A DNA stretch of 64,000 nucleotides, from positions 14,244 to 78,243 of the forward strand of contig JBJKUL010000001.1 of NCBI GenBank assembly GCA_045563135.1, read 5' to 3'. Positions within the stretch are counted from its first letter, which is position 1, and every line of letters begins with the position of its first letter. Shown here piece after piece: positions 1 through 64,000 of this stretch. A model generated the notes under the pieces. That model was not told the origin of the DNA, ran no database searches, and saw only the letters and a program-made list of their open reading frames with translations. The stretch is from Candidatus Actinomarina sp. Its GTDB lineage: Bacteria; Actinomycetota; Acidimicrobiia; Actinomarinales; Actinomarinaceae. Made by a program: the position numbers and the translations under genes.

Positions 1-756
1 TCCATCTTCTTCTACAAAATATTCATGTGAAATATTATTTTCTCTTAACTTTAGTTCAATTGCATTAACTCCTGAAAGATAAAAATTGTCATTTGTTGAA
101 AAATCAAGTTTCCACTCACTTGGAAAAATATTACGTACTTTGTCGCCAAAAATATGTCCCTCTTTCTTACCTGTGTAGAGATGAATAAAGGTATTTTCTC
201 CTATATTTGGTATATCTTTCAAAATACCCGGAAAGCCATACCAAAATGCTGGTGAAAGACATATTACATTTGTAAATTCAGGATTAATTATTGAAAATTT
301 AAGAGCCATTAATCCCCCCATTGATGCTCCTATTACGTGTCTCTTTGCATTGGTTGTGTTTAAATTAAAATTCTCTATTACTGCAGGTATGAACTCACTA
401 TGAATTTTTTTTAAATGTTTAAAGCAAACTTTTGAGTTTCCACGAGGATAAGGATTATATTGAGTCTGTCTTTTTTCATTAGAAGTTATTGCAATAATTA
501 AAATGTTTTTATCTTGTTTTTCCTCAAAACTTTTAATAAGGTTTTCAAGGTTAAAATAAAATCCGAATTGACTAGTTTCTTTATCAAATAAATTCTGACC
601 ATCGAAACTAACCATTACATCTGAAATTGGTTTTTGAAGGTTTGGTATTCTAACCAGAATTTTATTTGAATCTTTTAGTTCCTCATCAAAAATTTCTTCA
701 CTTAGGTATAGATTGTTAAATTTTTCTTCTTGTGAATAAATTGAGAAATCAACCAC
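1..756 (-). CDS. Alpha/beta-hydrolase esterase (IroE/Fes-like), 3' end outside the window
   Basis: Hand translation from GTG at 756 gives VVDFSIYSQEE..., an FDGQNLFD motif and the nucleophile elbow IGASMGG. Not in the ORF track because it runs off the edge. Confidence 0.8.
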   Translation of the reverse strand, partial: MVDFSIYSQEEKFNNLYLSEEIFDEELKDSNKILVRIPNLQKPISDVMVSFDGQNLFDKETSQFGFYFNLENLIKSFEEKQDKNILIIAITSNEKRQTQYNPYPRGNSKVCFKHLKKIHSEFIPAVIENFNLNTTNAKRHVIGASMGGLMALKFSIINPEFTNVICLSPAFWYGFPGILKDIPNIGENTFIHLYTGKKEGHIFGDKVRNIFPSEWKLDFSTNDNFYLSGVNAIELKLRENNISHEYFVEEDG

Positions 757-767
757 GGTATTGTTTT

Positions 768-1229
768 TTAACCAAGGACGTTTTCAATATTCTGAGCGAT
801 TACTTTAGCTTTTTTCTCATTACTTGAAATGATTAATACTACGTTATCACCAGCTATCGATGCTACAACATTATCTAAATACAAATTATCAATTGCTTCG
901 GCTACTACTTGTGCAGCCGCGGTAGTTGTTTTAACAACAACTTGGTTTGACACAGCTTCAACATCTAAAACAAAGTCATTTAAAGCTTTTGAAGCAATCT
1001 TCTTGTGGGCATCATTGTCTTGATCTTTTGGTAAAACGTAAACAAGCAATCCATCTTTTTTTCTTTTTTTGATTGCGCCTAGCTCATTTAGGTCTCGAGA
1101 AAGGGTAGCTTGTGTAATCATTAAATTTCTTTTTTTTAATATGCCTTTTAATTGGTTTTGAGATGATATATTTCCGTCTTCAATTAAGTCAGCAATAATT
1201 TTTTGTCTTTGTAGTGTTGATTTCGCCAT
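768..1229 (-). CDS. argR: Arginine repressor
   Basis: SQ..L, TQATLSRDL and SIAGDN motifs. Start moved to ATG 1229, which lies 6 nt after a TATATT -10. Confidence 0.95.
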   Translation of the reverse strand: MAKSTLQRQKIIADLIEDGNISSQNQLKGILKKRNLMITQATLSRDLNELGAIKKRKKDGLLVYVLPKDQDNDAHKKIASKALNDFVLDVEAVSNQVVVKTTTAAAQVVAEAIDNLYLDNVVASIAGDNVVLIISSNEKKAKVIAQNIENVLG

Positions 1230-1263
1230 TGTATAAATATACATTAATATGAATATTTATACA
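1230..1263. promoter_or_regulatory. Tandem ARG boxes (argR autoregulation)
   Basis: TGTATAAATATACA (1230-1243) and TGAATATTTATACA (1250-1263) at a 20-bp period, overlapping the argR promoter; they match the TGMATAwwwATKCA consensus. Confidence 0.8.
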
Positions 1264-1264
1264 A

Positions 1265-2638
1265 TTATAATTTTTTATAAATACTTTCTGCAAGTTCTAT
1301 TGCTTCTTCTTTTGAAACTTCTCCGTCATTTAGCCTTTGTTCATATAGAGCTTTCATTATTTTTCCAACCTCAGGTCCAGGTTTTAAATCAAATAATTTC
1401 ATAACATCGTCACCAGAAATTGGGGGTCGTAAATTTGAAAGTTCTTCTTTTTCTTGAACTTCCGCTATTCTTTTCTCCATTTCGTCTAAATATTGATTAA
1501 TTTCTTTATATTTCTGTTGGTTTTTTGTAGTTATATCTGCTCTAACTAATTCGTTTAATTCATTTAACATGTCACCTGAGTCTACGATGTATCTTCTAAC
1601 GGCTGAATCTGTCCAGCCCATTTTAAAAGTATGTGGACGAAGATGGTTTTCCACAAGTAGACATATATCTTTTATCTCATTTTTACTGAATTTTAACCTT
1701 TTCAAAATTTGAGCTGCCATTCGTGCGCCGACAACTTCATGATGTCTGAAATGTACTTTTCCATTTTCAATTCCTTTTGTTTTTGGCTTACCAATATCAT
1801 GAAGCAAAGCTGCAAATCTTGGAACAACTTGTGGTGACACTCTCTCAACGACAATTAACGTATGTTCATAAACGTCCTTATGGTGATGTTTTGGATCAAC
1901 TTCTATTTTTAATAGATCGAGTTCTGGCATAATTTTTTGACTTAAGCCACTTTCTACGAATGCTCTTATTGCCAAAGTTGTATTGTCTCCAGTTAATAAT
2001 TTCATCAACTCATCTCTTACTCTTTCGCTGCTAACTATCTCAATTCTCTCAATATTTTTTTTAATAGCCTCAAACGTTTCGTTGTTTGGTGTAAACCCAT
2101 GAGTGCTGATAAACCTGCAAGCTCTTAACATTCTTAACGGATCGTCTGAAAAAGAAATATCAGCTGACATGGGTGTTGTTATAATGCCCTGGGATAGATC
2201 TTTGAGACCTCCGAATGGATCAATCAACTCATTTTTTAATATGTCATAAGCTACTGCATTAACAGTAAAGTCTCTTCTTTTTAAGTCACCCTCAAGGCTA
2301 GAAGAGTTAACAATTTCAGGTTTACGAGAATCTTCTTCGTACGAGTCTTCACGAAATGTTGTTACATGAATAGAAAACTCATCATATTGGGCTTCAATGG
2401 TGCCGAAATCCTTTCCAATTTCTGTAGTTTGATATTTGTTTTCTTTGAAAAGTTTTAGAGATTGATCTGTCGTTGCGTTTGTGGTGAAATCAAAATCAGT
2501 TGTTGAAATATCAAGAATTCCATCTCTTACAGCACCACCTACTAAATAAAGTTCAAAACCAGCATTCTTGTAAAGACTTGCAACCTCAACTAAAAATGGG
2601 TTGTCCTTCAAAACTTTTAATAGTGTTGTTGGTACCAT
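1265..2638 (-). CDS. cca: CCA tRNA nucleotidyltransferase with HD domain
   Basis: VGGAVRD, DFD, RRDFTVNA, DDPLRMLR and LLHDIGK motifs; usual actinobacterial position near oriC. Confidence 0.92.
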   Translation of the reverse strand: MVPTTLLKVLKDNPFLVEVASLYKNAGFELYLVGGAVRDGILDISTTDFDFTTNATTDQSLKLFKENKYQTTEIGKDFGTIEAQYDEFSIHVTTFREDSYEEDSRKPEIVNSSSLEGDLKRRDFTVNAVAYDILKNELIDPFGGLKDLSQGIITTPMSADISFSDDPLRMLRACRFISTHGFTPNNETFEAIKKNIERIEIVSSERVRDELMKLLTGDNTTLAIRAFVESGLSQKIMPELDLLKIEVDPKHHHKDVYEHTLIVVERVSPQVVPRFAALLHDIGKPKTKGIENGKVHFRHHEVVGARMAAQILKRLKFSKNEIKDICLLVENHLRPHTFKMGWTDSAVRRYIVDSGDMLNELNELVRADITTKNQQKYKEINQYLDEMEKRIAEVQEKEELSNLRPPISGDDVMKLFDLKPGPEVGKIMKALYEQRLNDGEVSKEEAIELAESIYKKL

Positions 2639-2674
2639 ATTGTTAGCTTAGAAGAAGATTGGAAACTATACAGT

Positions 2675-3097
2675 ATGAATTCGAAAGTTGATTTTGCTGC
2701 TGGAGGAATTGTTTTTTACAACAATATGATCGTCCTTGTTAAAAACAGAAGAGATGAAGGTGGTAATGACAGAAGTTTTTGGGGTTACCCAAAAGGACAT
2801 CTTGAAGATGGTGAGAAACCTTCAGAGGCTGCTTTGCGTGAAGTTTATGAGGAAACCGGATTTAAGGTAGAACTATGTAGCGAAACTCCTATAGCTGAAT
2901 CACGCTATCAAATTGATTTAGAAAATACTGTCGTTAACAAAACAGTCTGGTTTTATGAAATGAAGGTTATTAAAGCTTTTGAAAAAGAGCCTGATGATGA
3001 AATTGCTGAGATATCAGTTGTCACCTACGAAAAAGCATTAGAATTGTTAACCTTTGATGAAGATAAAAAGATTTTAAAATATGTATTTAACAGATGA
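2675..3097 (+). CDS. NUDIX hydrolase
   Basis: Nudix box GHLEDGEKPSEAALREVYEETG. Confidence 0.9.
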   Translation: MNSKVDFAAGGIVFYNNMIVLVKNRRDEGGNDRSFWGYPKGHLEDGEKPSEAALREVYEETGFKVELCSETPIAESRYQIDLENTVVNKTVWFYEMKVIKAFEKEPDDEIAEISVVTYEKALELLTFDEDKKILKYVFNR

Positions 3098-3788
3098 CAA
3101 AAAAATAAACTATTCAATAAATGGTTCTTTTTATACAAGAAAATGGAATGATTATCTTCCCTATGTTTACTTTGAAAAAGTTTATGGAGGGCATAGTCTA
3201 CTAAAAAAAGCTGTCAATATTGCAAAACAAAATAACATAGAATTTCACTCTTCAATGATTAAAGAAAATCAAGTTGAGTCCTGGGAGTCAGCAGGTTGGA
3301 ATGTTTACAAAAGACTTTATGTTTGTGATCAAAATCTAAAATATCTTCCTAAAAATACATACCAAGATTTAAGTAACATCTCCCAAAAAAAGTTAGAAGC
3401 AAAAGACTTTTCTTATTTGTTAGATTTAGACAAAAATATTTTTGATTCTTATTGGAGAAACTCTAAAACATCTTTTCATGAGACTCTAAAGAGTTGTGTA
3501 AACAACTATCTCTTTCTTCTCAGAGAACAAGGTAAGTTAATTGGGTATGCAATTCTAGGAGAGACAAGAAATCTTTCCTACTTGCAGCGAATTGGAGTAG
3601 ATTTAAATTATCAAGGCTTGGGTTATGGAAAAAGTTTGTTGCAAAATGTTTTAAACTTTGCCAAAAAAAGAAATTTTTACACTATAAAACTTAACACTCA
3701 AGAGACAAATAAGTCTGCTTTAAGCCTGTATAAAAAACATGGTTTCATAGTTCAAAAAAAGCAATTAATAATCATGACAAATGCTTAA
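3081..3788 (+). CDS. GNAT acetyltransferase (RimI-like C-terminal domain)
   Basis: Motif A YQGLGYG and N..ALSLYKKHGF. Confidence 0.85.
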   Translation: MYLTDDKKINYSINGSFYTRKWNDYLPYVYFEKVYGGHSLLKKAVNIAKQNNIEFHSSMIKENQVESWESAGWNVYKRLYVCDQNLKYLPKNTYQDLSNISQKKLEAKDFSYLLDLDKNIFDSYWRNSKTSFHETLKSCVNNYLFLLREQGKLIGYAILGETRNLSYLQRIGVDLNYQGLGYGKSLLQNVLNFAKKRNFYTIKLNTQETNKSALSLYKKHGFIVQKKQLIIMTNA

Positions 3789-3848
3789 GTGAGTGCTTTG
3801 AGATATAAAGTTTGCAAAGAATAAACCTACATAGCTTATTATTACATT

Positions 3849-4136
3849 ATGGAAGAAGACAAATTTATAGAAACATTTGAAAGTCTTATTAAAACTATAA
3901 AAGATTTGATAGTTAAACCTGTTAAAAGATTTACAGGATTTGCTAGTCTTGGTTTACTTTTAATAGTTCTGCTGCTGACAGCTCTTGTGTTTTTATTTAT
4001 GGGTGTTTTAAAAATAATGCAAGGATTGGGTGTCCTACTTGGTGTCAATCCAACGGGATTTGCGCTATCAGCACTAGGTATAGTTTTTTTAGTTTTATCA
4101 TTAAACAATTACAGAAAGAAGAGTAAAAATGCATGA
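3849..4136 (+). CDS. Small two-TM membrane protein
   Basis: Two hydrophobic segments; overlaps the trxB start. Confidence 0.7.
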   Translation: MEEDKFIETFESLIKTIKDLIVKPVKRFTGFASLGLLLIVLLLTALVFLFMGVLKIMQGLGVLLGVNPTGFALSALGIVFLVLSLNNYRKKSKNA

Positions 4137-5043
4137 AATAGCAATTATCGGGTCTGGTCCAGCTGGATATACAGCAGGCATTTATGCCGGGAGAGCAAGT
4201 TTAAGCCCAGTTTTATTTGAAGGTCTAGAGTCCGGTGGTCAGTTGATGTTAACAACAGATGTAGAAAATTATCCAGGTTTTGAAGAAGGTGTTATGGGAC
4301 CAGAGTTAATGCAAGTATTCAAAAAACAGGCTCAAAGATTTGGTACAGAAATAAAGACAGAAACAATTGATTCAATTGAAAAGATTGATGGAGGTTTTCA
4401 ATTAAAAAGTTCTAAAGATACGTATGAATTTAAAACTGTTGTGATTAGTACCGGGGCTTCAGCTAAATGGTTGGGTGTAAAAGGAGAAAAAGAACTTCAA
4501 GGATATGGGGTTTCTGCTTGTGCAACATGCGATGGTTTTTTCTTTAAAGAACTAGAAGTTGTGGTTGTGGGTGGTGGTGACTCAGCTATGGAGGAAGCTC
4601 TTTTCCTAACTAAATTTGCAAAAAAAGTACACGTGATTCATAGGAGAGATTCTTTCAGAGCAAGCAAAATAATGCAGGATAGAGTTTTGGCTCATGAAAA
4701 AATAAATGTGATGTGGAATAAAGAAATCACTGAAATTAAAGGTGACAAAAAAGTATCCTCTATAGCCATTAAAGATACTGAAAATGGTTCAGAAGATGAA
4801 ATTAATGTTGACGGCGTATTTCTAGCAATTGGACATACTCCAAATGTTTCCTTTCTTGATGGGCTAGTTGAGCTAGATGAAAAAGGCTATATAAAGACAG
4901 GATTTACAACAGATACCAGTACCTCAGTACCTGGTATTTTTGCTGCTGGAGATGTAGCGGACTCAGTTTACAGACAAGCAATTACAGCAGCCGGTACAGG
5001 TTGCCAAGCAGCAATAGATGCTGAAAGGTGGCTAGACAATTAG
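4129..5043 (+). CDS. trxB: Thioredoxin reductase
   Basis: GSGPAG, CATCDG, GGGDSAMEEA and RQAITAAG motifs. Confidence 0.97.
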   Translation: MHEIAIIGSGPAGYTAGIYAGRASLSPVLFEGLESGGQLMLTTDVENYPGFEEGVMGPELMQVFKKQAQRFGTEIKTETIDSIEKIDGGFQLKSSKDTYEFKTVVISTGASAKWLGVKGEKELQGYGVSACATCDGFFFKELEVVVVGGGDSAMEEALFLTKFAKKVHVIHRRDSFRASKIMQDRVLAHEKINVMWNKEITEIKGDKKVSSIAIKDTENGSEDEINVDGVFLAIGHTPNVSFLDGLVELDEKGYIKTGFTTDTSTSVPGIFAAGDVADSVYRQAITAAGTGCQAAIDAERWLDN

Positions 5044-5050
5044 TCTCGAT

Positions 5051-5983
5051 TTGTTGGCTCTTTTAAAAGGTTTGTCTGATGTAGAGAAAGAAGACCTACA
5101 GAACAAATTAATGTATGCTGGCTATGCATCTTCTGGGGATATTAATGAAATAGCATCTGTAGTTACCCTGTTTATTGAAGATAAAAACTTAACAAGTTTA
5201 GAAACCAAAGAAGATCTGTGGATAGAATTAGTTAACAATGGGTACAAGCTTGGTGACCGAATATTAAACTTCAATGAACCAAAATTATATGGTTCAGACA
5301 TAGAAGAATTACAGGAACTTTTATCAAGACTAGGATTTTACTCGGAACCAATTAATGGTATTTTCACAAAATCTGTTGCTGACTCAGTTGCGAAATTTCA
5401 AGAAAACAGGGGCTTGTCTGTAGATGGAAATGTTGGTCTTGGCACTGTGCAAGAAATAAGAAAACTAATTAGACCAAACCTGAGTACCTCTTTAAATGAA
5501 GCTATAAAATCAATATCACCGAATTTAGAGACATCAACAATAGGGTACTCAGTGTGTTTTAATTTCCCCAATGAAGATAATTACTCCAAACAGATAGAAA
5601 CATACGAAATAACTAAAGAGGTTTGCATGAATAATAATATTTTGGCTTCTTTTGCCTCTGAGGTTGGACAAGATGTTAAAGAAGAGAATATTATTAACTA
5701 TGTAAACAAACTACAGCCAACGTTGTTTATTTCCTTTAAAAAAACAGATGAAAAATCTGTTTCATTTTTTAAGGGTAGTTTTTCAGAAAGTATTATTGGG
5801 AAAAAATTAGCAGAAGAACTGAAAAAAGAACTTGGAGTTGAGATTCAGGGAAAAACACATAATTTACTAAAAAACACAAAATCTGTTGCATTGATTATTT
5901 TTGGCAATTATTACCAAGATATAGAAATAGAAAAAATCTTAAGCCCTTTATTGGGAATTTTAAATAAAAGCTTTGAAAATTAG
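5051..5983 (+). CDS. CwlM-like peptidoglycan-binding protein with degenerate amidase domain
   Basis: PG-binding motif GSDIEELQELLSRLGF...FQENRGLSVDGNVG; sits between trxB and parB, as cwlM does in mycobacteria. Confidence 0.7.
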   Translation: MLALLKGLSDVEKEDLQNKLMYAGYASSGDINEIASVVTLFIEDKNLTSLETKEDLWIELVNNGYKLGDRILNFNEPKLYGSDIEELQELLSRLGFYSEPINGIFTKSVADSVAKFQENRGLSVDGNVGLGTVQEIRKLIRPNLSTSLNEAIKSISPNLETSTIGYSVCFNFPNEDNYSKQIETYEITKEVCMNNNILASFASEVGQDVKEENIINYVNKLQPTLFISFKKTDEKSVSFFKGSFSESIIGKKLAEELKKELGVEIQGKTHNLLKNTKSVALIIFGNYYQDIEIEKILSPLLGILNKSFEN

Positions 5984-6780
5984 TCTATTTTTTCAACAAA
6001 GTCTTTTATAGCATCTGCAGAGTTAAAATTTAAAACAACTTTAAACTTGCCCTTTTTGTTATGGACTTCTACTTTAGATCCTGTTTTGTCTTCAAAATAG
6101 TTTTTATAAAAAAGGGTTGTTTCATCTGAGCTGGGTTCAGAAGAATTAAGATCTCTAACTTTATTTTCAACCTGTCTGCTGGATAAATTGAGATGTATAA
6201 TTTCATCTAAAATTTGTTCTTGAACTTCTCTTGATAGGTTTATGAGAGGTCTTATTTGACCAAGAGATACTTGGTTGGACTTAAGAGCATTAATTGCCTT
6301 ATCAGAAAGTTTAGAAAGTCTTAAGGAGTTGGAAACATAGGACCTGCTTTTGCCAACTAAAAGTCCAATTTCTTTTGGATCTAAATTATGTTTTTCTGAT
6401 AAATGTTTAAAACCAATTGATTCATCAATTGCATTTAGCTGAGCTCGTTGAATATTTTCGACTAGGCCTATAACCGCTGCATCTCTGGAACTAACATCTT
6501 TTATTAAGCATGGTATTTTTTGCAAATTAGCAAGTTTTGATGCTCTAAGTCTTCTTTCTCCAGCAATTAATTCATATTGATTTTCACCTATTTCTTGAAC
6601 AATTAAGGGTTGAAGAATACCATTTTTTCTTATAGAATCTGCAAGTTCATCTAATTTTATATCATCAAATTCTGTTCTTGCCTGTGAAGAACTTTCTTGA
6701 ATGCTTTCAATTTTAATTTCTATTGCCTTAAATTCTCTTACATTAGTATCTGTTATCAGAGAACTCAGTGACCTCTTCAT
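5980..6780 (-). CDS. parB: Chromosome partitioning protein ParB
   Basis: GILQPL, IAGERRLRA, ENIQR and the HTH GKSRSYVSNSLRL. Confidence 0.95.
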   Translation of the reverse strand: MKRSLSSLITDTNVREFKAIEIKIESIQESSSQARTEFDDIKLDELADSIRKNGILQPLIVQEIGENQYELIAGERRLRASKLANLQKIPCLIKDVSSRDAAVIGLVENIQRAQLNAIDESIGFKHLSEKHNLDPKEIGLLVGKSRSYVSNSLRLSKLSDKAINALKSNQVSLGQIRPLINLSREVQEQILDEIIHLNLSSRQVENKVRDLNSSEPSSDETTLFYKNYFEDKTGSKVEVHNKKGKFKVVLNFNSADAIKDFVEKID

Positions 6781-7534
6781 TTAACCCAACTTTCTTTAAT
6801 ATCTCATTTGCTAAATCAAAATATTCTACCTTTGATTTACTTTCATCTTTATAATCAACTACTGTTTTAGCATAAAATGGTCCATCAGCAATTTCAGCTG
6901 TTTGTGAAATTTTTGATGTTAATAATTTGTCTGCAAGTAAGTATTCGAGTTCTGATACAAAATCTAGATAACTACTTCTTCTTCTGTCTATCTGATTAAG
7001 TAAAACTCCCAAAAATATAGGGTTTGAGTTTTGAATTGTTGATATCGTTTTTTTTGCAAATTCCATTGCTTGGGCTACACCTTCTACTGCTAAGAATTCG
7101 GGTTTTGCAGGAATTAAATAGTAATCAGATACAGCTAAGGCTTCTTGAACAAGTGAACTCATTGTTGGTGGTGTGTCTATTAATATTATTTGATATTCTT
7201 TAAATTTTATATGACGGAATGCTTGCTGTAACTTTGATCCTCCAACAATTTTTTCTTCATTAAATTTAGCTATTTCAGTATTTGAACTTAATATATCTAG
7301 ATTTTCACTAATTTGTCCTGGTTGAATACTTTCTTTTTTTTCAAGTAAATCGATTGAGTCTGTATGGTTTTCAGACATTTTATCGTAATTTAAATATGTT
7401 GATACATTCCCTTGTGGATCTAAGTCAATGATTAATGTTTTGTAACCTAGTTTAGAAAATACTGAAGCTATATTTACTACCGTTGTTGTTTTACCAACAC
7501 CGCCTTTTTGGCAAATTATGGATATTGTTTTCAC
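6743..7534 (-). CDS. parA: Chromosome partitioning ATPase ParA/Soj
   Basis: Deviant Walker A KGGVGKTT, DLDPQGN and IDTPP. Confidence 0.95.
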   Translation of the reverse strand: MKTISIICQKGGVGKTTTVVNIASVFSKLGYKTLIIDLDPQGNVSTYLNYDKMSENHTDSIDLLEKKESIQPGQISENLDILSSNTEIAKFNEEKIVGGSKLQQAFRHIKFKEYQIILIDTPPTMSSLVQEALAVSDYYLIPAKPEFLAVEGVAQAMEFAKKTISTIQNSNPIFLGVLLNQIDRRRSSYLDFVSELEYLLADKLLTSKISQTAEIADGPFYAKTVVDYKDESKSKVEYFDLANEILKKVGLNEEVTEFSDNRY

Positions 7535-8145
7535 TTAACTGTTATAACATCAATATATCTATATTCATTGTTATTAATTAAAAATTTTTCTTGTTTCACG
7601 TGAAACATGTCCTCCAAATTGTTCACAGTATCTGCATTTGATGAAACTATAAAGGTATTTTTCTTGTTATTATCAATATTTTTTTCTAACAAGTTCATTA
7701 AACTGCTGTGAGGAATGTAGCATCTCATTAAGAAAATTGTATGTTCATTATTTTTTAAAAGTATTTCAGCATCCTCTTTAATGGCAGATATGTTTGATAA
7801 TTTCTGTGCAGAGATCAAGCGTTCAAGTTCAAAAATCCTTTTTTGTTTAATGTCAATAAGAGTAATTTCTTGGTTTGAAACAATGCCGAAAGGTATTCCT
7901 GGAATACCCCCACCAGTACCTAAATCAAAAATATTTTGACTTAAAATGTTTAAATCATTAACTATTTTATAGAAATATAGTGAATGAACAATGAATTCAT
8001 CCCATATAAATTGATTGTTTTTAGGACTTATTAAACCAGTTTTAATACCTGTAGTTGACAACCAGGAGTGATAAGAAAGTAGTTCGTTTATATAGTTTTC
8101 AGAAAAATCTTTGCCCCAACTAGGTATTTGGGGATTAAAAGTCAT
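7531..8145 (-). CDS. rsmG: 16S rRNA m7G527 methyltransferase (divergent)
   Basis: DLGTGGGIPGIP SAM-binding motif; conserved position between jag and parA. Confidence 0.85.
   Translation of the reverse strand: MTFNPQIPSWGKDFSENYINELLSYHSWLSTTGIKTGLISPKNNQFIWDEFIVHSLYFYKIVNDLNILSQNIFDLGTGGGIPGIPFGIVSNQEITLIDIKQKRIFELERLISAQKLSNISAIKEDAEILLKNNEHTIFLMRCYIPHSSLMNLLEKNIDNNKKNTFIVSSNADTVNNLEDMFHVKQEKFLINNNEYRYIDVITVK
7592..7607. other. parS centromere site
   Basis: Perfect palindrome TGTTTCACGTGAAACA inside the rsmG 3' end, just upstream of parA. Confidence 0.95.
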
Positions 8146-8933
8146 TCTTCTTCTTTTTTGCTTTCTTGTACTTCACTAGGAGCAAAAACTACTGATCTGT
8201 AGGGTTCTCTTCCTTCAGAATAAGACTGTATACCATCAATATCAGCTACAGCATCATGAAGTGTTTTTCTATCAACAGAATTCATAGGTTCGAGCATTAC
8301 TTCTTGATGGTCTTCTAGTATTTGTTTTGTAAGTCTTTCAGCATATATGGTTAGTGCTTCTTTTCTTTTTACTGCATAATCAGCAACATCTAGTCTTAAT
8401 CGTGTTCCTGCACCTGTTTTTCTCTGAATTACAGTTCTGGTTAATTCGTGCAAAGATCTAATTATATTTCCTTTATCTCCAACTAATGCCTCTGTTTGCT
8501 CACCTTTTACAGCTACTAACAGATTTTGATCTTCTACTTCACCAGAAACAGTACCTTCAAGCCCAAAAGAAGAAATTAAACCTTCTAAGAACTTTATTGA
8601 TACATCGAGCTGCTCTTTTGGATCAGCTTCAACACGTGGTTTTTTTTCATAATTTTTCTTCTTTTCATTAGACTTAGAAGCTTTTTTATTTTGATTGTAA
8701 TTACGTGAATTACCACCACGGCTATTACCGTTTCTAGAATTATTTTTTACGCCGTTTCTAACGGATATTCTTACTAATGCTTTTGTTCCACCAACTCCGA
8801 ATACTCCTCCTTCGGGTTCTCTTAATATGTTGATGTTAGCTTGTGTTGCGTCCTCAAGACTAAGCTCTTTTAATCCAGCTTTTATGGCGTCATCAATGGT
8901 TTTTGCTTCAACTTCTACCCATTTATTAGACAT
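8142..8933 (-). CDS. jag: Jag/EloR (KhpB) RNA-binding protein
   Basis: Jag_N, KH and R3H (RKTLHD, SEGREPYRSVV) domains. Confidence 0.92.
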   Translation of the reverse strand: MSNKWVEVEAKTIDDAIKAGLKELSLEDATQANINILREPEGGVFGVGGTKALVRISVRNGVKNNSRNGNSRGGNSRNYNQNKKASKSNEKKKNYEKKPRVEADPKEQLDVSIKFLEGLISSFGLEGTVSGEVEDQNLLVAVKGEQTEALVGDKGNIIRSLHELTRTVIQRKTGAGTRLRLDVADYAVKRKEALTIYAERLTKQILEDHQEVMLEPMNSVDRKTLHDAVADIDGIQSYSEGREPYRSVVFAPSEVQESKKEEE

Positions 8934-9760
8934 TATTTTCTCCTTCGTTTTTTTCTGTTTTTTCGAGGATCATCCTTTTCATCTTTAATTGGTGATGTAT
9001 CTGGTTTGTTATCTTCCTCTGTTAGGTTTTTTTTATCAGTTTTTTCTTGCTGATTTTCTTCAATTTTTACTATTAACGCTTGTTGACCAATTCTAAAAAT
9101 ATTTCCAGTTAGAAAATATACCACCAATCCAGAAGGTAGAGTCCAAGATATAAAACCAAAAAATAATGGCATTATCTTTCCTATCATCTGCATTTGTTGT
9201 GCTTGTGGGTTGTTTGAATTGCCAGATTTTTTTGTTAATTGACTTTGTTGGTATAAAGCAGTCAGTATTACAAATAAAATAAGCACTAAATAAGGAATTC
9301 TGTCAATCCACGTACTTATCTCAGATGCGGGGATTTGAAGATCCATTGTAAAAAATAAAACACTTGAGTGGTCCCCAAGTTGAGTAAATAGAGAGGCTTC
9401 CTTTGGAATAAACAAAAGTGGTTCCCTTAGAACTCTAAACAATGCAAACCAAACAGGCATTTGAATAATTAATGGAAGAACACAGCCTAGGGGATTTATA
9501 CCTTTTGTTTTATAAAGTTCTGCTATTTCTTTATTGAGTTGTTCTTTGTTGTCTTTGTGTTGTTTTTGCAGTTTTTTTAATTCTGGTTGAATGTCTTGCA
9601 TTCTTTTTGTTGATCTTGTTTGCCTAAGTGTTAGTGGAAAAATTATTATATTAATAATTACGGTTAGTACGACTATTGAAAATCCGTATGAATTTGTAAA
9701 ATCATAAGAATATGACAACAAAAAGCCTATAGCAAGAGCAAATGGTTCTAATATTGCCAA
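8933..9760 (-). CDS. yidC: Membrane protein insertase YidC
   Basis: PLTLRQ, NPLGCVLPLIIQMPV and LPSGLVVYF motifs. Confidence 0.95.
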   Translation of the reverse strand: MAILEPFALAIGFLLSYSYDFTNSYGFSIVVLTVIINIIIFPLTLRQTRSTKRMQDIQPELKKLQKQHKDNKEQLNKEIAELYKTKGINPLGCVLPLIIQMPVWFALFRVLREPLLFIPKEASLFTQLGDHSSVLFFTMDLQIPASEISTWIDRIPYLVLILFVILTALYQQSQLTKKSGNSNNPQAQQMQMIGKIMPLFFGFISWTLPSGLVVYFLTGNIFRIGQQALIVKIEENQQEKTDKKNLTEEDNKPDTSPIKDEKDDPRKNRKKRRRK

Positions 9761-9963
9761 TTTTTACCAAATTTCATATATATTGGGTTACAAATGTAAA
9801 TTCTTCTTAAAATAGTTGGAATTGTATAAATTAATCCTTTTTTTTCTATTGATTCAATAACTACTTCGCTACATGTTGGAACATATAAGCAATTACCTTG
9901 GCCAAAACCAAAGAAATTGAGAATTGATCTAATTGATGTGTATAAAATTGTAGAAATTTTCAT
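9748..9963 (-). CDS. yidD: Membrane insertion efficiency factor
   Basis: CLYVPTCS...RI..CNP motif; lies between rnpA and yidC. Confidence 0.85.
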   Translation of the reverse strand: MKISTILYTSIRSILNFFGFGQGNCLYVPTCSEVVIESIEKKGLIYTIPTILRRIYICNPIYMKFGKNWQY

Positions 9964-10283
9964 TTTGTTTTAAGTTTGGGATGAGAAATTAATATTTCTT
10001 TAATGTCTTTTAAACTAATGTCAGAAGATTGGTTCGAACCTATAACATATATATCAACATTTATTTCTATTTTTAAACCCCTAACAGCCTCTTTTATCCT
10101 TCTTTTAAACTTGTTTCTATTGACAGCGTTTGTGCCTTTGCTTGAGATGTTTATTCCAAGCCTTGACGTTTCTAAATTATTTATTTTTAAATAAACTTTT
10201 AGACCATTAGCTTCAATAGCATTTTCTTCTTTTTTCAGGTTTATAAAATGTTGACTATTGTTTAGTGCAGTAAAGCTTACCAA
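9960..10283 (-). CDS. rnpA: RNase P protein component
   Basis: RLGINISSK..NAVNRNKFKR (RNR motif) and synteny. Confidence 0.9.
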   Translation of the reverse strand: MVSFTALNNSQHFINLKKEENAIEANGLKVYLKINNLETSRLGINISSKGTNAVNRNKFKRRIKEAVRGLKIEINVDIYVIGSNQSSDISLKDIKEILISHPKLKTK

Positions 10284-10287
10284 TTAG

Positions 10288-10422
10288 TTACGCAGAAATT
10301 ATTTTGCGTCCCTTACTTCTTCTCCTTTTAAGGATTTGTCTTCCAGCTCTGGTGCGCATTCTTAATCTAAAACCGTGTTTTCTGCTTCTTTTTCTATTAC
10401 TAGGTTGATAAGTTCTTTTCAT
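10288..10422 (-). CDS. rpmH: 50S ribosomal protein L34
   Basis: Hand translation [44 protein letters not shown]; below the ORF-track cutoff. Confidence 0.98.
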
Positions 10423-10696
10423 TTTTTTCCTGTTTAATCACAATAAATCAATAAATTATTTAAACAAACTAAATATAATTTTTTATTTTATAGTTCGCGA
10501 AATCTAAATTATCCTCGCGAAAACATAACTAACTAAGATTCGAAATCTATTTTAAATACATCTTTACCTCCTTAAAGTTTGATATAAAAGTCAATAAAAC
10601 TAGTGCTTTTTTCGTAATGTAAAAATATTCATAATATTAAGTTTGATTTTCACACTCTATGAAAACTTTTACTTCTTTATTAATTTTATATAAGAC

Positions 10697-12007
10697 ATGA
10701 ACGATACTTTACAAATATTTAAAGAGAACATTTTTGAAAAAGAGTTATCTAAGACTGAAACATACTGGATAGATCAAATCGAATTTAAAATTGAAGACCA
10801 TGATTTAATTATTTGTGTTAATTCTGAATTTGTTAAGTCTTCTATTGAAAAGAAGGTGTTTCAAAAAATTTTAGACGTTGTTAATAAAACTTCTGAACTA
10901 AATGATTGTGTTTTTGTTCTAGATCCTAATAAAAAATCGATAGACTCTTTTACTCCGGAAAATACTGAGCACAAAGAAGAAGAAATAAACATCAGTGATG
11001 AAAAAGACTCCGTATTAGAAGTTGATATGTCGGTTTTTGATAACCTCTTGGTTGGTAGTTCTAATAATCTAGCAGTTACTGCGGCTAAAAACGTGGTTCA
11101 AAACCCTGGTACAAGGTTTAATCCTCTTTTTATTCACGGAGAGCCAGGTGTTGGAAAAACGCATTTGTTAAAAACTATGGAAGAATCATCAAGGTCATCT
11201 TATTATATAGATTCTGAGTCTTTTTTAGAGTCTTATGTTTCTGGAATTAAAAACCAGAGTATTGATTTGTTTAAAAATAAAATAAGATCTGTTGATATTT
11301 TACTAATTGATGACATTCAGTTTTTTATGGGTAAAAAGGGAGTATCTGAAGAACTTTTTCACACAATTAATTATTTTCTAAACAACAACAAAGCTGTTGT
11401 ACTGGTTTCCGACCAAAAACCTCAAAATCTTCTTGGTTTTCCCGAGAGGCTTATTTCTAGAATTCTTAATGGTTTAGTTACAGATATAGAAAAACCTGAT
11501 AAATCTATGTTTAAAGATTTTTTAACTAGTGTTAACAAACAAAACGAAGAAAACCTACTTACAGATTCGAATATACAGGATTTAACTAGTGTTGATGTTT
11601 CTAGTTTTAGAGATATAAACGGGATTATAAACAGTTTGATTATAAACAAACAAACTGGTGTTAGTAACTCAGAATATATATCCAGTTTGGTTAAATCATC
11701 ATCAGGAAAACAGTTAATGGAGTTAACACCTGAATATCTTTTTGAATATGTATCAAACCTTCATCAAGTTGATAAAAAACTCATTTCATCAAAAAACAGA
11801 AGTTTAGAGGTAGGTGTTGCGAGACATTTGTTGGTTGCTTTGTTGCGTAAACACACAGATCTTTCTTTGACACAGATTGGAATTTATTTAGGTAACCGTT
11901 CTCACTCGACTGTTTTGTCTTATTTAAACAAAGCAAAAAACTCACCGGTTGTGTTGAAAGAAATAAACAGTTTCGACAATAAGTTGAACATGGTAGAAGC
12001 TTCTTAG
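10697..12007 (+). CDS. dnaA: Replication initiator DnaA (divergent)
   Basis: FNPLFIHG, Walker A GVGKTHL, LLIDDIQF, and domain IV RS...ARH...SLTQIG. Confidence 0.95.
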   Translation: MNDTLQIFKENIFEKELSKTETYWIDQIEFKIEDHDLIICVNSEFVKSSIEKKVFQKILDVVNKTSELNDCVFVLDPNKKSIDSFTPENTEHKEEEINISDEKDSVLEVDMSVFDNLLVGSSNNLAVTAAKNVVQNPGTRFNPLFIHGEPGVGKTHLLKTMEESSRSSYYIDSESFLESYVSGIKNQSIDLFKNKIRSVDILLIDDIQFFMGKKGVSEELFHTINYFLNNNKAVVLVSDQKPQNLLGFPERLISRILNGLVTDIEKPDKSMFKDFLTSVNKQNEENLLTDSNIQDLTSVDVSSFRDINGIINSLIINKQTGVSNSEYISSLVKSSSGKQLMELTPEYLFEYVSNLHQVDKKLISSKNRSLEVGVARHLLVALLRKHTDLSLTQIGIYLGNRSHSTVLSYLNKAKNSPVVLKEINSFDNKLNMVEAS

Positions 12008-12120
12008 TTTTGTTGTCTGTTATGTTTGTTATGTTGAACACTAAAAACAAGGTTTTGTGGGCTTTGAAGAGTTTTTTCAACATGTCCGACGGCTTTATTA
12101 TTATTAAATATATATAGGAG
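12008..12120. other. Probable oriC unwinding region
   Basis: In the dnaA-dnaN gap: box-like TTTTCAACA (12074-12082), TGTCCGAC, GGC, trio-like TAT-TAT-TAT-TAA (12096-12107), then ATATATAT. The dominant gene orientation diverges near here. Confidence 0.7.
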
Positions 12121-12124
12121 TAAA

Positions 12125-13240
12125 TTGAAGTTCAAAATAAAAACAGAAGATTTAAAAAACATTGTTTCAACAGTGTCAAGAATAGTTGACCCAAGGCCGG
12201 CATCCCCTTCACTGCAAGGACTATATTTTAAAACAACAAGAGAAAACATAGAGATTACAGGTTCTGATCTCGACATTGTTATTAAAGCAAAGGCCGGAGC
12301 AGAGGTTGAAGTTGACGGAGAAGCTCTCATAAACGCTAGGGTTCTATCTGATATGGTTAGAAAACTACCAAGAGGAGAAGTGGTTTTCTCAGACATTGGA
12401 AGCGAACTAAGGGTAGAGCAGAATAAACTAAATTTTACCTTAAGAAAACTAGATGAAAAAACCTATCCAGAAACCTTACTTGAAACAAATTATGAGAACG
12501 AGAAAAGTCTTGAAATAGACCCTAACGAACTTTTTGAATCTTTAAAAAAAGTAGGGATAGCGGCCTCACCAGAAGGAGGAAGACCTATATTAACTGGTGT
12601 TTATTTCAACAACGAAAACGATAAAACCGAATTAGCAGCTACAGACAGTTACAGACTTGCAACACACGACCTAACAAACTTCCCAATAAAAGATGCAGGT
12701 ATTTTATCATTTAGATCTCTAAATGAAACAGCAAAAATTTTCGAACAAACTGAAGGAACTATATATATAAACTCAACTGAAAGAGAGCTTCATTTTTACA
12801 ACGATAAGTTTTCGGCATCTATAAGAAAACTTGAAGGAAGTTTTCCAGAATATGGAAATCTTTTTCCCAAAGAAACAATTTTTTCTATTGAGGTAAACAA
12901 AAGCGAAATACTTGAAACACTAGACCGAGCAACGGTTGTGGCAGAAGGTTTCATACCCGTAAAACTTGAAGTCGCCGACACAGAAACCTTAAAAATAACA
13001 ACAATAAATAAGGACATTGGTGGTGGTACTGAAGAGGTTTCAATAAAAACATTGGGTTTAGAAGTAGGTGACGTTAGTGGTTTTACAATGTCTTTCAACC
13101 CCAACTATTTAATTCAAGGAATTGAAGTTTTAGACGGGAACACTGTATATATGAGGTTTTCAGGAAACGAGAAACCGGTTGTCATTCAAGGAGAACATGA
13201 GACATTTAGGTATTTATTAATGCCTGTTAGACCAAGTTAA
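12125..13240 (+). CDS. dnaN: DNA polymerase III beta clamp
   Basis: RPILTGV, ATDSYRL, FNPNYL and YLLMPVR motifs; GGAG RBS before a TTG start. Confidence 0.97.
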   Translation: MKFKIKTEDLKNIVSTVSRIVDPRPASPSLQGLYFKTTRENIEITGSDLDIVIKAKAGAEVEVDGEALINARVLSDMVRKLPRGEVVFSDIGSELRVEQNKLNFTLRKLDEKTYPETLLETNYENEKSLEIDPNELFESLKKVGIAASPEGGRPILTGVYFNNENDKTELAATDSYRLATHDLTNFPIKDAGILSFRSLNETAKIFEQTEGTIYINSTERELHFYNDKFSASIRKLEGSFPEYGNLFPKETIFSIEVNKSEILETLDRATVVAEGFIPVKLEVADTETLKITTINKDIGGGTEEVSIKTLGLEVGDVSGFTMSFNPNYLIQGIEVLDGNTVYMRFSGNEKPVVIQGEHETFRYLLMPVRPS

Positions 13241-13527
13241 TGGAGTCAACTGAACCAACTAAAATAAATGCTGAAAGAAACAACCTTGGTATCAGTTTTG
13301 AAAAATCAAAAAAAATAGAAAACTATTTTAATAAAAATAAATACACGTGGTCAAAAGAAATTTCCTTAGGGCCTGTTTTAAACAACAAAGCGATCATCTA
13401 TACAAAATCAAAAAGAGTAAAAGATATTGTTCAATTTGAAGAGCAAAAAATACTTATAGACATTGAGAAAAAGCTAAATATTAAACTACTTTCTATCGAT
13501 GTTCAAATCTTGAATAACACACAATAA
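13240..13527 (+). CDS. Probable DciA/DUF721-like helicase loader (highly diverged)
   Basis: Occupies the DUF721 position before gyrB; beta-alpha-beta pattern AIIYTKS...EQKILIDIEKKL...SIDVQI. Confidence 0.5.
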   Translation: MESTEPTKINAERNNLGISFEKSKKIENYFNKNKYTWSKEISLGPVLNNKAIIYTKSKRVKDIVQFEEQKILIDIEKKLNIKLLSIDVQILNNTQ

Positions 13528-13604
13528 TTGTCTATTTCTACTAAAATGGGAGTTCAGCAAGGGGCTGTACACAAAAAAATATAGAAACGTTTCTTAGGAG
13601 ATCT

Positions 13605-15527
13605 GTGCCAAAAAAAGACTCAAACACCTATGATTCTAAAGATATAAAAATTCTTGAGGGTCTTGAAGCTGTTCGTAAAAGACCAGCTATGTATATCGGT
13701 TCAACTGGGCCAATAGGATTACACCACCTTATATGGGAGGTTGTTGATAACTCTGTTGATGAAGCTATGGCTGGAAGGTGTACATCAATTGAGATTCAGT
13801 TAGAAAAAAACGGATCAGTAACTGTTGCTGATAACGGGAGTGGAATTCCTGTTAAGCCACACCCAAAAACAAAGGTTTCAGCTTTAACTACAGTCCTCAC
13901 AACGTTACACGCTGGTGGAAAATTTGAATCAGGAGCATATACAGTCAGTGGAGGTTTACACGGAGTTGGAATATCGGTTGTTAATGCACTCTCTACTTTC
14001 GTAAAAGTTGAAGTACAAAGAGATGGTCATGTTTGGAATCAAAATTTTGATTATGGTAAACCAACTTCAAAAATTAAAAAAGGCAAAGCATCAAAAAAAA
14101 CCGGAACAAAAGTAAATTTTCTACCGGATCCAGAAATTTTTACTGAAACCCAAGCCTTTGAGTACAACATAGTTTCAGAAAGAGTTAGACAAACAGCCTT
14201 CTTAAACAAAGGATTAAAAATAATTCTTAAAGATAACAGAGTAAAACCTGCAACAAAAGAAGAATTTCTATATAAAGGTGGACTTGTTGATTTTGTCGAT
14301 TATTTAAACGATGGTCACGAAGTCTTGCATGAAAAAATCATCTCTTTCTCAGACAAAGCAAAAGATTCAGAAATAGAAGTTGCAATGCAGTGGAAGGCTG
14401 AAGACGAAGTAACAATTAAAAGTTTTGCAAACAACATCCACACCCTAGAAGGTGGAACACACGAAGAAGGACTCAGAACAGCGGTTACCAAAGCAATCAA
14501 TGATTTTGCAAAATCTAGAAACCTACATTCTGATATTTCACTAACTGGAGATGATATTAGAGAGGGTTTAACAGGTGTAATTTCTGTAAGAGTTCAAGAA
14601 CCTCAATTTGAAGGTCAAACAAAGACTAAATTGGGAAATACTGAGATGAAATCCAAGGTTCAAGTATTAGTCAACCAAGAATTTCCAAAATGGCTTTCTA
14701 AAAATACAAAAGAAGGTAGAGCAATTGTAGAAAGATGTGCTTTGGCAGCTAAGGCAAGAATGAGTGCAAAAAAAGCTAGAGAGCTAACCAAAAGAAAAAG
14801 TATTCTAGAGACAGCTGGGCTTCCAGGTAAACTCGCAGACTGTTCATCAAAAGATCCCTCAGAAAGTGAATTATTCATAGTAGAGGGAGACTCCGCAGCA
14901 GGTCCGGCTAAACAGGCTCGTGAATCTAGAACACAAGCAATCCTGCCAATTCGTGGAAAAATTATTAATGTCCAAAAAGTAACAGAAAACAGAGCGCTTC
15001 AAAATGAAGAAATAAGTTCCCTCATTAAAGCAATTGGTACTGGAATAAAAGCAGAGTACAAAGGAGACGAATCTAGGTACGATAAAATAATTTTTCTCAC
15101 GGATGCAGATGTTGATGGTGCACACATTAGAACACTCCTCCTTACCTTCTTTTTTAAATTTATGCCTGGATTAATTAAAGAAGGAAAAGTGTGGATTGCC
15201 GAACCGCCACTTTATAGAGCCAAATCTACAGGTGGAGTAAATTACCTTAAAGATGATGAGGCACTTGAGCAATTTAAAAAAGACAACAAATCAAAGAAAT
15301 TCGATATCTCTAGATTTAAAGGTCTTGGTGAAATGAACGCAGGGGAGCTTTGGGACACAGCAATGAATCCAGAATCTAGAACACTTATAAAAGTTAATAT
15401 TGCTGACGGTAAGGCCGCAGAAGCTAAAGCGGCGGATATGTTTGAAATCTTAATGGGAAGTGATGTTTCAAGAAGAAAAACATTTATAGAACAAAATGCA
15501 AAGGATGTGAGGTTTCTAGACGTCTAA
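13605..15527 (+). CDS. gyrB: DNA gyrase subunit B
   Basis: EVVDNSVDE, GGLHGVG, EGDSA, DADVDG and RFKGLGEM motifs. Confidence 0.97.
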   Translation: MPKKDSNTYDSKDIKILEGLEAVRKRPAMYIGSTGPIGLHHLIWEVVDNSVDEAMAGRCTSIEIQLEKNGSVTVADNGSGIPVKPHPKTKVSALTTVLTTLHAGGKFESGAYTVSGGLHGVGISVVNALSTFVKVEVQRDGHVWNQNFDYGKPTSKIKKGKASKKTGTKVNFLPDPEIFTETQAFEYNIVSERVRQTAFLNKGLKIILKDNRVKPATKEEFLYKGGLVDFVDYLNDGHEVLHEKIISFSDKAKDSEIEVAMQWKAEDEVTIKSFANNIHTLEGGTHEEGLRTAVTKAINDFAKSRNLHSDISLTGDDIREGLTGVISVRVQEPQFEGQTKTKLGNTEMKSKVQVLVNQEFPKWLSKNTKEGRAIVERCALAAKARMSAKKARELTKRKSILETAGLPGKLADCSSKDPSESELFIVEGDSAAGPAKQARESRTQAILPIRGKIINVQKVTENRALQNEEISSLIKAIGTGIKAEYKGDESRYDKIIFLTDADVDGAHIRTLLLTFFFKFMPGLIKEGKVWIAEPPLYRAKSTGGVNYLKDDEALEQFKKDNKSKKFDISRFKGLGEMNAGELWDTAMNPESRTLIKVNIADGKAAEAKAADMFEILMGSDVSRRKTFIEQNAKDVRFLDV

Positions 15528-18082
15528 TGGTAGATAAAAAACCAAAACCAAAAAAACCTGCTGCAAAAAAACCTGCTGCAAAAAAACCTGCTGCAAAAAA
15601 ACCTGCTGCAAAAAAACCTGCTGCAAAAAAACCTGCTGCAAAAAAACCTGCAGAATCCAAACAAGTTGTAACAAAAGATACAAATAACGACATGTCAATA
15701 CAAGTTGAGGATGAGATTTCAAAATCGTTTCTTGATTACGCAATGTCTGTCATTGTCTCAAGAGCTTTACCTGATGTTAAAGATGGTTTGAAACCAGTTC
15801 AAAGACGTATCTTATATTCAATGTATGAAACCGGCATAAGACCAACAGGCCCATTTAGGAAGTGCTCTAAGGTTGTTGGTGATGTAATGGGTAATTATCA
15901 CCCACATGGTAACGATGCAATTTATGGAACACTAGTCAGACTAGGTCAACACTTCAGTACAAGATATCCACTAATTGAGCCTCAAGGTAACTTCGGAACA
16001 CCAGACGACCCTCCTGCTGCCATGAGGTACACAGAGTCGAGAATGTCACAACTATCCTCACAACTATTGGACGGTATAGATGAAGATACTGTTAATTTTG
16101 AGCCCAACTACTCAGGAGAGAGTTCTGAACCAAAAGTATTACCAGGAAGGTTTCCAAATCTCTTAATTAACGGAGCTGAGGGAATCGCTGTAGCTATGGC
16201 AACAAATATGCCGCCTTATAACTTAAGAGAAGTAACTGAAGCAGTTAAATTTACTTTAAATAATAAAAATCCAAAACCATCAGATTATTTAAAAATCATT
16301 AAAGCACCTGATTTTCCAACAGGAGGTCTTGTTGTAGACACTCCAACAATTAAGGATGCAATTTTAAAAGGAAGAGGGTCTATAAAACTTAGAGCTGTTG
16401 CTGACGTAGAGGAACTTGGCAAAGGAAAATCTGCAATTATCGTCAAAGAACTTCCTTATCAAGCTTCAATAGATAGGATCATGGAAAAAATTGCTTCATT
16501 GGTTCAAGATAAAAAATTAGCAGGTGTCTCCGACCTAAGAAATGAAAGTAGTGATAGAAATGGTACAAGACTAGTAATTGAGTTAAAAAGAGACGCTGTA
16601 CCACAAGTTGTTTTAAATCAACTTTTTAAACAAACACAACTTCAAGACACTTTTGCTGTCAATTCAGTTGCTTTAGTTGACGGTGTTCCAAAAGTTCTTT
16701 CAGTGCCACAACTCATTAACTATTACATCGATCACCAAATTGATGTAATACAAAGAAGGACTCAATATAGGCTCAACAAAGCAGAAGCAAGACTTCATAT
16801 TGTTGAAGGCTTGATTTTAGCTCTAGATAAAATAGATCAAATCATAAAGGTAATTAGAGCTTCAAAAGATGTTGAAACAGCAAGAACTTCTTTGATGAAA
16901 AAATTTAAACTTTCAGAAATACAAGCTTCACATATTCTTGACATGCCACTGCGAAGACTTACTGCGCTAGAAAGAGAAAAACTAGAAGAGGAAAAAAACG
17001 AACTTAAAAAAACAATTAAGGAACTTGCCGCGATTCTAAAAAGTAGAAAAAAACAAGATGACATACTTGTAGAAGAGCTTGAAGAGATTACAAATAAGTT
17101 TGGAGATGAAAGAAGATCTCGCATAGTTCCCGACGTTGGAGAGGTTTCAATTGAAGATTTAATCGAAGATGAAGAAATAATTGTCTCAGTATCATCAAAA
17201 GGATATGTGAAATCAGTCCCTTCTACATCTTATAAAAAACAAGGTAGAGGAGGAAAAGGAGTCAAAGCAGCATCTTCAGATGAAGACGTCATCGAACACT
17301 TACTATCAACCTCTGTCCATGCTTACTTATTATTTTTTACAGATCAAGGAAAAGTTTATAGAGCTAAAGCTCACGAACTACCAAAAACCACAAGAACAGC
17401 ACAAGGCTCATTGATTCATAATGTACTCTCAATGTCCCAAGATGAAAAGGTACAAGCAATAATTGATACTAGAGACTACGAGACAGAAAAATTCCTATTA
17501 ATTATGACAGAAAAAGGAACTGTTAAAAAATCTGCTTTCAAAGACTTTGATTCTAATTATAAATCCTTACAAGCAATCAAACTCAAAGACGACGATAGAG
17601 TTGTATCGGTGAAAACAACTTCTGGCAAAGAAGACGTAATATTGGTTTCTAAAAAAGGACAAGCAATCCGTTTTGATGAAAATAATCTTAAACCACAAGG
17701 AAGAACAGCAATGGGTGTTCGAGGAATTAAATTACGTGAAGGGGATGAGGTAGTAGGTGCCGCGACCTCAAGAGATGAAACACTATTGTTTATTACAGCA
17801 AAAGGATACGGTAAGAGAACAAACCTTGACGAGTTCAGAAAAGCTGGACGTGGAGGCATGGGTGTAAAAGCTCTGAAGGTAACAGAAGTTAAAGGAGATT
17901 TAATTGGTGCTCGTTCTGTAGATGAAGATACAGAGGTTATGCTTATGAGTACTGGTGGAACTGCAATAAGATGTGCAGTAAAGCAAATAAAAAAAATGAG
18001 TAGAGCTGCGCAAGGAGTCAAAGTTATGAAACTTTCTAAAGAAGAGGAAATTTCTGCTTTTATTCCAATAAAAAGTGATTAA
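15527..18082 (+). CDS. gyrA: DNA gyrase subunit A with N-terminal KKPAA repeat
   Basis: DGLKPVQRR, YHPHG, AAMRYTE (catalytic Tyr) and GyrA-box QGRGGKG. Confidence 0.97.
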   Translation: MVDKKPKPKKPAAKKPAAKKPAAKKPAAKKPAAKKPAAKKPAESKQVVTKDTNNDMSIQVEDEISKSFLDYAMSVIVSRALPDVKDGLKPVQRRILYSMYETGIRPTGPFRKCSKVVGDVMGNYHPHGNDAIYGTLVRLGQHFSTRYPLIEPQGNFGTPDDPPAAMRYTESRMSQLSSQLLDGIDEDTVNFEPNYSGESSEPKVLPGRFPNLLINGAEGIAVAMATNMPPYNLREVTEAVKFTLNNKNPKPSDYLKIIKAPDFPTGGLVVDTPTIKDAILKGRGSIKLRAVADVEELGKGKSAIIVKELPYQASIDRIMEKIASLVQDKKLAGVSDLRNESSDRNGTRLVIELKRDAVPQVVLNQLFKQTQLQDTFAVNSVALVDGVPKVLSVPQLINYYIDHQIDVIQRRTQYRLNKAEARLHIVEGLILALDKIDQIIKVIRASKDVETARTSLMKKFKLSEIQASHILDMPLRRLTALEREKLEEEKNELKKTIKELAAILKSRKKQDDILVEELEEITNKFGDERRSRIVPDVGEVSIEDLIEDEEIIVSVSSKGYVKSVPSTSYKKQGRGGKGVKAASSDEDVIEHLLSTSVHAYLLFFTDQGKVYRAKAHELPKTTRTAQGSLIHNVLSMSQDEKVQAIIDTRDYETEKFLLIMTEKGTVKKSAFKDFDSNYKSLQAIKLKDDDRVVSVKTTSGKEDVILVSKKGQAIRFDENNLKPQGRTAMGVRGIKLREGDEVVGAATSRDETLLFITAKGYGKRTNLDEFRKAGRGGMGVKALKVTEVKGDLIGARSVDEDTEVMLMSTGGTAIRCAVKQIKKMSRAAQGVKVMKLSKEEEISAFIPIKSD
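15551..15652 (+). repeat. 15-bp tandem repeat (AAAAAACCTGCTGCA)x6 plus a partial copy
   Basis: Read directly; encodes (KKPAA)6-KKPA. Confidence 0.98.
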
Positions 18083-18084
18083 AA

Positions 18085-18579
18085 ATGGTAAAAGTAAACA
18101 GAGTTAGAAGAATAATTAGAAAGATCGATCCTTGGACTGTCTTGAAGGTAACTTTCGTCTTAAATTTTATAATTGCATTAACCATTGTGCTGGGCTTTTC
18201 AATCCTCTGGGTGCTTTTAGTTAACGCAGGGGTTCCTCAAGGACTAGAAGAGATAGCTAGAAGATTAGCCTTACTTGATGCGGACGCATCTCTCGTTGGT
18301 AACGTAGAGCCATTATTTACCTCAGTAGTATTCTTGGCTACCGTTTATTTATTAACTCAAACAGCTTTAGCAACAATAGGTGCATTTTTTTACAATCTCG
18401 TTTCTGACCTAGTGGGTGGAGTAGAAGTAGTTGTTTTAGAAGAGACATATAGTGATCCACAAATTCAAAACACTGAAAGTAAAACAGAAAAGACTTCTTC
18501 AAAGAATAAAGAAACAATGTTGATGACCTTTTCTAATACGATAAAGAATTTACAAAATGAAGAAGACGAGAACGAATAA
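18085..18579 (+). CDS. DUF3566 membrane protein
   Basis: IRKIDPWTVLKV...FFYNLVSDLVGGVEVV; typical gene after gyrA in Actinobacteria. Confidence 0.9.
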   Translation: MVKVNRVRRIIRKIDPWTVLKVTFVLNFIIALTIVLGFSILWVLLVNAGVPQGLEEIARRLALLDADASLVGNVEPLFTSVVFLATVYLLTQTALATIGAFFYNLVSDLVGGVEVVVLEETYSDPQIQNTESKTEKTSSKNKETMLMTFSNTIKNLQNEEDENE

Positions 18580-18602
18580 CTTGCTAAACTCTTTTTAACA
18601 AA

Positions 18603-18750
18603 TAAAGCATAAAGCGAAGTTAGTGAAAACCTAACACTGTCCCGCAACTGTGATTCGAAAGATAAGTCAGGTCGCCTTTTTGCTTAATTAAAAACAACAA
18701 TCCTCGAGTGAAGGAATGGAGTATCAATCCTTTCTCGTGGTAAGAAAGGA
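18603..18750 (+). ncRNA. Compact cobalamin riboswitch with SD-sequestering platform
   Basis: GAAG-TTAG-TGAAAAC-CTAA-CACTGTCCCGCAACTGTGA...AAGTCAGGTCGCC, closed by AAGCA/TGCTT. A downstream TCCTTTCT/AGAAAGGA hairpin covers the RBS of a BtuF-like gene. Confidence 0.88.
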
Positions 18751-18754
18751 ACTT

Positions 18755-19723
18755 ATGAAATATAAAATACTAATTCTTGCCGCGTTGATAACAATGTGCA
18801 CAAATTCAACAGAATCTAGCACAGAACAAAGAGTTGTCTCATTATCAACTACGCATACTGAAATTATCCAAACACTTGGAGGTGAAAACCTTCTAGTTGG
18901 AATAGATTCATTCTCAGAATCAGAACTTCCTATTGAAAAAATAGATGCATTCACCGTTACTGCAGATGAATTAGTTAATTTGAATCCAGATTTAGTAATT
19001 GTGGCTTTTGACTTTAATGGGATCATAGATGGACTAGAAGCTTTAAATTTAAATTACGTTTTACTGCCACCAGCTAGGAATTTTGATGAGGTTTACACGC
19101 AAATTATGGAAATCGGAAATTTAATAAATAAATCTGAAGAATCTATTGATCTTGTTTCTGAAATGGAAAACGATGTTGCCGAGATTATTGAGAATTTTTC
19201 TGCTCAAAATGTAAAAGTCTTTCATGAAATTGGATACACCTATGGAATATACACTGTTAATGAAAACTCATTTATTGGAGAAATTTATAATCTTCTAGGA
19301 GTAGATAATATAGCTAACTTTAAGGAAGACCCATTTGGAAGTGGGTATCCAGAATTTTCTGAAGAAGAAATATTAATGGCCAATCCTAATTTAATTATTG
19401 TTGGTCATTCTGATTATTTAAACAAAGATCTTTCAACAAGAGTTGGTTGGGAAGAAATTACTGCAATACAAAGTGGAAATCTCTTTTTTCTTGATGAAAA
19501 CCTTGCAAACAACTGGGGAACAAACACAGTTGATTTACTAAATACTCTTTCAGAAGTTACTCAGTCACAAGAGGACCCTGGAGTAGTATATTCAAATCAA
19601 TATTCTGATGAAATACAAAATTCTTCAGTCTTTCAAAATAATATACTTTATCTAGTACTGTTTATCTTGATAGGTTTAATTTCTTACTCAAGAACCAGAA
19701 CCAAGCAAAAAGAAAAAGTTTAA
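18755..19723 (+). CDS. Cobalamin/siderophore-type substrate-binding lipoprotein (BtuF-like) with C-terminal TM segment
   Basis: RVVSLS...TEI...LVGID, LNPDLVI and NPNLII motifs; lipoprotein signal MKYKILILAALITMC; follows the B12 riboswitch. Confidence 0.85.
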   Translation: MKYKILILAALITMCTNSTESSTEQRVVSLSTTHTEIIQTLGGENLLVGIDSFSESELPIEKIDAFTVTADELVNLNPDLVIVAFDFNGIIDGLEALNLNYVLLPPARNFDEVYTQIMEIGNLINKSEESIDLVSEMENDVAEIIENFSAQNVKVFHEIGYTYGIYTVNENSFIGEIYNLLGVDNIANFKEDPFGSGYPEFSEEEILMANPNLIIVGHSDYLNKDLSTRVGWEEITAIQSGNLFFLDENLANNWGTNTVDLLNTLSEVTQSQEDPGVVYSNQYSDEIQNSSVFQNNILYLVLFILIGLISYSRTRTKQKEKV

Positions 19724-19732
19724 GGAGAGAAA

Positions 19733-20641
19733 ATGAAAGGTTATTCAGAAGATTTATACATACTAGCTTTTGACCATAGAGGTACTATAACCAAGGGACT
19801 TTTAGGGGTAGAAGGACGTGAACCCACTGAAGAAGAAGCTGGAAAAGTAAATGAGATGAAAAATATCATTTTTGATGGTTTTTTGAAAGCAAAGGAATCT
19901 GGAATAACTGGAGGCGAGCCCGCAATTCTTGTTGATGAAACTTTTGGTCTAGATGTTCAGCAAAAAGCAAAAGATATGGGTATAAAATTTGCTGCTCCTG
20001 TTGAAAAATCAGGTCAAAAAGTTTTTGATTTTGAATATGGAGATCACTTTGGTGAAAAAATTAAAGAAATAGGTGCAGACTTCGTAAAAATTTTAGTTCG
20101 ATGGAACCCAGATGATGACGAAGAAACTAGAGAAATACAAGGTAAAAGAATTAAAGAACTCTCTGACTGGTTATCAGAAAACGATAAGAAATTTCTTTTA
20201 GAGTTTCTTGTACCAGCTACTTCCGAACAGTTGGAATCTGTAGGAAATGATCAGGCTCGATATGATTCAGAAATCAGACCTATGCTAGCTGTAAAAGTTG
20301 TAGAAGAGATGAGAGAAAGAGGAGCAGATCCTGACATTTGGAAGATAGAAGGACTTGATACTGCTGAGGATTGTGAAAAAGTAGCTGCAGCTATTAAAAC
20401 CGGTGATAGAGAAAATGTCATCGCTGTTGTTTTAGGTAGAGGAGCAACAGATGAAAAAGTAAATGAGTGGTTACGAGCTGGATCATCTGTAGAGGGATAT
20501 AAAGGATTTGCAATCGGAAGATCAATTTTCTGGGATGCGCTTAAAGGATTTCACGAAGGTGACAAATCTAGAGAAGAAGCAGTTACTGAAATTGCTGAAT
20601 CTTATTTAGGTTTTCTTTCTGTCTATCAAAACGGGAGTTAA
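19733..20641 (+). CDS. Stand-alone DUF2090 (IolC C-terminal) class I aldolase-like protein
   Basis: LYILAFDHR, WKIEG, VVLGRG and GFAIGRSIF motifs. Confidence 0.85.
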   Translation: MKGYSEDLYILAFDHRGTITKGLLGVEGREPTEEEAGKVNEMKNIIFDGFLKAKESGITGGEPAILVDETFGLDVQQKAKDMGIKFAAPVEKSGQKVFDFEYGDHFGEKIKEIGADFVKILVRWNPDDDEETREIQGKRIKELSDWLSENDKKFLLEFLVPATSEQLESVGNDQARYDSEIRPMLAVKVVEEMRERGADPDIWKIEGLDTAEDCEKVAAAIKTGDRENVIAVVLGRGATDEKVNEWLRAGSSVEGYKGFAIGRSIFWDALKGFHEGDKSREEAVTEIAESYLGFLSVYQNGS

Positions 20642-20644
20642 TTA

Positions 20645-21847
20645 GTGTCAGCAGGAAAAGCTGTAATTGGACAATCAGGTGGGCCTACTGCTGTTATCAA
20701 TAGATCTCTCGTTGGGTTTATTAAAGAAGCTACAAATTCAAATTTTGATGAAATATTAGGAGCTAAACATGGTTTAGCTGGAATGTTAAGCCAAGATTTT
20801 GTAGACCTTTCAAAACTTTCAGAGTCACAGTTATATGGAATAGGAAAAACTCCAGCCGCAGCCCTAGGTTCTGTTAGAAAAAAGCCTACTGATAAAGACA
20901 TAGAACAACTAGTTACTATTTTTGAAAAACAAAACATTAGAAACTTTTTCTACATAGGTGGAAATGATTCTGCTGAAACCGCAAACTTGGTAGCCGAAGG
21001 CGCAAAAAGCATAGGCTACGAAATGAAGGCATTTCACATCCCGAAAACTATTGATAATGATCTTTTAGAAACAGACCACTGTCCAGGTTACGGATCGGCA
21101 GCAAGATTTGTAGCTCATGCCTTTCAAGGAGATGATGCAGACAATAGAAGTCTTAGTGGAATTAAAATTAATGTTTTAATGGGAAGACATGCAGGATGGT
21201 TAACAGCTGCAAGTACATTAGGTAAATCATCAGAAGAGGACGGACCACACTTAGTGTATGTTCCTGAAAAAACTTTTAATATTGAAAGCTTTTTGAAAGA
21301 AGTTAAAGAGGTTTACGATGCACTTGGAAGATGTGTTGTGGCCGTTTCAGAGGGTGTTCATAATGAAAAAGGTGAATACTTTCTTCAAACATATGCAGAT
21401 CAATCTGGTTCAGGTTTAGCTGGAAAGACTGATAGTCACGGCAATATACAACTTTCAGGATCAGGAGCACTCGGTGATACTTTAACAAACATAGTCTCAG
21501 AATATATTGAGGGAGCAAGGGTTAGAGCGGATACTTTTGGATACCTACAAAGATCTTTTATTGCGGATGTTTCTAGTGTTGATGCAGAAGAAGCGGAGAG
21601 AGTTGGACAACATGCTGTTTTAGCATCAAAAGAAGTTCAAAGTGGTTCAATTATTCTTAAAAGGCAATTCTCCGAAAAATATTACTGTGAAGTTGGCACT
21701 ACAGAACTACACAAGGTAGCAAAACATACTAAAGAAATGCCAGCAGAATTTATAGACTCAACGAAACCCTACGTTACAAACGAGTTTTTTGAGTACGCCA
21801 TGCCGCTTACTGGTGGGATAGAACCTAAAACTCAAATCTTTGTATAG
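20645..21847 (+). CDS. pfp: PPi-dependent 6-phosphofructokinase
   Basis: QSGGPT, GGNDS (Asp typical of PPi use), PKTIDND and MGR motifs. Confidence 0.88.
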   Translation: MSAGKAVIGQSGGPTAVINRSLVGFIKEATNSNFDEILGAKHGLAGMLSQDFVDLSKLSESQLYGIGKTPAAALGSVRKKPTDKDIEQLVTIFEKQNIRNFFYIGGNDSAETANLVAEGAKSIGYEMKAFHIPKTIDNDLLETDHCPGYGSAARFVAHAFQGDDADNRSLSGIKINVLMGRHAGWLTAASTLGKSSEEDGPHLVYVPEKTFNIESFLKEVKEVYDALGRCVVAVSEGVHNEKGEYFLQTYADQSGSGLAGKTDSHGNIQLSGSGALGDTLTNIVSEYIEGARVRADTFGYLQRSFIADVSSVDAEEAERVGQHAVLASKEVQSGSIILKRQFSEKYYCEVGTTELHKVAKHTKEMPAEFIDSTKPYVTNEFFEYAMPLTGGIEPKTQIFV

Positions 21848-22279
21848 ATGGCAAAAATAAGCTTAGTAAAACAAGACTTTAAGGCTTTCTGGGAAGCAAC
21901 AGTAAGGTATTACGAACTAGATCCTCAAGGTGTTATGCATAATGCAAACCACGTTGCATTTTTTGACCAAGCAATTACTGCTTATTTTAAACATATAAAC
22001 TATGACTATTTAAAAGATATTGAAGATACAAACAAAGACTTTCACACGGTTCAGGTTTTGGTGCAGTACAACAAACCCCTTTATTTCGACCAAGTAGTAG
22101 AGGTTGGTGCAAAAATTAAAGAGATCGGCAATTCGAGTATGACCTGGATAATGGGAATGTTTTTAAAAGAAACTGGAGAATTGGTAAGTTCCTGTGAGGC
22201 AATTCATGTTTACACTGATCAAAAAACAATGAAACCAACTCCAATAACAGAGGACCTTAAAAAAAAGTTAAAACTATAA
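21848..22279 (+). CDS. Acyl-CoA thioesterase (4HBT/YbgC hot-dog fold)
   Basis: VRYYELDPQGVMHNA motif. Confidence 0.88.
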   Translation: MAKISLVKQDFKAFWEATVRYYELDPQGVMHNANHVAFFDQAITAYFKHINYDYLKDIEDTNKDFHTVQVLVQYNKPLYFDQVVEVGAKIKEIGNSSMTWIMGMFLKETGELVSSCEAIHVYTDQKTMKPTPITEDLKKKLKL

Positions 22280-22344
22280 ATTTATTGAAGAAACTTTCTT
22301 ATTAAATTCTCAGAATTGATGTGTTAAATTAAATGGAGATGGAT

Positions 22345-22830
22345 ATGAAAAAGATATTAATATTTTGCTTATTCTTTAGCTTATGCTCTCCTTCGGCTAA
22401 CGAGGGCATTGTTTCTTTGTCCGACAAAACAACAACAACTCTAATGGTATCCGGGGAAGACTATCCAATAGTTTTAACCCAATGTCTGAATGAAGAACAT
22501 GGCTACAATATAGTAACTCCATTTGATGTTCAAGATTTAAAAACAACTCTCGATCAAATGAGTAATACAAAAGATGAGAGAACACAACTTTTGGAAGATG
22601 TCGATCTTTGCGTAAATAAGTATGATCTCTGGTCAGAATCTCAATCAATTAACCCGGATGAATTAGCAAAATTATATGATGAAAACCTAGAGCTAGCTAA
22701 ATGTCTAAGAGAAAAGGGGTTAAACGTACCCGATCCCAACCAGCAAGAACCAAAGCTTGATTTAAGCAACCTACAGAAGTCAAAAGAAGATATTACTCCA
22801 CTACTGCAAGAATGTGGATTTAGTAAGTAA
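22345..22830 (+). CDS. Lipoprotein with tandem Cys-pair domains (paralog 1)
   Basis: Signal MKKILIFCLFFSLC; LTQCLNEEHGY and LAKCLREKGLNVPDP. Confidence 0.8.
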   Translation: MKKILIFCLFFSLCSPSANEGIVSLSDKTTTTLMVSGEDYPIVLTQCLNEEHGYNIVTPFDVQDLKTTLDQMSNTKDERTQLLEDVDLCVNKYDLWSESQSINPDELAKLYDENLELAKCLREKGLNVPDPNQQEPKLDLSNLQKSKEDITPLLQECGFSK

Positions 22831-22837
22831 TAAGTAT

Positions 22838-24115
22838 TTAAAAACTAACTATAAATTTAGCTCCACCAAGGTCAGATTTATCTACTGTAATATTCCAGTC
22901 ATACTTTAAAACAATATTTTTTACAATACTTAAACCAAGACCCTTACCGCTATCATTTCTTGTTCTTGATTCATCTTCCTGCCAGAAGGGAGAGAATATC
23001 AAATCATAATTTTCTGGGCTGATCCCCACTCCGTCATCCTCAATTATTACTGAGGGAGCTTTCATAACCAATTCCGTGCTTATAGTTATTTTTTTTGATT
23101 TAAATTTTTCTGCATTTCCAATCAAATTGTTAAGCATTAATTTAAGTATTTTTTGGTTTGCAACAACCTTTATTTCAAGATTGTTTTTAAAATCAATATT
23201 CCTGTCCTCAATAGTAGTTTCAATTAATTTATTCAAATTAATTTTTTCATCAGAAACATCATCTTTACTGGAAGTCTCAAGTGTTAATAATGCCTCCAGT
23301 ATGGAGTTGATTTCAAATATATCTTCTTCAACTCCAGCGAGGTTTCTCTTTTCTACACTGCCTTCTTTTTTCAACTTTTCAATTTGTAATTTTAAACTTG
23401 TTAGTGGTGTTTTTAGCTCATGTGATGCATTTGAGATAAACTGCTTCTGACTAATTGAACTGATATGAACTTTCTCAAGAAGAGAATTAAACGTTGAAAT
23501 TAGTCTCCCAAGCTCATCATTACTTTTTACCTCATCAAGTCTTTCCACTTTTGCCAAAGGTTCAAATTGAGATATCTTTTTGATAGACCTACTAACAGGT
23601 CTTAATGCGATTTCTAATGAAATTAAAATCCCAATAACAACAAACAGAGAGGCAAAAATATAACTAATTACAAAAAGTCTCTCTATACCGTCGACTATTA
23701 GTCGAGGAGTAGACTCACTAAAGCCCACAACAATGCTTACTTCTTTGTCTACACTTTCAGTTTTTATAAAATTTAGATCATTTTTATTTTCATCGAATTC
23801 AACTTTTCTAGGATTGAAATCATCAATGAGACGAGGAGGAAAGTAGCTGTACTCTCTTATAAGTTTTCCACTTTGATTATCGTAAATAAATACAAAATAA
23901 TCACCTATGCGTGGTGAGTTTCTCAGATTTAAATTCCTATAGTCTTGTTCTAATTCTTCTACTAATCTCTCTCGCCCATCTTCCAAGGCACTTCTATATC
24001 TAATTTCTGCAATTTGCTCTAAAATATCCGGAGCTACAAAAAAACCACCACCAAGGACAATAAGTGTGATAATTATAATTTTTGTTCTTATTCCAACACT
24101 TTGCATTAATCCCAC
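22838..24115 (-). CDS. Sensor histidine kinase (HAMP-HisKA-HATPase)
   Basis: Two TMs, DELGRL, ASHELKTPL, NLIGNA, EDDGVG and GLGLSIV. Confidence 0.95.
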   Translation of the reverse strand: MGLMQSVGIRTKIIIITLIVLGGGFFVAPDILEQIAEIRYRSALEDGRERLVEELEQDYRNLNLRNSPRIGDYFVFIYDNQSGKLIREYSYFPPRLIDDFNPRKVEFDENKNDLNFIKTESVDKEVSIVVGFSESTPRLIVDGIERLFVISYIFASLFVVIGILISLEIALRPVSRSIKKISQFEPLAKVERLDEVKSNDELGRLISTFNSLLEKVHISSISQKQFISNASHELKTPLTSLKLQIEKLKKEGSVEKRNLAGVEEDIFEINSILEALLTLETSSKDDVSDEKINLNKLIETTIEDRNIDFKNNLEIKVVANQKILKLMLNNLIGNAEKFKSKKITISTELVMKAPSVIIEDDGVGISPENYDLIFSPFWQEDESRTRNDSGKGLGLSIVKNIVLKYDWNITVDKSDLGGAKFIVSF

Positions 24116-24780
24116 CTATACCCAAAACCACGAACAGTGTTTACATGCTGATGTAGATTGAATGGTTTCAATTTTTTTCTTAGGTAACCTATATATACTT
24201 CAACTTTATTATCATCCTCTTCGGTTGGATATAAGATTTCCCAGACTTCCTCTAATAATTCACTTTTAGCAACAATATTTCCAATGTTCCTTAATAAGAA
24301 GGTGAGTAAATCAAACTCCTGTCTTGTTAGTTTAATTTCAACCTCGTTACAGATAACCTTTCTTGCAGATATGTCAATTTTCAAATCCTGAAATTCTAAG
24401 ATATTATTGTGTGGTTCATCATTTTTCAAAAGCTTACGAACTCTCGCAAGAAGCTCAACCATGGAGAAGGGTTTTTTTAAATAATCGTTTGCGCCAGTAT
24501 CAAGACCCTCTTCAACATCATATTCTCCGCTTTTTGCTGTCAGCATTAAAATTGGTGTGACTATTCCAATTTCTCTTACTTTTGCGCAAAGTTTATACCC
24601 GTTCATTTTTGGCATCATTATATCTAGGATTACTAGATCGGGTTGATTTTCGATAATCTTAAAATAACCGTCTTCTCCATCAAAAGATTGTTCTACAACA
24701 TAGCCTTCATCTTGTAGCGAATCTTTAACCAAGTCTGATATTTTCTTATCATCTTCAACTAAAAGTATTTTTTTTACCAC
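24106..24780 (-). CDS. OmpR/PhoB-family response regulator
   Basis: LLVEDD, LDIMMP, KPF and winged helix VEVYIGYLRKKL...TVRGFGY. Confidence 0.96.
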   Translation of the reverse strand: MVKKILLVEDDKKISDLVKDSLQDEGYVVEQSFDGEDGYFKIIENQPDLVILDIMMPKMNGYKLCAKVREIGIVTPILMLTAKSGEYDVEEGLDTGANDYLKKPFSMVELLARVRKLLKNDEPHNNILEFQDLKIDISARKVICNEVEIKLTRQEFDLLTFLLRNIGNIVAKSELLEEVWEILYPTEEDDNKVEVYIGYLRKKLKPFNLHQHVNTVRGFGYRWD

Positions 24781-24832
24781 TAGTTAATAATGACAACATA
24801 AATAAATTTATCAAGTGTTAGGTAATACTCAC

Positions 24833-24854
24833 CACAGAAACTTCACAGGTTTAT
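24833..24854 (+). promoter_or_regulatory. Candidate response-regulator direct-repeat box, copy 1
   Basis: CACAGAAACTT-CACAGGTTTAT in the divergent promoter; 17/22 identical to 29651-29672. Confidence 0.65.
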
Positions 24855-24910
24855 CAGAATATCCTAAGGTTACAGCTGTTACAAAAGAGTATGAAAAAGA
24901 AAGGACGAAT

Positions 24911-25389
24911 ATGAAAAGATTATTATTAGGAGTAGGCGTTTTTGGTCTTGCTCTCGGTGTAGGCATTATGGGTATATCTTATGCCTCAGAAGCTCCTCAA
25001 GTTAGAGAGAATTTTTTTGAAAAAAAGGTTGCAAATGACAAAGCTGACAAACACAATCTTCTAGAAGAGTGTCTTAACAGGATCTTGTCGAAGAGGGTAC
25101 CCTGTCTCAGAATCAGTCTGATAGTGTATTAAGCGCTGTTGAATCAAAAAAAATAACGATAAAAGCGGAAAGACAAGAAATCAAAGATCTAATTAAAGAA
25201 ATGCTTGAAGATGGAGAAATTACCGTAGTAGAACTAGATTCTGTAGCAACGATAGATCAAGAAAAAATAGATCGATTTAAAGAACGCTTTTCAGAGGAGC
25301 TTGAAGACGGGGTAATTTCAGAAGAAGAGTTTAAAGACAACATTAAAAGTCATCACAGAAAAGGACACCATAAGTCGAAAGGCAGGTAA
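24911..25389 (+). pseudogene. Secreted helical protein split by a frameshift near 25075 (pseudogene or assembly error)
   Basis: Signal peptide from ATG 24911. Another frame continues DLVEEGTLSQNQSDSV...KEMLEDGEIT into ORF 25201-25389, which has a His-rich end. Confidence 0.7.
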
Positions 25390-25402
25390 GTAGTTAAGTA
25401 TT

Positions 25403-25432
25403 TGTGTATTGGCCCTAGTCCAATGCACATTT
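25403..25432 (+). terminator. Putative hairpin terminator
   Basis: TGTGTATTGG-loop-CCAATGCACA followed by TTT. Confidence 0.45.
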
Positions 25433-25446
25433 ACTAAAATGTAACC

Positions 25447-25888
25447 ATGAAAAAATTAATACCTGAAACAATCGAAAATAAAATTCCAAGTAACAAATTT
25501 GTCTATTACTTTTGTTGGCTACTGGTTGCGTTCAATTTATTTAGAAGTCTTGAACACATATTTTCTGAAGATGGTGGAGCAGAATCTATTGCAGGTATTC
25601 CACTAAGTAGCTATTCACCAGATGCTGCAAACAACATTGTTTCAATATTTGCACAGTGGGGTTTTTCACAGCTAGTTTTAGCTTGCATTTTGCTTCTGGT
25701 TGTTTTAAAAATTAGAGAACTTATTCCGCTTATGTTGCTAATTATTGCTTTAGAAAACATTATTCAGAGCAGGAATTGGTTTCTATAAGCCTTTAATCAT
25801 AAGTGCAGATCCTCCAGGAGCACTTTCTCCCTTGATAGGTTTAGTGACTTTAATTTTCTTCTTTATTTCGATAAGAGAAAACAATTAA
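25447..25888 (+). pseudogene. Multi-TM membrane protein with frameshift near 25765
   Basis: After ...ALENI a shifted frame reads RAGIGFYKPLIISADPPGALSPLIGLVTLIFFFISIRENN* and ends 4 nt before the next gene. Confidence 0.7.
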
Positions 25889-25892
25889 AATT

Positions 25893-26483
25893 ATGAAAAA
25901 ATATTTAACCATTTTTTTATTACTTATATTTGTTCTTTTCTCGGCGTGTTCATCATCAGATGAATCACAAGGAGTTGTTTCTACAAATGATTTATCAAGC
26001 GATACAACAGTTACAACAATTGCAGAGGAAGTAGTTGAAGAAGTAGTTTCAGTTGAAGATGCACAGCTTTTATTAGCCAGGTGCTTAAGAGGAAATGGAT
26101 ATGACATTAAGGATCCTAAAAATGATGAGAGCCTACAAAGTGTTTTGCAACCAGTGTTTTTAGCTGCTGATCAAAAAGGTAGAGAGGAACTTTTTGAGAC
26201 CATTCAGACATGTGCTGAAGAGAATAACATACCGCTTGGTGGTTCAGCAGAGTTTGAAAATCCAGAGGCTGTTGCAGACTCTTTAGACACTCAGTTAGAG
26301 TTTGCTCAATGTTTACGAGAAAACGGGATAGAGATAGAAGACCCAAGTGCCGAAAGCCCCCTTAGACCTTTACTTGTAGAACTTGTTCAGTCTGGACAAT
26401 ATCTACAGACCCAAATTCAAGAAGCTGCTGGTATATGTTTTGACGATCTTGGAATTGACCCACCACAACAGGGCAGGGGTTAA
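25893..26483 (+). CDS. Lipoprotein with tandem Cys-pair domains (paralog 2)
   Basis: Lipobox FSAC; LARCLRGNGYDIKDP and FAQCLRENGIEIEDP. Confidence 0.88.
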   Translation: MKKYLTIFLLLIFVLFSACSSSDESQGVVSTNDLSSDTTVTTIAEEVVEEVVSVEDAQLLLARCLRGNGYDIKDPKNDESLQSVLQPVFLAADQKGREELFETIQTCAEENNIPLGGSAEFENPEAVADSLDTQLEFAQCLRENGIEIEDPSAESPLRPLLVELVQSGQYLQTQIQEAAGICFDDLGIDPPQQGRG

Positions 26484-26494
26484 AGCTACATATA
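26478..26494 (+). repeat. 17-bp direct repeat, left copy
   Basis: GGTTAAAGCTACATATA, identical to 28167-28183. Confidence 0.9.
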
Positions 26495-28134
26495 TGGTAA
26501 ATAAAGTCGTAAAAGCTGGTCGTATTCCTGCAGTTTTAGTCGGATGGAACATATTTGATGCGCTACTTCATGTTGCGATTGACATGGCAGAGCCACTCCG
26601 AATAACTGGCAACATTATTGCTATTTTTGTTGCGGTTGCGATATTGATAGGTGCTCCCAAAAAACTTTCTTCTAGCCTGTTGCTAGCTGCATTTATTTCA
26701 ATTGTTGCTCTAAACACAGTTCATGTAAGTGAGCATGATTTTGCAATTCCCATGCTCATTTTCATAGGCCTAAGTCTGTACTTGCTTCTCCGCTGGACTC
26801 AAATCTTAAAAATAGAAGATTTGAAAATTAGGGAACCTAAGAAGCAAAATTACTTTCATAAACGATGGTTTGCTGTAGCATTGTCGATTTTTGGAGTGCT
26901 GGTTATATTGGCCGTGGGAGTTATGAACTCGCTGAATATGCAAGATCAGCTATTTGACGGCGCTTTAAAAGAAGCTGATTATTGGAGTGATGAGCCGGTT
27001 ATTTTATCTGCCGGTATGGGTTTTGAGGGGATTATTGGTTGGCCGGAAGTAAATGAAGAAACTGTTCGAGAGGCCGAAGGAACTTGGTATGGTTCAGTAA
27101 TGTGTACAAATGGAGAGGATCCTCCAGCTGGCGCATATACCAGCATAGTAAGCACAGCCGGGGTTGAATTATTCTACAAGGGTACTGCTGAGGACGATGA
27201 CGGGTTGCCAATTGTATTTAGTTGGCCTGTAGCCACAGAAACTGTTGATCTAACCGATTTTCAATTCACACTGAATACAGGCGAGATCGTTTTTCCAAAT
27301 AGCGCTGGAATGTTGCCAAACTGGGAATTAAATGAACGCAATACGGTTGTTGTGTTTGGTGATTTTGGCAATCGGGGTTTCAGTAGCGAGGATGGAGCAA
27401 TTTTCCCTGTAAGGCTAGATATTGTTGAAGACGAAACACCGCTACTACTTATTGGTCCGAACGGCCAAGAATTTAATGCAGTGGGCTTGAGCTGGGAAAC
27501 TGATGCAAGCCCTTATGATTCGGGACCGAAATTGGTCGGGGCTAAACTGAACCATGTCGGTAGTGAGGCAATGGGTGAAGGTGGTTTGGGAGTTGGAGAA
27601 AGATCTGGAGTTTTGCCAAACGACGAACTATCACTGTATGACGAGGCTGACTTTCGCATACGCGTGCTAACAACAGGAGGCTTCTCACCCGATGGTATTA
27701 CTGGTTTGACCCCCACAATGTTTGAGGACTTTTTCCGAATTCACGCCAATGGGTCTAACGGTGAAGTAGTTCTCTTGGAAAAGGTGGGTCAGGAGTATCT
27801 AGTAGCAGGCGGAACACTCAGAATTGTTGGGCTTTCGGATTTGGGGCAAAAAGAAAACCCTGATGAAGGAATCTTTTATGATGATTGTTATGCTGAAGAT
27901 AGGGATAACTACATAGACATAATCCTAGTTGGCGACGAAGCAGCAGCACGAAACATTACCCATGTAGAAATCCCATCACTAGAGGGTGGTTACAGTGCCT
28001 TTTACAATCCTGGTGGTCCTGGCCCAGAACCATTTGAGGGCGTTAGGTATACCGCTCCGGGACCAGCAGATCTGGAGCCTGTCATAAACGCCCTAGATAA
28101 CCCGATGCGAGTTAGTCGCGAAGCCAAGAATTAG
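26494..28134 (+). CDS. Membrane protein (about 5 TMs) fused to a large acidic extracellular domain of unknown function; GC-richer than its flanks
   Basis: Hydrophobic N-terminus, then DGLPIVFSWPV, PNWELNERNT and GGFSPDG segments. ATG 26494 avoids overlap with the upstream gene. Confidence 0.8.
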   Translation: MVNKVVKAGRIPAVLVGWNIFDALLHVAIDMAEPLRITGNIIAIFVAVAILIGAPKKLSSSLLLAAFISIVALNTVHVSEHDFAIPMLIFIGLSLYLLLRWTQILKIEDLKIREPKKQNYFHKRWFAVALSIFGVLVILAVGVMNSLNMQDQLFDGALKEADYWSDEPVILSAGMGFEGIIGWPEVNEETVREAEGTWYGSVMCTNGEDPPAGAYTSIVSTAGVELFYKGTAEDDDGLPIVFSWPVATETVDLTDFQFTLNTGEIVFPNSAGMLPNWELNERNTVVVFGDFGNRGFSSEDGAIFPVRLDIVEDETPLLLIGPNGQEFNAVGLSWETDASPYDSGPKLVGAKLNHVGSEAMGEGGLGVGERSGVLPNDELSLYDEADFRIRVLTTGGFSPDGITGLTPTMFEDFFRIHANGSNGEVVLLEKVGQEYLVAGGTLRIVGLSDLGQKENPDEGIFYDDCYAEDRDNYIDIILVGDEAAARNITHVEIPSLEGGYSAFYNPGGPGPEPFEGVRYTAPGPADLEPVINALDNPMRVSREAKN

Positions 28135-28166
28135 AATGTTTCTAGTCCTTACCTCTACAAGGTAGA

Positions 28167-28183
28167 GGTTAAAGCTACATATA
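28167..28183 (+). repeat. 17-bp direct repeat, right copy, overlapping an 8-bp hairpin
   Basis: GGTTAAAGCTACATATA; hairpin ACCTCTAC-AAG-GTAGAGGT at 28151-28169. Confidence 0.9.
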
Positions 28184-28230
28184 ATTAATAATTTTGGCGG
28201 CAAACTTAGTATAACTTATAAAAAATATTA

Positions 28231-28272
28231 AATGTATACTATATTTTACATAATGTATACTATATTTTACAT
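28231..28272. promoter_or_regulatory. Tandem 21-bp near-palindromic operator pair
   Basis: AATGTATACTATATTTTACAT twice, each with ATGTA...TACAT symmetry, upstream of an Xre-regulator operon. Confidence 0.75.
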
Positions 28273-28308
28273 ATTGAATAAATTACAAAAACATAATTAA
28301 GGAGAATA

Positions 28309-28784
28309 ATGAAAAATAAGTATTTGAAAGAGATCAGATTGAAAGTTATAGGGTTATAAGTATGAACGCAAAACTTATAGGAATCGTAGCAGAGATAGGC
28401 GCAACATCACTAACGATGATTTGGACGTGGAGGAACTTAAGTGGATTCTCAACAATGACTATAAAGTCAATTGCTAAAGTCCTTACACAGGGAATCGGGA
28501 TCGCTATTGGGGCAATTGTTTTGGTCTCAATATTTGTTTCTATTTTTTCAGCAATTCAAAGTGGAGATCATAGTGGTGCAGGTCTTGAAGATGAAAGAGA
28601 TAGAATGTATGAACTATATGCCACACAACTCAGCAGCGGTATATTTGGCTTGGCCCTTGTAACAGTTCTTATTTTAATGGGCTGGTTTAATCTTTCCATC
28701 AACACAGGACTTATTGCTATTGTCTACTCAGGATTTACTGCAGTTGTTGCAAGCGGTTTTTTAAGAATGTATCTTTATAGATAA
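28309..28784 (+). CDS. Four-TM membrane protein with DERD motif (Xre partner); probable 1-nt deletion near 28319
   Basis: A strong AAGGAG RBS precedes ATG 28309. Adding one A gives MKNKVFERDQIESYRVIS, in frame with ORF 28362. Confidence 0.7.
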
Positions 28785-28795
28785 TAAAAATAAAA

Positions 28796-29029
28796 ATGGC
28801 AAAGAAGAAAATTAAAATAGAGAACTCAGTTAGAAAACTTAGGTTTAATAATAATGAGATGACGCAGCAAGAGCTTGCTGATTTGGTTGGCGTTTCCAGG
28901 CAAACAGTAGTTGCTATTGAGAAATACAAGTACACCCCATCTCTAGAATTAGCTTTTAAAATTTCAACAGTGTTTAACAAAGAGATACAAGAAGTTTTTT
29001 ATATTGGTCAACAACAAGATGAACATTAA
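28796..29029 (+). CDS. Xre/Cro-family HTH regulator
   Basis: MTQQELADLVGVSRQTVVAIEKYKYTPSLELAFKI. Confidence 0.95.
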   Translation: MAKKKIKIENSVRKLRFNNNEMTQQELADLVGVSRQTVVAIEKYKYTPSLELAFKISTVFNKEIQEVFYIGQQQDEH

Positions 29030-29031
29030 AT

Positions 29032-29631
29032 ATGTATAAAAAAGTCTCGATAACATTAATACTGTTTACTGCTTGTTCACTATTCCAACAAGAAGAACAA
29101 TCTGTTGTTTCCGTTGCAGACACTGATAAAGGAAAAGCAGCAATTGCTTCTGGTGTGCAACTTACAGATGAACGAGAAGAAATTTCAGACGAGGATGCAC
29201 CCTTAGTGCTCGTACAGTGCGTCAATGAATCAGGCTATAAATTTAAAGAACCAAAAAACTTTTTAGATCTTTACACCACGATTGCATCGTATTTTGAAAC
29301 TATAACCGAACAAGAGGCCGAGGAATTGTGGGACATAATCGAGGAATGTGCTTTGAAATATAATTTATGGGGTGTAGCAGATGAAAATCAATTCGAAGAC
29401 CCAGCACAAGTATCAAAAGAAATTGATAGATCACTGTTTATGGCGAAGTGTTTTAGAGAAAGTGGATACCCAAAAGTTCCAGATCCAGATTATTTCAACA
29501 GAGAAGTCAGATTAGACGCTTATATTGATGAAGATTGGGAGTTAAGAGAAGACGATCCATTGGTTCAGACATGGCAAGCATGTGAAGATAATCTACCGGA
29601 AGAATTAAAAGATGAGGAGTGGGATGCATAG
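29032..29631 (+). CDS. Lipoprotein with tandem Cys-pair domains (paralog 3)
   Basis: Lipobox FTAC; LVQCVNESGYKFKEP and MAKCFRESGYPKVPDP. Confidence 0.88.
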   Translation: MYKKVSITLILFTACSLFQQEEQSVVSVADTDKGKAAIASGVQLTDEREEISDEDAPLVLVQCVNESGYKFKEPKNFLDLYTTIASYFETITEQEAEELWDIIEECALKYNLWGVADENQFEDPAQVSKEIDRSLFMAKCFRESGYPKVPDPDYFNREVRLDAYIDEDWELREDDPLVQTWQACEDNLPEELKDEEWDA

Positions 29632-29650
29632 AAAACTTAAGAAATTAATT

Positions 29651-29672
29651 CTCAGAAAACTTACAGGTTTAA
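29651..29672 (+). promoter_or_regulatory. Candidate response-regulator direct-repeat box, copy 2
   Basis: CTCAGAAAACT-TACAGGTTTAA upstream of the exporter operon. Confidence 0.65.
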
Positions 29673-29696
29673 TAAACTACTCTAATTGGAACAATT

Positions 29697-31280
29697 ATGA
29701 AAAATATATTTAAATTAAAAAACTTATTCACTTTAGTTGCTGTTGCGGCATTAGCTTATGGTGGTTATTATTTTGGCACTCAGAACACTGAAATATCCTC
29801 AAGTAGTAAAACTCTAGAACTTACTACAGTCGCTATACAAAAAGGTGAATTAGCAAAGAAGGAAGAGTACAACGGAACCTTAAGACAAACTGACAGCAAG
29901 ATTCTTAACTCACCAATGTCAGGAGTTGTTACATTAGTACCCAAAGAGGGAACAATTGTAAACTTTGGAGAAGTACTCTTTGCTGTTGATAACAAACCTG
30001 TAATTTTAGTTGAAGGTGCAACACCGTTTTACAGGACTTTAGATTTAAATTCAGATGCTGGACCAGATGTTTTACAACTTGAGCAAGCACTTGTTTTTTT
30101 AGGTTATGCAGTAGAAGACTTTGTACCTGATGAGACTTTTGATGAAACTACTTCAAACATGCTTAATGCTCTTTATGTTGATTATAAGATTGATACAAAA
30201 TCTGAAATTACACCCGCAGAGCAGGTCGCTATTAATTTAAAAAAGACAGAAGTAGACAATATTGAAGAAACAATTTCAGATGGTGGAACTACACTCGCAC
30301 AAGTTAACGATAAAAAAAAGAAATTAGACGATGCAAAAGAAGCTTCTACTGAAGAAAGTACAGCTTGGAAAGCAGCCGATACAGCCATCGAAAATGCTGA
30401 AGAAAGCCTAACTCTGTATAGGGATGAAACAAACCCTAAGACAAAAGAAAAGAAAGCAGACGGAACACTAGATGCTGCAATTGAGGACTTAGAGCAAACT
30501 ATTGAGGAACAGAAAAGAATCAAAGCTTTAGAAAAAGGTAAAGAGTCTGGAGTAGATGCTACTGAAGCTTTAGCTATAGAAACAGCACAAAAAGCATATG
30601 ATGATGCCTTAAAAAATTATAACGAAGGCGTTGACCAAGCAGCTGAACTAGCTAAAGCAAAAGAAGAGCTTGAAGAACTTAAGCTTGCCTCAAAATCAGA
30701 AACTTTTAGTCCAACAAATGCTTACGCATCGAAAACACCAATAATTGTTGGTTCTTATATAAACGATGTAGGCTCAGCGGTTGTTTTAAATTCTCCTCTT
30801 TACAATATTTCCTCTATTGGAATTGAAGTTGTCTTTCAGGTAGATGCCACAGATCAAGAAACAGTTTCTCTTGGCGACAGTGTGGAGATAGAACTTCCAA
30901 CAGATGAGAGAGTGCCAACGGTTATTACTTTTATTGACCAGGTTGTAACACAAACTCAAGCAGGAGAATTTATAGAAGTGACTTTAGAAGTCCTTAACCC
31001 GGAAGAGATTGAAGCTTACGACCAAGCTCCGGTAAAAGTGTTTGTCACAACAGAAATCTCTAAAGATGTATTATACGTTCCAGTAAATGCGCTCCTTGCT
31101 TTAGCAGAGGGAGGGTATGCTTTGGAAATTTACGATGGAGAGGTTGATGGTGGAACATTTAACGGTGAATCTGGTGTCGATACCAGCTATGTTGCTGTTG
31201 AAATAGGAGTTTTCACTGACGGCTTTGTGGAAGTAAAAGGAAATATCTCAGAGGGTCAAATAGTAGTTGTACCAAGATGA
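29697..31280 (+). CDS. Membrane-fusion adaptor (MacA/YknX-like) with PG-binding motif and coiled coil
   Basis: N-terminal anchor, barrel-sandwich SPMSGVVT, GPDVLQLEQAL..LGY, VPVNAL and VEV.G.ISEGQIVVVP. Confidence 0.85.
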   Translation: MKNIFKLKNLFTLVAVAALAYGGYYFGTQNTEISSSSKTLELTTVAIQKGELAKKEEYNGTLRQTDSKILNSPMSGVVTLVPKEGTIVNFGEVLFAVDNKPVILVEGATPFYRTLDLNSDAGPDVLQLEQALVFLGYAVEDFVPDETFDETTSNMLNALYVDYKIDTKSEITPAEQVAINLKKTEVDNIEETISDGGTTLAQVNDKKKKLDDAKEASTEESTAWKAADTAIENAEESLTLYRDETNPKTKEKKADGTLDAAIEDLEQTIEEQKRIKALEKGKESGVDATEALAIETAQKAYDDALKNYNEGVDQAAELAKAKEELEELKLASKSETFSPTNAYASKTPIIVGSYINDVGSAVVLNSPLYNISSIGIEVVFQVDATDQETVSLGDSVEIELPTDERVPTVITFIDQVVTQTQAGEFIEVTLEVLNPEEIEAYDQAPVKVFVTTEISKDVLYVPVNALLALAEGGYALEIYDGEVDGGTFNGESGVDTSYVAVEIGVFTDGFVEVKGNISEGQIVVVPR

Positions 31281-31960
31281 AAACCAGTACAAAAACTGTC
31301 ATCTCTATAAATAATATTTCAAAAGTTTACGAAGGTCCTCCACCAGTAAGAGCACTAGATGGTGTCTCTCTTGAAATCAAACAAGGAGATTTCGTTTCAA
31401 TAGTTGGTCAATCAGGTAGTGGAAAATCAACATTTTTGAACATGATAGGGCTTCTAGACAGCATAACTGATGGCTCTATAGAAATTGAAGGAAAAGACGT
31501 CTCAGAACTTTCAGACAATGAGCTTTCTAAGTTTAGAGGTGAAAAGATTGGATTTATATTTCAAAGTTTTTTTCTACTTCCAGGGTTAACTGCTCAGGAA
31601 AATGTTGCTGAAGGTCTTTTATACCAAGGTATTTCCAGAACAAAGAGATTAGAAAAAGCGAAGGAAGTTTTAGAACAAGTCGGCCTTGGAGATAGATTGA
31701 CACACTTATCTAAAGAATTATCTGGAGGTCAACAACAGAGAGTTGCTATTGCACGTGCTCTTGTCCAAGACCCGGCATTCGTTTTAGCAGACGAACCTAC
31801 AGGAAACTTAGATAAAGAGTCTGGTCTAAATATCCTCAATATTTTGAAAGATTTAAACAACCAGGGTAAAACGGTAATAATGATTACTCACAACCAAGAA
31901 CATGCAGAAATGTTTGAAAAAGTTATTGAATTAGTTGATGGAAAAATAGTAAATCAATGA
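31277..31960 (+). CDS. ABC ATPase (LolD/MacB family)
   Basis: GQSGSGKST, LSGGQQQRVAIARAL, ADEPTGNLD and ITH. Confidence 0.96.
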   Translation: MKTSTKTVISINNISKVYEGPPPVRALDGVSLEIKQGDFVSIVGQSGSGKSTFLNMIGLLDSITDGSIEIEGKDVSELSDNELSKFRGEKIGFIFQSFFLLPGLTAQENVAEGLLYQGISRTKRLEKAKEVLEQVGLGDRLTHLSKELSGGQQQRVAIARALVQDPAFVLADEPTGNLDKESGLNILNILKDLNNQGKTVIMITHNQEHAEMFEKVIELVDGKIVNQ

Positions 31961-33141
31961 AAAGAAATAAACTTAAAATCAGAGACTTGTTTTTTGTAGC
32001 TTTATATGGAGTTAAGGCAAGAAAAGGTAGAGCAACACTCACGTCAATTGGGATTGGTATTGGAATTGCAGCAATTGTTGCAGTGTCCGGAATTTCAGCA
32101 TCAGGTAGGGCAGATCTTCTTTCAACCTTAGAGTCTCTTGGTACAAACCTAGTTAAAGCATCACCTCAAGCTGGTTTTTTTGGAACACAAGAAGAGCTCC
32201 CTAAAGGTGTTTTAGGCATGGTAGAAAGAATAGGTCCTGTTCAGGAAGTTACATCAACAACCCAAACAGATCTTTTGGTAAGAAGAAGTAACTTTATTTC
32301 ACAATTTGAAGGTGGAGGTATTTCAACCATTGTCACCAGTGCTGAACTCTTAGATGTGATAGGTGGAAAGCTAACTGATGGTCGATTTATTCAGGATGGT
32401 CTATCTGATATTCCAGTTACAGTTTTGGGAAGCGTAACAGCTCAAAGATTAGGAATTAATAATTTATCTACACCAACAAAAATTTTGATAGAAAATGAAT
32501 GGTTTGGAGTTATTGGCATACTAGAAGAATTAAAAATTCATCCAGATTTAGATCGATCAGTGTTCATTGGCTACGGAGTAGCAGAAAAACTATTTGGCAT
32601 AAAGGATGAGCCTACAACTATTTATGTAAGGGCAAATCCAACATATATTGAAGACGTTGTAGAAGTACTTGCCCCATCTATGAATCCAGAAAACCCTGAT
32701 CAAGTTGAAGTCACACGTCCATCAGATGCACTCGAAGCACAACAAGCTGCAGAAGAGGCTTTTACTAATCTATTACTAGGTTTGGGATCAGTTGCTTTAC
32801 TTGTTGGGGGAGTTGCAATAGCAAATGTTATGGTCATGTCTGTTCTTGAAAGAAGGATGGAAATTGGCGTAAGAAGATCAATTGGCGCGACCAGAAGAGA
32901 AATACGATACCAGTTTCTATTAGAAAGTATCGTTTTGTCAGGTATAGGAGGTCTTGTTGGGGTAGTTCTCGGTGCTGTGATAACCCTGGGTTATACTAAT
33001 TACACGGGTATTGTATTCTCTATACCTGTATGGCAAATATTTGGAGCAGTATTAGTAGCTTTATTAATCGGAGCATTATCTGGTGTTTACCCAGCCATAA
33101 AAGCCTCAAAAATCCAACCAGCAGAGGCAGTGAGAAAGTAA
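31957..33141 (+). CDS. ABC permease (MacB/FtsX family)
   Basis: LTSIGIGIGIAA, GGVAIANVM..SVLERRMEIGVRRSIGA and YPA.KAS..P.EA.R. Confidence 0.95.
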   Translation: MKRNKLKIRDLFFVALYGVKARKGRATLTSIGIGIGIAAIVAVSGISASGRADLLSTLESLGTNLVKASPQAGFFGTQEELPKGVLGMVERIGPVQEVTSTTQTDLLVRRSNFISQFEGGGISTIVTSAELLDVIGGKLTDGRFIQDGLSDIPVTVLGSVTAQRLGINNLSTPTKILIENEWFGVIGILEELKIHPDLDRSVFIGYGVAEKLFGIKDEPTTIYVRANPTYIEDVVEVLAPSMNPENPDQVEVTRPSDALEAQQAAEEAFTNLLLGLGSVALLVGGVAIANVMVMSVLERRMEIGVRRSIGATRREIRYQFLLESIVLSGIGGLVGVVLGAVITLGYTNYTGIVFSIPVWQIFGAVLVALLIGALSGVYPAIKASKIQPAEAVRK

Positions 33142-33659
33142 AACTCCTAGGCCTATTAATCATTCTATCTTCATGCACAATTGGTGAAGAACAGTCTGAT
33201 GGTGTTGTAACCATAGATTCTACAACGGCAACTACAACTGTAACTCAAGAGGTAACCTTCGAAGAAGGGGTGCTAAATTTTGCTCAATGTATGCGAGAAG
33301 AGGGGATTGATTTTCCTGATCCAAGCTTTGACATTGATGGAAATCCTGAGTTCGACGATGTAAATATTGAAAATGATGATGAATTTGAGGCAGCTTTTGA
33401 CAATTGTGAAAATATTTTAAGGGAAGCTTTACCTGAACAGTTTGATCTTGATCCAGAGGTTGAAGCCGCCTTAGTTGATGCATCTTTAGAGTTCTCTCAA
33501 TGCATGAGAGATGAAGGAATTGATTTTCCCGATCCTAAACCAGGAGAATTTGGTTTTTTTGCTTTTAGAGATGCAGGTATAGATTTTCAGTCGGAAGATG
33601 TTCAAGAAGCCTTTGAAATATGCCAACCTGAAAACCCTCTTGAAAATCTTGATGAATAA
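33138..33659 (+). CDS. Lipoprotein with tandem Cys-pair domains (paralog 4); start codon uncertain (GTA)
   Basis: Signal KLLGLLIILSSC; FAQCMREEGIDFPDP and FSQCMRDEGIDFPDP. Confidence 0.8.
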   Translation, partial: VKLLGLLIILSSCTIGEEQSDGVVTIDSTTATTTVTQEVTFEEGVLNFAQCMREEGIDFPDPSFDIDGNPEFDDVNIENDDEFEAAFDNCENILREALPEQFDLDPEVEAALVDASLEFSQCMRDEGIDFPDPKPGEFGFFAFRDAGIDFQSEDVQEAFEICQPENPLENLDE

Positions 33660-33715
33660 GTAATTACTTGGAAGCTAAAACAAAAGTTTTATTAACTCAA
33701 GCAATTTACAAACAT

Positions 33716-34852
33716 CTACATTTGTGGATTAACTAAAAATTTATTACCAGTCTTTTGCTGGGCGTATGCCTTTATTATTTCAGGTTGAAGCATTTCTTCA
33801 AAAGAAATTTCCTGACCATATCCGCTAGCAAAAGTTGTTTTGATTTCTTTAGCAATTCTGACTCTCATTTCTTGAAATTTTTCCATTCCAATTTTTTTAA
33901 GCATGGGCATCAAAAGCCAACCGCCTAAACCCCAGGACATACCATAAGACCTCTTAAGAATCGTCGGTGAGGGGTCTAGCCCACCGTAAATATAGACCTG
34001 TTTGTATGTTTCAGAACCATATCTTGAATATTCACTAGATTCTGAATTTGAAGCAATCTCCATCGCAGCTAAGATTTGCCCTGGCAATTCTCCATTATTA
34101 CCTCCTCCAGTAGCATCAAACCCAAGTGTTGCCCCAGTTTCAATCAAAGCAGTAACTAAAGTTTCTTTGAAATTTTCGTCACTTGTGTTACAAACATACT
34201 TTGCTCCTATGTTTTTCAAAAGCTCTACTTGTTCTTTTGTTCTTACAATGTTTACAAGTGGGATATTGTCATCAATACAGATTTTCACGAGCATTTGCCC
34301 TAAGTTAGAGGCTGCTGCAGTATTAACAATTCCAGAGTGATTTTCCATTTTCATAGTTTCGATAAACGACAGAGCTGTCATAGGATTTACAAAAGATGAA
34401 GCAGCTTCAGCTGGTGTAGTCTCATCATCCATAACAAGACAATTTACTGCAGGAACACAGATATATTGAGAGTACATTGCACCACCGGCTAGGCCAACAG
34501 TTTTGCCGGTAAGGTGTTTTACATTACTTCCCGCATCTACAACCACACCGGCCCCTTCATTTCCAGCAGGCATTGGTTGATCAAGTCTAGATTTCATTGA
34601 TTTCATCATTGCTGGATGAATCTTCATTGAAGCTACAGTATCTTCTCCAGATCCAGAAATATTTATATTTGACAGATCTCCTCCAAAGGTAATTAGTAGT
34701 GCTAAATCAGAAGGGCTAATTGGAGCAGCATGTACTTCAATTACTACTTCATCATCATTGGGTGTAGGCACTTGTACTTTAGTGATTGACAATTCTACAT
34801 TTCCTTCACTTGTAATCGTTGATCTTATTTCCTTTGAATACCTATCTGTCAT
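33716..34852 (-). CDS. MDR-superfamily NAD(P)H oxidoreductase
   Basis: APISPSDL, GNEGAGVV, FVNPMTAL and AAASNLGQML. Confidence 0.88.
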   Translation of the reverse strand: MTDRYSKEIRSTITSEGNVELSITKVQVPTPNDDEVVIEVHAAPISPSDLALLITFGGDLSNINISGSGEDTVASMKIHPAMMKSMKSRLDQPMPAGNEGAGVVVDAGSNVKHLTGKTVGLAGGAMYSQYICVPAVNCLVMDDETTPAEAASSFVNPMTALSFIETMKMENHSGIVNTAAASNLGQMLVKICIDDNIPLVNIVRTKEQVELLKNIGAKYVCNTSDENFKETLVTALIETGATLGFDATGGGNNGELPGQILAAMEIASNSESSEYSRYGSETYKQVYIYGGLDPSPTILKRSYGMSWGLGGWLLMPMLKKIGMEKFQEMRVRIAKEIKTTFASGYGQEISFEEMLQPEIIKAYAQQKTGNKFLVNPQM

Positions 34853-34960
34853 GACTGCTCCTATTTGATTTACTTAGTATGTTTCCCACTAGATAACATT
34901 ACTGTATTATTTTTCGTTAGGTATTTATATACAAATAAAGTAAAGATATTAAATCGCTAT

Positions 34961-35434
34961 TTAGACACCAGATTCATAATAAGAGGGGGCAGTCACGGCT
35001 ATAGTAAGCCAACAGTTTTCTTTTGGATTATCTGGACATTCGTCAAACTGGAACACCCAGATGACTTCAAAATATGAGTTATTTTTAGCTAAAATTTTTA
35101 TTTCATAATGATTACTATCTTCAGTTTCTACTGTTTTTGTAAAGCTATATTCTTTTAAATCGAGAATTGCATTGTAGGGCTCAGACAAAAGCATTTTTTC
35201 AAAGTTCTCTTTTGGACCAGTTATCTCTTTGTTGCTTGGGTGTGCAAAACCCCATATAGTATCTAGGGCTTCCTCAGGGTCAGAGGAGTAAGTTTTATAG
35301 CTATCCAAAATTTGGGTTAGGACATTTTCAGATTGTTGTAGGTCTAAATCAGAAGAGGTTGTTTCTTGGCTAGAAATATTGTTGTTACAAAAAACAAGAA
35401 CTAAGAATAAAATTAAGTATTTTTTAACCAACAA
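34961..35434 (-). CDS. DUF4864-like lipoprotein
   Basis: WGFAHPSNK..TGP..NF..M...Y and CW.T..V; signal peptide ending in Cys. Confidence 0.7.
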   Translation of the reverse strand: MLVKKYLILFLVLVFCNNNISSQETTSSDLDLQQSENVLTQILDSYKTYSSDPEEALDTIWGFAHPSNKEITGPKENFEKMLLSEPYNAILDLKEYSFTKTVETEDSNHYEIKILAKNNSYFEVIWVFQFDECPDNPKENCWLTIAVTAPSYYESGV

Positions 35435-35516
35435 TAGTTGAAACTACTAGGTAGAGATGCAAAACGAAAGCAACGGCTAAAAAGCCCCAAAAAGTCTTTT
35501 TTTCAGTTTTACTCAT
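35424..35516 (-). CDS. 30-aa single-TM micro-protein
   Basis: MSKTEKKTFWGFLAVAFVLHLYLVVSTIVG; TAGAGT -10 lies 6 nt upstream; overlaps the next gene's start. Confidence 0.6.
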   Translation of the reverse strand: MSKTEKKTFWGFLAVAFVLHLYLVVSTIVG

Positions 35517-35559
35517 AATCGAACTCTAGCGTCTTTTGAAAACTTACCTAAATTAAAGG

Positions 35560-35718
35560 TTATTCGTTATTTGCTTTTTCGTAAGCTTGACTATAAAGAA
35601 TTAGAGTCGGTGCCCATAAACCAACATAAATTGCTAGTTGTGGATCTTCTAAAAAAACATAAATAATTACAGATGCAATTACTGAAACTATGCTTGCGTA
35701 TAATCCAAGTTTTATCAT
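35560..35718 (-). CDS. 52-aa two-TM micro-protein
   Basis: MIKLGLYASIVSVIASVIIYVFLEDPQLAIYVGLWAPTLILYSQAYEKANNE; GAAAGG RBS. Confidence 0.75.
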   Translation of the reverse strand: MIKLGLYASIVSVIASVIIYVFLEDPQLAIYVGLWAPTLILYSQAYEKANNE

Positions 35719-35770
35719 AACTTAACCTTTCTAAAGTTATTATACCTGCTAGTTTTGTTAATATTAAATT

Positions 35771-35908
35771 ATGATTGAGACAATAACTTCAAATCCATTC
35801 TTGGTAATTTTAATATTTCCAGTTGTTACATTAACTGTCTTCGTTGTTGGAATCATTAGGATTGATGTTCAAAATTTCAACAATAATAGAGACTCTGAAG
35901 AAGAATAA
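35771..35908 (+). CDS. 45-aa single-TM micro-protein
   Basis: MIETITSNPFLVILIFPVVTLTVFVVGIIRIDVQNFNNNRDSEEE; TAATAT -10 lies 6 nt upstream. Confidence 0.6.
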   Translation: MIETITSNPFLVILIFPVVTLTVFVVGIIRIDVQNFNNNRDSEEE

Positions 35909-35939
35909 AATGTCTCACAGACCTGCTTAAATTTACTAT

Positions 35940-36440
35940 ATGGATCAGGCAAAATTAGAAAAATTCTCCGAAAAAGAGCTTTTCGACCTGCAGAATAATA
36001 TTTCTGAAATCATTAAGAAAAGAAATTTAGAAAATGGCGACGTTGAAGCAATCATCGATAAAGCTTTTGATACAGGCTTTCCTAAATTTGACGGAGTTGG
36101 CCTAAATCCATGGGTAGAGGGAAGCCTTATTGTTTGCCCTGGTGCCAGAATAGATAAAACTCAGACCAAACATATTTGTAAGTTTGTAGTCGTAGATGAT
36201 GAGTGGTCGTGGGAATCTCAACACATGGTTAGTGATGTAATTAGAAGAGATCAATCCTCTAAACGGTTCAAGCAACATTCAATAACACTAATCTCACCAT
36301 TTGAAGGATTAGTACTACAAGTCATTTCTCAAAAGTCTCAGCAAGGAAAACACCTTGTGGACGGTATAGAGTCATTCATTTTTGAGAATGGTAAGTTGTC
36401 AAAAACAATGACTAAGACATCTAGGTCTAGAGATCACTAG
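35940..36440 (+). CDS. Hypothetical soluble protein
   Basis: 166-aa ORF with a leaderless-type -10 (TAAATT); no family recognised. Confidence 0.75.
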   Translation: MDQAKLEKFSEKELFDLQNNISEIIKKRNLENGDVEAIIDKAFDTGFPKFDGVGLNPWVEGSLIVCPGARIDKTQTKHICKFVVVDDEWSWESQHMVSDVIRRDQSSKRFKQHSITLISPFEGLVLQVISQKSQQGKHLVDGIESFIFENGKLSKTMTKTSRSRDH

Positions 36441-37807
36441 ATTAACAGAAGGGCAATACCTAAAAATCCTGCAAACCCTACAATATCTGTAACTAAAGTT
36501 AGAAAGATATTTGATGCTAGAGCAGGATCGAATCCTAGTTTTCGAAGAACTAAAGGTATAGAGGAACCAAACAAGTTACCTATAAAAATATTTCCGAAGA
36601 CAGCAATACTTAACGTTAGTGCATAATTGTTTAATCCTGTAGCGCTTAGAAGGATAAACGACAGCACCCCGATAAAGAGTCCATTAACCACTCCAATAAA
36701 AGATTGTTTTCCTATCACCTCAAAAACCCTTGCTTCAGAAATATCATTTCTTGCAAGTGCTCTAATTACAATTGCTAAAGATTGGGCGCCAGAATTCCCC
36801 CCGACCAAGGCCACCACGGGCATCAATGCTGCCAACAAAGCATCATTAGCTATAGTTTCATCAAATTGAGCTATTAACCATGAGACCATAAAAGCAAGCC
36901 CCATGTTTACAGCAATCCACGGCAATCGAAGTTTTATAGATTTCTTTAAGGGGGTAAAGATTGTTTCTTCAGCTCCGGCTCCAAAAGATTGAGAAAAATC
37001 CTCTGCTATTTCTGCTTGAATCACGTCTAGGGCTGTACTAATTGTTGCCTGCCCAATAAGCATATTATTTTTATCAACCACAGGTAATGCAAGAAGTTCA
37101 TACTGCTTAATTAACCTTGCTGCTTCTTCTTGATCTGCTGTTGGATGTATGCTGATTGGATTCGGTATCATAACGTTTTCAATCAACTCTTCGTGGTCAG
37201 CAAAGACAATTTCTCTAAATGAAAGAACACCTGACAAAATATTTTCATCATCAACTGAGTAAACATATACAATATCTTCAACACTTGTATGCAAAGTTTT
37301 TAATTCATCTAATGCTTCTTTAACTGTTATTCCTTTAGATATTTTCGCTACCTCTTCAGACATTAATCTTCCAACTGAGTCTTTTGGGTAAGCAAGTCTT
37401 TTATTAATAACTAATTTTGTAGATTTATTTAGAATATCTAATAAATCTTCAGCTTCCTCTACAGTACTTCTTTCAAATACGTCGACGACGTCTTCTGTAT
37501 CCATCTCACTAAAGATTTCTTCAACAACATTATTATTTAAACTTTGGACAATTTCTATAATTGCTCTTGGTCTTAAAGACTCAAAAATTTTAATCGATAC
37601 ATCAACCGGGATATTTAGCAAAAGATTTCCTGCTTCTTCTGGCTCGAATTCTTCTAGCGTATCTGCTGAGTCAAAAGGGTCATTTTTGGCTATTTCATTC
37701 CAGGCGAGATTATTGCTAGAGAGAAAATCGAAAGCAAGTGCTGGATTTTTCCTTGAAAGTATTCTTAATTCTTCACCATTCTCAGGTGTTGTTATTTCAT
37801 TTTTCAT
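36437..37807 (-). CDS. mgtE: Magnesium transporter MgtE
   Basis: CBS pair, RLPW, GGNSGAQS and DPALAS..F...TD. Confidence 0.95.
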   Translation of the reverse strand: MKNEITTPENGEELRILSRKNPALAFDFLSSNNLAWNEIAKNDPFDSADTLEEFEPEEAGNLLLNIPVDVSIKIFESLRPRAIIEIVQSLNNNVVEEIFSEMDTEDVVDVFERSTVEEAEDLLDILNKSTKLVINKRLAYPKDSVGRLMSEEVAKISKGITVKEALDELKTLHTSVEDIVYVYSVDDENILSGVLSFREIVFADHEELIENVMIPNPISIHPTADQEEAARLIKQYELLALPVVDKNNMLIGQATISTALDVIQAEIAEDFSQSFGAGAEETIFTPLKKSIKLRLPWIAVNMGLAFMVSWLIAQFDETIANDALLAALMPVVALVGGNSGAQSLAIVIRALARNDISEARVFEVIGKQSFIGVVNGLFIGVLSFILLSATGLNNYALTLSIAVFGNIFIGNLFGSSIPLVLRKLGFDPALASNIFLTLVTDIVGFAGFLGIALLLI

Positions 37808-37854
37808 GAAGCCCTCGTTACTACTCTAACTTGAATAGAGGGTGTTAAAAAGAA

Positions 37855-39711
37855 CTAAGATAAATGTTTTTTGTGCCAATCGATTATAAAATCAAATCTT
37901 TGTTTTCTGTGGAGAGGTTTCCCTGAACGACTAAGTTCATGTCCTTCATTGGGAAAACGAACCATTGCTGACTCAACTTTATTGCGTTTTAATGTTGAAA
38001 ATAATTGTTCTCCTTGCTCGATAGGACATCGATAATCATTTTCTGAATGAAGTATTAATGTTGGAATCTTTATGTTTTTTGCATAAGTTATAGGACTCTT
38101 TTTCCTATAAAGATTAAGATTGTTATCCATTTCATCAAGAAGATACATTTCCGGAAAACCTATCCCAATATCTGATGTTCCAACCATAGTCTCCCAGTTA
38201 ATCAATGCTCGCTCAACAATGGCAGATTTAAACATTTTGGGATGATTTCCAATGATCCAGGAAGTCATAAAACCTCCATAAGATCCACCCATGATTCCGT
38301 AATCTTTATTGGTAATCTTTAGCTCCTTTAGCATTTGCTTAAAAACTGATAAAACATCATGGACATCATTAACACCCCACTTGTTACCACATACATCTCG
38401 TAGATATTTATGACCTCTACCTGTAGACCCTCGAGGGTTGCAGGCTACAACATTAAAACCTGCTTCAGCATAAACCTGAAATTCATCAAAATAAGTAAAG
38501 CCATACTGGCTAGCTGGACCTCCATGAATATTTAATAAAGTTGGCCTATCTTTTCCAACAAAGATTCCCCAGGTGTCAACTTTTGACTTTCCCGTATCGA
38601 ATCTTTTGTAGGTAAAACTATATGAAGAGACTTTTTTATGAAAAGAGTCATTTGTTTTTGAAATCTTTTCAATACCTGATTCGGAGTATTTAAAAACCTC
38701 ATCACTTTTTGTAAAACTATTTGCTAGAAAAAATATCTCATTTTTTTGTATTGCAAAATCCGTAATTGTAATGTCCTCATCAAACAAATTCTCTAGGCCA
38801 TTATTTGTATTTTTTGCAATTAGTTGTTTTCCAGAATCTTCGTAAAGAGCATACATATTTTCTTCGGTAGTTTTAACATCTACAATAGTTTTATCGAAAA
38901 CTGTGTCAATTTCCTTAGCTCTACCTGAATCACTTAATTCATATATGTTTGTAGTTGTTGGCCAATCAAATCTGTTTTTTAATCCGATTCCATAAAGTTT
39001 TCCCTTAAAAGAGAACAGTTTCCCCCACATGCCGCCTGAGTGTATTATGTCTAGTCCTTTTGAATCTTTCTTAATAATCCTTTCCTCAAGCATTGTTCCC
39101 ATATCGTTATATACATTTGCTGTAAAATACAATTGTCCTGCATGTTCAACCACAGAACCTATAGAGATAAAATTTTCTTTATCCCCATTAATTATTTTTG
39201 ATGACTTACCTGTTTCTATATTTACTTTGTATATATGATTTCTTTTATTAAAAATAACTCCTCTAGTATCGAATTTATGAGGTATGTTTTCTAAATAGAA
39301 TGGTTCATCTTGCTTATCTTCAACTTTTTCAAAATTCTCATCCCAATCACCTACCGTAATGTATAAGAATTTACCTGATTTACTCCATATATAATTATGA
39401 ATACTTCCACTAGTTTTAAAAATTCTATCTAAAGAATTCCCTTTTTTAACGACGATTGTTTGTTTAGGTTTCTTTCCTTTTTCAACTTCTACAAATGATA
39501 AATATTTTTTATCATCAGAATATTTAGGATTAAGAAAATTTTTAGATTCAGCTCCTTTAAACTTTTTCCATTCATTATTTGAATATCTCCATATTTCTTG
39601 GATGTAGGTATTTTTCTCAAAACTCATTCTTGTCGCACTTAACATAAGATCAGAGTTGCTGATATTGATATTGCTAAGGGTTGTCAGTTTATCTAGATCT
39701 GAAGCTTTCAT
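37855..39711 (-). CDS. S9-family serine peptidase
   Basis: IHGGP, NPRGS, GGSYGG, DYRCP and EGH triad motifs. Confidence 0.93.
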   Translation of the reverse strand: MKASDLDKLTTLSNINISNSDLMLSATRMSFEKNTYIQEIWRYSNNEWKKFKGAESKNFLNPKYSDDKKYLSFVEVEKGKKPKQTIVVKKGNSLDRIFKTSGSIHNYIWSKSGKFLYITVGDWDENFEKVEDKQDEPFYLENIPHKFDTRGVIFNKRNHIYKVNIETGKSSKIINGDKENFISIGSVVEHAGQLYFTANVYNDMGTMLEERIIKKDSKGLDIIHSGGMWGKLFSFKGKLYGIGLKNRFDWPTTTNIYELSDSGRAKEIDTVFDKTIVDVKTTEENMYALYEDSGKQLIAKNTNNGLENLFDEDITITDFAIQKNEIFFLANSFTKSDEVFKYSESGIEKISKTNDSFHKKVSSYSFTYKRFDTGKSKVDTWGIFVGKDRPTLLNIHGGPASQYGFTYFDEFQVYAEAGFNVVACNPRGSTGRGHKYLRDVCGNKWGVNDVHDVLSVFKQMLKELKITNKDYGIMGGSYGGFMTSWIIGNHPKMFKSAIVERALINWETMVGTSDIGIGFPEMYLLDEMDNNLNLYRKKSPITYAKNIKIPTLILHSENDYRCPIEQGEQLFSTLKRNKVESAMVRFPNEGHELSRSGKPLHRKQRFDFIIDWHKKHLS

Positions 39712-39735
39712 GTATTCTCCTAAGTTTTTGAAATT

Positions 39736-41100
39736 TTATTTAGCAACTTTATTATATGCAATGGTTATGAGTATTGACGAGATAAGTCCAGCTAAAAAAG
39801 TATTCAAGTCAGCTAAACCATATAAATCTGTTGGTATAAAAATTCCACCCGGGTTTACAGATAGATCAACGAAAATTAATCTGTACAAATAACTCATAAT
39901 TAAAGATCCAAAAAAAGGAATAAAAATATACAAGCTTGAAGATTTATTTTTCAACTTATAAAAAACTGGAAACACCATACAAACTGCAAACAAGTCCGCA
40001 ATCAAAAATACATTAAAAATGCTCGTTACATAAAGGGAGCAAAATATAGACAAGATGATTAATCCAGCCGTTATGTATCTTGCTTCAGTTGAACCCTTCC
40101 TTACCAAATCTAGAGAGATTGTAGATGAAATAGCATTTTCTAAAGTATCAACACTAGATGTAACCAAGAGAGTACAGAGAGAAATCAAAACTAATGACAT
40201 AGGAAGATTTAAATCAAGCTGTTCAATGAAGCTTAAGCTTGGGTTTTCTAAGCCTTTTCCAGCACCAACAGAACCTGCAAATCCAAGAATAAGAATTGTT
40301 AGGAAGCAACCTAATCCTGCAAAAATCGAAGCTTTTTGCAAGCTTTTGGTATTCTCAGCTGAAAAAGATCTCTGCCAGTATCCCTGTGAAAATATCTCAG
40401 CTGCTGTTACAGCTACGATTACCGCTAAAGCAGACTTAAAACTAAAAAATTCAAATGTATCTATTCCTCCAGTTTTTGAGAAAGCCACTAGTTCACTAAA
40501 TGAGTTTTGATTTAACCAAATTGAAAACAACACGATTAAGAGAACAATCAACCCAATTCCTTGAAATTTATCAGTTACATATGAGGCTTTAAAACCGGAT
40601 TTACTTAAATATAAAAACGTAACACCGCCAATAAAGATACTGACAACTAATCCAGATACATTAGAAATTGAGGGAAATAAAAAATTAATAGAAGCAAATT
40701 CAGCTATTAAAAATGCACTCATATACAAAACCGCAACACACGATACTAGTTTTTGTGCGGGTTGACCATATCTGCTCTCAATAAACTGGGGTAATGTCGC
40801 CCCATCAGGAGTAATGCTTGCAACTTTAGGTCCTAGAAAATAAATTAAAACAAAAGGTGTTGCAGCGGATAATGCATATCCATATATGTCATAACCTAAA
40901 CCATACCAAGCTACTTCTGCAGGAGAAGTAAGAATCCACAACCCCATACCACTTGCATAGAAACTAAGGGAAAGACCTAGAACACCTTCTGTTTTATTGA
41001 GAACAAAATATTCTTTTTCCGACGATTTTATTTTTGTTGTTCTAAGAAAAATAACTAAAAGTAATGCAATTATTAAGAAATAAGCAGATAATGTGTTCAT
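39736..41100 (-). CDS. Sodium:solute symporter, ThiV-like thiamine-precursor transporter
   Basis: About 13 TMs, TL..FI..RYG, S..TD..QG and QGYWQR; lies under a TPP riboswitch. Confidence 0.8.
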   Translation of the reverse strand: MNTLSAYFLIIALLLVIFLRTTKIKSSEKEYFVLNKTEGVLGLSLSFYASGMGLWILTSPAEVAWYGLGYDIYGYALSAATPFVLIYFLGPKVASITPDGATLPQFIESRYGQPAQKLVSCVAVLYMSAFLIAEFASINFLFPSISNVSGLVVSIFIGGVTFLYLSKSGFKASYVTDKFQGIGLIVLLIVLFSIWLNQNSFSELVAFSKTGGIDTFEFFSFKSALAVIVAVTAAEIFSQGYWQRSFSAENTKSLQKASIFAGLGCFLTILILGFAGSVGAGKGLENPSLSFIEQLDLNLPMSLVLISLCTLLVTSSVDTLENAISSTISLDLVRKGSTEARYITAGLIILSIFCSLYVTSIFNVFLIADLFAVCMVFPVFYKLKNKSSSLYIFIPFFGSLIMSYLYRLIFVDLSVNPGGIFIPTDLYGLADLNTFLAGLISSILITIAYNKVAK

Positions 41101-41103
41101 ATA

Positions 41104-41208
41104 ATCCTCTATTAATTACAGGTAAAGAGGATGTTCCCTTCGTTGGAATTACCCAACAGGTTCAAACGGTCGGTTTTTACACCCTCTCAGCAATCTGCTC
41201 CCGATAAT
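41104..41208 (-). ncRNA. TPP riboswitch with SD-sequestering hairpin
   Basis: Minus strand reads GGGAG...GCTGAGAGGG...ACCGTTTGAACCTG..GGGTAAT.CC..CGAAGGGA, then CCTCT/AGAGG pairing over the RBS. Confidence 0.93.
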
Positions 41209-41265
41209 CTTATATTAACAAATTAGAGTAAAATTGTTAATATTTTTTACTATTAAGATTCTCAA

Positions 41266-42174
41266 GTGAGTAAAAACATAAAAAATCAAAAAACCCCAGT
41301 CTCAAAAATTATTGGAGCAATTTTTACAGCTGCTTTTATGTGGGGAACAGGAAATGTTATTTCTAGAAGTCTCTTAATTGAAGGAATTGATGAAATATTT
41401 TTAATAACCTTAAGGGTCACAGTTATTGGCACCCTGCTCTTTATTTATTACTCCATTTTTAATCGAGATAAGTTCGATTCGACACTTCTTAAAGAAGCCT
41501 CCATTACTGCAATGGCCTCAATATTTTTTGTAGGGTGGTTTTTTATATTCTCCCTCCAGTACATCTCTTCAGGTCTAGTAACTCTTCTAATAAGTTCAGC
41601 CCCTGTTTTTACAATTGTTTGGTTGAAAATACTTCTAAAGGAAGAAAAAATATCAAGACAAAAATATATTTCTATTTTCATAGGACTGTTGGGTGTTTCA
41701 TACCTTTTCATTTCAAAAGAGACAGGCCTTCAAGATCAAGGAAATATTTTTTTGGGAGGATCTCTAGCGTTTATGGGAGTTCAGTGTATCGCTTTAGCTA
41801 CAGTGCTAAACAGAAAGTACGCAAGAAAGTACAAAGTGAGTAGTTGGTTAACTTTTCAATACCCCATAGTTATATTATTGTCCACGGCTGCATTTTTAAT
41901 TACAGGTACAGAAGTACAATCGTTAAATACCTCGCAGATACTTAGGGTCATCATGTTAGTATTTTTCAATCTAGGAGCATTCACTTCTTTTACGTGGCTA
42001 ATTCAAAGAGTAAGCGCACTTCAGGTAGCGTCGGTTGATTATTTAGTTCCTGTAGTCGGAGTCTCAGCAGGTGTGATATTCTTAGACGAATCATTTAACT
42101 CTAATGTAATTGTTGCTGGAATTTTTATATTTATTTCACTGTTAATGAATACAAAAGAAGAATTTTCATCTTAA
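41266..42174 (+). CDS. EamA/DMT transporter
   Basis: Ten TMs, WGT, LR, P.FT and YLVPVVG...G..FLDE. Confidence 0.9.
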   Translation: MSKNIKNQKTPVSKIIGAIFTAAFMWGTGNVISRSLLIEGIDEIFLITLRVTVIGTLLFIYYSIFNRDKFDSTLLKEASITAMASIFFVGWFFIFSLQYISSGLVTLLISSAPVFTIVWLKILLKEEKISRQKYISIFIGLLGVSYLFISKETGLQDQGNIFLGGSLAFMGVQCIALATVLNRKYARKYKVSSWLTFQYPIVILLSTAAFLITGTEVQSLNTSQILRVIMLVFFNLGAFTSFTWLIQRVSALQVASVDYLVPVVGVSAGVIFLDESFNSNVIVAGIFIFISLLMNTKEEFSS

Positions 42175-42749
42175 ATTGCATTTAGTTCTTTTTTAACCTT
42201 TTTCAAATCTTGCCAGGTCAACCATTTTGGTTTCCCTACTTCTTTTGAAGGATTCCTTAACAAATAAGCAGGGTGAAAGATTGGCATGTATTTTATACCA
42301 TCTCTTTCAATCCAAGAACCTCTAATTTTTGTAATAGGATCTTTAATACCCAGGTAACCTTCAACTGCAGTTGAACCTGCAAGAATAACAATTGATGGGT
42401 TTATATGTCTAATCTGTATATTTAACCACGTAATACAGCTATCAATTTCTGTGCTACTAGGCCTCCTGTTTTCTGGTGGTCTGCATTTAACTATGTTCGT
42501 TATGTAGCAATCCTCTAACGGATCAATCTTTACAGAATCTAAGATTGCGTCTAACATTTTCCCAGCTCTACCAACAAATGGAAACCCAGTAAGATCTTCT
42601 TTCTCTCCAGGAGCTTCTCCAATTATTAATATTTTTGCAGAGGGGTTACCTTTTGCAACGACTACATTATTTCTTGTCTTAGATAATTCGCATTTGTAAC
42701 ACTTCCTGCAAGCAGAGTGTATTTCTTTAATATCTAAAAACTTATCCAT
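42171..42749 (-). CDS. Uracil-DNA glycosylase family 4
   Basis: CxxC, GEAPG, PFVG, NIVKCRPP and HPAYLLR. Confidence 0.95.
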   Translation of the reverse strand: MDKFLDIKEIHSACRKCYKCELSKTRNNVVVAKGNPSAKILIIGEAPGEKEDLTGFPFVGRAGKMLDAILDSVKIDPLEDCYITNIVKCRPPENRRPSSTEIDSCITWLNIQIRHINPSIVILAGSTAVEGYLGIKDPITKIRGSWIERDGIKYMPIFHPAYLLRNPSKEVGKPKWLTWQDLKKVKKELNAI

Positions 42750-42827
42750 TATCTAATTGTAACCAATGTAATATATCGACAACTTAAGGAAAAGAAGCAT
42801 GTTTGTATTAATTTAGTGAATCGTTTT

Positions 42828-42946
42828 AAAAATGAGAAAACCCTTGAATACTCCGCTTGGTCTGTTTCCAGACTTAACTTGCTTCAAGGGTTATCTCTAA
42901 CCCTTCTTGTAATGATCCTCTAAAAAGATTTTCTTCACAAAAAGTT
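42828..42946 (-). ncRNA. Candidate structured small RNA, family not recognised
   Basis: 14/15-bp stem 42834-42897 enclosing GTCTG-GAAA-CAGAC, a U-tract after it, an alternative GNRA hairpin, and a possible TTGATT-17-TATATT promoter. Confidence 0.55.
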
Positions 42947-42992
42947 AATTTAAATATATAAAAAATTTTAAAAAAAATCAAAAAGAAATTAA

Positions 42993-43922
42993 TTAATTTT
43001 TCCCACTCTTTTTTCTTAAAAATAATGTACTGAAACCAGCTATTGCCAGCACTCCTAACAGTGCGCTTGCAATTGTAGAAACAAAGTTGTTATTGATACT
43101 TGAAATACCATAATCTTCCAACAACAATACAATTCCATCAGTTTCCTCAAATCCAAATTCACTTGCGACAGACTCTAAACCATCTGGTGAAGAAGAAGCA
43201 TACGGTGTAATTAATGTAAGTGACAAAATTAGAAGTATGAAAACTCCATAAGATGTCGAGAGGTTGTTTGAGTTGTTTTTATTTGAATTTACATATACCA
43301 AATCTGATCTAACCCTTAGAAGCAAAGAGACAATAAGTGCTGTTATGATTCCTTCACCCAATCCTATAAACAAGTGTGTAGAAATCATAGCAACAAGAAC
43401 ACTTCCAAGAGGGACAGAGACGGTCCCACCAATTGCATATTCAAGGACGAACGCTATTGAAGAAAACACAACTGACAATAGTCCTGCAACCACAGAGCCA
43501 CTTATTAGAGAAACCCTAGTGTCTCCAAATACTTTTTTCCAAAAAGTAATACTTAACCAACCTGTTAAAGATGTAACTATTGCCATATTAAGGACGTTTA
43601 CACCCAGAGCACTAAGCCCTCCATCTGCAAAGAGAAGAGATTGAATAACAACAACTATTGATATACAGATAACACCAAGACTTGGTCCAAGTACAATTAC
43701 TGCAAGCGCTCCACCAAGTAAATGTCCACTTGTTCCAGCAGCTATAGGAAAATTTATCATTTGAAGTACAAAAATTAAAGCTGACATCATACCTGTTAAA
43801 GCTATTAATTTATCTGCAACTAAATTTTTGGCAGATCTTACATACGCCCACAATGTTCCAAGACTAATTACTCCTGAAGCTGCAGAAACTTGAGCGTTTA
43901 TAAATCCATCAGGTACATGCAT
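42993..43922 (-). CDS. Ni/Co ECF transporter S component, fused NikMN/CbiMN (PDGLE)
   Basis: MHVPDGF N-terminus, GTSGHLLGG, ADGG..ALG.N, H..IG.GE and SSPDGLE. Confidence 0.93.
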   Translation of the reverse strand: MHVPDGFINAQVSAASGVISLGTLWAYVRSAKNLVADKLIALTGMMSALIFVLQMINFPIAAGTSGHLLGGALAVIVLGPSLGVICISIVVVIQSLLFADGGLSALGVNVLNMAIVTSLTGWLSITFWKKVFGDTRVSLISGSVVAGLLSVVFSSIAFVLEYAIGGTVSVPLGSVLVAMISTHLFIGLGEGIITALIVSLLLRVRSDLVYVNSNKNNSNNLSTSYGVFILLILSLTLITPYASSSPDGLESVASEFGFEETDGIVLLLEDYGISSINNNFVSTIASALLGVLAIAGFSTLFLRKKSGKN

Positions 43923-43950
43923 AGTAATATTCTATACAAACATTTTCTTA

Positions 43951-43967
43951 TTGCAAATCCTTTGCAA
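43951..43967. promoter_or_regulatory. Nur-type (Fur family) operator
   Basis: TTGCAA-ATCCT-TTGCAA, extending to TATTGCAAA-N3-TTTGCAATA, over the -35 of nikMN; matches the Streptomyces Nur box as I recall it. Confidence 0.75.
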
Positions 43968-43982
43968 TAGTGTTTAAAGTTT

Positions 43983-44723
43983 CTAAACTAATTCTTTCTC
44001 TTTTAACCAGTTGAATATCTCACTAAGAACAAAAGGTCGGGTATCTTGATTTAAGATTTCATGTTTTGAATTTTTGACTTTAACAAATTTAACATTGCTC
44101 AGCTTAGAAATTTCTTTACATCCTGATATTGGGACAATCTTATCATCACTACCATGTAAAACAATTGTTGGGATGTCTAGTTTTGTTATGTTTTCATTTA
44201 CATATTGTTGGGCTTCTGTAATTAAATAACCAAACCTAAACGATAAGCTTCTAAACACTAAAGGATCATTGAAGTAATCTTCAACAACACTTGAGTCAGT
44301 CGATAGATTTCTTTTGTTTACCGGAGAAGGGGCTCTTAATTTTGGAGCTATTGAAGCCATTGGTCTAGATAAACTTCTAATAAATTTTGGATAGTTGTCT
44401 TCAAATAATGGCGCTGACAGTATCAAGTAATCAGGAGATACAATTTTTTTTAAGACTGCGTAAGTGGCTACCAGCCCTCCGTAGGAGTGGCCAATTAGTA
44501 CCTTTTTGTCATAATCATTGAGACCATTAAAAGCATCTAAGACCGCTTCGTCATTTTCACTCCATGTTTCAATGTGGCCCTTGCTTGACTCTTCTGAACC
44601 GTGCCCGGGTAAATCAATGAGAGTTGTTTCGATTTCTAAATTGTTGAACCAATCTGCATTAATTTTATGTCTTCCTTTATGTTCAAATAATCCATGCAGC
44701 AATAAAGCTCCTGTATTTCCCAA
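43983..44723 (-). CDS. Lysophospholipase/monoacylglycerol lipase (alpha/beta hydrolase)
   Basis: HGLFEH, DLPGHG, GHSYGG, HGSDD.IV and HEI. Confidence 0.9.
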   Translation of the reverse strand: MGNTGALLLHGLFEHKGRHKINADWFNNLEIETTLIDLPGHGSEESSKGHIETWSENDEAVLDAFNGLNDYDKKVLIGHSYGGLVATYAVLKKIVSPDYLILSAPLFEDNYPKFIRSLSRPMASIAPKLRAPSPVNKRNLSTDSSVVEDYFNDPLVFRSLSFRFGYLITEAQQYVNENITKLDIPTIVLHGSDDKIVPISGCKEISKLSNVKFVKVKNSKHEILNQDTRPFVLSEIFNWLKEKELV

Positions 44724-44753
44724 TTGAATCCTTTCTCTATAAGATTAATAATA

Positions 44754-45467
44754 ATGAATTTAGATTTTGTTAAGGTACCGTTTACAAATAACCCATCAAT
44801 GATAAGACTTGAAGGACCTGCATATAGCAAAAAACCTAACCCGGAATATATAAGATTTAAAAAAAAAGAAATAGCACTTGAAAAAGATAACCTATGTGGA
44901 GAAACTCAGTTAGCTATAAGTTTAGATTTGCGAACTAAAATAACTAACTTTCTAGAAATAAAGAAAGATACAAGCCTAATGGGGATCACCCTATCACTAG
45001 AGGAAGACTTTGCTCTTATGTATAAGGGTAATATGGAAATTGTATCTGTTTGTTTTCCTAGCGGATGGACTCCTGTTAGTAAATTAGGCGAAAATTTAAT
45101 GTCTATACATGACCCTGTTGCTGATAATGAACAGCTGCTTAAATCCAGTAAAAAACTAAGTGAATATATGTGCAAACAAAGTATAAAGAGGTGGGTATGG
45201 ACAATAACAACTTTTCCAGAATTAAGTAATTTTCCCGGTTACTCCAAACCTGAAGTGGACAAAATTGAAGATCTATTTTTTAGGTTAGAGACCCAAACCT
45301 CCGTTCCTCTTGATAGGAATACGAGCTTATTTTTTATAAAAGTTGAAGTTTTACCACTACTTGACGTATGGAATGTCAAAATTCAGGAGAGCATAAATTC
45401 AATGTCAGAAAATATTTTAAACTATAAAGATCTTCAGCAAATTAAAAAATTACTAAATAAAATATAA
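44754..45467 (+). CDS. DUF3445 (heme-dependent N-demethylase alpha-like), short form
   Basis: EDF, VCFPSGW.P..KLG...IH.PV, R..W and F.R.E.QT. Confidence 0.75.
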   Translation: MNLDFVKVPFTNNPSMIRLEGPAYSKKPNPEYIRFKKKEIALEKDNLCGETQLAISLDLRTKITNFLEIKKDTSLMGITLSLEEDFALMYKGNMEIVSVCFPSGWTPVSKLGENLMSIHDPVADNEQLLKSSKKLSEYMCKQSIKRWVWTITTFPELSNFPGYSKPEVDKIEDLFFRLETQTSVPLDRNTSLFFIKVEVLPLLDVWNVKIQESINSMSENILNYKDLQQIKKLLNKI

Positions 45468-45469
45468 AC

Positions 45470-45883
45470 ATGAAGAAAGTCTATATTGCAGGACCCTTAT
45501 TTGACGATCATGAAAGAAAGTATTTAGAAGAAATTTCGGCTATTTTAGAAAAATATTCTTATGATACATTTTTACCCCATCGTGATGCGGGTTTAGTAAA
45601 AGGTGAATTTACTCTAGAAACAAAAACAAGGATTTACGACACGGACATGGAGAACCTGAAATCTGCAGATATAGTTGTAGCCTTACTCACTGGTAGGGAC
45701 GTTGATTCAGGTACATCTGCTGAGATTGGTTATGCGTATGCTTCGAATAAAGTTCTTATAGGAATAAGTGCAAACAACATTAAAGTGTTGAACAATTTTA
45801 TATGGGGACTATTTAATTATGGAAAAAATATATTTGATGGTCTTGAGGATTTTGAAAGCTATATAGAAAATTTGAATAATTAA
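45470..45883 (+). CDS. Nucleoside 2-deoxyribosyltransferase family protein
   Basis: VYIAGPLF, FLP and DSGTSAEIGYAYA. Confidence 0.9.
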   Translation: MKKVYIAGPLFDDHERKYLEEISAILEKYSYDTFLPHRDAGLVKGEFTLETKTRIYDTDMENLKSADIVVALLTGRDVDSGTSAEIGYAYASNKVLIGISANNIKVLNNFIWGLFNYGKNIFDGLEDFESYIENLNN

Positions 45884-46311
45884 TACCTACTTAAAAAATC
45901 AGATAATTCTTTTTTAGATTCCAAGACTTTTTCGTCTGAAATCTCTTGATCACCAGCAATCGGACAGTCAGAGTTATTTCCATATAGAATATTTATTTGC
46001 TCGTAAACAAATGCTCTTGTTTCAAGATATTTTTTATATATGTCTTGATGTTTAACATTTTTATCCAGATCTTTAAAAAAAATATCTCTATCTTCTTCAA
46101 CAAGTGCATCAGATAGATTATTAATATAATCATTTAATTCAAAGCTTGTTTCAAAAAGTTGATTAGATAATGAAATATATTCCCTTTCAACTCTCTCACA
46201 AATAGAAAGCTCAGGGTCAAGAGTAGTTGTAGTAGTTTCAGGGATTTCCTCTATTGAACTTGACCCACATGAGGCAATAAATACTATTAATAGAATTTTT
46301 TTTAATCTCAT
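45880..46311 (-). CDS. Hypothetical helical lipoprotein
   Basis: Lipobox IASC, Thr-rich linker and two further Cys. Confidence 0.75.
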   Translation of the reverse strand: MRLKKILLIVFIASCGSSSIEEIPETTTTTLDPELSICERVEREYISLSNQLFETSFELNDYINNLSDALVEEDRDIFFKDLDKNVKHQDIYKKYLETRAFVYEQINILYGNNSDCPIAGDQEISDEKVLESKKELSDFLSRY

Positions 46312-46315
46312 TTTT

Positions 46316-46582
46316 TTAATTATATTTATTATTTCTTTCTGAGAAAATTAAATAAAGTATTATTCCTGTGAAAACTGTAGTTAAAGAATTTGTAACCATC
46401 AAAGGATAGTCGGTCAGATAAAGACCATAAATAAACCATGACAAAGATCCTAAAAATAGGAATAAATAAGTCAGAAGAGATAAACCCGCAGTTTCTCTAG
46501 TCCTAACTGTTTTAATAGCTTGTGGTAAAAATGAAACTGCAGTAAAAAAAGCAGCAAAGTATCCAAAAACAATTAAATTCAT
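46316..46582 (-). CDS. SemiSWEET/PQ-loop transporter
   Basis: FLPQ..KT.RT..T.GLS and W..YG; three TMs. Confidence 0.9.
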   Translation of the reverse strand: MNLIVFGYFAAFFTAVSFLPQAIKTVRTRETAGLSLLTYLFLFLGSLSWFIYGLYLTDYPLMVTNSLTTVFTGIILYLIFSERNNKYN

Positions 46583-46631
46583 CAACGTATTGTAGCCAAA
46601 TTACTTGAATTAGGTTGAGGTTATTTTAGAG

Positions 46632-46706
46632 TGGGCCTAGCTAGATTTGAACTAGCGACCTCATCCTTATCAGGGATGCGCTCTAACCAGGCTGAGCTAT
46701 AGGCCC
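46632..46706 (-). tRNA. tRNA-Ile(GAT)
   Basis: Cloverleaf; anticodon arm CATCC-CTGATAA-GGATG. Confidence 0.97.
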
Positions 46707-46795
46707 TTACGTCATATTTACAATAGTCACAATTAGAAAATATTTATAAAATTTTTTCATTTACGTCGAAATCCGAGGCATAATATTAAAAGCGA

Positions 46796-46868
46796 GGGGA
46801 TGTAGCTCAGCTGGAAGAGCACCTGCTTTGCAAGCAGGGGGTCGTGGGTTCAAGTCCCATCATCTCCA
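46796..46868 (+). tRNA. tRNA-Ala(TGC)
   Basis: Cloverleaf; CCTGC-TTTGCAA-GCAGG; G3:U70 pair. Confidence 0.97.
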
Positions 46869-46888
46869 CTACAAAACTAAAAATTATT

Positions 46889-47119
46889 ATGGAATATTTA
46901 ATAGCACTATTAATTGGATACTTAGTTTTTAGATTTTTAAGTAACTCCATTTCATCACTTGCAAGCACACCTCCAGAAATTGATCCCGAAGATGTTCTCG
47001 AAACTATGCAAGATTTTCGATGTAATATTTGTGGTACTGAATTAACTATTAAACTTTTGTCAGTAGTTGCCAATGATCCTCCAAAACACTGTAAAGAAGA
47101 AATGCAGCCTCTTAATTAA
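46889..47119 (+). CDS. Small membrane-anchored protein with CxxC...HC metal motif
   Basis: N-terminal TM followed by FRCNICGTE...PPKHCKEEM. Confidence 0.75.
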   Translation: MEYLIALLIGYLVFRFLSNSISSLASTPPEIDPEDVLETMQDFRCNICGTELTIKLLSVVANDPPKHCKEEMQPLN

Positions 47120-48573
47120 TGAGTTTCTCACGAACTGAACAATTAAGAAATTTAGAAAAGGAAGAAGTTTTTGACTTACTAGTGATAGGTGGAGGAGTTG
47201 TAGGTGCAGCTTCTATGGCGATGGCAAGTGCCGATAATCTAAATGTAATATTGTTAGAAAAGAATGATTTTGCTTCTGGAGCATCAAGCAGAAGTACAAA
47301 ACTACTACACGGTGGGATTAGATACTTGCCTCAACTTCAAATTGGTCTAGTAAGAGAAAGTTTGCAAGAACAAAAAGTACTTCAAAATCTTTTAGGTGGA
47401 TTGTATAAGCCATTGCAACTGCTAGCTCCAATGTATAAAAACGATGGTTTTGCTGACATGCCTAAAATTTTCCAAAATAACTTTATTGCACCAAAGGCAT
47501 TTAAGCTCGGATTATTTTTCTATGATTTTTTAGGATCAAGAAAAAAGAATAGAAGACATAAAAATGTATCTGTTGAAGAGACCTCTAAGATGTTTCCAAT
47601 TCTAAAAAGACATAATTTGAAAAAGAGTTTTATTTTTGAAGATGCTCAAACAGACGATGCAAAACTTGTCTTGACTCTTCTTAGAAATGGAGTCGAAGAA
47701 TACGGATCAACAGCAATTAATTATTTTGAAATTACAAATATAACAAAGAGCGAAAATATTTACCAAGTTGAATGTTTAGATAAAATTTCCTCAAAAACTT
47801 TTAAATTAGAAGTGAGAAAAATAATTGCCGCTACAGGTGTTCACAATTTGCCCGGAGAATATAATTCAAAATCATCAAAAATGACATATAGTGGAGGTGC
47901 TCATCTAATTCTTAAAGGAGATCCATTAAATCTACAAGGTAAAGCAGTTTTACTGCCTAAAACTGAAGATGACAGAATAATGTTTGTCTTACCATGGTTA
48001 GGAAACACTATTGTAGGGACGACAGATACAAAAACATTTTCAGGCACCTTAGATAGACCATTTGCTGACAACAATGACAAAGAGTTTCTATTAAAACATG
48101 TCAGAAAATATTTTGATATAGATAATCTTTCATATCTTTCTTCTTGGAGTGGAGTTAGAGCATTATTAGACAGTTCCTCTAGTAGTACTAAAAGCATATC
48201 TCGTGGCCATTTCATTAATGTTGTTGAGGACGGTTTTGTTCAAATAGCCGGTGGAAAGCTTACAGGGTTTAGAATCATTGCACAAGAAGCTCTCCAAAGA
48301 ATATTTAACAAAGATTTTGATTTAGAAAAGTTAAAATTCGTTGATGACATCATGAATTTATCTGAAACATATAAAGAAGATCAGTTTACTTTTACAGTTA
48401 AACATTATTGTGTTACAAAACCGACAGATTATCTTTTGAGAAGAACACACATTAGTTGGTTTAATGAAAATGGAGGAATTAAAAGCTTAAAAAAGATTAC
48501 AGATAAATTTTATTCAAATACCCAGTATGTAGAAAGCTATGCAGAGTTGGTAGAAGAAGGATTAATAGATTAG
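47119..48573 (+). CDS. glpD: FAD-dependent glycerol-3-phosphate dehydrogenase/oxidase
   Basis: IGGG..G, SGASSRSTKLLHGGIRYL, GTTD, WSGVR and GGKLT. Confidence 0.9.
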   Translation: MSFSRTEQLRNLEKEEVFDLLVIGGGVVGAASMAMASADNLNVILLEKNDFASGASSRSTKLLHGGIRYLPQLQIGLVRESLQEQKVLQNLLGGLYKPLQLLAPMYKNDGFADMPKIFQNNFIAPKAFKLGLFFYDFLGSRKKNRRHKNVSVEETSKMFPILKRHNLKKSFIFEDAQTDDAKLVLTLLRNGVEEYGSTAINYFEITNITKSENIYQVECLDKISSKTFKLEVRKIIAATGVHNLPGEYNSKSSKMTYSGGAHLILKGDPLNLQGKAVLLPKTEDDRIMFVLPWLGNTIVGTTDTKTFSGTLDRPFADNNDKEFLLKHVRKYFDIDNLSYLSSWSGVRALLDSSSSSTKSISRGHFINVVEDGFVQIAGGKLTGFRIIAQEALQRIFNKDFDLEKLKFVDDIMNLSETYKEDQFTFTVKHYCVTKPTDYLLRRTHISWFNENGGIKSLKKITDKFYSNTQYVESYAELVEEGLID

Positions 48574-48824
48574 TTATAGTTTGTAGTCATTAAAAAGCCT
48601 GCACCAATCATGCCCAGACCACCCCACAAATACCATCTTGACACCGATCCTGGAAGAATTGTTAGGTAGTTCAAAACAATCATTAGAACACCCAATATCA
48701 TTAAAGAGCTCATTGTTAATACAAACCACCTAGGTGAAGGTCCCTTATCCCCACTTAATTGAGTAGACATCTTTTTAGACTGAGTTGGTTTAGAGTTTTT
48801 TACTCTTTTTTTTGATACTGGCAT
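48570..48824 (-). CDS. crgA: Cell division protein CrgA
   Basis: MPVSKKR...PSPRWF and two TMs; lies near pknB. Confidence 0.9.
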   Translation of the reverse strand: MPVSKKRVKNSKPTQSKKMSTQLSGDKGPSPRWFVLTMSSLMILGVLMIVLNYLTILPGSVSRWYLWGGLGMIGAGFLMTTNYN

Positions 48825-48839
48825 ATTGAAAAGTGTAAA

Positions 48840-49679
48840 CTATTTATCATTTATTACAATATATTTATTTTTAGTAATTTTAATTAAGTTATCTTTTTCC
48901 AATGAGTCAAGAACTCTTAGAGTTATTTCGGAAGTGGCTTCTAACTCTTTTTGAATCACATTTTTTGTAACATTATCTTTAGATAACAAGATTTTCAATA
49001 CAACTCCTCTTTTTTGCCTAAAGGAACCTTCAAACTTGGGTTGTATCTGGCTATTTTTTGTAATAAATTTATTACAAGACTTCTCTAAAGGACAAATAAC
49101 ACATTTTGGATTTTTACTCCTACATACAGTTGCACCAAGATCCATTAGTGCTTGGTTAAAATCTCTTGATTCAAATCTATGCAGAAAAGTATCTTGATTC
49201 GCCTGCAAAAAGTTTTTAATATCTTTGTCTTTGATCTTAAAGAATCTTTGTAAAATTCTTTTAATATTTGTATCTACTGCAATAACTTTTTCACCATACG
49301 CAAAACTAAGCAGTGCAGAGTTCGTATAAGGACCTACACCTGGAAGAACTGTGAAATCAGGATATAGATTATCAAAGCCAGTTTTTGCTACAATTTTTGC
49401 AGTTTCATGTAATCTCATCGCCCTATTGTTATATCCCAATCCAGACCATAATTTCAATATCTGTTTTTTAGAATCATTTGCCATATGCTTTGGCGTAGGG
49501 TATTTATCAATAAATTGTTCGTAATAACGATTAGCTCTCTCCAGCTGTGTTTGTTGAGATAGAGTTTCAATTAAAAGAATTTTCCAAGGGTTATTGGTAT
49601 TTCTCCAAGAAAAAGATCTACGATTATTCGCATACCATTTCTTTAATTCTTTTTTAAAAATAGATATGTTAGTTGTCAA
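48840..49679 (-). CDS. mutY: A/G-specific adenine glycosylase
   Basis: WR...PW..L..E..SQQT, WSGLGY, LPGVGPYT, VDTN and four Fe-S cysteines. Confidence 0.92.
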   Translation of the reverse strand: MTTNISIFKKELKKWYANNRRSFSWRNTNNPWKILLIETLSQQTQLERANRYYEQFIDKYPTPKHMANDSKKQILKLWSGLGYNNRAMRLHETAKIVAKTGFDNLYPDFTVLPGVGPYTNSALLSFAYGEKVIAVDTNIKRILQRFFKIKDKDIKNFLQANQDTFLHRFESRDFNQALMDLGATVCRSKNPKCVICPLEKSCNKFITKNSQIQPKFEGSFRQKRGVVLKILLSKDNVTKNVIQKELEATSEITLRVLDSLEKDNLIKITKNKYIVINDK

Positions 49680-51438
49680 AGCTTAATTCTACAAAGCCTT
49701 CAGGATCCAGGAATTCACCTTCTTCAGGGCTTTGGCTTGTAACCCTTCCACCAGTATCACCACTAGCCGACGGCAATAGACCCAACTCTTGAAGAATGTT
49801 GGATGCTTCTTGGTAGGTGTAACCAATCAAATTAGGAACTTCGGCTTTCAAACCAAGAGAAACGATGACCGTAATTACCTCTTGAGGGGTTACTATTTCT
49901 CCAGCTCCAGGTGTTGTATGGGAGACGAGTCCTTCATTCACTTCTTCTGAATATTCCTCTACTAACTCATATTCAAACCCAAGTGTTTCTAATATTTGAG
50001 TAGCATCTTCAGGTGATTTTCTAGATAGGTCACTAATCTCTATTAAGCTTGGTCCAGAAGAAATCACCAGGTCCACATTTGATCCTGGGCTCATCTTTTT
50101 TCCAGCTACTGGATTTTGTGAAATTACAAAACCCCTCGGAATGTTGTCATCATTAACTTCTAGTTGTTGACCTATGGTAAATCCACTTTCCTCAATAACA
50201 TAAATAGCTCTATCTGTTTCAAGATCAATTACATAAGGTATTGGAAAAGCTTCCTGTCCAACAGATACGATGATTGTTACCAAAGTATCAGGATTTGTAA
50301 TAGTGTTTGCTAAAGGCTGGGTTCTAATAACTGCACCAGCTGGGACGGTAGGATGTGCAGCATTTTCAATTCCAACTTTGAATCCAAGGAGCTGAAGATC
50401 TGTTAAAGCTTGAGTTTGGCTACTGCCTGTCAAGTCAGGTATTTCAACTACTGTTGGGGAACCGCCATCAGCTGGTAGTCCAGTAAAAATTTGTGAAAGT
50501 CCCCAAACTGTTCCAAATACAAGACCTATTGATAAAATTAACGCAGGTAGAGTAAATCTAAACTTAATTTTTGGGTTTGTTAAGCTGACAAGATTTTCCT
50601 GAGTTTCTTGCATTTGTAACTGTTTTCTTTGCTGAAGAAGTACAGCTCTTAAGTCTTCAGCATTTTTATATCTATCTTTTGGATATTTGTGAAGTAATTT
50701 TAAGACTGCATTCTCAAGACCTCTAGGAATGTCTTTTCTATAAAGGTTTAATTTTTTTGGCTTTTCAGTCAAATGTTTTGTAGCTGTTGCTATCGGTGTT
50801 TCCGCTTCAAATGGAGGTCTACCTGCAATCAGTTCATACATAACGGTACCTAAAGAATATAAGTCAGATTCAACAGAAACAGGTTTTCCTTGGGCTTGTT
50901 CTGGGGAAATATAATTTGCCGTACCTAGTATTGAACCTGTCTTAGTAATATCACTATCTTCATTTTGAATTGAGACAATTCCAAAATCAGTGACTTTTAC
51001 CTTACCTCCTGGTGTAATCATTATATTTCCAGGTTTAATATCTCTGTGAACCAAACCTCGACTATGAGCAGCTTGAAGACCATCAGAAACCTGAGCACCA
51101 ATAAACAAGATGTCCCCTATGCTAATTGTTTTCTTTCTCGCAATTATTGAGGTAAGTGTATTTCCTTCTATATACTCCATCACAAAAAAAGGCTCATCCT
51201 CAATTCCCCAGTCAAAAATTTGAACAATATTTGGATGATTTAAATTAGCAACTGTTTGAGCTTCTCTTTTGAATCTTTCAACAAATGTTTCTTGTTGAAC
51301 ATAATTTGGCTTAAGTGTTTTAATTGCGACAGTTCTTTTTAATTGCATATCTTCAGCTTTATAGACAAAAGCCATGCCACCCTCACCAAGTAGTTCTAAA
51401 ATTTTATATCTATCTTTGATGATTTGGCCAATATTCAT
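49669..51438 (-). CDS. pknB: PASTA-domain Ser/Thr kinase
   Basis: GEGGMA, HRDIKP.N, DFG, YISPEQ, one TM and four PASTA repeats. Confidence 0.95.
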   Translation of the reverse strand: MNIGQIIKDRYKILELLGEGGMAFVYKAEDMQLKRTVAIKTLKPNYVQQETFVERFKREAQTVANLNHPNIVQIFDWGIEDEPFFVMEYIEGNTLTSIIARKKTISIGDILFIGAQVSDGLQAAHSRGLVHRDIKPGNIMITPGGKVKVTDFGIVSIQNEDSDITKTGSILGTANYISPEQAQGKPVSVESDLYSLGTVMYELIAGRPPFEAETPIATATKHLTEKPKKLNLYRKDIPRGLENAVLKLLHKYPKDRYKNAEDLRAVLLQQRKQLQMQETQENLVSLTNPKIKFRFTLPALILSIGLVFGTVWGLSQIFTGLPADGGSPTVVEIPDLTGSSQTQALTDLQLLGFKVGIENAAHPTVPAGAVIRTQPLANTITNPDTLVTIIVSVGQEAFPIPYVIDLETDRAIYVIEESGFTIGQQLEVNDDNIPRGFVISQNPVAGKKMSPGSNVDLVISSGPSLIEISDLSRKSPEDATQILETLGFEYELVEEYSEEVNEGLVSHTTPGAGEIVTPQEVITVIVSLGLKAEVPNLIGYTYQEASNILQELGLLPSASGDTGGRVTSQSPEEGEFLDPEGFVELSFDN

Positions 51439-52094
51439 TTTTCAAATATATTAATTATTACTGCAGATACATTGTCTTTAGGCTTTTGAATCAAAACCTC
51501 ACCAACTAATGTGTCAGCACTAATACCTTCCTGTAGCTTCTTTTTTAAGTACTCGTCACTAAATTCATTGTAAAGCCCGTCACTACAAAGCAGAACAACA
51601 TCCCCATTTTTTAATTGAAAATCTTGGTGTTCAATCTCCAGTTTTTCGTTTGACCCCAGAGCTTTTTCCAATATATTTTGAAATCCTGGGACATTATGAT
51701 CTTGTGTTAGTTGAATAAGCTTCCTATCGCTGAGAACATAACAACGAGTATCTCCAACATGACCAATTTCCATTAAACCATTTGGGCCTATTTGTATGGC
51801 AGTCATAGTAGTCCCCATACCACTTGATTCATTATTTTTTTCCTGATAGTTAATAATTTCAAGATTTGCTGCTGTGATAATATCTACTAAATTTTCTGAT
51901 TTAGATTTCATCTCCGATGCAGCAATACTACTTGCTAAATCACCGTTAACATGGCCACCTATTCCGTCACATACTGCAGCTCGGAAGGGAATATTGCCAC
52001 TTCCAGACTTATCTGGAAAAACAGTGTCTTCATTTTTTTTCCGATTTGGGCCACATTCAGTCCTAACGGACCAAACTAATCTAATTTTGTTCAT
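51435..52094 (-). CDS. PP2C phosphatase (soluble PstP/Stp1-like)
   Basis: NED, CDGIGGH, GMGTT, HVGD.R, LCSDGL and DNVS. Confidence 0.93.
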   Translation of the reverse strand: MNKIRLVWSVRTECGPNRKKNEDTVFPDKSGSGNIPFRAAVCDGIGGHVNGDLASSIAASEMKSKSENLVDIITAANLEIINYQEKNNESSGMGTTMTAIQIGPNGLMEIGHVGDTRCYVLSDRKLIQLTQDHNVPGFQNILEKALGSNEKLEIEHQDFQLKNGDVVLLCSDGLYNEFSDEYLKKKLQEGISADTLVGEVLIQKPKDNVSAVIINIFEK

Positions 52095-52158
52095 TCTGTA
52101 ATAATCTTAGTTGTGAAATATATTTGTTTTCTTAGACTATATAAAGAAGAAAATAAAT

Positions 52159-53148
52159 ATGAATGTAGCAACAAAAACAATTAGGACACTACTGCTTATG
52201 GGGGTAGTAATCACATTATCTTTTTTCGGGTTTAGCTATTATCAGAATTTCAACAATTCATCAGATTTAAACCAGTTTTTAGAAGATGCCTCAACAGTTT
52301 CTTTACTTCACAGTGAATCATCTAAAGAATTTGAGAAAGTCTTAAACTTTGATGAAATAAATCGTGATGAATTTGAGACAACCCTTTCTTCACTAGTCAA
52401 AGACTCCCAGGAGGCTTACAACTTGGTTCAAAATATAGGTGGAGAATTTGTTAGCACCGAAAAGGAGTTATTAAATATTGCAACCTCTTCGTGGCTTAAA
52501 GGTCTTGAGACATTTCAAATATCAATAATTACACTAATTGATAATCCAGATTCTTTGAAGATAGAGGAAGCGCTTGCACAGAGCATAATTGATTTATCAA
52601 TAGGAGATAAAGCCTACGAAGAATTTGTTCAAAAAATATCACAACGATCAAGAGAAGACAATCTGTTTTTACCTGTATTTTATCCAGTAAAATATACAGG
52701 CCTAGAAGGAAGTGCCTTTAATTTTGCTGATTTAATAGTAAAAAAAGCTAGAGATTCAGCAGAAGGCCTATTTTTAAGAAGAGATGTTGCAATTACAGGT
52801 GTTCAGTTTTTACCAAGCCCAATTGCAGTAACTGAAGATAACTATCGAGTGTTCTTAAAAGAACCCATAGGTATTCAAGTTGTAATAGCAAACGAAGGTA
52901 ATGTGGAGGAGTTTGATGTAATTTTGCTAGTTTTAGTGACAGATGAATTTGGTGATTCTGTTTTTGAAAAACGGGCTAAGATAAGTTCAATAGGTGCATT
53001 TCAAAGTAAAAGTTATTTCACAGATACAATTGAATTGGAACCAGGTATTTTATATGAGTGGTTTATTAAAATTGAAGAGATCGAAAACGAAGAGGAACTT
53101 AATGATAACCTGTTTACTATTTCAGGATTTATTCCCCCCGAGGAGTAG
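52159..53148 (+). CDS. Membrane-anchored protein: helical region plus Ig/CARDB-like C-terminus
   Basis: N-terminal TM; DVAITGV, V.IANEGN and E....DN pattern. Confidence 0.65.
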   Translation: MNVATKTIRTLLLMGVVITLSFFGFSYYQNFNNSSDLNQFLEDASTVSLLHSESSKEFEKVLNFDEINRDEFETTLSSLVKDSQEAYNLVQNIGGEFVSTEKELLNIATSSWLKGLETFQISIITLIDNPDSLKIEEALAQSIIDLSIGDKAYEEFVQKISQRSREDNLFLPVFYPVKYTGLEGSAFNFADLIVKKARDSAEGLFLRRDVAITGVQFLPSPIAVTEDNYRVFLKEPIGIQVVIANEGNVEEFDVILLVLVTDEFGDSVFEKRAKISSIGAFQSKSYFTDTIELEPGILYEWFIKIEEIENEEELNDNLFTISGFIPPEE

Positions 53149-53151
53149 CTT

Positions 53152-54408
53152 TTGTTAGACCCACAAATTCTGAGGAAGAATCTAGAGCTTCTTAAAGACA
53201 ACATAAATCGTAGAGGTCTTGATATAGACATTAATTTTTTAGTAGAGCAAGATGAAAAAAGAAGAAAAGTTAAATTTGAAGCCGAACAAGTAAGATCTGA
53301 ACAAAAAAGTATTGGTAAAGAAATTTCTCAAACAGAGGGATCTCAAAAAAAAGAATTACTTGAAAAAGCTTCTGAACTCAGTGAAAAAGTAAAGCTTCTA
53401 AATGAAAAATATGAAAAAGAAGATAAGTTATTTTTTGATCAATGGATAAAAATACCTAATTTAGTTGATGAGTCATCTCCTATGGGTTCAACTGATCAAG
53501 ATAACTTAGAAATAAAAAAAGTTGGGAAAATAAAAGAAATCAGCGATATAAAGAATCATTTAGAAATTGGAGAACAACTTAATTTAATCAATGTTGAGAA
53601 AGCAGCAGAAGTATCTGGTTCTAGGTTTTCATATATTTTTGGAGATTTAGTAAAAATTGAACTCAATTTAGTTTCATGGGTAATGGAAAAGCTTTCTGGA
53701 AAAGATTTTACTCCTACAGTACCACCAGTATTGGTACGAGAGGAGGCATTATTCGGTACAGGTTTTTTTCCTGATGATGCTGAGCAGGTATATGAAATAC
53801 CAAAAGACGATTTATACCTGGTGGGAACATCAGAAGTTCCACTTGCAGCACTGCACTCCAACGAAATATTAGACGTAGAATCTTTACCCCTCCGCTATGC
53901 CGGATTCTCAACATGCTTTAGAAGAGAAGCAGGTACTTATGGCAAAGATACCACAGGCATTTTTAGAGTTCATCAGTTTGATAAAGTTGAAATGTTTTCA
54001 TTTTGTAACCCTGAAAAATCAAAAGAAGAGCATGAATACTTGTTATCTGTTGAGGAGGAGATTCTTCAAGAACTCGAGATTCCTTACAGAGTTGTTGATG
54101 TTTGCACAGGTGACTTAGGTGCCTCAGCTGCAAAGAAATACGATATCGAAGCATGGATGCCAAGTCAGCAAAACTATAGAGAAGTAACTTCTTGCTCAAA
54201 TACAACAGACTTCCAGGCTCGAAGACTTAACATACGTACAAAAATTGATGGAAAGACTACAACCATGCATACTCTTAATGGAACCGCTCTTGCTGTAGGG
54301 AGAATCTTAATTGCCTTAATTGAAAACAATCAACAAGAAGACGGAAGGGTAGAGTTTTCAGATAATTTAGCAGAAATACTTGGAATAAAGATATTAAGCA
54401 AGAAGTAA
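53152..54408 (+). CDS. serS: Serine-tRNA ligase
   Basis: GTSEV, FRREAG, RVHQF.KVE, SCSN and HTLNGT. Confidence 0.98.
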   Translation: MLDPQILRKNLELLKDNINRRGLDIDINFLVEQDEKRRKVKFEAEQVRSEQKSIGKEISQTEGSQKKELLEKASELSEKVKLLNEKYEKEDKLFFDQWIKIPNLVDESSPMGSTDQDNLEIKKVGKIKEISDIKNHLEIGEQLNLINVEKAAEVSGSRFSYIFGDLVKIELNLVSWVMEKLSGKDFTPTVPPVLVREEALFGTGFFPDDAEQVYEIPKDDLYLVGTSEVPLAALHSNEILDVESLPLRYAGFSTCFRREAGTYGKDTTGIFRVHQFDKVEMFSFCNPEKSKEEHEYLLSVEEEILQELEIPYRVVDVCTGDLGASAAKKYDIEAWMPSQQNYREVTSCSNTTDFQARRLNIRTKIDGKTTTMHTLNGTALAVGRILIALIENNQQEDGRVEFSDNLAEILGIKILSKK

Positions 54409-54948
54409 ACTTGCAACCATACTAAGAGCAAGAAGAACGTAGACAACTCTTTCAAGTTTTTGATTTCCAATTAAAAAATTTTGGAGACTTTCACCTAAAT
54501 AAAGCCATGTCAAAACACAAGGACCACCAACAATTAAATAAATTAAGTTTGCTTGCAAGTGAGGTAATTGGAAAGCAGTAAGTCCAGAAACGGCCATAAC
54601 AACTCCTTTGGGGTTAACCCACTGAAAAAGTGCAGCTTGTAAAAATGTAAATGGTTTATCTTCATCATCATCATTTTTTTGAACAGAAGTTTTTGTCATT
54701 GCAACTTTGTAAGCGATATATAAAATTACTACATAACCAGCGTATTGAAGATACTGAAATACAAAATCAGGTACATAGGAAAGCAAATTCCCGCCAAGAA
54801 AAAATAAGAAATTAAAGCCTAGCCAAATACCAAAGAAATGAGGAAGTGACTTTTTTCTGCCAAATCTTATTCCTGAAGCCATTAGCATTGAATTATTAGG
54901 ACCTGGAGTAATAGAAGTTACAAATGCAAAAATACCAAACTCAATCAT
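54394..54948 (-). CDS. LysE/RhtB amino-acid exporter
   Basis: SITPGPNN and FQWVNPKG. Confidence 0.92.
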   Translation of the reverse strand: MIEFGIFAFVTSITPGPNNSMLMASGIRFGRKKSLPHFFGIWLGFNFLFFLGGNLLSYVPDFVFQYLQYAGYVVILYIAYKVAMTKTSVQKNDDDEDKPFTFLQAALFQWVNPKGVVMAVSGLTAFQLPHLQANLIYLIVGGPCVLTWLYLGESLQNFLIGNQKLERVVYVLLALSMVASLLLA

Positions 54949-54993
54949 TAGAAAAGTCTAGAGTATTTGATGTTTTATCAAGTTTATATTTAG

Positions 54994-55081
54994 CGGAGGG
55001 AGTGGGATTCGAACCCACGGAGCCAAAAAGACTCACAACATTTCGAATGTTGCGCACTAGGCCAGACTATGCGATCCCTCC
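54994..55081 (-). tRNA. tRNA-Ser(CGA)
   Basis: CAACA-TTCGAAA-TGTTG arm; long variable arm. Confidence 0.95.
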
Positions 55082-55099
55082 TAGAATAACTATAGGGAC

Positions 55100-55558
55100 A
55101 TGAAGTACAAATCAGATATAGAAAAAATGCGGGTTGCTCTTCAAGAAGCTTCTAACGCTTTAGCGTTAGACGAGGTTCCTATTGGTGCAGCTATCTTTGA
55201 TAAAGATCATAATTTGATTGCTTCAGCTCACAACAGAAGGGAGCTTGACCAAAATCCTGTATCTCATGCTGAAATCATAGTTATTCAAGAAGCTTCAAAA
55301 TTAATGAATACATGGCGATTGGAGGAAGCAACAATAGCTGTTACTGTCGAACCCGATGCAATGTGTGCAGGAGCTATAGTAAATGCAAGAATCAAGACTC
55401 TTCTTTATGGAGTTTCAAATATAAAAGCTGGTGCTGCTTATTCTTTATATAACATTCCCCAAGATCCGAGACTAAATCATTATGTTGAGATTAGGGAAAA
55501 TATTTTATCACATGAATCTGAAGTTATATTATCCTCTTTCTTTGAAAGTAAGAGATAA
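55100..55558 (+). CDS. tadA: tRNA adenosine(34) deaminase with PDxxC variant motif
   Basis: EVPIGA, N.RE...P..HAE, WRL, EPDAMCAGA and LNH; next to tRNA-Arg(ACG). Confidence 0.9.
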   Translation: MKYKSDIEKMRVALQEASNALALDEVPIGAAIFDKDHNLIASAHNRRELDQNPVSHAEIIVIQEASKLMNTWRLEEATIAVTVEPDAMCAGAIVNARIKTLLYGVSNIKAGAAYSLYNIPQDPRLNHYVEIRENILSHESEVILSSFFESKR

Positions 55559-55585
55559 GTAAACTAAGAACTTAGGTCTTCAACT

Positions 55586-55674
55586 GGAGGGATCGCATAG
55601 TCTGGCCTAGTGCGCACGCTTGGAAAGCGTGTAAGGGTTTATCCCCTTCGAGGGTTCGAATCCCTCTCCCTCCG
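55586..55674 (+). tRNA. tRNA-Ser(GGA)
   Basis: CACGC-TTGGAAA-GCGTG arm. Confidence 0.96.
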
Positions 55675-55696
55675 CGTAGAAGAACTATACCCTTTT

Positions 55697-55782
55697 GGAG
55701 GGATGGCCGAGCGGACGAAGGCGATAGTCTTGAAAACTATTGTATGTATTCCATACCGTGGGTTCGAATCCCACTCCCTCCG
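55697..55782 (+). tRNA. tRNA-Ser(TGA)
   Basis: ATAGT-CTTGAAA-ACTAT arm. Confidence 0.96.
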
Positions 55783-55789
55783 CAAGCCT

Positions 55790-55956
<167 letters not shown>

Positions 55957-55970
55957 CTTATTTTTATGAT

Positions 55971-56633
55971 TTAGTAATTAAAAAGTGGGTCTTCTAGGTT
56001 CCACCCGGGTTTGTTTCCCCAGGTATTTAAAAATGTAACATTTTCTATAGGTTCCCTTTTAGCAACTCCCCACTTACCCAAAGGATAACCCGCAGTTACA
56101 ACTGCATTAATTTGCCAACCCTTATCTGTTGGTATCCCTAAAGCATCAAAGGTTTTTTCTTGATTAAACATTCCAAGGACTGTTGTTAGACAAGTTCCCA
56201 CCCCATGCGCTCTTCCAGCTAACATTAAGTTCCAAATAGCTGGATAAATTGATGATCCGGTTGGATCGTTTCTAGATAAAATTACAAACTGTGCTGGTAC
56301 TTTATGAAAGTTTTCAGATAGCCAAGTAGCTGATTTACTAATTCTTACTACTTGATCAGCTTTTTTTTCATCCAAGACTTTTGAAGCACCCATATCTGGA
56401 TTATTTTCATAATATTCTTTAATATAAAAATCCCATGCTTCTCTGTAGAGATCTCCAAGTAAATTTTTTATCTTTGAATCTGTAATAACTAAAAATTTCC
56501 AACTCTGAGTATTAGCACCGCTTGGAGCACGAACAGCAGCATCGACCATCTGTTTTAAAATCTCATCAGATATAGGTTCTTCAGTAACTCGTCTCATAGC
56601 TCGAGTTGTATAGAGAGCTTCAAATACATCCAT
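55971..56633 (-). CDS. Nitroreductase family protein
   Basis: TTRAMRR, APSGANTQSWKF and NLMLAGRAHGVG. Confidence 0.92.
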   Translation of the reverse strand: MDVFEALYTTRAMRRVTEEPISDEILKQMVDAAVRAPSGANTQSWKFLVITDSKIKNLLGDLYREAWDFYIKEYYENNPDMGASKVLDEKKADQVVRISKSATWLSENFHKVPAQFVILSRNDPTGSSIYPAIWNLMLAGRAHGVGTCLTTVLGMFNQEKTFDALGIPTDKGWQINAVVTAGYPLGKWGVAKREPIENVTFLNTWGNKPGWNLEDPLFNY

Positions 56634-56659
56634 GGAAATATCTTACTAAGATTACATAT

Positions 56660-57469
56660 ATGGAACAGAAATTAATAAAAGAAATTCGTAATGAAGTTGC
56701 TTATATATGGATAAATAGACCAGAGAAGAAGAACGCAATGGATTTTGACGTATGGTTTGGTATTCCAGATTTAGTAAATGAAATAAATGAAAAAGAAGAA
56801 GCAAAATGTATTCTTTTGCTTGCCAAGGGAGATTCTTTCTCAGCTGGAATTGATATTGCAACTTTTATGGGTGATATGAACTTAAATGAAAATCTTTCAT
56901 CCACTGCTGAGGATAGAAGAAAGACGATGAAATTAATAGAAGATATGCAAGGATCTTTTACCACAATTGCAAATTCTAAAGTTCCAGTGATTGCCCTTGC
57001 ACATGGTTTCTGTATAGGGGGAGCAACTAGCATGGTTTCAGCATGTGACATTCGTTTATCTACAAAAGATGCAAAATTTTCAATAGGAGAAACAAAACTA
57101 GGGTTAGTCGCCGATGTAGGAGCTTTACAGAGAATGCCTAACATCATTTCAAAAGGAGACTTAAGAGAACTTGCATTCACCGGTCGACATTTTGATGGCC
57201 AGCATGCTGATAAGATACGTTTTGTTAATGCTGTTTATGATAGTGTTGAAGAACTTCACGAAGCAGGCATTAAGCTAGCAGAAGAAATTGCATCTAACTC
57301 AAGACATATTGTTGGAGGTACAAAAAATGTACTTGATAAAGGAGAAGATTTAACTACCGACCAGGCACTTGACTATGTTAGGTTGTGGAATACTTCTTAT
57401 CTAATTTCTGAAGAGTTAAAAGAAGGGGTAACGGCATTTTTTGAGAAAAGAGATCCAGACTTCAAGTAA
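56660..57469 (+). CDS. Enoyl-CoA hydratase/isomerase (crotonase family)
   Basis: NRPEKKNAM, FSAGID, HGFCIGG, CDIR and E..LG..AD.G. Confidence 0.92.
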   Translation: MEQKLIKEIRNEVAYIWINRPEKKNAMDFDVWFGIPDLVNEINEKEEAKCILLLAKGDSFSAGIDIATFMGDMNLNENLSSTAEDRRKTMKLIEDMQGSFTTIANSKVPVIALAHGFCIGGATSMVSACDIRLSTKDAKFSIGETKLGLVADVGALQRMPNIISKGDLRELAFTGRHFDGQHADKIRFVNAVYDSVEELHEAGIKLAEEIASNSRHIVGGTKNVLDKGEDLTTDQALDYVRLWNTSYLISEELKEGVTAFFEKRDPDFK

Positions 57470-58442
57470 TTTTTTCATAGGTAGATAAAGCAAACCTGTC
57501 CGTCATTCCGGCCACATAGTCTATAGCATTTTCAATATCTGACTGATCTTGTCTGTAGGATTCAGGTAGTTCGTTTAAATTTTTTACAAAATATTCAACC
57601 AATTTGATAACAATATTCTTACATTCTGCTCTTTGTGTTTCAGTACCTTTCCTTAGATAAACTTTTTCGAACATAAAATTTCTCAGATCTTGCATATTTT
57701 GTGCCACCTCTGAATCCATTTCGACCTTCCCGCTAGATGAAGCTTTAAAAATCCCAGAGATTAAGCTGTTAATCCAATTTTTTCCTGGAGGGCCAAGTTC
57801 TTTAATGATAGAGGTGGGAATGTCGTTTTGACTTAACACGCCCGCTCTAATTGCATCTTCAACATCATGGGTTAGATAAGCTATTCGGTCAGCAAACCTA
57901 CAGATCATACCTTCTTGGGTACTCGGTTCATCAGCGTACTTCCATGGATGTATACGGATACCATCTAGTGTTTCAAATGAGAGATTAAGGTTTTCGACAC
58001 GATCTAATACCTTAACAGAGTTTTCCGAATGGCTCCATCCACTCGGATGAAGTTCATCCAAAGCGTCTTCTCCAGTATGACCAAAAGGAGAGTGACCAAC
58101 ATCATGGCCCATACAAATTGCTTCTGTAAGATCTTGGTTTAGTCCCATAGTTTTTGCAATAGATCTTCCTACTTGTGTTACTTGTAAAGTGTGAGTCATT
58201 CGTGTTATGAAGTGATCACCATCTGGATTTATGAATACTTGGGTTTTATGCTTTAGCCTTCTAAAGGCTTTTGAATGAATAATACGATCACGATCTCTTT
58301 CATAAACTGTACGAAACATATCCTGATCTTCGGGTTTACCTCTACCTTTAGATTTTTCTGATAAGGCCGCATAGCTCGATAGTGTAATTCTTTCGTTCGC
58401 TTCTCTCCACAAGCGATCTCTAAGAATAAATGAATCATTCAT
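57462..58442 (-). CDS. dgt: dGTP triphosphohydrolase (HD family)
   Basis: RDRDRIIHS.AFRRL.HKTQV, HDVGH.PFGH, AD.IAY..HD.ED and GMTD. Confidence 0.95.
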   Translation of the reverse strand: MNDSFILRDRLWREANERITLSSYAALSEKSKGRGKPEDQDMFRTVYERDRDRIIHSKAFRRLKHKTQVFINPDGDHFITRMTHTLQVTQVGRSIAKTMGLNQDLTEAICMGHDVGHSPFGHTGEDALDELHPSGWSHSENSVKVLDRVENLNLSFETLDGIRIHPWKYADEPSTQEGMICRFADRIAYLTHDVEDAIRAGVLSQNDIPTSIIKELGPPGKNWINSLISGIFKASSSGKVEMDSEVAQNMQDLRNFMFEKVYLRKGTETQRAECKNIVIKLVEYFVKNLNELPESYRQDQSDIENAIDYVAGMTDRFALSTYEKIT

Positions 58443-58458
58443 GTTTTTAGATTAAACA

Positions 58459-59004
58459 TTAAAAGGAATTTAATAAAGGAATTAAATCAGACCACACTGA
58501 GATACTATACGATCCATCAAGGTGCGAGTTATAGGGTCTCTCAAACCTTATAATTTTCTTCTCTGGAACTTCTCTAAGAAAATTTTCTAGTTGATATGGA
58601 GCATCATCAAGATATACATCACAACTTACTGTCCATTTATCTTCTATAAAATGAACTTCTTTTGTTGGAATCTTATTCTCCCCAAGCCAAATAAGTGTGT
58701 CATGAATAGACCACCATGGTTTTGATGAGATGATGACAATTTCATGACCCATCTTTGAGAGTTCTACTAAAGTCTCTTGGGAGTTTTCATACAGTTCTAA
58801 ATGTCTAAATATAGATGACCCATTTATATCCATAGCCCAATTCCAAAAATCTAGGTCATTTTCAAAGTGAGTTAGAGGTTTAGATAGACCCCAGTCAGTT
58901 ATCTCATCCTCAGAAATCTGTTTTCCAAAGTCCAAAGCGTACTGAGTAGTCCAGCCTTTTGTGAAATCTGCAACCACTCCATCTAAATCTACACCAATTC
59001 TCAT
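58459..59004 (-). CDS. 5'(3')-deoxyribonucleotidase (HAD, NT5C family)
   Basis: DLDGVVADF, K...CD.YLDD and PYN. Confidence 0.88.
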   Translation of the reverse strand: MRIGVDLDGVVADFTKGWTTQYALDFGKQISEDEITDWGLSKPLTHFENDLDFWNWAMDINGSSIFRHLELYENSQETLVELSKMGHEIVIISSKPWWSIHDTLIWLGENKIPTKEVHFIEDKWTVSCDVYLDDAPYQLENFLREVPEKKIIRFERPYNSHLDGSYSISVWSDLIPLLNSF

Positions 59005-59063
59005 TTGACTAAGTTTAATTCTTTGGTGCATTATAGAAGAGAAATCTATTACCATTTAATATT

Positions 59064-60593
59064 ATGCAACAAGCACTTTACAGGAAATATCGACCAGAAA
59101 AACTTACAGAGTTAGTAGGGCAAGAAGAGGCAGTCTCCTTAATTTCAAAGCAGATTGAAAAAGGTAACCTAGGTCATGCATATCTTTTTTCAGGCCCAAG
59201 AGGTGTTGGAAAAACCTCTTTAGCAAGAATAATTGCTACTCAGCTGGGATGCGATCCTGTATTTGACATTACTGAAATTGATGCTGCTTCTAATAACAAA
59301 GTAGATGATATTCGAGATATGAACGAAAGTGTTAATTTTATCGCAAGCAGTCCTGGTCAAAAAAGAGTGTACATTCTAGATGAGGTTCACATGTTATCAA
59401 ATGCAGCTTCTAATGCATTTTTAAAAACATTAGAGGAACCGCCAGAGCATATAATTTTTATTCTTGCAACAACTGAACCCGAAAGAGTACTAGAAACAGT
59501 CAAAAGCAGAACAACACACATAGTTTTTAAGAAAATACCAGAACTAGAAATTGTGAAAACGCTTGAGGAAATTGGAAAAAAAGAAAAAATGATCATGAAT
59601 AATGAGGTTTTAAATACTATTGCTACATTTTCAGACGGATCTTTAAGAGATGGAATTAATTTATTTGAGCAGACCTTTAATACTTTTGGAAAAAAGACAA
59701 CAGTCGACGACTTATACGGAATATTAGGAAAACTAAGCACAAAAGAATTTGAAGTTATTATTAACTCCATAGAAATACAAGATACAGCTTCTGTTCTCGA
59801 GGTATTAAGGGAAGCCTATCAGAAGGGTTTACAACCAAGCGATATTGTAGACTCCATCTCAGAATTTTTTAGAAATATGTTTTATTTAAAATATCTCCCT
59901 GGAGATTCAAAGTTAGACAATCTAACCCCAACTCTTAAAAAGTTATTAGAAACTGCTGACAAAAAGGTAAACGCAAAGCAGCTAATTCGAATTTTAGATT
60001 TAATTGATGAGTTAAATCACAATTTGTCAAACAGCACTTCTCAGCATCTCAAGCTCGAATTATTTTTGATGAAAGTTATTAAGCCAGAATTAGGGTCTGA
60101 TATTAAAACCGTTAGTTATAGAGTTGATTTACTAGAAGGTAAAATTTCAAATAACAAAACATCCACTCAGGCGATGAATTCCAATAAAGACAAAGAGGTG
60201 ATAGTAGAAACACAAGAGGTACCGAAAAATACAAATGTTACAAAAAGGACATCTAAAAAAGAATCCTTAGGTAATTTTGATGTTTATTGGCCAAAAATAC
60301 TAGAGGAAATGAAAAGCGAACTATCACCAAGAAAATTTTCTTATCTAACAGCTGTAAGAGCTGAAGTTGAAGAAGATACTATAAATCTAATTGTTGATAA
60401 AGAGAATGAATTTTTATTTGAACAGCTTAAAAAATCTCAAGAAATTACAGATTTATTACAGTCTATTGTTGCAAAATTGATGGGCTTAGAAGTTTCAGTA
60501 AAAGTTTCACTAAACCCCAATGCAAGATTAGATGATGGCAAAAAAGGATTGAGTGTAGCTCAAGAAATTTTTGATGTGGAAGATTTAAACTAA
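59064..60593 (+). CDS. dnaX: DNA polymerase III gamma/tau subunit
   Basis: LYRKYRP, GPRGVGKT, DEVHMLS, LKTLEEPP and G.LRD. Confidence 0.96.
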   Translation: MQQALYRKYRPEKLTELVGQEEAVSLISKQIEKGNLGHAYLFSGPRGVGKTSLARIIATQLGCDPVFDITEIDAASNNKVDDIRDMNESVNFIASSPGQKRVYILDEVHMLSNAASNAFLKTLEEPPEHIIFILATTEPERVLETVKSRTTHIVFKKIPELEIVKTLEEIGKKEKMIMNNEVLNTIATFSDGSLRDGINLFEQTFNTFGKKTTVDDLYGILGKLSTKEFEVIINSIEIQDTASVLEVLREAYQKGLQPSDIVDSISEFFRNMFYLKYLPGDSKLDNLTPTLKKLLETADKKVNAKQLIRILDLIDELNHNLSNSTSQHLKLELFLMKVIKPELGSDIKTVSYRVDLLEGKISNNKTSTQAMNSNKDKEVIVETQEVPKNTNVTKRTSKKESLGNFDVYWPKILEEMKSELSPRKFSYLTAVRAEVEEDTINLIVDKENEFLFEQLKKSQEITDLLQSIVAKLMGLEVSVKVSLNPNARLDDGKKGLSVAQEIFDVEDLN

Positions 60594-60931
60594 GACTCTT
60601 TTAAATTTAATTCACTCAAAGCGACTGTAATTCTTCTAGAACCCTGATTTTGTGCGCTTTTACACAACTCAATAAAACTTCTTAGCTCTCCAGTTCTAAA
60701 TTTTTTAAGACTGTCACCTGTAGAAATTGACCCACTTCTCTCTCTTTCAAGTAGCTTTATTTCTATCTCTTTTGCTCTAGCTAAATATGTACTACTAACT
60801 TCAAATAACGTATCTATTCCATCTGATATCGGAGGATTAATATGTCCCATTAACACATCAATATATTCATTAATCTCTTGGTGGAGTTCTTCAACATTAG
60901 ACAACCCCTTTTTTAAGGGAAATTTTTGCAT
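60590..60931 (-). CDS. Hypothetical helical protein
   Basis: 113-aa ORF coupled to murJ; motif-like YLARA.E, KFRTGELRSF and GSRRIT. Confidence 0.8.
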   Translation of the reverse strand: MQKFPLKKGLSNVEELHQEINEYIDVLMGHINPPISDGIDTLFEVSSTYLARAKEIEIKLLERERSGSISTGDSLKKFRTGELRSFIELCKSAQNQGSRRITVALSELNLKES

Positions 60932-62427
60932 TACCTTATCCTTTTCAAATTAACATATTTCATTTTAACGAGAAAGAGGGACAGGAAGATGAGTATCAGG
61001 ATAAATAACGAATCAATTATTACTTCGAAAATAAGATTACCTGAGTATATATTGATGACTGTTGTTAAGAAATATACTGCTGTACCTACTAGAAATATTT
61101 TCAAGAAATCTAACATCTGTGACTTGTTAACAATTCTTTCTTCTTTAACTTTTAAGAAGAAAGTTAAAACTAACATATTCAACCATAGAGATGAAATAAT
61201 TATCCCTGCATAATTTGCTTCGGTGGGAGCACTGTTTAACTTCAAAAGAATAACTGTAACCAGTGTTATTGAGGTCCCAACCCAAACAGGAAACCAGTAA
61301 TTTCTTTGGACATAATATGATCTTGTAACAATCTGATTTATTGACCATGGAATTAAGCCAAAAGAAACAATAAGAAATATCTTAGAAACTCTTAAAGTAT
61401 CTTCACCAGTAAACAATCCACGTTGATAGATAAGGGTGATAATATTTTCTGAGTTACTTATAAAAAGAATTAAAACACCAGTATTTATTATCGCTAAGAC
61501 AGACAGTTGTTTTCTAACTAATAGCTTGAAATCTTCAAGTTTATTTTCAACATATAGATTTGATAAAGTTGGATAACTTGCAACCCCCACCGCTTGGGCT
61601 ACAACCCCTACAGGTATTAAGGCAACTCTTCTTGCGTACCTAAAAGAAGCAATAGAGCCTGTAGTGAGAAAAGACCCAAAGTAGCGAAAGAGTTGCTCAT
61701 CTACTACTGCAATAGATTGTCCCACAATCAAAGGAAGAGAAATGGTCATATATTGTAAAATATGTTCACCTTTAGGTTTCAACAATTTAAATGAAAGTCC
61801 ATTTTTTTTAGCACCAATAATCTGTATCAAAAAATGACCTAATATTGAACCAATTAATCCACCAATTGCAAAACCGTATACTGTTGATTCAGGAGAGGAT
61901 GAATAAATCCAACCGAATAAAATAATACATGAATTGTATATCACAGGAGCTGCAGCAGCATATCTAAAATCGTTTTTAAAGTATTGAAACGACATAAGTA
62001 TTGCGCCTATGAAAAAAAATGTTTGACTAAAAACTATTGGGCTAAATAGTTTTATAAACAACTCAGGGTCATTTACGTTCAATAAGTCAACGATTTGATT
62101 TCTCAAAAAGAAAAAGACGGTAGAAATTAATAAGAACACTATTGCTAGACCGTATAAAAGTGAAATAAAATAGTCATTTAGAGTTTCTTTATTATTCTTA
62201 GATAGGTCGCTAAGTATTGGTATAAGAGTTATTGCCAAGTATCCACCTGCAGACAAGTAAAATAAAAAGTCTGGAATTATAAAAGCTAAATCTAATGTAT
62301 CTGATGCATCTGACACACCAGTCCACTGAGCTAGAAGTATCTCCCTAAAGAAACCTAATACTCTGCTCATAAGATATGATATTGAGACAAGAGAGATAGA
62401 TCCAATTAATTTTTTAGAGTTGAGCAT
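60931..62427 (-). CDS. murJ: Lipid II flippase MurJ/MviN
   Basis: SRVLGF.RE, AF.IPD, YA.R...P.GV, Y.RG.F and R.YY. Confidence 0.92.
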   Translation of the reverse strand: MLNSKKLIGSISLVSISYLMSRVLGFFREILLAQWTGVSDASDTLDLAFIIPDFLFYLSAGGYLAITLIPILSDLSKNNKETLNDYFISLLYGLAIVFLLISTVFFFLRNQIVDLLNVNDPELFIKLFSPIVFSQTFFFIGAILMSFQYFKNDFRYAAAAPVIYNSCIILFGWIYSSSPESTVYGFAIGGLIGSILGHFLIQIIGAKKNGLSFKLLKPKGEHILQYMTISLPLIVGQSIAVVDEQLFRYFGSFLTTGSIASFRYARRVALIPVGVVAQAVGVASYPTLSNLYVENKLEDFKLLVRKQLSVLAIINTGVLILFISNSENIITLIYQRGLFTGEDTLRVSKIFLIVSFGLIPWSINQIVTRSYYVQRNYWFPVWVGTSITLVTVILLKLNSAPTEANYAGIIISSLWLNMLVLTFFLKVKEERIVNKSQMLDFLKIFLVGTAVYFLTTVINIYSGNLIFEVIIDSLFILILIFLSLFLVKMKYVNLKRIR

Positions 62428-63292
62428 GTTTTTCTTTCATGATTTCAAGAAATTCATACGGAACTTTGATTGGAGTGTTTTCATATCCAAATCCTAAATT
62501 TATATTTGGTTTTATATCACCATGATAATCAGAGCCACCACATTCAAGAAGATTTAATTTTTTAGCAATATTTGAAATTTGACCTGTAATGCTTTTGTTG
62601 TAACTTGAGTAAGAACTTTCTAAACCATTAATCCCAAAACTAGCTAAATCTTGTATGTGGCTGAAAAATGTTTCATTAACCCAGTTTTCTGACTTAGAGA
62701 ATTTTTCATTACTCATGAGTGTGTGTGGATGAGCTAAAAAAACAAGGGACTTAGACTCTTTTGATAACTCAATAATTTTCTTGATGTCTGGTTGGTGACT
62801 TCTGGAGTCTCCAATCTTTCCATTACCCAAATATTTAATAAAAGCCTCATTAATTGAATTAACATAGCCCTTATTTTTTAAAATACTTGCGATGTGTGGT
62901 CTTCCAGGGACTCTAGTTTTAAAATTATTTAGTTCAGACTTATCTATATCTAAGCCTTCATTTTGTAAATTATCAATAATTTCTAAATTTCTAATCTCTT
63001 TTAAACGTCTGATTTCTTCAAGAAATATTTCAACAGGAGAATCCTTCTTTATAAAATATAGCAACAGGTGTAAACCTGCATATGCATTAGATTCTTCAAG
63101 TTCTTCCCAAGATACGCTTACTTCAACTCCATTAATTATTTCTATTTCATCGTTACTTGGCAATCTTGTGAGGTATTCATGATCGGTAATAGAAATAGCT
63201 TCAAGTTGCAAATCTATGGCTTTTTGTATGATTACCTCTGGGCTATCTGTTCCATCAGAATTTTCAGAATGTATATGTAAATCAATACTCAT
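62414..63292 (-). CDS. PHP-domain phosphoesterase (YciV/TrpH-like)
   Basis: DLHIHS..SDG, ITDH, GRPHIA, AHP and GGSDYHG. Confidence 0.93.
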   Translation of the reverse strand: MSIDLHIHSENSDGTDSPEVIIQKAIDLQLEAISITDHEYLTRLPSNDEIEIINGVEVSVSWEELEESNAYAGLHLLLYFIKKDSPVEIFLEEIRRLKEIRNLEIIDNLQNEGLDIDKSELNNFKTRVPGRPHIASILKNKGYVNSINEAFIKYLGNGKIGDSRSHQPDIKKIIELSKESKSLVFLAHPHTLMSNEKFSKSENWVNETFFSHIQDLASFGINGLESSYSSYNKSITGQISNIAKKLNLLECGGSDYHGDIKPNINLGFGYENTPIKVPYEFLEIMKEKHAQL

Positions 63293-63349
63293 TACAAACT
63301 AGAGTACTAGGTCTGTTATATCTTCAAATAGTTCATTAGAATGTTTCCA

Positions 63350-64000
63350 ATGAGTTTAATAGTTCAAAAATATGGTGGAACAAGCGTAGCGAATCCTGAA
63401 TCGTTAAAAATTGTTGCGGAAAAAATAATCAATGCAAAAAAAGAGGATAATCAGGTTGTAGTAGTTGTTTCTGCGATGGGTTCAAGCACCGATGAATTAA
63501 TCTCTCTTGCTAACGAGCTTTCAGAAGAACCTTCACCTCGTGAAATGGACATGCTCCTTTCTGCAGGAGAAAGAATAACGATGTCACTTCTTGCAATGCA
63601 TCTTAATAGCCTGGGATACGACTCTTTTTCTCTTACAGGTTCTCAGGCAGGAATTATTACAACTTCTCGTCATGGTCGCGCTGAAATTGAAAAAATTTCT
63701 GGCGAAAGGGTAAGAGAGGGTCTTGAAAAAGGAAATATAGTTATTGTTGCAGGATTTCAAGGTTTTAATCCTGACACGAGAGAAATAACAACTCTTGGCC
63801 GAGGCGGATCAGATGCTACAGCAGTAGCACTTGCTGCTTCTTTAAATGCAGCTAGATGTGAAATCTATACAGATGTAGATGGTATTTTTACGGCTGATCC
63901 AAGAATTACTGAAAAAGCAAAACTGTTAAAAGAGATAACATATGATGAAATGCTTGAAATGGCTTCAACTGGAGCTAAGGTGTTAATGGCTAGGTCGGTT
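63350..64000 (+). CDS. ask: Aspartate kinase, 3' end outside the window
   Basis: Hand translation MSLIVQKYGGTSVA...VVSAMG...TTLGRGGSD...IYTDVDG..TADPR. Confidence 0.95.
   Translation, partial: MSLIVQKYGGTSVANPESLKIVAEKIINAKKEDNQVVVVVSAMGSSTDELISLANELSEEPSPREMDMLLSAGERITMSLLAMHLNSLGYDSFSLTGSQAGIITTSRHGRAEIEKISGERVREGLEKGNIVIVAGFQGFNPDTREITTLGRGGSDATAVALAASLNAARCEIYTDVDGIFTADPRITEKAKLLKEITYDEMLEMASTGAKVLMARSV

What the first reader, a model, noticed from the sequence alone, without database searches (positions are those of the whole stretch)
22290..33659. Envelope module: four diverged tandem Cys-pair lipoproteins around a two-component system and a MacAB-like exporter
Seen: four acidic lipoproteins (22345, 25893, 29032, 33138) share one architecture. 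Each has a lipobox, a G/S-V/I-V-S/T motif, a linker, then two copies of [L/F/M]xxC[L/M/V/F]xxxG...P followed 30-45 residues later by a second Cys. The scaffold is kept while the sequence between the Cys pairs is highly divergent. They are interleaved with an OmpR/HK pair, an Xre module and a PG-binding MFP-ATPase-permease operon. Known: MacAB/YknXYZ-type pumps under two-component control handle envelope stress and antimicrobial peptides, and I recall single CMRxxG.PDP lipoproteins beside such pumps in Actinobacteria without an assigned function. Inference: a four-member expansion in a streamlined genome suggests a diversifying set of disulfide-stapled ligand-capture subunits that feed one pump or sensor.
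Basis: partly seen in the sequence, partly recalled or inferred. Interest (0 to 1): 0.82.

Follow-up and report, generated by a model that had tools for sequence, protein, structure and literature searches.

The report
Unnamed lipoprotein partner of MacB-type pumps
Four related small lipoproteins in this tiny marine actinobacterial genome belong to a large, never-named protein family that almost always sits directly in front of one kind of ATP-driven envelope export pump, so it is probably a missing fourth part of that pump.

Summary
Four paralogous lipoproteins (23-34% identical) each carry a lipobox, a short V-V/A-S/T motif, a linker and two homologous ~60-residue domains with one Cys pair each. 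They are the only copies in the 1.08 Mb genome.

The family has no Pfam or NCBIfam model and no sequence match to a solved structure. Sources name its members only "hypothetical protein". It is large: 3207 representatives at E<=1e-3.

It is the first gene of a conserved cassette: OmpR-type regulator and kinase, then lipoprotein, adaptor (MFP), ATPase and MacB-type permease.
- In 80 of 80 loci picked by sequence, the MFP follows on the same strand.
- In an evenly drawn sample, 38 of 48 assessable places show the same order.
- Across 301 genomes, lipoprotein and adaptor occur together in 34, alone in 8 and 6, and neither in 253.
- The lipoprotein stop overlaps the MFP start in 26 of 73 loci.

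In this genus the ancestral order is three tandem copies upstream and one downstream of the pump. The kinase pair is missing from 12 of 18 assessable loci.

Gene-wide dN/dS is at most 0.37, so diversifying selection is not supported.

The most likely role is an extracytoplasmic accessory subunit of the pump. Binding and ligand capture remain untested, because the structure tools were off.

The parts
22345..22830 (+). LP1, lipoprotein paralogue (161 aa from the ATG at 22345). It lies tail to tail with the kinase gene.
   Evidence: ORF. BLASTP to LP2 and LP3 gives E 7e-22. Its C half hits the family domain HMM at 7e-10; its N half does not. Orthologues were found in 15 of 18 relatives' loci.
22838..24115 (-). 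Sensor histidine kinase with two membrane segments and an outside loop of about 130 aa
   Evidence: Pfam HisKA 1.1e-9, HATPase_c 3.6e-19, HAMP 1.1e-3. An orthologue lies beside the locus in 5 of the 17 relatives' loci that can be judged. It was not found elsewhere in 5 genomes that lack it at the locus.
24106..24780 (-). OmpR-family response regulator. Its reading frame overlaps the kinase gene.
   Evidence: Pfam Response_reg 3.4e-29, Trans_reg_C 9.4e-22.
25893..26483 (+). LP2, lipoprotein paralogue (196 aa)
   Evidence: Both halves hit the family domain HMMs (C half 9e-11, N half 5e-9).
26494..29029 (+). Variable insert between LP2 and LP3. It holds a 546-aa membrane protein with a large outside domain (26494-28134, GC 0.43), a 140-aa membrane protein (28362-28784) and an Xre-type HTH protein (28796-29029).
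   Evidence: ORFs; HTH_3 2.2e-13; GC. In 12 relatives LP2 and LP3 are directly adjacent. The Xre gene and the 140-aa gene were found in none of the 18 relatives' loci. The large gene was found in 3, each time at another position.
29032..29631 (+). LP3, lipoprotein paralogue (199 aa), in the canonical position directly upstream of the adaptor gene. It is the most conserved of the four.
   Evidence: dN/dS 0.03-0.09. Column conservation 0.94. Position.
29697..31280 (+). Membrane-fusion (adaptor) protein, 527 aa, about 170 aa longer than its canonical orthologues
   Evidence: No Pfam hit of its own. It aligns to orthologues that carry PG_binding_1 (56 of 66) and HlyD_3 (19 of 66). tblastn with it hits the gene after the lipoprotein in 80 of 80 loci.
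31277..31960 (+). ABC ATPase of the MacB/LolD/FtsE type. Its start overlaps the adaptor's stop.
   Evidence: Pfam ABC_tran 6.6e-35. Nearest NCBIfam models are DarD, MacB and LolD, all below their cut-offs. Junction sequence.
31957..33141 (+). MacB-type permease, 394 aa, with a periplasmic core domain
   Evidence: Pfam FtsX 1.1e-20 and MacB_PCD 2.1e-16.
33030..33659 (+). LP4, lipoprotein paralogue; the lipobox Cys codon is at 33174. The start is uncertain: either the ATG at 33030 (112 nt of out-of-frame overlap with the permease) or the GTA at 33138, which overlaps the permease stop. It is the paralogue closest to the canonical family.
   Evidence: Both halves hit the domain HMMs at 1e-18 or better. 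It groups with the 70 canonical proteins in the tree. Start-codon analysis.

Best explanation
The four genes encode members of an unnamed lipoprotein family that is a fixed part of a six-gene envelope cassette. The cassette is widespread in Actinomycetota and also occurs in Chloroflexota. It consists of an OmpR-type regulator and a sensor kinase, followed by lipoprotein, membrane-fusion protein (usually with a peptidoglycan-binding domain), ABC ATPase and MacB-type permease.

PROPOSED MECHANISM
1. The protein is exported and lipid-anchored on the outer face of the cell membrane.
2. It carries two homologous small domains on a flexible tether. Each domain is probably held by one disulfide.
3. 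It works as an extracytoplasmic accessory subunit of the pump, in contact with the adaptor and/or the permease's periplasmic domain.
4. There it either captures and hands over the substrate or controls assembly or gating of the adaptor.
5. It is made together with the adaptor from one message, often by overlapping stop and start codons.

IN THIS GENUS
The single ancestral gene became three tandem copies upstream and one downstream of the pump. Each copy is now kept by purifying selection, which suggests four non-redundant jobs: different specificities, or a mixed assembly. The kinase pair only tunes expression and has been lost from many species of the genus.

SHOWN: paralogy, domain duplication, lipobox with Lgt and LspA present in the genome, invariant Cys pattern, synteny, phyletic co-occurrence, gene overlap, persistence without the kinase pair, and purifying selection.

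INFERRED: lipidation, disulfides, physical contact with the pump, and any ligand binding.
For: SYNTENY
- The adaptor gene follows on the same strand in 80 of 80 sequence-selected loci. ATPase was found in 78, permease in 76, kinase in 72 and regulator in 74 of 80; most misses are contig ends.
- In an even draw of 301 Actinomycetota genomes, 50 places held a strong match and 48 could be judged. The adaptor lies immediately downstream in 38 of the 48.

PHYLETIC PATTERN
- Lipoprotein and adaptor together in 34 genomes, lipoprotein only in 8, adaptor only in 6, neither in 253.
- Fisher p is 4e-31. This is overstated, because related genomes are not independent.

GENE COUPLING
- By my ORF heuristic, the lipoprotein stop overlaps the adaptor start by 4 nt in 24 of 73 loci and by 1 nt in 2.

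INDEPENDENCE FROM THE KINASE
- 12 of the 18 genus loci that can be judged (19 examined, one cut by a contig end) keep the lipoproteins and the pump but have no kinase pair.
- No kinase orthologue was found elsewhere in 5 of those genomes, which are 70-90% complete.

CO-EVOLUTION (weak evidence)
- Distance-matrix correlation over 51 loci is highest with the adaptor (r 0.71, partial 0.48). Next comes the permease's periplasmic domain (0.61, partial 0.32).
- It is lowest with the kinase sensor (0.47, partial 0.10) and the kinase cytoplasmic part (partial -0.03).

OTHER
- Lgt, LspA and a DsbB-family protein are present in the window's own genome.
- Purifying selection acts on all four copies.
- No further conserved neighbour was found beyond the six genes.
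Against: - No direct test of binding or fold was possible.
- 10 of the 48 unbiased places lack the adaptor. 4 of them sit beside a kinase pair only (L123, L139, L149, L156), 2 beside a permease without an adaptor, and 4 stand alone.
- 8 genomes have the lipoprotein without a strong adaptor match. So the family can exist without this pump.
- In L139, and in this window (LP1), a copy sits next to the kinase gene.
- The mirror-tree signal is confounded by shared descent. The kinase-sensor distances are also saturated (mean 2.55), which by itself lowers that correlation.
- LP1-LP3 form their own clade, apart from the canonical proteins. What holds for the canonical family may hold less well for them.
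- No DsbA-like (Thioredoxin_4) or VKOR gene was found in the genome.
Confidence: 0.5

Rival explanations
1. The lipoprotein is a co-sensor of the histidine kinase. It binds the stimulus, or the kinase's outside loop, and so sets the kinase's activity. Recalled examples of this kind in Actinobacteria are LpqB with MtrB and CseA with CseC. On this reading the pump is only the regulated output.
For: - A kinase pair lies within 3 kb in 31 of 48 unbiased places, and in 72-74 of 80 selected loci.
- 4 places have lipoprotein plus kinase pair with no pump within 7 kb.
- One of them is in G144, which has no strong adaptor match anywhere.
- In L139 a copy lies directly downstream of the kinase on the same strand.
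- The window's LP1 abuts the kinase gene.
Against: - The lipoproteins persist with the pump in 12 genus loci that have no kinase pair. No orthologue was found elsewhere in the 5 genomes checked.
- The gene is on the adaptor's strand and often overlaps it. It is never fused into the kinase operon in the 80 selected loci, where the kinase pair is either divergent or separately upstream.
- The partial correlation with the kinase sensor is 0.10, and with the cytoplasmic part -0.03.
Confidence: 0.2
2. The lipoprotein is the cargo of the machine, not a subunit. The MacB-type permease would extract it from the membrane and release or reposition it in the wall. LolCDE, a MacB-type transporter, does this with lipoproteins in Gram-negative bacteria.
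For: - LolCDE is listed among the MacB homologues that act on lipoproteins (review PMC5985334, passages read).
- A short conserved motif sits 9-14 residues after the lipid Cys in 37 of 56 canonical members and in all LP4 orthologues. It could be a recognition tag.
- The gene is always co-encoded with the pump.
Against: - No evidence of release.
- The motif is missing in 19 of 56 canonical members, which keep the same cassette.
- Family members exist without the pump.
- An adaptor with a wall-binding domain is not part of Lol-type extraction.
Confidence: 0.1
3. The lipoproteins are stand-alone decoys or immunity proteins. They would bind a cationic peptide or a metal at the cell surface, in parallel with the pump. 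Recalled examples are the LanI lipoproteins beside LanFEG transporters and LanRK kinase pairs. The four copies would widen the range of ligands.
For: - The window's four proteins are strongly acidic; LP4 has a net charge of about -40.
- The gene layout mirrors lipoprotein + ABC transporter + two-component immunity modules (review PMC5786555, seen only in a search listing).
- One LP-kinase place lies beside a copper P-type ATPase and a CtaG-like gene.
Against: - Acidity is not conserved. Net charge runs from -55 to +7 with a median of -10.5 in 56 canonical members.
- The copper genes were found in 1 of 140 loci only.
- The Met and His residues of the canonical motif are not kept in the window's copies.
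- Translational coupling to the adaptor points to a fixed-ratio partner rather than a free decoy.
Confidence: 0.1

Closest known systems
YknWXYZ of Bacillus (four-component MacB-type exporter)
   Same: It has a MacB-type permease, a separate ATPase and an adaptor in a bacterium without an outer membrane. It also has a fourth, co-transcribed accessory protein that affects the adaptor. The adaptor binds peptidoglycan (review PMC5985334, passages read).
   Different: YknW is a polytopic membrane protein, not a lipoprotein. Pfam detects no shared family with the window's proteins. The Cys-pair domain is absent. The passages read describe no adjacent two-component system.
CusRS with CusCFBA of Escherichia coli (recalled from knowledge, not from a call)
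   Same: A divergent OmpR-type two-component pair sits beside an operon in which a small periplasmic substrate carrier (CusF) is co-encoded with the adaptor and feeds it. This is the closest functional analogy for a capture-and-hand-over subunit.
   Different: That pump is an RND pump with an outer-membrane channel. CusF is a small beta-barrel without lipid anchor or Cys pairs. A link to copper was tested here and not found: 1 of 140 loci.
MacAB-TolC and the MacAB-like Spr0693-0695 of Streptococcus pneumoniae
   Same: The permease has MacB_PCD and FtsX domains, and the ATPase is nearest the MacB and LolD models. The adaptor is present. Export from the outer face by mechanotransmission is the established mode of this family (PMC5985334, passages read).
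   Different: Those systems have no lipoprotein component. Here the ATPase is a separate chain, the adaptor carries a PG_binding_1 domain in 56 of 66 orthologues, and there is no outer-membrane channel.
LanI lipoprotein + LanFEG + LanRK lantibiotic immunity modules (recalled; review PMC5786555 seen only in the listing)
   Same: A surface lipoprotein, an ABC exporter and a two-component pair are encoded together, and the lipoprotein works outside the membrane.
   Different: The ABC type differs and there is no adaptor. Pfam shows no shared family. This family is not tied to any peptide-biosynthesis genes in the 140 loci looked at (for 79 of them).
LpqB-MtrAB and CseA-CseBC of Actinobacteria (recalled)
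   Same: These are lipoproteins encoded beside a sensor kinase in Actinobacteria.
   Different: Those genes lie in the kinase operon and have no pump. Here the gene belongs to the pump operon and survives loss of the kinase pair.

Membership tests
Bacterial lipoproteins (Lgt/Lsp pathway) | Signal peptide that ends in a lipobox with an invariant Cys | tested here: met
   A lipobox Cys is present in all four window proteins. It is an invariant column in the 66-sequence alignment A5.
Bacterial lipoproteins (Lgt/Lsp pathway) | The genome encodes Lgt and signal peptidase II | tested here: met
   PF01790 scored 89.9 bits and PF01252 scored 92.8 bits in the window's own genome, both over their cut-offs.
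Bacterial lipoproteins (Lgt/Lsp pathway) | Lipid modification of the mature protein | not testable with these tools
   This needs mass spectrometry or globomycin sensitivity.
MacB-type (FtsX-fold) ABC exporter with adaptor | Permease with a MacB periplasmic core domain and a C-terminal FtsX domain | tested here: met
   PF12704 2.1e-16 and PF02687 1.1e-20, both over their cut-offs.
MacB-type (FtsX-fold) ABC exporter with adaptor | Cognate ABC ATPase of the MacB/LolD/FtsE group | tested here: met
   PF00005 6.6e-35. The best NCBIfam models are DarD, MacB and LolD at about 230 bits, all below the equivalog cut-offs.
MacB-type (FtsX-fold) ABC exporter with adaptor | Adaptor of the HlyD/membrane-fusion family | tested here: inconclusive
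   The window's adaptor has no Pfam hit. It has only a weak TIGR00999 match (5e-5, 22.5 bits against a cut-off of 319). HlyD_3 is found in 19 of its 66 aligned orthologues.
Peptidoglycan-binding domain PG_binding_1 (for the adaptor) | Match to PF01471 | tested here: inconclusive
   No match in the window's adaptor or in any of the 10 genus sequences. A match in 56 of the 56 other orthologues. The aligned stretch in the window keeps several invariant columns.
PG_binding_1 (for the lipoprotein domain) | Profile similarity to the adaptor's PG_binding_1 stretch | tested here: not met
   hhalign probability is 0.2-0.3%.
CHCH / COX17-type Cys-pair helical hairpins | Match to PF06747, PF16860 or PF05051 | tested here: not met
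   Only sub-threshold hits (E 0.02-1, 10-15 bits against cut-offs of 25-27), and only in some canonical members.
BceAB-type sensing transporters | Ten-helix permease with a large loop between helices 7 and 8 (feature taken from PMC5985334) | tested here: not met
   The permease has 394 aa, with one MacB_PCD between the first membrane segment and a single FtsX domain.
Any named protein family (for the lipoprotein) | A model in Pfam-A or NCBIfam, or a solved relative | tested here: not met
   No hit over a cut-off for the 4 window proteins, for 10 distant members or for 6 canonical members. No PDB sequence hit better than E 0.009. All 120 listed relatives have no Pfam entry and are named only 'hypothetical protein'.

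The most novel reading that the evidence does not exclude
The family is a new kind of extracytoplasmic binding subunit for exporters. It would be a lipid-tethered, two-domain receptor that presents the same ligand both to a MacB-type pump (through its adaptor) and to the cognate sensor kinase. That would explain why it is found with the pump alone, with the kinase alone, or with both. In the streamlined marine genus, four fixed paralogues would give one pump four specificities while the kinase has become dispensable.
Probability: 0.15. Interest if true: 0.8.

Novelty: new variant of a known kind. Interest (0 to 1): 0.55.

Why it matters
MacB-type pumps with adaptors are common in bacteria without an outer membrane. 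What the adaptor does there, and how substrates reach the pump, are open questions; the review read says so.

A conserved lipoprotein made together with the adaptor is a concrete candidate for the missing piece. It is present in about one in seven sampled Actinomycetota genomes (42 of 301), and it is missing from Pfam and NCBIfam.

The family gives a defined six-gene unit to test in culturable hosts such as Amycolatopsis, Nocardioides and Dactylosporangium. It also supplies thousands of natural sequence pairs for co-evolution analysis.

For the marine genus, a 1 Mb genome keeps four copies under purifying selection. That argues the system matters in the open ocean.

Tried and rejected
TOOLS THAT WERE UNAVAILABLE
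- The Atlas held no model for LP4 and returned only unnamed actinobacterial clusters. It did not hold the canonical member I asked for.

SEARCHES THAT FOUND NOTHING USEFUL
- PDB sequence searches with two profiles gave nothing better than E 0.009.
- Literature: four full-text searches found no paper on this lipoprotein family. For one review (PMC5985334) I read 12 passages. It does not contain the words Actinobacteria or Streptomyces. All other papers I saw only as listings or abstracts. Supplements were closed and were not consulted.
- Fused forms: a search for longer relatives gave 4 proteins. By their sequences they look like read-through or frameshift joins of neighbouring genes (kinase-LP, LP-adaptor), with Arg-rich out-of-frame stretches. 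I do not count them as domain fusions.
- A seventh conserved gene: crude clustering of stop-to-stop ORFs in 79 loci found no family outside the cassette region in more than 10 loci. Shadow ORFs blur this result.
- The promoter and terminator scan found 39 promoter-like sites against 43.6 expected, and 7 terminator-like sites against 9.1 expected. It gives no information.

IDEAS TESTED AND DROPPED
- Copper or metal link. It was suggested by weak COX17/CHCH hits, by the Cys/Met/His motif, and by one locus with a CopA-like ATPase and a CtaG-like gene. tblastn with those genes hit only that 1 of 140 loci, so I dropped it.
- The lipoprotein domain as a peptidoglycan-binding domain: hhalign probability 0.2-0.3%.
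- Diversifying selection: NG86 dN/dS is at most 0.37 for every copy and pair, and dS is saturated in many pairs. No site-level test was run.

WEAK EVIDENCE, NOT USED AS SUPPORT
- RNA: 14 seawater metatranscriptome runs hold 65-81% of the sampled words of 28700-33700. Contigs of 4 of those runs cover LP3, adaptor, ATPase, permease and LP4 with few differences. These are contigs from RNA libraries that may contain DNA. The runs were chosen with this very stretch. Variable genes of other strains would not map at 90%. So I draw no conclusion on transcription or on relative level, and none from the poorly covered LP1-kinase-LP2 part.
- The mirror-tree correlations are weak evidence only.

Full report
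WHAT IS IN THE WINDOW

The stretch 22.3-33.7 kb lies in a 33% GC genome of 1.08 Mb in 2 contigs. The closest named public record is titled uncultured Candidatus Actinomarina (L077). The stretch holds, in this order:
- LP1 (+)
- a histidine kinase and an OmpR-type regulator (-)
- three small ORFs (+)
- LP2 (+)
- a 546-aa membrane protein, a 140-aa membrane protein and an Xre-type HTH protein (+)
- LP3 (+)
- an adaptor (membrane-fusion protein, MFP), an ABC ATPase and a MacB-type permease (+)
- LP4 (+)

The adaptor/ATPase and ATPase/permease junctions are 4-nt overlaps. LP3 starts 2 nt after the Xre stop.

THE OBSERVATION

The four lipoproteins are clearly paralogous. BLASTP E-values run from 2.5e-12 to 9.3e-23 at 23-34% identity. 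Each has:
- a lipobox Cys;
- a [GS]-[VI]-V-[ST] motif 8-10 residues after it;
- a low-complexity linker;
- two Cys pairs, spaced 37-44 residues within a pair.

The two halves are homologous.
- Off-register BLAST hits link the N half of LP2 to the C halves of LP3 and LP4.
- In the wider family the N- and C-domain profiles align with hhalign probability 99.9% and E 1.4e-34.
- A C-domain HMM hits 56 of 56 N-domains and 0 of 56 shuffled ones.
- Six of the eight window half-domains are significant against these HMMs. The N halves of LP1 and LP3 are not.

The genome has exactly these four copies. Lgt, signal peptidase II and a DsbB-family gene are present. VKOR and a DsbA-like Thioredoxin_4 gene were not found; the genome is 94% complete.

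One correction concerns LP4. The codon at 33138 is GTA, and the first ATG of the open frame is at 33030.

THE FAMILY

None of the four proteins, 10 distant relatives or 6 canonical relatives reaches any Pfam or NCBIfam cut-off. Profile searches of PDB sequences find nothing.

A profile of the four mature proteins finds 3207 representatives at E<=1e-3 and 529 at E<=1e-10, among 1.84 billion. A profile of six canonical members finds 2856 clusters at E<=1e-10. All 120 listed have no Pfam entry, and any name they carry is 'hypothetical protein'.

In a 66-sequence alignment the lipid Cys, the four domain Cys, two Arg, two Gly and two D-P are invariant.

Net charge ranges from -55 to +7, so acidity is not a family trait. 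The V-A-S-L-type motif after the lipid Cys is present in 37 of 56 canonical members.

GENOMIC CONTEXT ACROSS THE FAMILY

Sequence-selected sample. The best 80 were kept with 10 kb flanks. They come from Acidimicrobiia, Thermoleophilia, Actinomycetes and Chloroflexota. One record each is labelled Burkholderiales and plain "bacterium", and two are labelled Bifidobacterium; all four are metagenome bins. tblastn with the window's proteins finds:
- the adaptor directly after the lipoprotein, on the same strand, in 80 of 80;
- the ATPase in 78, the permease in 76, the kinase in 72 and the regulator in 74.

The kinase pair is either divergent or co-directional upstream. By my ORF heuristic, the lipoprotein stop overlaps the adaptor start by 4 nt in 24 of 73 loci and by 1 nt in 2. 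A further 16 loci have gaps of 1-25 nt.

Unbiased sample. Because those 80 loci were chosen by sequence, I also searched 301 evenly drawn Actinomycetota genomes.
- 42 hold the lipoprotein at E<=1e-5 and 40 hold the adaptor at E<=1e-30.
- Both occur in 34, lipoprotein only in 8, adaptor only in 6, and neither in 253.
- Two cells rest on genomes flagged unpublished: G123 and G041.

I fetched 60 of the matched places and scored them with HMMs of the six cassette proteins.
- 50 places are strong matches and 48 can be judged.
- 38 of the 48 have the adaptor immediately downstream.
- 31 of the 48 have a kinase or regulator within 3 kb.
- Of the 10 without an adaptor, 4 have only the kinase pair, 2 have a permease without an adaptor, and 4 stand alone.

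No other gene family is widely conserved around the cassette. Tandem copies also occur elsewhere: about four in L132, two in L134 and two in L044.

CONTEXT WITHIN THE GENUS

23 of 24 same-genus genomes have 2-6 matches. I compared the window with 17 fetched loci and L077.

The common order is PFK, thioesterase, LP1, LP2, LP3, adaptor, ATPase, permease, LP4, then a convergent unrelated lipoprotein gene.

- The kinase pair lies at the locus in only 6 of 19: the window, L077, L097, L102, L107 and L111.
- 12 loci lack it, and 1 is cut by a contig end.
- In 5 of the genomes that lack it, a search with the kinase found no orthologue. There were two partial 30% matches and three with nothing; completeness is 70-90%.
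- The Xre gene and the 140-aa membrane gene were found in none of the 18 other loci.
- The 546-aa gene was found in 3, each time at another position and once broken.

The stable unit is lipoproteins plus pump.

A tree of 116 mature sequences puts LP1, LP2 and LP3 in one clade (SH-aLRT 100). It puts LP4 with the 70 canonical proteins. Each paralogue is monophyletic (97-100), except LP2, which needs two changes. Composition bias and long branches are flagged by the tool. The most divergent species, L107, has one upstream copy plus LP4.

SELECTION

Against 18 relatives, dN/dS is:
- 0.02-0.09 for the ATPase and permease;
- 0.03-0.09 for LP3;
- 0.07-0.17 for LP4;
- 0.11-0.19 for LP1;
- 0.13-0.37 for LP2.

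dS is often near or beyond saturation. Column conservation within orthologue groups is 0.94 (LP3), 0.88 (LP4), 0.73 (LP1) and 0.74 (LP2). In LP4 the variable part is the Thr-rich linker, not the stretch between the Cys. This is purifying selection on four distinct paralogues.

WHICH PARTNER?

Distance matrices over 51 loci correlate best between lipoprotein and adaptor (r 0.71; partial 0.48 after removing the ATPase+regulator signal). Next are the permease periplasmic domain (0.61; 0.32) and the permease membrane part (0.55; 0.21). Lowest are the kinase sensor (0.47; 0.10) and the kinase cytoplasmic part (0.56; -0.03).

Known partners behave as expected: kinase-regulator 0.93, and ATPase-permease membrane part 0.81. 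I treat all of this as weak, because descent is shared and the sensor distances are saturated.

THE ADAPTOR

Canonical orthologues are about 350 aa. They carry PG_binding_1 in 56 of the 56 non-genus sequences, and HlyD_3 in 19 of 66 overall. The 10 sequences from this genus, including the window's 527-aa protein, give no Pfam hit. They are about 170 aa longer, in a Lys/Glu/Ala-rich stretch that I take to be a long helical hairpin. That is inference from the sequence.

INTERPRETATION

Four lines of evidence say that the lipoprotein belongs to the pump:
- strict position in front of the adaptor;
- frequent overlap with its start codon;
- matching presence and absence across genomes;
- survival with the pump when the kinase pair is lost.

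By analogy with the accessory YknW of YknXYZ (passages of PMC5985334) and with CusF in the Cus system (recalled), I propose a lipid-tethered accessory subunit. It would act at the adaptor or the permease periplasmic domain, in substrate capture and hand-over or in control of adaptor assembly.

The places where the lipoprotein sits with a kinase pair and no pump keep a sensor-linked role alive. A dual role is the boldest reading that the data allow.

I found nothing on the substrate. A copper lead failed, with 1 of 140 loci.

COMPARISON WITH WHAT IS KNOWN, AND VERDICT

The pump is a member of the MacB-type family by its permease and ATPase domains. The adaptor's membership rests on its orthologues. 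The lipoprotein belongs to no named family.

The whole is a new variant of a known kind: a MacB-type exporter of monoderm bacteria with a previously undescribed, widely conserved lipoprotein component. I found no paper that describes it in four full-text searches.

Noticed in passing
window 33030-33180; L096-L112 and L077 at the permease/LP4 junction: LP4 has no standard start codon near its signal peptide. In 18 genus loci, the LP4-frame codon that overlaps the permease stop is ATG in 2, GTA in 12 and ATA in 4. An upstream in-frame ATG (a 209-aa ORF that overlaps the permease by 112 nt) exists in 13 loci. It is absent in L108-L110, where no ATG or GTG precedes the lipobox. So initiation is either from a long leader or at a near-cognate codon after termination.
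   Followed up: partly
window 26494-28134: A 546-aa protein with several membrane segments and an outside domain of about 400 aa has no Pfam or NCBIfam hit. Its GC is 0.43, against 0.33 around it. It sits between LP2 and LP3 here, beside the regulator on the other strand in L097 and L077, and is frameshifted in L111. Its dS to relatives (0.29-0.32) is well below that of its neighbours (0.6-1.5). This suggests recent exchange within the genus.
   Followed up: partly
window 28362-29029: The Xre-type HTH gene and the 140-aa membrane gene before LP3 were found in none of 18 relatives' loci. Metatranscriptome contigs from three runs join 28459 to 28801, so a variant without those 341 nt exists in the sea.
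   Followed up: no
window 34961-35434 (-): An unrelated 157-aa putative lipoprotein (a lipobox-like L-V-F-C) lies convergent to LP4. It keeps this position in 15 of 18 relatives' loci but evolves fast (40-71% identity, dN 0.2-0.5). It has no family assignment.
   Followed up: no
window 24911-25389: Two small ORFs lie divergent from the regulator: one of 73 aa with a signal or membrane segment, and one of 62 aa that is acidic with a His/Lys-rich tail. They recur only in loci that keep the kinase pair (L102, L107, L111). They may be its direct targets.
   Followed up: no
window 29697-31280: The adaptor of this genus is about 170 aa longer than canonical orthologues, through a Lys/Glu/Ala-rich insert. 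It has also lost a detectable PG_binding_1 signature (0 of 10 genus sequences against 56 of 56 others).
   Followed up: partly
L133, L138, L144, L153, L158, L160: In several other genomes, most of the same class, a second adaptor-like gene follows the permease. That is the position LP4 occupies in this genus.
   Followed up: no
L111 (G010:C3) and G010:C4: One same-genus genome has broken copies. LP4 is in two pieces with a stop codon, LP3 is missing, and the 546-aa gene is frameshifted.
   Followed up: no
L156 (G144:C11): Here a family member with a kinase pair but no pump lies beside a zf-HC2 anti-sigma-like gene, a CtaG-like gene and an HMA-domain P-type ATPase. This was the only such case in 140 loci.
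   Followed up: yes
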